Part shown: one piece after another, positions 1 through 20,000 of the stretch | Layout of the letters: each line of letters starts with the position of its first letter | Position numbering within the stretch: the stretch's first letter is position 1 | IMG/VR virus record: IMGVR_UViG_3300017963_004045 | Reading direction: 5' to 3' (one strand) | DNA length: 20,000 nt | Source: an uncultured virus (IMG/VR IMGVR_UViG_3300017963_004045) | Lineage: Duplodnaviria > Heunggongvirae > Uroviricota > Caudoviricetes | Translations under genes and position numbers: made by a program | Notes under the pieces: generated by a model | Database searches by the model: none | What the model saw: only the letters and a program-made list of their open reading frames with translations | Told to the model about the DNA's origin: nothing

Positions 1-454
1 TTTCATCTTCAGCATCCCCACCATCAATGTGGAGAATTAAATCTGAAATCTCAACTCCATTGGAAAGTGCGTCACCGTCATACTCAGCAGTCAGATTGTC
101 GGCACTGATGTCCCAACTTGTAGAAGTTGCCGTCCAGTATGCAGTGGTATTTTCCAAATCACCACCCAAAGTGATGGATAATTCCATCCCAGTCACATAA
201 CTTTCGTTACATGAGAAGGAGATGACATAGGAGTTATTCTCCTGTGCAGTCACATTGACTGTAGTGGGGAAGCCCTCGACAACGCCATATCCATCAGCGA
301 GGATTATGGGTTCTTCCTCCTCGAAAATCCTGAATACATTGTATTCATCTGGGATATATCCACCCCAAGATGCCACAACATATATCAAGAAGAACGAGAC
401 GACTACCACAACGACTTTCTTGGCTGTGCTCAATTCTTCATCAGTCATTACCAT
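1..454 (-). CDS. Membrane-anchored/secreted acidic protein, 3' end runs off the window
   Basis: Not in the ORF track. Hand translation from ATG 454 is open to base 1: MVMTDEELSTAKKVVVVVVSFFLIYVVASWGG... It has an N-terminal hydrophobic helix, several N-x-S/T sequons (NVT, NNS, NES, NTT, NLT) and AGGAGG upstream (462-467). Confidence 0.8.
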   Translation of the reverse strand, partial: MVMTDEELSTAKKVVVVVVSFFLIYVVASWGGYIPDEYNVFRIFEEEEPIILADGYGVVEGFPTTVNVTAQENNSYVISFSCNESYVTGMELSITLGGDLENTTAYWTATSTSWDISADNLTAEYDGDALSNGVEISDLILHIDGGDAEDE

Positions 455-517
455 TCTGTTTCCTCCTTTTTATTTTCTACTCCCGTTAAATCATTATGTC
501 CATTTTTATGACTCTGA

Positions 518-637
518 TTACTCCTTTTCGTCCACGACTTCCACATCGAGGTTTTCCCCACAAATCTTAGCCGTGACCTGATTTCCGTTCTTTCCCTTAG
601 CAGTTACTATCACGCATTTTTTCTCTGGCATTTCCAT
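518..637 (-). CDS. Small 39-aa hypothetical protein
   Basis: MEMPEKKCVIVTAKGKNGNQVTAKICGENLDVEVVDEKE*. Its ATG overlaps the TGA of the upstream gene (TGATG coupling) and it fills the gap in the operon. Confidence 0.55.
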   Translation of the reverse strand: MEMPEKKCVIVTAKGKNGNQVTAKICGENLDVEVVDEKE

Positions 638-1050
638 CACCTATATGTAAATTGAATATCTCCACCAGACATGAATGTGCTTCTGATTCCGTAGAGATAC
701 CAACAAATGAGTCCTCCAATGATTATTCCGAGCCACGCAAATGAGACCAATGAAAACAGAAGCCCCAATGCAGTCAGAACAAAGTAAGTCCAATAAGCCC
801 AAGAACGATGCTGATAAAGATGAACACCCAAGAATGTAAAGAAAAGACCTATGACAAGTAAAACACCGCCCATCAATGCCATAGCGATACCTATTGACAG
901 CAAGGGAATTATGAGCAAAATGCTCTCCAGAGCCTCATTTTCCAATGCAGAGCCAACACTCAAATAAAAAATCCCTGCAAGGACACTAAGAACTCCACCA
1001 ATTGTAGTCAGTGCACCAAGAATCTTTAGTCCCGTATGATTTCCATCCAT
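637..1050 (-). CDS. Integral membrane protein (~4 TM helices)
   Basis: Four long hydrophobic segments. ATG 1050 is preferred over GTG 1059, which lies inside the palindromic motif. Confidence 0.8.
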   Translation of the reverse strand: MDGNHTGLKILGALTTIGGVLSVLAGIFYLSVGSALENEALESILLIIPLLSIGIAMALMGGVLLVIGLFFTFLGVHLYQHRSWAYWTYFVLTALGLLFSLVSFAWLGIIIGGLICWYLYGIRSTFMSGGDIQFTYR

Positions 1051-1098
1051 CTTTAACACCCGTTATATTAGTAACGGGAAAGAGTAAAGGGAATCTAA

Positions 1099-1113
1099 AT
1101 ATATAACCATTTC
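1099..1113 (-). promoter_or_regulatory. Putative archaeal BRE/TATA promoter
   Basis: Minus strand reads GAAATGGTTATATAT in an AT-rich intergenic gap ~50 bp upstream of ATG 1050. Confidence 0.5.
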
Positions 1114-1189
1114 TATATTTATACGCACAATACTGGAAGGTAATTTTTCAATTAATTAATTAGGATAGAATAAAAATAGTAAATATATT

Positions 1190-1552
1190 CTAATTGTTAT
1201 TATTCTCAGGTATCTTAACAGTGGCAGTGAATGTTACGACATCCAGAGGCTCATATATCTTGAATTTTCTACCTCGTTGCTTCCTTCCATCAGCATCAGT
1301 CCTCGTTTTGTGTCCGACATGCTTGATAAGTCCACAATCTTCCCAGATTGTTGTAAGACTGTTGAATATCCTCTGAAGGTTCTGCTTTGTCTTTTCCGAG
1401 TCCTTTGGGTTCAACTGCCTTAGTATCTGCTCGAATCCCGTCCTTCTCAGGAATATCTCAAAGTCAAAACGACCTGCTCTGCCTCTCTCGAATACGATTG
1501 AAATCTCAACTACCTGCGGAAGATGTGATTGCTCAAATTCATCATTATCCAT
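1190..1552 (-). CDS. Hypothetical protein, possible winged-helix DNA-binding domain
   Basis: The segment 'EDCGLIKHVGHKTRTDADGRKQRGRKFKIYE' resembles the GLI...GR.xK.Y wing of wHTH proteins. ATG 1552 overlaps the end of the upstream gene. Confidence 0.6.
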   Translation of the reverse strand: MDNDEFEQSHLPQVVEISIVFERGRAGRFDFEIFLRRTGFEQILRQLNPKDSEKTKQNLQRIFNSLTTIWEDCGLIKHVGHKTRTDADGRKQRGRKFKIYEPLDVVTFTATVKIPENNNN

Positions 1553-1988
1553 ATGGGTCTCTCCTTTCATATCTACCTACCATTTCTACTCCCAACATTC
1601 TGTCGGAAAGCCTCGCCTTATTAAACATTTTCTGCAAGTCTTTCGTCATCTGTTCACGAGCCTCCATAGAAGCGTCTGTTCCGATGCAACCTATCGACAA
1701 GTCCATTATTCTCATAGGTCTTTGAGTGGTGGTGATATATATTGTTGGCAGACCAGTCAGCCTATTGATTCCCTGTTGTCTATAGTATTCCCTCATCTCA
1801 GGGTTCTCGATAGTTGATATTGGTTTAGATAGATTCTTATGCATAAATCGTTGAATCTGCGAATCAGTCGCATCATGGAATATTAACTCAACATCAGGAA
1901 ATCTTGTATGGACAAGCCTCAGCAGTCTCTTGCACATTTTACAAGCATCGCACTTATCACTCACCACGACATTAACAGCACCGACCAT
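1545..1988 (-). CDS. Thioredoxin/glutaredoxin-fold protein
   Basis: N-terminal beta strand followed by CDAC(KMC), and a later 'GLPTIYI' cis-Pro-type motif. Confidence 0.65.
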   Translation of the reverse strand: MVGAVNVVVSDKCDACKMCKRLLRLVHTRFPDVELIFHDATDSQIQRFMHKNLSKPISTIENPEMREYYRQQGINRLTGLPTIYITTTQRPMRIMDLSIGCIGTDASMEAREQMTKDLQKMFNKARLSDRMLGVEMVGRYERRDPYG

Positions 1989-2462
1989 CTACATACCTGC
2001 CATTGACATCACATCTTGAGCGATTGCTTGTGGGCGTTCCCTATCCCCATACCCCGCACCGAAAAGCATAGCGATATAGTCCTCAGTCCCATCTGCAAAC
2101 ACAACTCTCTTGCCCTGCTCTGCCTCATACATCCTGATTAACAACTGGTCATGGAAAGGGTTAAACTTCCTCTGTATTCCATCAGTTTGATAATAGGTCA
2201 TGAAGAATGAGTCTGGAACACTTTCAATATACCCATCGTTATACATGTTGGCTATCCCATAGACTAACCGCATTGCGTGGTGTCCTTTGACATCGGGGAA
2301 GGAGTCATAATTTGGCATCCAAGTGACCAACCATCCCTCGTATTTGGCGACCACCCTCCTCTTCTTCTTGACAGGTGGTTTTTCGGGCTTCTTTCTCTTC
2401 CATAGATAATAAAGTATGATTCCAAGAACTATCGCACCCAATACAGCCCATTCACCACCCAT
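1989..2462 (-). CDS. N-terminally membrane-anchored hypothetical protein
   Basis: TM helix (WAVLGAIVLGIILYYLW) followed by a Lys/Arg cluster. Tightly coupled to both neighbours. Confidence 0.75.
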   Translation of the reverse strand: MGGEWAVLGAIVLGIILYYLWKRKKPEKPPVKKKRRVVAKYEGWLVTWMPNYDSFPDVKGHHAMRLVYGIANMYNDGYIESVPDSFFMTYYQTDGIQRKFNPFHDQLLIRMYEAEQGKRVVFADGTEDYIAMLFGAGYGDRERPQAIAQDVMSMAGM

Positions 2463-2767
2463 TACTGTTCCTCCTTCTCTTTTTCAGCCAATCTCTCTGC
2501 CCTCGCAATTCCGTTCAACACCTGTTGAGCCGTAGGGTTCTTTAACCCAAGATATGTATCACCGATTTTATCGACAACATCCATCATTGAGCGAATAGTA
2601 TCATCCACACCTGCCTCAGCAGAATCCTTGAATTTCTTAAGTCTCTGCCTCGTTGAGCGTTGTATCGTAATGGTTGTGAAGAAGTCCTTGTAATCGACAT
2701 CACCATGCTTCTTTGGTCTGCCCCTCTTCTTCATCGCCTGTTTTCCCTTCTTCTTAGGTGTAGCCAT
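2462..2767 (-). CDS. Small DNA-binding protein: AT-hook plus ribbon-helix-helix-like domain
   Basis: KKRGRPKK AT-hook, then 'TTITIQRSTRQRLKKFK...VDDTIRSMMD', a pattern typical of archaeal RHH/CopG-like proteins. Confidence 0.65.
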   Translation of the reverse strand: MATPKKKGKQAMKKRGRPKKHGDVDYKDFFTTITIQRSTRQRLKKFKDSAEAGVDDTIRSMMDVVDKIGDTYLGLKNPTAQQVLNGIARAERLAEKEKEEQ

Positions 2768-2780
2768 ATCTATTCTCCAA

Positions 2781-3530
2781 TCATCTCACATGAAGCCTTC
2801 TGAACGGTTCAGGGATGTAGTATGTATCAAGAACACCCCTCTGGACAACCCTGATTAGGTGTCCTGCACCCTCCATCATCTGCTCGATACCCTTTCGTAT
2901 CGTCCTCTTATCTTTCTTACTGGCGTTTGCAATCTCATCGATAGACATTGGTATGCCATGACTGTGAACAACCATGATGTCGAATACAAGCCTACCAGTC
3001 TTGAACTTAGTTCCAAGACTCTTCATTCCACTCATGTAGAGTTTCTCATAGTCTGTCGTCAGTCCCTCGAATGTTTTCAGCGAATTCTCCAACTGATGAG
3101 TTTTGATACCGCCTTTTATGAGTTCATATAGCAGGTAATACTCAGCCTGAAGGTTGTATATTTCCATGACCTTTCCTCTCAGAGAAATCCCTTTAATTTG
3201 GTCTTTTATCGCTTCTACTCTATCACCAAAGAAAGTCTGGGCAATATTTGGGTATTTTTCAGTAACCTGAATTCCAATCTCATAGATGAGCCTAAGAAGT
3301 ATCTGGCGATATTGCTGATACTCATGTATGCTCACCTCGACTACATAATCATCGCCTTCTGCCAACTTGATAAGCAGAATGTCCTCAAGGAATTCATCGA
3401 ACTGAATAACGAACATTTCCGTCATAGCCAATATGTAAGCATCATCCATATCGATGTGTTCGCTTGTGTCCTGTATCCTGTCCTTCATATCCCGAATTTG
3501 GCTATATATACCCTCGAAGTCACCCATCAT
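2781..3530 (-). CDS. Helical protein with C-terminal winged HTH
   Basis: 'PMSIDEIANASKKDKRTIRKGIEQM...HLIRVV...TYYI' fits an HTH-plus-wing pattern. Confidence 0.65.
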   Translation of the reverse strand: MMGDFEGIYSQIRDMKDRIQDTSEHIDMDDAYILAMTEMFVIQFDEFLEDILLIKLAEGDDYVVEVSIHEYQQYRQILLRLIYEIGIQVTEKYPNIAQTFFGDRVEAIKDQIKGISLRGKVMEIYNLQAEYYLLYELIKGGIKTHQLENSLKTFEGLTTDYEKLYMSGMKSLGTKFKTGRLVFDIMVVHSHGIPMSIDEIANASKKDKRTIRKGIEQMMEGAGHLIRVVQRGVLDTYYIPEPFRRLHVR

Positions 3531-4078
3531 GCTTCTGCCCTCTCTCTCTCTTTGACGGTATAGATGTCCAGTGGTGCTCTCATATCAGGAATTTCCTGAT
3601 GAGCACCCACTATGGTCTCGATAATAGAGAGTTTGTCCATGAGCCTTTTTGCTAAGATATTTGGCTGATTATATATGGGTCTCTTGAATATGTTCTGCTG
3701 TGGATTGGACTTAACGATGAGTAAGTCCATGTGCTGTAGTATAGTCTCGATTATCTTGACCTCAACCTTCATTTCTGGTTTCTGCAAATCACTCAGTAGA
3801 CTCCTCGCTTTCTGAATCGTTTTCCTCGCTTTCTGAACCTGACTCTTCGTCAGGGGAATCCTGTCGTCCTCTGGCAAGGGACTTGAGAGAATCGTATGAT
3901 TCAACAAGTTTCTCTTTGCTCTTTGACGCAATTCCAGAAAGTTTACCGTCTCCCTTAGTGCCTCTAAGTCCCGCCTTACCAGTTTCCAATCCCGTTGGGG
4001 AATCGACACTTTGAGATTCAATATCAGACGCTTCATTTCCGAGAGAGCCTTCTGAGGGGTGTCCACGCCCCGTCTCAT
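3527..4078 (-). CDS. Basic alpha-helical hypothetical protein
   Basis: Amphipathic helical pattern. GAGGAG lies ~10 nt upstream of ATG 4078 and the stop overlaps the next ATG. The start is uncertain because the ORF overlaps the upstream ORF by ~290 bp. Confidence 0.6.
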   Translation of the reverse strand: MRRGVDTPQKALSEMKRLILNLKVSIPQRDWKLVRRDLEALRETVNFLELRQRAKRNLLNHTILSSPLPEDDRIPLTKSQVQKARKTIQKARSLLSDLQKPEMKVEVKIIETILQHMDLLIVKSNPQQNIFKRPIYNQPNILAKRLMDKLSIIETIVGAHQEIPDMRAPLDIYTVKERERAEA

Positions 4079-5096
4079 CAAAGCCACGCTCCTCTTGTTC
4101 TTGTAATCTCCTTTCCATCTCGCCTATCCTGTTCAGTAGGAATGTCTGTTGGTCATCGTTGATTATGCCTTCGTGCTTCCATTTCTCGACCATTTGCCTG
4201 TCGAATTCGGCACTCAGCGATGGCACATCAGACCGCAACGCCCTCATCCCATCATCTATCTGATTCCTCTCGATTAATACGAGCATATCATCAATAGACT
4301 TGGAATATTTGGAAACCTCTACCTTCAACAGCCGTCTTTGATTCTCAAGAACATCCTGAGAATATTGTGCTTTCGCACTGAGATTCTCGGCAATGCCATC
4401 GGCAACTTCCTTCTGTTTTGCTAACCGAGTCTGAAGTGCTTCGAGTTTCCTCAAGCGTGTTGTCGCATCAGCCAGTCGCATCCAAACTCCATCGTGTCTC
4501 TCCTGTAGAGTCTCCAACTTAATCTGGTTCTCTTCATACAACTGCTGATACTGATAGGTTCTCTGTCGCTCTCTGATGAGTTTCCGAAGCCTCTGGTCTG
4601 ACAGTTGATAACCATCGATTTGAGAAAACAAACCAATGCGGGAAACGAGCAATAGTTTTCCATTGTCAAGAACTTTGTAGCCATCTCTCGTTGGGATGAA
4701 GAATCCCTCTTTCGCAAGAGGATGTGCGATGTAGTCCTTTGGCTGTCTGATGTTCCTCGTGCCCTCGTAATAGAAGCCATTCTTGGTAGTGAAAAAGACC
4801 CGAATTAACTGGTCATTCACCTGCTTCATGCCCACATAATACCCAAGAAAGCCATTATGCTCCCAGTCATTAACATTGCTTCCCGTAACCTCCCCGTCTA
4901 CGCTAATGACAGGAGCACCCAACTCTACGGGGATGTGATAATCACCGAGAGCAAGTTTCTTGGCTATCAATTCCTTTGCCAGTTTAGAGGTCTCTACCTG
5001 ACTCTCTCTTGAACGCCTCTCGAAATGCTTCGCAAGTTTATCGAATTCAGGGTGATACCCCATTCCATCAGTTTCATCTCTTTGTGCACTGCTCAT
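3789..5096 (-). CDS. Coiled-coil hypothetical protein
   Basis: 435-aa ORF with a globular N-terminus, a long heptad-like middle and a low-complexity acidic/Ser tail. ATGA coupling with the upstream gene. Confidence 0.8.
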   Translation of the reverse strand: MSSAQRDETDGMGYHPEFDKLAKHFERRSRESQVETSKLAKELIAKKLALGDYHIPVELGAPVISVDGEVTGSNVNDWEHNGFLGYYVGMKQVNDQLIRVFFTTKNGFYYEGTRNIRQPKDYIAHPLAKEGFFIPTRDGYKVLDNGKLLLVSRIGLFSQIDGYQLSDQRLRKLIRERQRTYQYQQLYEENQIKLETLQERHDGVWMRLADATTRLRKLEALQTRLAKQKEVADGIAENLSAKAQYSQDVLENQRRLLKVEVSKYSKSIDDMLVLIERNQIDDGMRALRSDVPSLSAEFDRQMVEKWKHEGIINDDQQTFLLNRIGEMERRLQEQEERGFDETGRGHPSEGSLGNEASDIESQSVDSPTGLETGKAGLRGTKGDGKLSGIASKSKEKLVESYDSLKSLARGRQDSPDEESGSESEENDSESEESTE

Positions 5097-5695
5097 TCAT
5101 CATCACCTTTCCATGTTCCTTGTGCCTTCATGATATGTCGGGTGTAATCCTCTCGGCTTCCTGTGGGATTCTTGCAACCGAACCTTCTCCGAGCCATCTT
5201 TTTCAGATTGCCAAACGGCATATCAGTCAGGAATTCTCTCGTGTATATCTTTCCCTTCTTTTCAGGTTTTACCGCAGAAGGCTTAGTTTCAGGCTCGGTT
5301 GCCACTGCGGTCTGAGGTGTTGCAACGGGTGTTGGTTTTTGCTGAGGAACAGCCTTTCCTGTCTTTGGCACTGGAGGGTGCTCTGGCTTATTATCCATGA
5401 CCTTTCCAATACCTGCAAAAGACCGAGCCGTTTTTTCGATTTCCCTCAGTTCTTCCTCAAACTCCCTAATCTTGAGTTTCAGTGAGTTATCCACGCCCCT
5501 GAGTTGGGTAATCTCCTTAGAGATGGAATCAAACCTTGAAGAAATACCCTTGTGGGAGTCGATTATGTAATCCATCAACTCTCGATTATCCTCAGCGAAC
5601 TTTGAATAGTTCATCATGCCTTGCTCCAATCTATGTAGCCGAGCATCCGTCATTCGTATGAAAGTGGCTTGTTTTTCCGCATCTTTCCCGTCCAT
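5093..5695 (-). CDS. Coiled-coil protein with Pro/Thr/Lys linker and C-terminal Rho_N/HeH-like module
   Basis: The C-terminus 'YTREFLTDMPFGNLKKMARRRFGCKNPTGSREDYTRHIMKAQ' resembles helix-extended-helix nucleic-acid-binding domains. Confidence 0.65.
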   Translation of the reverse strand: MDGKDAEKQATFIRMTDARLHRLEQGMMNYSKFAEDNRELMDYIIDSHKGISSRFDSISKEITQLRGVDNSLKLKIREFEEELREIEKTARSFAGIGKVMDNKPEHPPVPKTGKAVPQQKPTPVATPQTAVATEPETKPSAVKPEKKGKIYTREFLTDMPFGNLKKMARRRFGCKNPTGSREDYTRHIMKAQGTWKGDDE

Positions 5696-5708
5696 CTTTC
5701 ACACCACC

Positions 5709-7313
5709 TTAGAAGTTCTGGAAGGGGTCTGCTCCACCGCTACCAGTCCCTTTCTTCTGTCCGCTTGGGGGAAATGCACCTGTCAACTTGAATACGATGC
5801 CCTTTTCCTTAGCAACTATTAAGACAAAGATGACGAGGATTACCCACCAGAGCCAATAATCGCCCCACATATCCCTTGATAGGGATATTGTTTGGTCGTC
5901 CATGTCACCGCCATATTCATATTCGACAGTTACCAGTTTACCGCCAAAGAAACCGCCCTTGTCTCCACTGGACAGTGGAATTGTGCAACTGAATGAACCC
6001 GTTGACCTTGATTTCACACTCTGTTCAAAGTTTACCTCAGCACAACTAATCTGAACTCTTGCATCGGATTTACCGTTGCCCGACCTGACTCCAACTACCT
6101 TCCCAGTGACATAGATGTAGTCCTTATTCTCGGATTGCCTTACTGTGAAGTCCTCAATCTGGTAGGTTTCACTATAAGTAACACTCGTTGAAGCCGTCAG
6201 TCCCTCATGACTGAGGGAGAAAGTGTATGTCCCTGTTTCTGTGGTAGTGAATGTTCCAACTCCATTGCTAAGTGTAATCTGGTTGGATGTGCTATCCGAA
6301 GTAACCTGCAAAGAGATAGATTCCTGTGGGGCTTGACCATCTATCAAAAGGGTTATTGAGGTCTGACCATCTGCTGTAAACGAAGTTGCTTGGAGACTAA
6401 CCACTGGGTTGTAGGAGATTGTCTCTAAATACAATTGCCCCCCATCCTGATATTGCAGTTGATAGTTACCCTTCTCCTCTGCCTCAAGTGTTGCAGTCCC
6501 CGTAACAAGAGCCAAGTCAACCATTGTCCCATCAGGATTAACCACTCTAATAGAACCGCTTTGAATGAACCCTGTGCCTTCTTGGAAGAGGTTAATAGCA
6601 TATCTATTACCCGTCTTGACTATGTTCCAAGTTATAGTTAAATTCGTGTCACCACCATTTCCACCTCCAGAAGATGATTCCTCTACCTCTATCGCTCCTT
6701 CCCAGAAGTAGTCAGTATTCTCGATACTCATCTCAACGCTGTGAGTCCCAGATTCCGTAAAAGTTATTGGAAATGACGACTTTCCATCATGTAAGACATG
6801 GTATAACCAAAATACAGAATTACTCGGTTCAGTGACTTCAATCTCAATTATGTAGTTCTTGTCCTCAAGGTCAGATTCTTCAACCGAGAATGTGGCGGGT
6901 TCGTCAGCAACGATTTCAACAGGGTAATCCACATCTAATTGGAAAGAACCCGTCCCTTCAAAAACAACAGGTGTTGAAACAATTGTTGTCCCTACCACGA
7001 CTTTCACATACCCGTCCCCCATTTGGTCGGGACTTGAAAATGTTATATTCAGAGTCCCATTAGCATCCGTCATATTGGACGCAATACCTTCAACTGTAGT
7101 CCCACTTGGAAATACGATGTCAATTCGAGCAGTGGAGTTGACTGGAAACCCCGTTCCATTGACATAGATCGTTTCCTGTGGTTGCAAAGTTGTATCAGGC
7201 TCAATCGTTACGACTGCCTGAGCACTTGCATTAAACGGTATCAGCATCGCACTGATAGTGAAGGCGACAGCCAGAAAAACTGCTATAGTTTTCATGTTGA
7301 TTTTCCACCCCAT
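5709..7313 (-). CDS. Cell-surface/envelope protein: signal peptide, beta-rich (Ig-like) domains, C-terminal TM anchor
   Basis: Signal peptide (MKTIAVFLAVAFTISAMLIPFNASAQA; the start may be 7295), Thr/Ser/Gly/acidic beta-rich body, several N-x-S/T sequons, and TM helix WLWWVILVIFVLIVA followed by KEK. Confidence 0.8.
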   Translation of the reverse strand: MGWKINMKTIAVFLAVAFTISAMLIPFNASAQAVVTIEPDTTLQPQETIYVNGTGFPVNSTARIDIVFPSGTTVEGIASNMTDANGTLNITFSSPDQMGDGYVKVVVGTTIVSTPVVFEGTGSFQLDVDYPVEIVADEPATFSVEESDLEDKNYIIEIEVTEPSNSVFWLYHVLHDGKSSFPITFTESGTHSVEMSIENTDYFWEGAIEVEESSSGGGNGGDTNLTITWNIVKTGNRYAINLFQEGTGFIQSGSIRVVNPDGTMVDLALVTGTATLEAEEKGNYQLQYQDGGQLYLETISYNPVVSLQATSFTADGQTSITLLIDGQAPQESISLQVTSDSTSNQITLSNGVGTFTTTETGTYTFSLSHEGLTASTSVTYSETYQIEDFTVRQSENKDYIYVTGKVVGVRSGNGKSDARVQISCAEVNFEQSVKSRSTGSFSCTIPLSSGDKGGFFGGKLVTVEYEYGGDMDDQTISLSRDMWGDYWLWWVILVIFVLIVAKEKGIVFKLTGAFPPSGQKKGTGSGGADPFQNF

Positions 7314-7367
7314 CCAGCAGTTTGTTACCAGATTTGGTAAAAATCGTCCTTTTCAGGACGAATGAAT

Positions 7368-7625
7368 CTACTCGTCACCCTCAGTTTTCATCCCCATGCT
7401 CTTTCTGACGGATTCACTCGTTTTCTGTCTGTTACAAGCAACCTTATCGTCACCTGACAACTGACCGCAATCCAGCGAACCGTCATCCTTACGGGGCATT
7501 AGGTCAATGCGTTCCTTCTTCTTCAATTCTACACAAGCCCGATAGTCTTGTCCTGCCAGTCCTTCACAAACAAGACCACCATCTTCGTCTCTTGGGAATC
7601 CTTTACCCTTCTCTTTTTCTGCCAT
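7368..7625 (-). CDS. Small protein with two internal Cys-pair repeats
   Basis: Repeats PRDEDGGLVCEGLAGQDYRAC and PRKDDGSLDCGQLSGDDKVAC. GAGGTG SD upstream. Confidence 0.75.
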   Translation of the reverse strand: MAEKEKGKGFPRDEDGGLVCEGLAGQDYRACVELKKKERIDLMPRKDDGSLDCGQLSGDDKVACNRQKTSESVRKSMGMKTEGDE

Positions 7626-7706
7626 AAGTAAACACCTCAGTATACACGAGATTTCGGAAATGCCCAGATTTGTGCGGACAAATCCTAAAGGTAGATGTTA
7701 GTCGAA

Positions 7707-7721
7707 GGATATAAATTTTTC
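7707..7721 (-). promoter_or_regulatory. Putative BRE/TATA promoter for the left arm
   Basis: Minus strand reads GAAAAATTTATATCC ~80 bp upstream of ATG 7625. Confidence 0.5.
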
Positions 7722-7734
7722 TATTGAAAAAATA

Positions 7735-8410
7735 GCCCGAATTTTTCAATTGTAAAATTTCGGGCAACTCCAGACAAGCATTTTCGACATACACGCATAT
7801 GTAGTCCCCTGTAACCACAGGACTCGCCCTGTAAATACAGGCATACCTGTCGAGTAGCACCCGCCCTGTAACCGAGTAAATGCCTGTAAGTTACTCGCAT
7901 TGCATTACCGCAATGCCTCCAATACCTTTCCTCTCTGCCACGAAAAACCAGTAAAAAAATGCCTTCCAGTGCGAACCTGTAAACCAGTAACCAGTGCGAG
8001 TAACCCCAATCGGAAAATACAGGATGGGAACTCTCCCAATACCAGTAAAACCAGTTGGAACATATACTGGCGGGACTGGAATACCCGACCAGTAATTAGG
8101 CTCAAAACTTACTGGTTTCGGTGCGAACCTTACAGGTTTCCATGCGAGTAAACCCAACCAGTAGCGTCCAGTAAGTTAAACCAGTGGGAAACCAGTAAAT
8201 TCCAACGGGTATTGAAACCATGCGAATGTATTCTCATGTCTGGCTGAATAGAGTTTTTCCAATTGGAAAAACATATCCAGAGGGTAAAAATCCTATGGGA
8301 AGCCCCATTTTCGATTGAATTCATATTACAGGCTATATTTCCAATTGGAAATCACATATGAGCCAGTGCCTGTAATTACAGGCAAAAGGTTTATATACTG
8401 GTTACTGGGC
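7735..8410. repeat. Short-repeat and palindrome-rich non-coding region; candidate replication origin/control region
   Basis: About 22 CCWGTA copies on both strands (hand count). Perfect palindromes at 8253-8272, 8337-8352 and 8367-8384 and an imperfect one at 7735-7765. It lies at the point where the two gene arms diverge. Confidence 0.7.
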
Positions 8411-8424
8411 AAAGGTTTATATAC
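8385..8424 (+). promoter_or_regulatory. Tandem duplicated BRE/TATA boxes for the right arm
   Basis: AAAGGTTTATATAC occurs at 8385-8398 and 8411-8424. Confidence 0.6.
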
Positions 8425-8538
8425 CCTATATCCGTTTTTCTATTATCAATCAATTGAGCCACTTCAACACCCGTTACATAATGGGGGACGAAGTGTCGAA
8501 GGTTGATTGACACTATATAAGAAAAAAGAGGAATTCGC

Positions 8539-8949
8539 ATGAAGAAAAAAGCAAAGTATATGGCTATGAAGAACGCCATTAGGCGACTTCAAGACGAGAG
8601 CGAAGCCACTTCTATAAGTGGCGGGGGCGACAGAACGACCTCTGAGAGAGGGGAAATCATCCTGTATTGCTCCTCTTGTAGAGGAAAGCAACCTCATAAG
8701 AGGGAGACGGTTGGAAGGCACAATTCCCACTATAAGCAAACCTGCATAGAGTGTGGAAGGGAGACCTTCAAGCCAGTGCCAGAGCCAGTCGGGAAGCCAA
8801 TCGGTGCGTTTCTCATAGAGAAGCGGATAGATGGCAATCTGGAAGGCATGACAATGGCTGAATACCATTTCCTTACAGAGATGGGGTTGTGCCCCATTGA
8901 CGAAGAGCCTTTCCTTAAAGAGAAGGGCATTCAGTTGAGGGGGCGGTAA
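8539..8949 (+). CDS. Zinc-ribbon protein
   Basis: YCSSC...H...TCIECG two-CxxC pattern. GAGG SD upstream. Confidence 0.7.
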   Translation: MKKKAKYMAMKNAIRRLQDESEATSISGGGDRTTSERGEIILYCSSCRGKQPHKRETVGRHNSHYKQTCIECGRETFKPVPEPVGKPIGAFLIEKRIDGNLEGMTMAEYHFLTEMGLCPIDEEPFLKEKGIQLRGR

Positions 8950-8990
8950 ACCGAGTGAAGTAACACTCGTTGAAAAGGAAGGTGAGAAAC

Positions 8991-10715
8991 TTGGAAAATT
9001 GGATAGAAGATAAGGAAAAGGGCTTGTTGAGAAAGCGGAACAACCTCTCGTCAACGGTATGTATTTGCATTACCAACGACTCTAAGAGGGTTGAGGAACT
9101 CGAAATCTTCGCTCTGAACTCTGGGCTTATCTTAGATAAGGCAGACGACATTGAGGGCGAAGCGGTTCTCGTTTATGACGACTGGACTGGTCTGGCTCGT
9201 CTTAATGAGGACGGAAGGCGTGAGACTGTAAGTCTTAGCGAAGAGGACGCTTTCGGAGACAACACCCAGACTGGTCAAGGGATACCTATAGATATGTATC
9301 TCTCAACGATGGACGCTGAGTTGAAGCGGAAGTCTGAACGCAACACAACGGTTATCATAAAGGGGCTAATCCAGACCTCAGCACAACTCAATAAGGCACT
9401 TAACAGTTGGACAGTGGACGACACAATGATGGACTTGGACTCAACGGTTGTTGTTTTCATTCCCCGAAGGGACATCATTCCCGACTCTATAAGGGCGAAG
9501 TGCAATGTCATTGAGATAGAGCCGAGTAACCCAGAGGAGCGAAGGGAACAGATTGTAGAGATAGCCAAGCAACTGGGCTGTCCCCCTTCTAAAGAGGAAA
9601 TAGACCGTATCGTTGAGATAACTGGCGGTCTCGACAGAACCCAGTTGGAGTCAGCACTCATAGAGACAATATACTTACATAAAGACACTCCGAACCCTAT
9701 CAATCAGGAGCATATCTCTAAGTTGAAGGGCGAACTCATATCCAGAGAAGCAATCCTTACAGTGCAAATGAACGGCAACAGGGGTTTCGAGTCCGTTGGG
9801 GGCTACAAGACTCTTAAAGAGTTCATCCAGAAGCACATCATAAAAGTGCTGAACAACAGAGAGAGAGCCAACCACTTCGGCATTAACTTACCGAAGGGTG
9901 TCTTAGTGTTCGGGATGGGGGGCACTGGCAAGACCATCTTGGCGAAGGCACTGGCAAAGGAACTTGGCATACCCTTCGTAGAGTTGAATGTCCAGAACAT
10001 CTTCTCTAAGTATGTCGGTGAGAGCGAACAGCGAACTGAGGAAGCCACTAAACTTATAGACGCACTCTCTCCATGTCTGGTCTACATTGACGAGATTGAC
10101 GCAATGGGCGGTCAGCGTGGGGGCACTGACTTAGATGGCGGTGCTACAAGAAAGGTAATGAGCGTTCTCATGCAGTGGTTGGCTAAGCCCCGAAACTCGT
10201 TGGTCTGGGCGACCACTAATAGAGTGCAAGACTTGGACGAAGCCTTTATGAGAGTGGGACGCTTTGACTACATTCTCCCCCAGTTCCTGCCAGACGGTGA
10301 GGCTCGAAGGGAAATCCTGAAAGTTCACTTAGAGGTTGTTCGGACAGTTCCGCACAAACTCACTAAGGGCGAACTCGAAGATATTGCCAGTCAGACCGAA
10401 GGCTACAATGGGGCTGAGGTTGAGAGTCTGGTCAATCAAGCCAGTCTTTACGCATTCGACAGCACTCGTGAGAAGGTAACATTGGACGACTTTAAGAGGG
10501 CACTGACCGATATGAAGGTCAACAAGACCGAAAGGGCTAAGACTCAGCAAGAGTATGTCGGTTACGCCAATCAGTTCGTCAACCACAAATCCTTCTTAGA
10601 GAAGAGCGTTGAGGAATACTCCAAGCCACTGTCCAGAGTCGAGAAGGCGAAAGCCAGACTTAAAGTAAAAGGTGAGCCAGAAGGTGAACCAGAGAGCGAA
10701 GAGAACGAAAACTAA
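8991..10715 (+). CDS. AAA+ ATPase, Ycf46-like architecture (degenerate N-terminal domain plus intact C-terminal AAA)
   Basis: Walker A GMGGTGKT, pore loop SKYVGESE, Walker B YIDEID, SRH TTNR..LDEAFMRVGRFD. The TTG start at 8991 follows GGAAGGTGA. Confidence 0.9.
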   Translation: MENWIEDKEKGLLRKRNNLSSTVCICITNDSKRVEELEIFALNSGLILDKADDIEGEAVLVYDDWTGLARLNEDGRRETVSLSEEDAFGDNTQTGQGIPIDMYLSTMDAELKRKSERNTTVIIKGLIQTSAQLNKALNSWTVDDTMMDLDSTVVVFIPRRDIIPDSIRAKCNVIEIEPSNPEERREQIVEIAKQLGCPPSKEEIDRIVEITGGLDRTQLESALIETIYLHKDTPNPINQEHISKLKGELISREAILTVQMNGNRGFESVGGYKTLKEFIQKHIIKVLNNRERANHFGINLPKGVLVFGMGGTGKTILAKALAKELGIPFVELNVQNIFSKYVGESEQRTEEATKLIDALSPCLVYIDEIDAMGGQRGGTDLDGGATRKVMSVLMQWLAKPRNSLVWATTNRVQDLDEAFMRVGRFDYILPQFLPDGEARREILKVHLEVVRTVPHKLTKGELEDIASQTEGYNGAEVESLVNQASLYAFDSTREKVTLDDFKRALTDMKVNKTERAKTQQEYVGYANQFVNHKSFLEKSVEEYSKPLSRVEKAKARLKVKGEPEGEPESEENEN

Positions 10716-10731
10716 AAGGAGCGTGATATAT

Positions 10732-11130
10732 ATGAGCCACACGAGAACCCAGAAGGTGAAAATAAAGAACGCCAATCCGAAGGTCTTAGAGGACGCAGTG
10801 GATATGCTCTGTAAGTTGATACCCGAACTCGAAAGGGTGCAGAGCATACGGGGATACGGGGGCAGTCGTTCCTCTCTTAGAAAGGGAGCGATTGCAGTCA
10901 AGCACCACAATTCCCGATATGGTCAACAGATATATCTCAATGAGAAGGGCGAAATCGTCATATCTGGCGAGTCGATGGACTACGAGACAACGAAGTTCTT
11001 GACGAGCCAACTCAAACAGATGTATAAGACCAAAGCCACACAAATGTCCCTTAAGAAGATGGGCTACAAAACTCAAACCCAGTATGACCACGAGAAGAAA
11101 AAGATAAAGATACTGGCTATGAGGGGGTGA
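10732..11130 (+). CDS. DUF1257/Ycf35-like protein
   Basis: Starts MSH...K.KIKN..VLEDA, has a C-terminal 'LKQMY...LKKMGY', and directly follows a Ycf46-like ATPase. Confidence 0.65.
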   Translation: MSHTRTQKVKIKNANPKVLEDAVDMLCKLIPELERVQSIRGYGGSRSSLRKGAIAVKHHNSRYGQQIYLNEKGEIVISGESMDYETTKFLTSQLKQMYKTKATQMSLKKMGYKTQTQYDHEKKKIKILAMRG

Positions 11131-11135
11131 ACACC

Positions 11136-11348
11136 ATGACCGAGCAATTTCTTATAGAGATTGAAGAGGATGGCGAAATGTTCGTCAAGACATCTGGCTT
11201 CTTCGGGAATGCCTGTAAGGTCGCTGGAGATAAACTGAAAGGTTTACTCTCTAAGTTGGGCGTTCAGGTCGAGACCGAAGATATAAAGCCGACTGACGAA
11301 TACTACAGAGAGCAATCCCAGAGGGAAATCCAGACAACACAACAGTAA
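11136..11348 (+). CDS. DUF2997-like small protein
   Basis: 'IEIEEDGEMFVKTSGFFGNAC...LG...KPTDEYY' matches the recalled DUF2997 pattern. GGGGTGA SD upstream. Confidence 0.7.
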   Translation: MTEQFLIEIEEDGEMFVKTSGFFGNACKVAGDKLKGLLSKLGVQVETEDIKPTDEYYREQSQREIQTTQQ

Positions 11349-11399
11349 GTAGCCGAAGTCGAAATCCAACACCCGTTGGAAAAAAGGAAGGTGAACACT

Positions 11400-12803
11400 A
11401 TGGGAGACGAAATACAGAGCGATAACTTTGAGGGATACCGCAACAGGTTTTTGAAAGCCAGTGCTGACGAAAACACTGAGGAACTTCGGGCAATACTCTC
11501 AGAGGCACTTAAAGACGAGACACTTCTTGAGAACGAGAAGTCTCGAATTCAGGTGTCCATCAACAAGAGCCTGAAAGCCATCGAAGGCGAACCGACACTT
11601 AAAGGGGATACCGTTGCTGGAAAGAAACTCATTGCCACGAGCCAAGACTTAGAGAATGTCCAGACCATTGGGCATTTGATAGGCTTCTCAGTGAGTGAGC
11701 GTGAGGATTATGTCTATGTGCCGAATGAAGCACTGGACAAATACTGGAACGACAACGGACTCCCCCAGAACTTTAAGCCCAATCCCATAAGGGAGAAGGA
11801 CGCTTTTAAAGTGGCTTGTCGGTCATTTGAAGGCACTGAACCAGTCAATGAGGAAATGGTCAAGACCTTCGGCTCTTCTTATAGAGTGCGATGGGATGTT
11901 ACCGCACTGTCCCCCAATGAGTATCAGATTACCCGCAAGATAATCGAACTCATAAAGGACGAGAAATCCAAGAGGGACAAACTCGAAGAGAAGGTGCTGA
12001 GCCATGAGAACATCTGTAAGTTCATCATGGACGAGACCACAACCGAAGTATCTGGCAAGAGGGAAGGCACAACGAAGAAACAGGTTACTCTCTCTTACAG
12101 GGCGATTGCCGAGAAGGACGAATACAAAGACCTCACCGCACAACTTAAAGAGCAACTCGTTGAGCAAATCGAGTGGTATAAGAACCACACCACTGGCAAG
12201 AAGATAAGGGACGCTATTAGAGACATGGTTTATAGGTGTCATGGCGTTAACCTCACAATGTCCAGTGGGGGAGCGTGGTTTGTGCCAGTCGAATATGAAA
12301 GCACCGTTGCCAGAATGAAGGCATTCGTTAAGTGGGTTGGCGAGAACCACACTTATATAAGTGGTCGAGCCACACTCTTGACGATACCCGTCATTGACGA
12401 CTACGATGTGAAGGCTCAAATCGAGCAAGATGTCTATGCACTCGTTGAGAACCGCATGGAGAAAATGCTCAGAGACACTCTAAGGCAACTGGAAGGCACT
12501 GACGAAGATAAGGTTGAGGAACTTCTGGCACGAAAAATCGCAGAGCATGGCAAGAACATAAAGTTGCTGGACGACTACAAGAAGATACTCTCTAAGAAGA
12601 TAAATGTCGAACTCGAATTCATCGACTACGAGAGTGCCAAGATAAAGGGCGGTAAGCAACTATCTGGAAGGGCGAAGGCATTACTCAGAAAACTGACCAC
12701 TACTGACCAGTTCAATGAGAATGCCACGCCTAAGCCAGAGTCCGAGCCAGTGCCTGAGCCAGAGACAGTCCCAGAGACCGAGCCAGAGACAGTAGCGGAA
12801 TAG
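11400..12803 (+). CDS. DUF6744-like protein with PE-repeat tail
   Basis: 'P..I.EKDAFKVACR' and 'GGAWFVP' motifs recalled from this MGE-associated family. GGAAGGTGA SD before ATG 11400. Confidence 0.6.
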   Translation: MGDEIQSDNFEGYRNRFLKASADENTEELRAILSEALKDETLLENEKSRIQVSINKSLKAIEGEPTLKGDTVAGKKLIATSQDLENVQTIGHLIGFSVSEREDYVYVPNEALDKYWNDNGLPQNFKPNPIREKDAFKVACRSFEGTEPVNEEMVKTFGSSYRVRWDVTALSPNEYQITRKIIELIKDEKSKRDKLEEKVLSHENICKFIMDETTTEVSGKREGTTKKQVTLSYRAIAEKDEYKDLTAQLKEQLVEQIEWYKNHTTGKKIRDAIRDMVYRCHGVNLTMSSGGAWFVPVEYESTVARMKAFVKWVGENHTYISGRATLLTIPVIDDYDVKAQIEQDVYALVENRMEKMLRDTLRQLEGTDEDKVEELLARKIAEHGKNIKLLDDYKKILSKKINVELEFIDYESAKIKGGKQLSGRAKALLRKLTTTDQFNENATPKPESEPVPEPETVPETEPETVAE

Positions 12804-12846
12804 GGCTTCGGCAGAGTCCAACACCCGTTGGAATTTGCCGAGTCCC
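12803..12846. repeat. 44-nt imperfect inverted repeat with the YAAC-N4-GTTR motif at its apex
   Basis: GGGCTTCGGCAGAGTCCAAC-ACCC-GTTGGAATTTGCCGAGTCCC; 16 of 20 pairs are Watson-Crick and 2 are G-T. Confidence 0.7.
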
Positions 12847-12873
12847 TCTTATATATTCGCAAGAGGTGAGCGT

Positions 12874-13038
12874 ATGCAAGAATTTAACTTCGAGCATGAG
12901 CCGATAGACTTCGAGCCAGAGATACCCCCAGAGTTCGACCATCACTCTAAGGATTGCCAGTGTCCAGATTGCGTAACCTTAAGGTCTAATCGCAATGGGG
13001 CATACTGGAATGGCTTTGAGTGGGAAGAACTGGTCTAA
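12874..13038 (+). CDS. Small acidic protein with H...CxCxxC metal-binding motif
   Basis: GAGGTGA SD before ATG 12874. Contains HHSKDCQCPDC. Confidence 0.65.
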   Translation: MQEFNFEHEPIDFEPEIPPEFDHHSKDCQCPDCVTLRSNRNGAYWNGFEWEELV

Positions 13039-13053
13039 TCGGGGGTGAATGCC

Positions 13054-13680
13054 ATGACAATGACTGACTTAGAGAAGGAACTGGCGAAGAGAATAGGCAA
13101 GTTTATGAGGGAACTTAAAGAGGATGGCTTAGCCACGCATTGCTCTACAGTTCTGGTCTGGGGCAACGGTGAGACTGGCGATAATGGGCTAATTCCCTTC
13201 TTTGAGGGAGATAGCCAATTCGACAGTCTGACAGTTCACCGTCTGGACAGTCTGGTTGCTCAGGTGAAAGTTAAGGGCTTCTCACCAGAGAGAACCGTAT
13301 TGACCGATGAAAGCGGTGAAATGAAGGAGTTCCAGACTCACGAAGAGTTCATAGAGTATATGAACAATCAGGGGCTGAGCGTCCTTAAAGAGTCTTTCGA
13401 CACAATGTCTGAACATGAGGGAACGGAATTCGCAAGAGACGGTCTTGCAAAGGGCATAACACTGACAGTAGCCAAGAGCAACGACTGGCTCAATCTCTCA
13501 ACAGAGGAAAAACTGGATAAGATTGCCGAGACGATAGCCCACTTACAGAGTTTCGAGTCTGGGAACTGGTTGCCAGACTTCACCGACTTAGAGTTAACGA
13601 AAGCCATCCAGTTCGTTGACCACATTGTTAAGTTCGGTTATCCACCGCAAGAGTCTGGCAATGATGTAGCATTCGCCTAA
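13054..13680 (+). CDS. Hypothetical acidic protein
   Basis: GGGGTGA SD before ATG 13054. Co-oriented ~208-aa ORF. Confidence 0.75.
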   Translation: MTMTDLEKELAKRIGKFMRELKEDGLATHCSTVLVWGNGETGDNGLIPFFEGDSQFDSLTVHRLDSLVAQVKVKGFSPERTVLTDESGEMKEFQTHEEFIEYMNNQGLSVLKESFDTMSEHEGTEFARDGLAKGITLTVAKSNDWLNLSTEEKLDKIAETIAHLQSFESGNWLPDFTDLELTKAIQFVDHIVKFGYPPQESGNDVAFA

Positions 13681-13712
13681 TCCAACACTCGTTGAGTTTC
13701 AGAGTGATTGCA

Positions 13713-13898
13713 ATGCCAAGCCACTTAGAGATAGTGGTCAGTGATACTGGCATAGAGTTCCCCGAAGAGATAGACCAGACCTTCCAGACGCTCTTAGAAT
13801 TCTATGAGAATATGGGGGAACTGGGCATAGAACTCGAAGGGGATAGCATGGCTGAGAACTTAGAGCAAAAGGTCTTAGCCATATCTCTATGTGGCTGA
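13713..13898 (+). CDS. Small acidic hypothetical protein
   Basis: 61-aa ORF between two motif copies. GAGTGA upstream. Confidence 0.6.
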   Translation: MPSHLEIVVSDTGIEFPEEIDQTFQTLLEFYENMGELGIELEGDSMAENLEQKVLAISLCG

Positions 13899-13952
13899 TT
13901 GCCGAGAACCGAGAGACCAACAGTCGTTGAAACCAATCGAAATTGGGATAGC

Positions 13953-14765
13953 ATGACGCTACAGATAAGACTCACTGGTAAGTATATCGGAGTGAAACGA
14001 GCCAAGCAATCTATAGAGTTCATTCGTGAAATGGCAGTCTTACAAATGCTCGATGTGAGGGACATTGCCGAGATGGGCTATTTAGAGTATCTGGATAAAG
14101 GGCATAGGCAAATGACCTTTCGCCCAGACTCAGACCTGACAGAGTATAATGCCCAGATACTTCACGAAGGGGATAATGCCATCAGAACCAAATCCTTCGG
14201 CATTGAAGTGAACTTCCCTAATGATAGTTATCTGACCGTCCAGTTCGCCCACATGATAAACAATAAGTGCGTTTTTGCCTTCGGCAGTGCCGACTTCGAC
14301 TTAGTATGGTATGCTGAGGATACCCCCTCTAAGAGACAGGCAGTCAACAATCACTTATGGTCTATCCATACCTTAGAGACAATCAAAAGCAACTTCATGC
14401 CTGAACTGGAAATCAGGGACGAAAGCAACTATCATAAGACACCCCCAGACGCTGAGACATTGGCATACTGGCGACAGGAAAAACTTGAAGGTCATGGCGT
14501 TGACCGAGAAGCCGACTTCGAGAACCTTCAAAACCACAATCTTGAACATCTGTTGAGCCAGATAGACTTCGACATAGCCAGTCTGACCGCAAGAAGAATG
14601 CACCGTTCCGATGTGCTGACTTCAAAGCGTATTGCAAAAATGCGAATGTGGTTGAACCATACCCCAGAGGTCGAAGAGTATTCATATATCACGCAGACCA
14701 AGAAAGACATTAGAAGGGTGCTGAGCCTTTTCGGGATACGCCCCGAAGAACAGGCGGTGCGATGA
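13953..14765 (+). CDS. Hypothetical protein
   Basis: 270-aa ORF starting at the first ATG after the motif at 13918. Confidence 0.75.
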   Translation: MTLQIRLTGKYIGVKRAKQSIEFIREMAVLQMLDVRDIAEMGYLEYLDKGHRQMTFRPDSDLTEYNAQILHEGDNAIRTKSFGIEVNFPNDSYLTVQFAHMINNKCVFAFGSADFDLVWYAEDTPSKRQAVNNHLWSIHTLETIKSNFMPELEIRDESNYHKTPPDAETLAYWRQEKLEGHGVDREADFENLQNHNLEHLLSQIDFDIASLTARRMHRSDVLTSKRIAKMRMWLNHTPEVEEYSYITQTKKDIRRVLSLFGIRPEEQAVR

Positions 14766-14793
14766 GGTGGCACACCTCGAAAGCGGAAAAATC

Positions 14794-14971
14794 CAACGCT
14801 TGTTGATTTGATGGCTTGGGATGAGCCAGTGTCGATTTCGGCATGGCAAAATCAACCCCCCATGTATCCACTCCTACGGGATGATGACCAGTCGTAGACT
14901 GGCATCACCCGTATGATTGGATACTATGAACGCATTAGCGTAAGCCAATCGGTAGAAATCAACGGGTGTTG
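14794..14971. other. Motif-bracketed hairpin module 1
   Basis: Motifs at 14794 and 14960. Hairpin 14861-14928 with a C-GTA-G loop. Confidence 0.7.
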
Positions 14972-14987
14972 AACGGAAGGCGATAGC

Positions 14988-15236
14988 ATGGTTAAAAAAG
15001 TCTTTATAAAAGGTGCGTGGTTGCACACACTGGATACCGAGTTATCCGAAGAGGAATTTATAGCGAAGTCTGGGGGCATGGACGCATTAGAGCCATACAG
15101 AGCCTACCCCTTCGTTAGTCTGGTGCTTGACAACCCCGAAGAGCCTATACTGGTCGGGCATACCAACGGTAGAACCATCAGTCTAACAATGTCTGGGCGT
15201 GGGCACGAGCATTATCAGACAATGGAATGGAAGTGA
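14988..15236 (+). CDS. Hypothetical protein (82 aa)
   Basis: GGAAGGCGA SD directly after the motif. Confidence 0.7.
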   Translation: MVKKVFIKGAWLHTLDTELSEEEFIAKSGGMDALEPYRAYPFVSLVLDNPEEPILVGHTNGRTISLTMSGRGHEHYQTMEWK

Positions 15237-15312
15237 GAGCATTCTGCCAGACCGCAGAACTGAAGGGCTTGAGGCTTTCCCTGAAGTCCCGAAGGCAAAC
15301 CACACCAAAAAG

Positions 15313-15504
15313 CAACAGTCGTTGAAACTCAAAACAGCAGTGCCAGAATATAGATTGCACCCACGCAAAATACAAAATAATACGCTAATCATTAGACCGT
15401 TACCTTTGAGGGTATCTCTCCCGAAGGGAGCGATACCCGAAACACAGGTAACGCTCTAATGCCAGAAATTGACATCCGAGAAAAGTAAAATCTAACGAAT
15501 GTTG
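15313..15504. other. Motif-bracketed hairpin module 2
   Basis: Motifs at 15313 and 15493. Hairpin 15390-15461 with a C-GAA-G loop. Confidence 0.7.
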
Positions 15505-15519
15505 AACGGAGTTGAGCAA

Positions 15520-16107
15520 ATGGAAAAGAACTGGATACTAATAGGAAAAGGCATAATAAACTGGGGCAGGGATGAGCGTATAGGAGACCGCTATGGGACA
15601 GTTGGATTATTTGACGGTAGCCAAGATAATCTATTGCCCATTAAAGATGTTCGTGGGCATGGTAAACTGATTGCCCACATACGCAAGACCAGACAATCCT
15701 ACCACATAGGCGATGTATTCAGGGGATTATCCCCAAAGACACCCAAAGAAAACGAATTCATCGAACTGGGCGAAGGGACGGTTTTCTTCGAGCATAAGAA
15801 TGGCATTCAGGGACGCTATATCGGGCTAAAACCAGACGAACCCAGAGACAGCGACTGGTTGAACCCCCAAGCCCTCTATCGTTGCCATAGCCAGACCGTT
15901 GACCTATACTTTGCTCCCACGCAAACATGGATATGTGAAGAATGCGGAACTGAGTATGCGAGTAGCACAGGCGATAAACCCACCCCACCCAAATGGAAGG
16001 ATGGGCACGAGTGCAAACTAACCCCCAAGCCGAGTGCAGAAGAGCAGGTGGCTTCTGAGCAAGTCCCCTCGTCCTCTCACGCACAGGCGACCAGTTCCCA
16101 CACTTGA
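15520..16107 (+). CDS. Hypothetical protein with C-terminal CxxC...HxC zinc-finger-like motif
   Basis: ATG 15520 after GGAGTTGA. Contains WICEECG...GHEC. Confidence 0.75.
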   Translation: MEKNWILIGKGIINWGRDERIGDRYGTVGLFDGSQDNLLPIKDVRGHGKLIAHIRKTRQSYHIGDVFRGLSPKTPKENEFIELGEGTVFFEHKNGIQGRYIGLKPDEPRDSDWLNPQALYRCHSQTVDLYFAPTQTWICEECGTEYASSTGDKPTPPKWKDGHECKLTPKPSAEEQVASEQVPSSSHAQATSSHT

Positions 16108-16189
16108 AACCGAAGCAGGACGACCTCCAACACGGTCTGCAAAGGATGAAAGTCGGAAAAAACCAACGAGTGTTGAAGGAGGAATAGAA

Positions 16190-16690
16190 ATGCCAGATTG
16201 GGAAGATATAATAGATAACCTCGTGGGCGATAGGTATGATGTCAAAGAGATACTAACAGCCCTGCACGAGAACGAGAACCATACAGGGATATGGGAAGAA
16301 ATAGGCGAAGAACTACTATTGCCAGACATGGACTGGACGCAACTGGAAGGCATACTACAGCATATCGAGAGCGAATACAAGAGCGAATTCATGGAATACT
16401 TAGAAGAGAACCTTCGGGACGACCTCTTGGAACAGATTAGAAACCAAGAAACCGAAGCCCTACTGGACGCTCTACGCACAATCCGAGATACGCACCCAGA
16501 CGAATGGGACAAGATAGTAACGCCAGAATTGATGAACGCATGGGACAGAGCCAAACGCCAGACCACCGAGCCGACCACCTCACGACCACCTCAAAACGAT
16601 GACGATGATGACGAGGAGGCGGGTTGTGAGGCTAAAACAGAGGAAAAATCAACGGTTGTTGAAAATGAGAAATCCGAGAGCCAGATTTAA
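16190..16690 (+). CDS. Highly acidic helical protein
   Basis: AGGAGG SD before ATG 16190. Very rich in D/E, with a poly-D tract. Confidence 0.75.
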   Translation: MPDWEDIIDNLVGDRYDVKEILTALHENENHTGIWEEIGEELLLPDMDWTQLEGILQHIESEYKSEFMEYLEENLRDDLLEQIRNQETEALLDALRTIRDTHPDEWDKIVTPELMNAWDRAKRQTTEPTTSRPPQNDDDDDEEAGCEAKTEEKSTVVENEKSESQI

Positions 16691-16825
16691 ATAATCGGTT
16701 GCTGATATGTCGGTCTACAGAGGATACAGGAGAGTGTTCCTCTACCGAAGGTAGCGGAACTATCTCCGTGTATCCGTTGTAGGCGAGGAACGAGATGTCC
16801 AGTCGGAAAAAACCAACAGGCGTTG
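16650..16825. other. Motif-bracketed hairpin module 3
   Basis: Motifs at 16650 and 16814. Hairpin 16713-16784 with a C-GAA-G loop. Confidence 0.7.
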
Positions 16826-16831
16826 ATTGAA

Positions 16832-17155
16832 ATGGCAGTCATTCGGAAGGATGATAGGGGATTATACGCAAATGTGGGCGGTTATATCGTAAGACCTCTA
16901 CTTGATACCCAATATAAAGAGGGCGACCATGTGGATGGACACCATTACGGTGGAACTACTACGGTGGGCATGGGCAAGAATAAGGACACCCCCAAGCGTG
17001 AGTATGAAGAGTATTGGAGAACCGATTGGAAGGGGCAATACGACCTGATAGAGCAAAGGTTAGGCAAAGATGAAGCCGACAGGTTTCTTGAAAATGAGAG
17101 GACTCTAATGCGGTTAAAGATGAAGTTCCAGAGGGAAAAAAGGAACAGGGGTTAG
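16832..17155 (+). CDS. Hypothetical protein
   Basis: ATG 6 nt after the motif. 107-aa ORF. Confidence 0.7.
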   Translation: MAVIRKDDRGLYANVGGYIVRPLLDTQYKEGDHVDGHHYGGTTTVGMGKNKDTPKREYEEYWRTDWKGQYDLIEQRLGKDEADRFLENERTLMRLKMKFQREKRNRG

Positions 17156-17158
17156 ATT

Positions 17159-17473
17159 ATGAACATCGAAAAATGCGATTATTGTTACTCAAAGCCCATG
17201 AGCGAATACGAGCATAATCTGGAATATGCCATGAAGGAATGCGAGAAATACGATAAGCCAGAGGTAGTAATCACCAATCATACGAACTCTCGAACCTATT
17301 CAGTGAGTCTTGGCGAATTCAGGCGAGAATTCATCAGGGAAAAGGACGCTGAGTTGTTTGCCGAGATATTGGAAAGGGAAATGGAAAACCAGAACCACCC
17401 AGAACCCGAACCAGAACCCAAACGCACAAGGCTTGATGTGGCGAAGAGGAAGATAGAACAGAGCAAAAAATAA
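17159..17473 (+). CDS. Hypothetical protein with N-terminal CxxC
   Basis: 104-aa ORF. Its stop TAA is the start of the motif TAACGGGTGTTA. Confidence 0.7.
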   Translation: MNIEKCDYCYSKPMSEYEHNLEYAMKECEKYDKPEVVITNHTNSRTYSVSLGEFRREFIREKDAELFAEILEREMENQNHPEPEPEPKRTRLDVAKRKIEQSKK

Positions 17474-17484
17474 CGGGTGTTAAA

Positions 17485-17823
17485 ATGACAGAGACCGAGA
17501 ATAAGATAGAACCAGATTGCTATCCATTGCGTGAGCATATTGGTCATAAAATAAGGCTCGTAAAATACGCACTGGACGGTATGGTATTGAATTGCTATGA
17601 TAAGCAATGCCCAGATAACGAAGGGGAAGGCACAGACCTTATGGAATGCTATCCCCCAGAGACCTACGGAGAGGATGAGCCAAAGAATGTCGCTGAGCAT
17701 GATAGGGCTTGGTATCCGAAACTCAGGAAGCACTATCGCCACCCCCTCGAAATCCGAGAGGATGGAGAAGAGGTGCAGTTGTTCTGCAAAAGGTGTTCTG
17801 AGGTCATATTCGCACAAAAGTAA
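17485..17823 (+). CDS. Cys/His-rich hypothetical protein
   Basis: HIGH...C....C and HYRH...CKRC half-repeats. Bounded by a motif on each side. Confidence 0.7.
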   Translation: MTETENKIEPDCYPLREHIGHKIRLVKYALDGMVLNCYDKQCPDNEGEGTDLMECYPPETYGEDEPKNVAEHDRAWYPKLRKHYRHPLEIREDGEEVQLFCKRCSEVIFAQK

Positions 17824-17837
17824 CGGGTGTTGATTAA

Positions 17838-18317
17838 ATGAAGATACTGGTAGCGACAAAAGAGACTCAGGGCTATATGCAGAATGACTTCAATGATGTG
17901 CCCGATTACGAGCCAGTGAGATTTGCGGATAATATCAATCGATACATGATTGGAATACACTGTATCAAGGGCACGACCACTATTAAAGTAATCAATGTCA
18001 ATATATCTTTCAATGAGTTTTACCAGATGATATTAAATTCAAGAATAAAAGAAGAGCAAATGCGAAGCGTCATATTGAATAATAATGACATACCACCGCT
18101 TACGGATGAGATAAAGAAATCATTATTATTCGACACCCACGAGATATGCAGGATTGCAAACCAGTATCCAGTGGGCACAATATTAGAATATCACTCAAAC
18201 CCCACCAGACACTTCAAGATTAGGCAGAAGGAGAATGAGCCAGACATGGAAACGGCAAAGATACCGCCACGAGCCGTTGGGGATAGCCAGAAGGAAGAAA
18301 AAGAGGCAGAAAGTTGA
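17838..18317 (+). CDS. Hypothetical protein, AT-rich coding sequence
   Basis: 159-aa ORF starting 5 nt after the motif. Confidence 0.7.
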   Translation: MKILVATKETQGYMQNDFNDVPDYEPVRFADNINRYMIGIHCIKGTTTIKVINVNISFNEFYQMILNSRIKEEQMRSVILNNNDIPPLTDEIKKSLLFDTHEICRIANQYPVGTILEYHSNPTRHFKIRQKENEPDMETAKIPPRAVGDSQKEEKEAES

Positions 18318-18356
18318 CTGCGAGGAGGCGGGAAACACATCAAACTCAACGAAATG

Positions 18357-18508
18357 TAACAGGCGTTGGAAGGCTCTCGTCAGAATAGCCAGACGGGTAA
18401 AAAGGGGAAAATCTTCATGCGAACATCACCCCACAACACGACTGCGATGAGGACATCCTCAATCGGAGTTGAGAGGTCGAACAAAGCCCTATCCAACGCC
18501 TGTTGGAT
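18357..18508. other. Motif-bracketed module 4 with exact terminal inverted repeats
   Basis: AACAGGCGTTGGA (18358-18370) is the reverse complement of TCCAACGCCTGTT (18492-18504). Short internal hairpins. Confidence 0.6.
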
Positions 18509-18521
18509 TTCCATCACCAGA

Positions 18522-18562
18522 GAAATATTTAAATAGGGAGAAAAAGGGAAATGCTTAAATAC
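18522..18562 (+). promoter_or_regulatory. Tandem putative BRE/TATA boxes
   Basis: GAAATATTTAAATAG (18522) and GAAATGCTTAAATAC (18548) are 26 bp apart, the same spacing as the pair at 8385/8411. Confidence 0.55.
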
Positions 18563-18919
18563 CGAACCCCTGTTAGTGTTATTGAGGAATTCGCATGGTG
18601 AGGGTAGCCAATCGAGTTTCGATGATTAGTCTGGACATGGGGCACGAACCGAAAAACCGTTTGAAAATGTGTGGCTCACTGGCTATCGTCAGACGATATG
18701 GTATTGTCCGCAATGAGACGAGAAGCGGAAAGACCAGTTGCCAGTCTGCCATTGGTGGCATGGCTCACATTGGAGAGACAGTGTTTGAACCCCAGATAAG
18801 ACGCACCCTTCGGAATGGTGTTCCAGTGCGTTTGGACGCTCCCGAAGGTTTCTGGGGTAGGCGTGATACCTCATGCCCAGAACCAAATTACCCAACAACC
18901 TAAAAGGAAGGTGAAAAAA

Positions 18920-19147
18920 ATGGAAGAAAAAATACCAGATGGATATAGTGTCTACGATAGAGAACGACATGGAAGCGACATGGTTGCCCTAAAGGAGTCA
19001 GGTCGCTTAGATGAACTATGCACCTGTTGTCATTTGAGGTCTCAGCATGGGGATACCTGTGGTGGACTGGCAGAGGGGCATGGCAGTTGTAATGAATGCG
19101 ACTGCCAGAAATACACATGGAAGGAGTTCTTGGTCAAGGACGAATGA
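18920..19147 (+). CDS. Small Cys/His-rich (Zn-binding) protein
   Basis: GGAAGGTGA SD before ATG 18920. Contains CTCCH....H...GHGSCNECDC, a pattern common in phage orphans. Confidence 0.75.
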   Translation: MEEKIPDGYSVYDRERHGSDMVALKESGRLDELCTCCHLRSQHGDTCGGLAEGHGSCNECDCQKYTWKEFLVKDE

Positions 19148-19228
19148 GCGACTCTGGAGGCGGGTGCATCACCGCTTTCCAGCGAAAAACGAGGTAAACT
19201 CGGACAATTCTAACGAGTGTTAAAGGAG

Positions 19229-19471
19229 GTGAATTCTATTCCAAAAGAACTGAAAATAAAAAACAAGGCTGAAGCAATAATCATCATGGAAGCACTGGAA
19301 ATAAAGGCAAGACAATCAAAACCCAAAGATTTAACAGATAAATTTGCAGACCTATTACAGAGAGTCAGAGACCTTTACAATCCTAATGGAACGACTGTTG
19401 AAATGATATTTTATTCGAGTTTCGACAAAAAAATCCAAGCGATAAGAGACAAGAAAGACGATTGGATATAA
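19229..19471 (+). CDS. Hypothetical protein, start codon ambiguous
   Basis: Perfect GGAGGTGA at 19225-19232. In-frame GTG at 19229 or ATT at 19238. Confidence 0.6.
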   Translation: MNSIPKELKIKNKAEAIIIMEALEIKARQSKPKDLTDKFADLLQRVRDLYNPNGTTVEMIFYSSFDKKIQAIRDKKDDWI

Positions 19472-19510
19472 TACCATAATTACGGAAGCCAATCAACAGG
19501 TGTTGGTCGA

Positions 19511-19915
19511 ATGGGAATTGACCATATAAGAGACTACAAAGACAATCTATCCAGAGACTTCAATATATCTCCCCCAAATGTCTACGCCAATAACGGTCAA
19601 GGGTGCGGGACAGTTTGGTATCCCACAGTGCCCGAAGCCCGTAAGGTCTTACAGAAATTCAGGGAACTGATGAAGAACGAAGAAGCAACCCCCGAAGGCT
19701 CAGACTCAGGGCTTTGTATCCTCTGCAAGTGCCATTACTCTTTCCACTCGGATGAGCATGGCGTTGCACTCCAAGACCACCTTTGCACGAAATGGAAGGA
19801 ACTCATGGCGAAGGGAGACTTCGAGGGAGCAAGAAAACTGGCACAGAAATTATTGGACAAGCACGAACACACCCTCCTGCAACTGCGGAAGGCTGAGAAA
19901 GACAGGAAAAACTAA
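19511..19915 (+). CDS. Hypothetical protein with CxxC..H..H motif
   Basis: ATG 5 nt after a motif. Its stop TAA begins the next motif. Confidence 0.75.
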   Translation: MGIDHIRDYKDNLSRDFNISPPNVYANNGQGCGTVWYPTVPEARKVLQKFRELMKNEEATPEGSDSGLCILCKCHYSFHSDEHGVALQDHLCTKWKELMAKGDFEGARKLAQKLLDKHEHTLLQLRKAEKDRKN

Positions 19916-19926
19916 CGGGTGTTGGC

Positions 19927-20000
19927 ATGACCAAAATTGAATACTCCAAAACCCATCAAGGTAAGACACACATACTTCACGCAACAGTAGAGAACAGACA
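19927..20000 (+). CDS. Hypothetical protein, 5' part only
   Basis: ATG 2 nt after the motif at 19913-19924. The frame MTKIEYSKTHQGKTHILHATVENR is open to the window end. Confidence 0.55.
   Translation, partial: MTKIEYSKTHQGKTHILHATVENR

Follow-up and report, generated by a model that had tools for sequence, protein, structure and literature searches.

Background

Bacteria and their elements are known to use folded single-stranded DNA as signals (ssi sites, N4 promoters, Frpo elements and attC sites). We know of no such signal described for archaeal viruses or plasmids, the replication and gene control of which are largely uncharted. One study reports that the closing C-G pair matters for the C-GNA-G DNA mini-hairpin (PMC3201870); another reports that RNA versions of the GNA mini-hairpin are much less stable, and describes RSF1010 ssiA with CCGAAGG and the N4 early promoters with GGA or GAA loops (PMC13037366). 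In N4, the 5′ G and 3′ A of the loop and the closing G:C pair allow extrusion, and the template strand carries the stable hairpin, which has a stem of 5-7 bp and its centre at -11 (PMC4496689). The 20-kb stretch analysed here (the window) belongs to an element of 127 kb or more, and it contains three long hairpins that are capped by loops of the C-GNA-G type.

Gene content and archaeal traits of the element

The suggestion of an initial annotation, made from the sequence of the window alone, that the element is archaeal is supported by two exact AGGTTTATATA boxes (8387 and 8413) in a divergent region, by an ATPase domain whose closest named cellular relatives among the matches listed are archaeal CDC48 proteins, and by the best match in the phage collection, the AAA+ ATPase of Acidianus tailed spindle virus. 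From its BRE/TATA-like boxes and its CDC48-type ATPase the element appears to be archaeal; otherwise it consists of ORFans. Canonical TATA-like boxes are few (8387, 8413, about 8514, 12849, 16683 and 18525), and the TATA-like pattern is not enriched overall (26 occurrences with up to 2 mismatches, versus 29.9 expected). The divergent region is listed as follows.

7780..8440, no strand assigned: divergent intergenic region, putative origin and main promoters

It contains repeated ACCAGTAA- and CCTGTAA-type words that are iteron-like (the repeats were read by eye), and the sign of the GC skew changes at about 8 kb, adjoining these repeats.

The search for a relaxase, an integrase or a virion RNA polymerase to which the initial annotation had pointed came out negative for the window, which covers 20 kb out of at least 127 kb: none of its 28-29 ORFs matched a primase, SSB, Rep, relaxase, integrase or polymerase family, and Pfam and PHROGs gave no virion-type RNA polymerase among 28 of them. 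NCBIfam gave only sub-threshold matches to the window ORFs, and no tRNA or tmRNA gene was found in the window. A DUF6744 protein retrieved only itself in a word-based protein search and 138 matches in a full HMMER search, two of them at 41-46% identity, in clusters without informative names; its structure model (pLDDT 79) matched the fold of no PDB entry (E up to 0.001), and a literature search for DUF6744 found no paper. The 270-aa protein encoded upstream of the first hairpin module matched only unnamed clusters in the ESM Atlas.

Three long hairpins with conserved structure and divergent sequence

The initial annotation had described an architecture that occurs three times, in which two copies of a palindromic motif enclose a long hairpin and a gene starts right after the second copy. 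All of its coordinates check out, with H3 refined to 16715-16782 from 16713-16784, and genes do start behind the modules at ATG 14988, 15520 and 16832. The parts of the modules are as follows.

Module 1
14794..14806, + strand: first palindrome, CAAC-GCTT-GTTGA
14823..14829, + strand: box GAGCCAG, 29 nt after the motif start
14861..14928, + strand: hairpin H1, 68 nt, 29 Watson-Crick pairs, apex C-GTA-G centred at 14895
14960..14972, + strand: second palindrome, 31 nt after H1 and 28 nt before ATG 14988

Module 2
15313..15325, + strand: first palindrome
15340..15346, + strand: box GTGCCAG, 27 nt after the motif start
15390..15461, + strand: hairpin H2, 72 nt, 29 Watson-Crick pairs, apex C-GAA-G centred at 15424
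15493..15505, + strand: second palindrome, TAAC form, 31 nt after H2 and 27 nt before ATG 15520

Module 3
16650..16662, + strand: first palindrome, within the last codons of gene 16190-16690
16678..16684, + strand: box GAGCCAG, 28 nt after the motif start
16683..16693, + strand: TATA-like AGATTTAAATA, after the box
16715..16782, + strand: hairpin H3, paired core of 68 nt, 27 Watson-Crick pairs and 1 G.U, apex C-GAA-G centred at 16748
16814..16826, + strand: second palindrome, 31 nt after H3 and 18 nt before ATG 16832

Comparison with shuffled sequences, which the initial annotation had put forward as a check, places the hairpins 6.0 to 8.8 standard units below the controls (z -6.0 to -8.8), as RNA or DNA and on either strand. 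For H1, H2 and H3 respectively, RNA folding gave z of -7.59, -6.81 and -7.35 on the + strand and -6.29, -7.72 and -7.40 on the - strand, with 0/200 shuffles matching the native RNA fold in each of the six folds; DNA folding gave -7.40, -6.43 and -5.98 on the + strand and -7.75, -8.77 and -7.87 on the - strand. When a 90-nt fold was slid along the whole window, the three hairpins were its three extreme outliers (-43.6, -44.3 and -48.0) against a background with a mean of about -17 to -18 and a standard deviation of about 6, the next best value being -38.4. A scan of every hairpin with a 3-nt loop, on both strands of the window and of its relative L035 (a metagenomic contig introduced below), likewise had H1-H3 on top, with 27-31 enclosing pairs and values of -38.8 to -47.3, versus -28.7 for the best elsewhere.

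The C-GNA-G apices noted in the initial annotation are present in all three hairpins and all on the + strand (CGTAG in H1, CGAAG in H2 and H3); given the first, the chance of two further such apices on the same strand is about 2.4e-4. They lie 65, 69 and 66 nt before the second palindrome in modules 1, 2 and 3, close to the 66-70 originally claimed, and the distance from the last hairpin pair to that palindrome is 31 nt in every case. The GTATC/GATAC duplex word that had been reported for every stem is also found in all three, at differing positions and orientations (5′ arm in H1 and H2, 3′ arm in H3); a 5-bp duplex word was common to three random stems of equal helix lengths in 0.23% of 200,000 simulations. 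The three hairpins together comprise 85 Watson-Crick pairs and 1 G.U pair, the latter on the + strand, and five of their six 1x1 mismatches are pyrimidine/pyrimidine.

The apical 17 nt of H2 and H3 are homologous and differ by one compensatory pair change, and below this apex their sequences have turned over completely with the pairing kept, which argues that the structure is under selection. An alignment of five slots with MAFFT was uninformative apart from the H2/H3 apex. Contigs from four DNA runs vary at 15 places in 6 kb, none of them at 14293-18462 and so none inside the hairpins, which means that the population offers no covariation there. A 58-kb contig from one of the runs contains the palindromic motif as well. 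The three hairpins are real and new, and they constitute a structure-selected family with divergent sequences.

A palindrome at gene starts

The motif that bounds the modules, YAAC-N4-GTTR, occurs in 20 exact copies among the + strand genes of the block, most of them 14-35 nt ahead of a start codon, and at 30 sites if one core mismatch is allowed. Its strand-matches number 43 versus 4.8 expected, a count reached by 0/200 shuffles, and its density in the window is 2.7/kb. Long hairpins are found at only 3 of about 20 palindrome joints; copies outside the three modules include the following.

16164..16176, + strand: palindrome before an ordinary gene with no hairpin, followed by an SD sequence and then ATG 16190
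8961, 11367, 12819, 13683, 13918, 17471, 17821, 19211, 19494, 19913: further copies

The palindrome is therefore a general gene-start signal of this lineage and not specific to the modules. It occurs in both orientations ahead of + strand genes: reverse-complementing the spacers ACCC/ACTC (8961, 11367, 12819 and 13683) gives GGGT/GAGT, the spacers most frequent in forward copies. The two orientations fit recognition as duplex DNA rather than RNA, and the palindrome looks like a binding site in double-stranded DNA. Candidates for a protein that binds it include the RHH-like product of 101 aa encoded at 2462-2767 and a conserved product of 85 aa encoded at 7368-7625. No BRE/TATA-like box was found at the expected distance from it, and the titles and abstracts retrieved on palindromic intergenic motifs of archaeal viruses include none that describes this motif.

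The initial annotation had further proposed that the two flanking palindromes can pair with each other, which would close the module. This idea did not hold. Spacer complementarity between the flanking copies is 4, 3 and 3 of 4 in modules 1, 2 and 3, but among all 171 motif pairs 45% reach at least 3 of 4, so that the pairing is at background level, as any two copies of a palindrome pair; it extends to a 16-bp helix in module 1 only.

Lineage-specific slots for the hairpins

Scans of metagenome contigs revealed a sole relative, L035, with 45-67% protein identity (a first scan gave none; L035 came from the second). A further relative, of 77 kb, is represented by two proteins (41%/66%). Protein-anchored scans of viral contigs and scans of genome contigs found no relatives. 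As candidates, 80 viral-contig loci were rejected (all at most 38% identical, with motif densities of at most 0.39/kb), as were 34 loci in viral contigs that matched a two-motif DNA pattern, all of them chance matches and mostly in coding sequence. None of the 20 ORFs of L035 matched Pfam, which thus gave no primase, SSB, Rep, relaxase or polymerase family for them.

L035 has the same palindrome before its genes but no long hairpin; hence the hairpins fill lineage-specific non-coding slots, and they are not essential to the replication of the lineage. The L035 homologues of the genes that start at 14988 (67.5%) and 16832 (62%) are each preceded by the motif alone, and genes 13953-14765, 15520-16107 and 16190-16690 have no counterpart in L035. 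DNA homology resumes at the second palindrome of module 3 (16810-17043 of the window with 13048-13271 of L035), so that the two differ by whole units with neighbours conserved.

In the hairpin slots, the G[A/T]GCCAG box is located 27-29 nt past the first palindrome. A fourth slot is built similarly.

18357..18506, + strand: fourth non-coding slot, without a long hairpin, motif at 18357

It contains a box, TAGCCAG, at 18386-18392 (29 nt from the motif). A second motif copy, at 18494, is inverted and complementary throughout to the one at 18357. The hairpins thus occupy lineage-specific, gene-sized, non-coding slots in a block of small co-oriented genes.

Possible functions of the hairpins

The reading that we tentatively put first is that the hairpins act as folded + strand DNA and not as RNA. 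The initial annotation regarded C-GNA-G as an extra-stable DNA loop, in agreement with a study that describes it for RSF1010 ssiA and the N4 early promoters (PMC13037366), and action as DNA is favoured because the apices consist of this DNA-type loop. The DNA folds are as far from their shuffles as the RNA folds, and the presence of 1 G.U in 86 pairs counts for DNA, a long-lived RNA helix being expected, by our own estimate, to hold several. Upon opening of the duplex, folding of the + strand would start from the C-GNA-G mini-hairpin at its apex and yield a long hairpin. Two causes of the opening are conceivable: a passing fork that has left the putative origin (at about 8 kb), in which case the parental + strand of the hairpin arm would serve as lagging-strand template, or extrusion driven by supercoiling. 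A structure-specific protein may then read the folded strand, in a 31-nt register with the gene-boundary palindrome. The assignment of the template strand is based on the GC skew change and the iteron-like repeats at about 8 kb; since the skew switch coincides with the gene-orientation switch, an origin there is not proven by it. In vivo folding, the identity of the exposed strand, the origin and any protein partner are inferred.

Within the DNA reading, the first choice, by itself rather unlikely, is an ssi-type loading or priming site for - strand synthesis; the second choice, which is unlikelier still, is a supercoil-sensitive structural element that sets the expression of the gene behind it. 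Against action as DNA, neither the ORFs of the 20-kb window nor the 20 of L035 gave a primase, SSB, Rep, relaxase or polymerase family, L035 manages without the hairpins, the three sites within 2 kb would be an odd spread for priming sites, the stems of 27-29 bp with bulges and pyrimidine/pyrimidine mismatches are far longer than the ssiA and N4 hairpins (5-7 bp), and the scarcity of G.U pairs could also mean that the hairpins are young inverted duplications. Their position in gene slots, their sense orientation and their fixed distance to an expression-linked motif would suit a role at the level of RNA or transcription equally well.

A plausible but less probable reading is accordingly that the hairpins are RNA-level elements in a + strand block whose few long transcripts would originate at a small number of TATA promoters. 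Each hairpin might be the stabilising 3′ hairpin of a small RNA of 150-170 nt with the GAGCCAG box in its single-stranded 5′ part, or else a processing, stability or attenuation hairpin within a polycistronic mRNA, for which the RNase III sites of phage T7 and the put RNAs of HK022 would be analogues. The slots are sense-oriented, take the place of a gene and are bounded by the motif that precedes genes; canonical TATA-like boxes are so few that most genes must be co-transcribed; and with the spacing of about 25 nt between TATA-like box and start in archaeal promoters, the box at 16683-16693 in module 3 would put the start at the foot of H3. RNA folds with z of about -7, pairing that survives sequence turnover, and the location of the sole G.U pair on the + strand also speak for RNA. 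That there is only one such pair speaks against it, as do the two orientations of the palindrome, which argue that the partner signal is read as DNA. No T-run follows H1, H2 or H3, so they are not archaeal or bacterial intrinsic terminators, and no family of Rfam 15 matched either strand anywhere in the window (E up to 1). Extra-stable RNA loops would be tetraloops. The C-GNA-G triloop has no special stability in RNA (PMC13037366).

Three other explanations carry much less weight than action as folded DNA or as RNA. It is improbable that the modules are shuffling cassettes similar to the PeSLs of T4-type phages, or decayed mobile palindromes, with the motif as the recombination joint for gain and loss of whole units and the hairpins as passengers (an inverted duplication or miniature palindromic element) that are at most insulating. 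The differences by whole units between the window and L035, with DNA homology resuming at the motif, would be accounted for in this way, and PeSLs are such joints, of promoter and stem-loop, that flank ORFans (PMC2839356); however, their stem-loops are terminators beside a sigma-70 promoter, whereas the hairpins lack a T-run and any promoter is only putative. Moreover, outside the apex and one 5-bp word the three hairpins have no sequence in common, and nonetheless keep their length, apex, mismatch type and exact 31-nt offset, which points to selection on structure and not to copies of a mobile repeat. The initial annotation had also considered promoters of N4 or Frpo type, active on single-stranded DNA and driving the gene right after each module, and a small gene does follow each unit, behind a GNA triloop closed by C-G that resembles those of the N4 early promoters. 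The geometry is unfit: the loop belongs to the coding strand of the genes that follow and is centred 93, 96 and 84 nt before the ATG in modules 1, 2 and 3, and the stems are so long (27-29 bp) that transcription starting 11 nt from the loop would begin within the stem. No virion-type RNA polymerase was found in the window, and this explanation is very improbable. Least probable of all are recombination sites similar to the attC sites of integrons, which had been suggested as well, or hairpins inside small protein-coding genes. The small co-oriented ORFan units and the bulged bases in the hairpins are reminiscent of attC, but the feet of the hairpins are of the types CATG.../...CATG, CATTAGA/TCTAATG and CTACA/TGTAG, without core or inverse-core boxes of the attC consensus, and no integrase was found in the 20-kb window. 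As for coding, ATG 14811, at the usual motif-to-start distance (17 nt), opens a frame of 28 codons, and frames 15340-15459 and 16669-16782 traverse H2 and H3; yet these frames relate differently to each hairpin (the first ends at the H1 apex, the other two at the 3′ foot of their respective hairpins), and they have no similarity to each other and a best tblastn E-value of 0.21 in L035.

Returning to the DNA reading, this may be, if tentatively, an archaeal element in which long DNA hairpins nucleated by GNA loops are structure-read cis signals in exchangeable non-coding cassettes, whether as loading or priming sites on the lagging-strand template or as switches extruded by supercoiling, each at exactly 31 nt from an operator-like palindrome found before nearly every gene of the accessory block. 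If so, it would be the first folded-DNA signal system of the ssi or N4 kind in an archaeal mobile element, and a handle on how the element primes or regulates; if the RNA reading is true, the hairpin units would be new viral small RNAs. A lineage with almost no recognisable genes displays two cis codes. One is a gene-start quasi-palindrome that is conserved between relatives at 45% protein identity; the other is the family of hairpin cassettes, in which the chemistry of the loops suggests folding as DNA. Being short, the units are amenable to direct probing and to metagenome searches.

Comparison with known systems

The RNase III hairpins in the early mRNA of phage T7 are irregular, about 60-70 nt long, located between cistrons, and alike in shape but not in sequence. 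They act as RNA and depend on RNase III, and a DNA-type triloop and a near absence of G.U pairs would not be expected there; to our knowledge, most archaea lack RNase III. In attC sites, inverse-core and core boxes pair at the foot of the hairpin. Like attC, the hairpins described here are imperfect and have unpaired bases, are conserved in structure and divergent in sequence, and are found between small, promoter-less, co-oriented genes; unlike attC, they have a copy of the gene-start motif between themselves and the gene on either side.

The description of the PeSLs of T4-type phages (PMC2839356) shows a likeness in the combination of a repeated intergenic signal with a stem-loop, among small ORFan genes in a plastic region where relatives differ by entire units at the joints, and a difference in that PeSLs consist of a sigma-70 promoter and a terminator stem-loop that are alike in sequence over about 100 bp. 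In the present element, the repeated part is a quasi-palindrome of 13-14 nt and the hairpins diverge in sequence.

As in the N4 promoters (PMC4496689, PMC13037366), the loop is of 3 nt with a 5′ G and a 3′ A, closed by G:C, and there are three copies (in N4, in the early region). The function of the N4 promoters depends on extrusion as a hairpin with a template-strand stem of 5-7 bp and conserved stem bases, whereas here the stems reach 27-29 bp and the loops are on the coding strand, at a distance of 84-96 nt from the ATG downstream. The ssi sites (RSF1010 ssiA and ssiB with the RepB′ primase, and complementary-strand origins of the G4 type) are likewise capped by a mini-hairpin, strand-specific and defined by structure, and the heptamer CCGAAGG given for ssiA (PMC13037366) is the same heptamer that is found in H2 and H3. 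The whole of ssiA is described as 40 nt, compared with stems of 27-29 bp here; and while ssi sites are located at an origin, the hairpins of this element are located in gene slots and tied to a gene-start motif.

Long hairpins with conserved structure

The initial annotation described three modules, each a pair of short palindromes (14794/14960, 15313/15493 and 16650/16814) enclosing a long hairpin, and proposed that the hairpins share an apex and a stem segment and conserve structure in divergent sequence. The palindromes have the form YAAC-N4-GTTR. The shared features hold for all three hairpins, which were folded against shuffled sequences:

14861-14928, C-GNA-G apex on the + strand: hairpin H1 (module 1)
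15390-15461, C-GNA-G apex on the + strand: hairpin H2 (module 2)
16715-16782, C-GNA-G apex on the + strand: hairpin H3 (module 3)

H1-H3 fold with z-scores of -5.98 to -8.77 as RNA or DNA on either strand, and no shuffle folded as well in RNA or DNA. In a sliding fold across the window these three stand out as the extremes, and they rank top in a scan of all hairpins with 3-nt loops in the window and in L035, a related 20-kb metagenomic contig. The apex lies on the + strand in all three (chance about 2.4e-4 given the first), and each stem contains the duplex word GTATC/GATAC (simulated frequency, 0.23%) at a varying height and, in H3, in flipped orientation. Each hairpin has 27-29 pairs (in total 85 Watson-Crick vs one G.U), five of the six 1x1 mismatches are pyrimidine/pyrimidine, and exactly 31 unpaired nt separate the last pair from the next palindrome in every case. 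Hairpin structure is under selection, because H2 and H3 differ in the 17-nt apex by a single base pair, in which both partners are replaced, and because pairing is retained beneath the apex despite complete sequence difference. Contigs from four DNA metagenome runs contained no population variants inside the hairpins. The observation is genuine and statistically well supported, and it has not been described before.

Start codons follow the first motif of each module at the customary spacing, +17 (ATG, 14811-14897), +27 (GTG, 15340-15459) and +15 (ATG, 16665-16694), opening mutually unrelated frames of 28, 39 and 9 codons. Conserved coding sequence, against which the initial annotation wanted the hairpins checked, was rejected because the position of these frames relative to the hairpin varies from module to module and none of them is matched in L035.

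Gene content and probable host

ORFs lie on the - strand up to ~7.6 kb and on the + strand from ~8.5 kb to the end of the window, separated by a 900-nt divergent region where the GC skew switches sign. Pfam matches above cut-off were obtained for three of 28 predicted proteins, and PHROGs and NCBIfam searches of the window proteins gave no further named family:

8970-10715, + block: single-domain AAA+ ATPase
11376-12803, + block: DUF6744 protein
17838-18317, + block: DUF7715 protein

Among proteins of the phage collection, the ATPase matches best to the AAA+ ATPase of Acidianus tailed spindle virus, and archaeal CDC48 proteins are its closest named cellular relatives among the matches listed. 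The divergent region contains repeats judged by eye to be iteron-like, and AGGTTTATATA occurs there twice without mismatch, at 8387 and 8413; from the consensus, we take these boxes to be archaeal BRE/TATA elements. By its ATPase matches, boxes and repeats the element looks archaeal. A contig of 126,812 bases carries an identical DUF6744 protein, and the element is regarded as an archaeal virus or plasmid of large size whose genes are essentially all ORFans. Its DNA is present in sediment and seawater metagenome runs.

The stretch 7780-8440, which is rich in repeats of the ACCAGTAA/TTACTGG and CCTGTAA types and contains both AGGTTTATATA boxes, looks like a putative replication origin with the main promoters; its counterpart in L035 (~4950-5150) has the same repeat kinds. 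On the - strand, 5709-7313 encodes a 534-aa product that begins with a signal-like segment, continues through a long Thr/Ser-rich beta-type middle and ends in a hydrophobic anchor. It is probably a protein of the surface or the virion; the remainder of that block holds no annotatable gene.

A general gene-start palindrome

YAAC-N4-GTTR has 43 strand-matches in the window vs 4.8 expected, with 20 exact sites in the + block. Ten of these 20 are followed, 14-35 nt downstream, by an ATG opening an ORF of 50 or more codons (random positions, 19%), and most of the others are accounted for: 8961 precedes the ATPase gene, which starts with TTG behind a Shine-Dalgarno-like stretch, 19913 is upstream of an ORF truncated by the window end, 12819 forms the apex of a 20-bp hairpin, with a TATA-like box and a small gene behind it, and four are first motifs of non-coding slots (gene-sized units bounded by motif copies). 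Rather than being a component of the modules, as initially annotated, the palindrome is a signal that marks gene starts in general; the supposed closure of each unit by motif-motif pairing is a by-product of palindromy. The - strand block has six sites in 7.7 kb, mostly away from gene starts.

Two geometries occur, motif, Shine-Dalgarno and ATG at 26-35 nt, or motif and ATG at 14-18 nt without Shine-Dalgarno. Since canonical TATA-like boxes are scarce in the window, the motif is unlikely to be an ordinary archaeal promoter. The commonest spacers are GGGT and GAGT, and their exact reverse complements, ACCC/ACTC, stand in four or five copies before + strand genes, suggesting that a symmetric protein may recognise the motif as duplex DNA.

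Directly 3′ of the DUF6744 gene, 12803-12860 holds the palindrome-tipped hairpin, after which come the TATA-like TTATATAT and a 54-codon gene (ATG 12874); the arrangement looks like a joint of terminator and promoter, and the matching place in L035 has a separate GC hairpin just upstream of the motif (9934). Another contig (58 kb, run X2), of about equal depth (21.6 vs 20.2), matches the window only at motif copies 12819-12843 and 16154-16181, with two mismatches each, and continues into a Shine-Dalgarno stretch and the ATG of a different gene; so either this element uses the signal at further places or a co-resident relative does.

DUF6744 relatives with 46% and 41% identity emerged from a full HMMER search, one of them on L035, which is syntenic with the window (ATPase 47%, DUF6744 45%, probable surface protein 42%; counterparts of the 82-aa and 107-aa products adjoining modules 1 and 3, 67.5% and 62%). 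Its motif has the directional form CAACGAGCGTTAGA, with an ATG at 14-33 nt in 15 of 21 sites. The motif occurs 2.6-2.7 times per kb in the window and in L035 alike, whereas 80 other viral loci that carry the ATPase do not exceed 0.39 per kb. The long hairpin was not found in the 20 kb of L035, where the genes homologous to those that follow modules 1 and 3 have the motif alone upstream; DNA homology restarts at the motif, and whole units differ at motif joints.

Non-coding slots

The modules and a fourth slot (M4, 18357-18506) share with the one non-coding slot of L035 a box 27-29 nt past the first motif:

14823, 15340, 16678 and 18386, window, + strand: G[A/T]GCCAG box of slots 1-4
18547, L035: G[A/T]GCCAG box of slot 18519-18635

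As the + strand of the window has 14 occurrences of the word, five matches within a 3-nt register are not due to chance. From the shared box in this narrow register the slots are a distinct kind of unit, and three of the five contain a long hairpin. The excess of GAGCCAG on the + strand is in good part due to 12-nt periodic GAGCCAGAGACA-type repeats at 12732-12805, which encode the Pro/Glu-rich tail of the DUF6744 protein. M4 lies within ~600 nt (18318-18919) that lack a convincing ORF and an Rfam match and contain two TATA-like boxes (~18525, ~18551) and a structured stretch (18790-18880, z -4.2); this may be a longer non-coding RNA.

Possible modes of action

The hairpins are tentatively read as acting as DNA; action at the RNA level is somewhat less probable, and the two readings are close. 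The stability of the C-GNA-G-type DNA mini-hairpin is described as dependent on the C-G closing pair (PMC3201870), and one account describes RNA counterparts of the loop as much weaker and places CCGAAGG in ssiA, a single-strand initiation signal of RSF1010, and GGA/GAA loops in N4 promoters (PMC13037366). In N4, extrusion is made possible by the 5′ G and 3′ A of the loop together with the closing G:C pair, and the hairpin is stable enough to withstand SSB (PMC4496689). For action as DNA, the loops of H1-H3 are of the mini-hairpin type, G.U pairs are almost absent, the partner motif has the look of a site read as duplex DNA, and the + strand of the hairpin arm would be the lagging-strand template if the origin lies at ~8 kb. 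For RNA, the slots are placed like genes, in sense orientation, inside what must be long transcripts, the TATA-like box of module 3 would place an RNA start at the foot of H3, and the sole G.U pair is on the + strand.

More specific identities were rejected. The single-stranded promoters suggested by the initial annotation, of N4 or Frpo type, do not fit as promoters of the downstream genes: the coding strand carries the GNA loop, the distance to the ATG is 84-96 nt, and the stems are too long by a factor of four. The attC-like recombination sites of that annotation fail for want of core boxes at the hairpin feet and of an integrase in the window. No T-run follows any hairpin as in an intrinsic terminator, and the hairpins match no RNA family in Rfam.

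The nearest known kinds are ssi-type priming signals and N4 promoters, which have the same loop chemistry as H1-H3, and the PeSL (promoter-early stem-loop) cassettes of T4-type phages, which, as outlined in PMC2839356, follow the same genome logic of repeated joints with stem-loops around ORFans.
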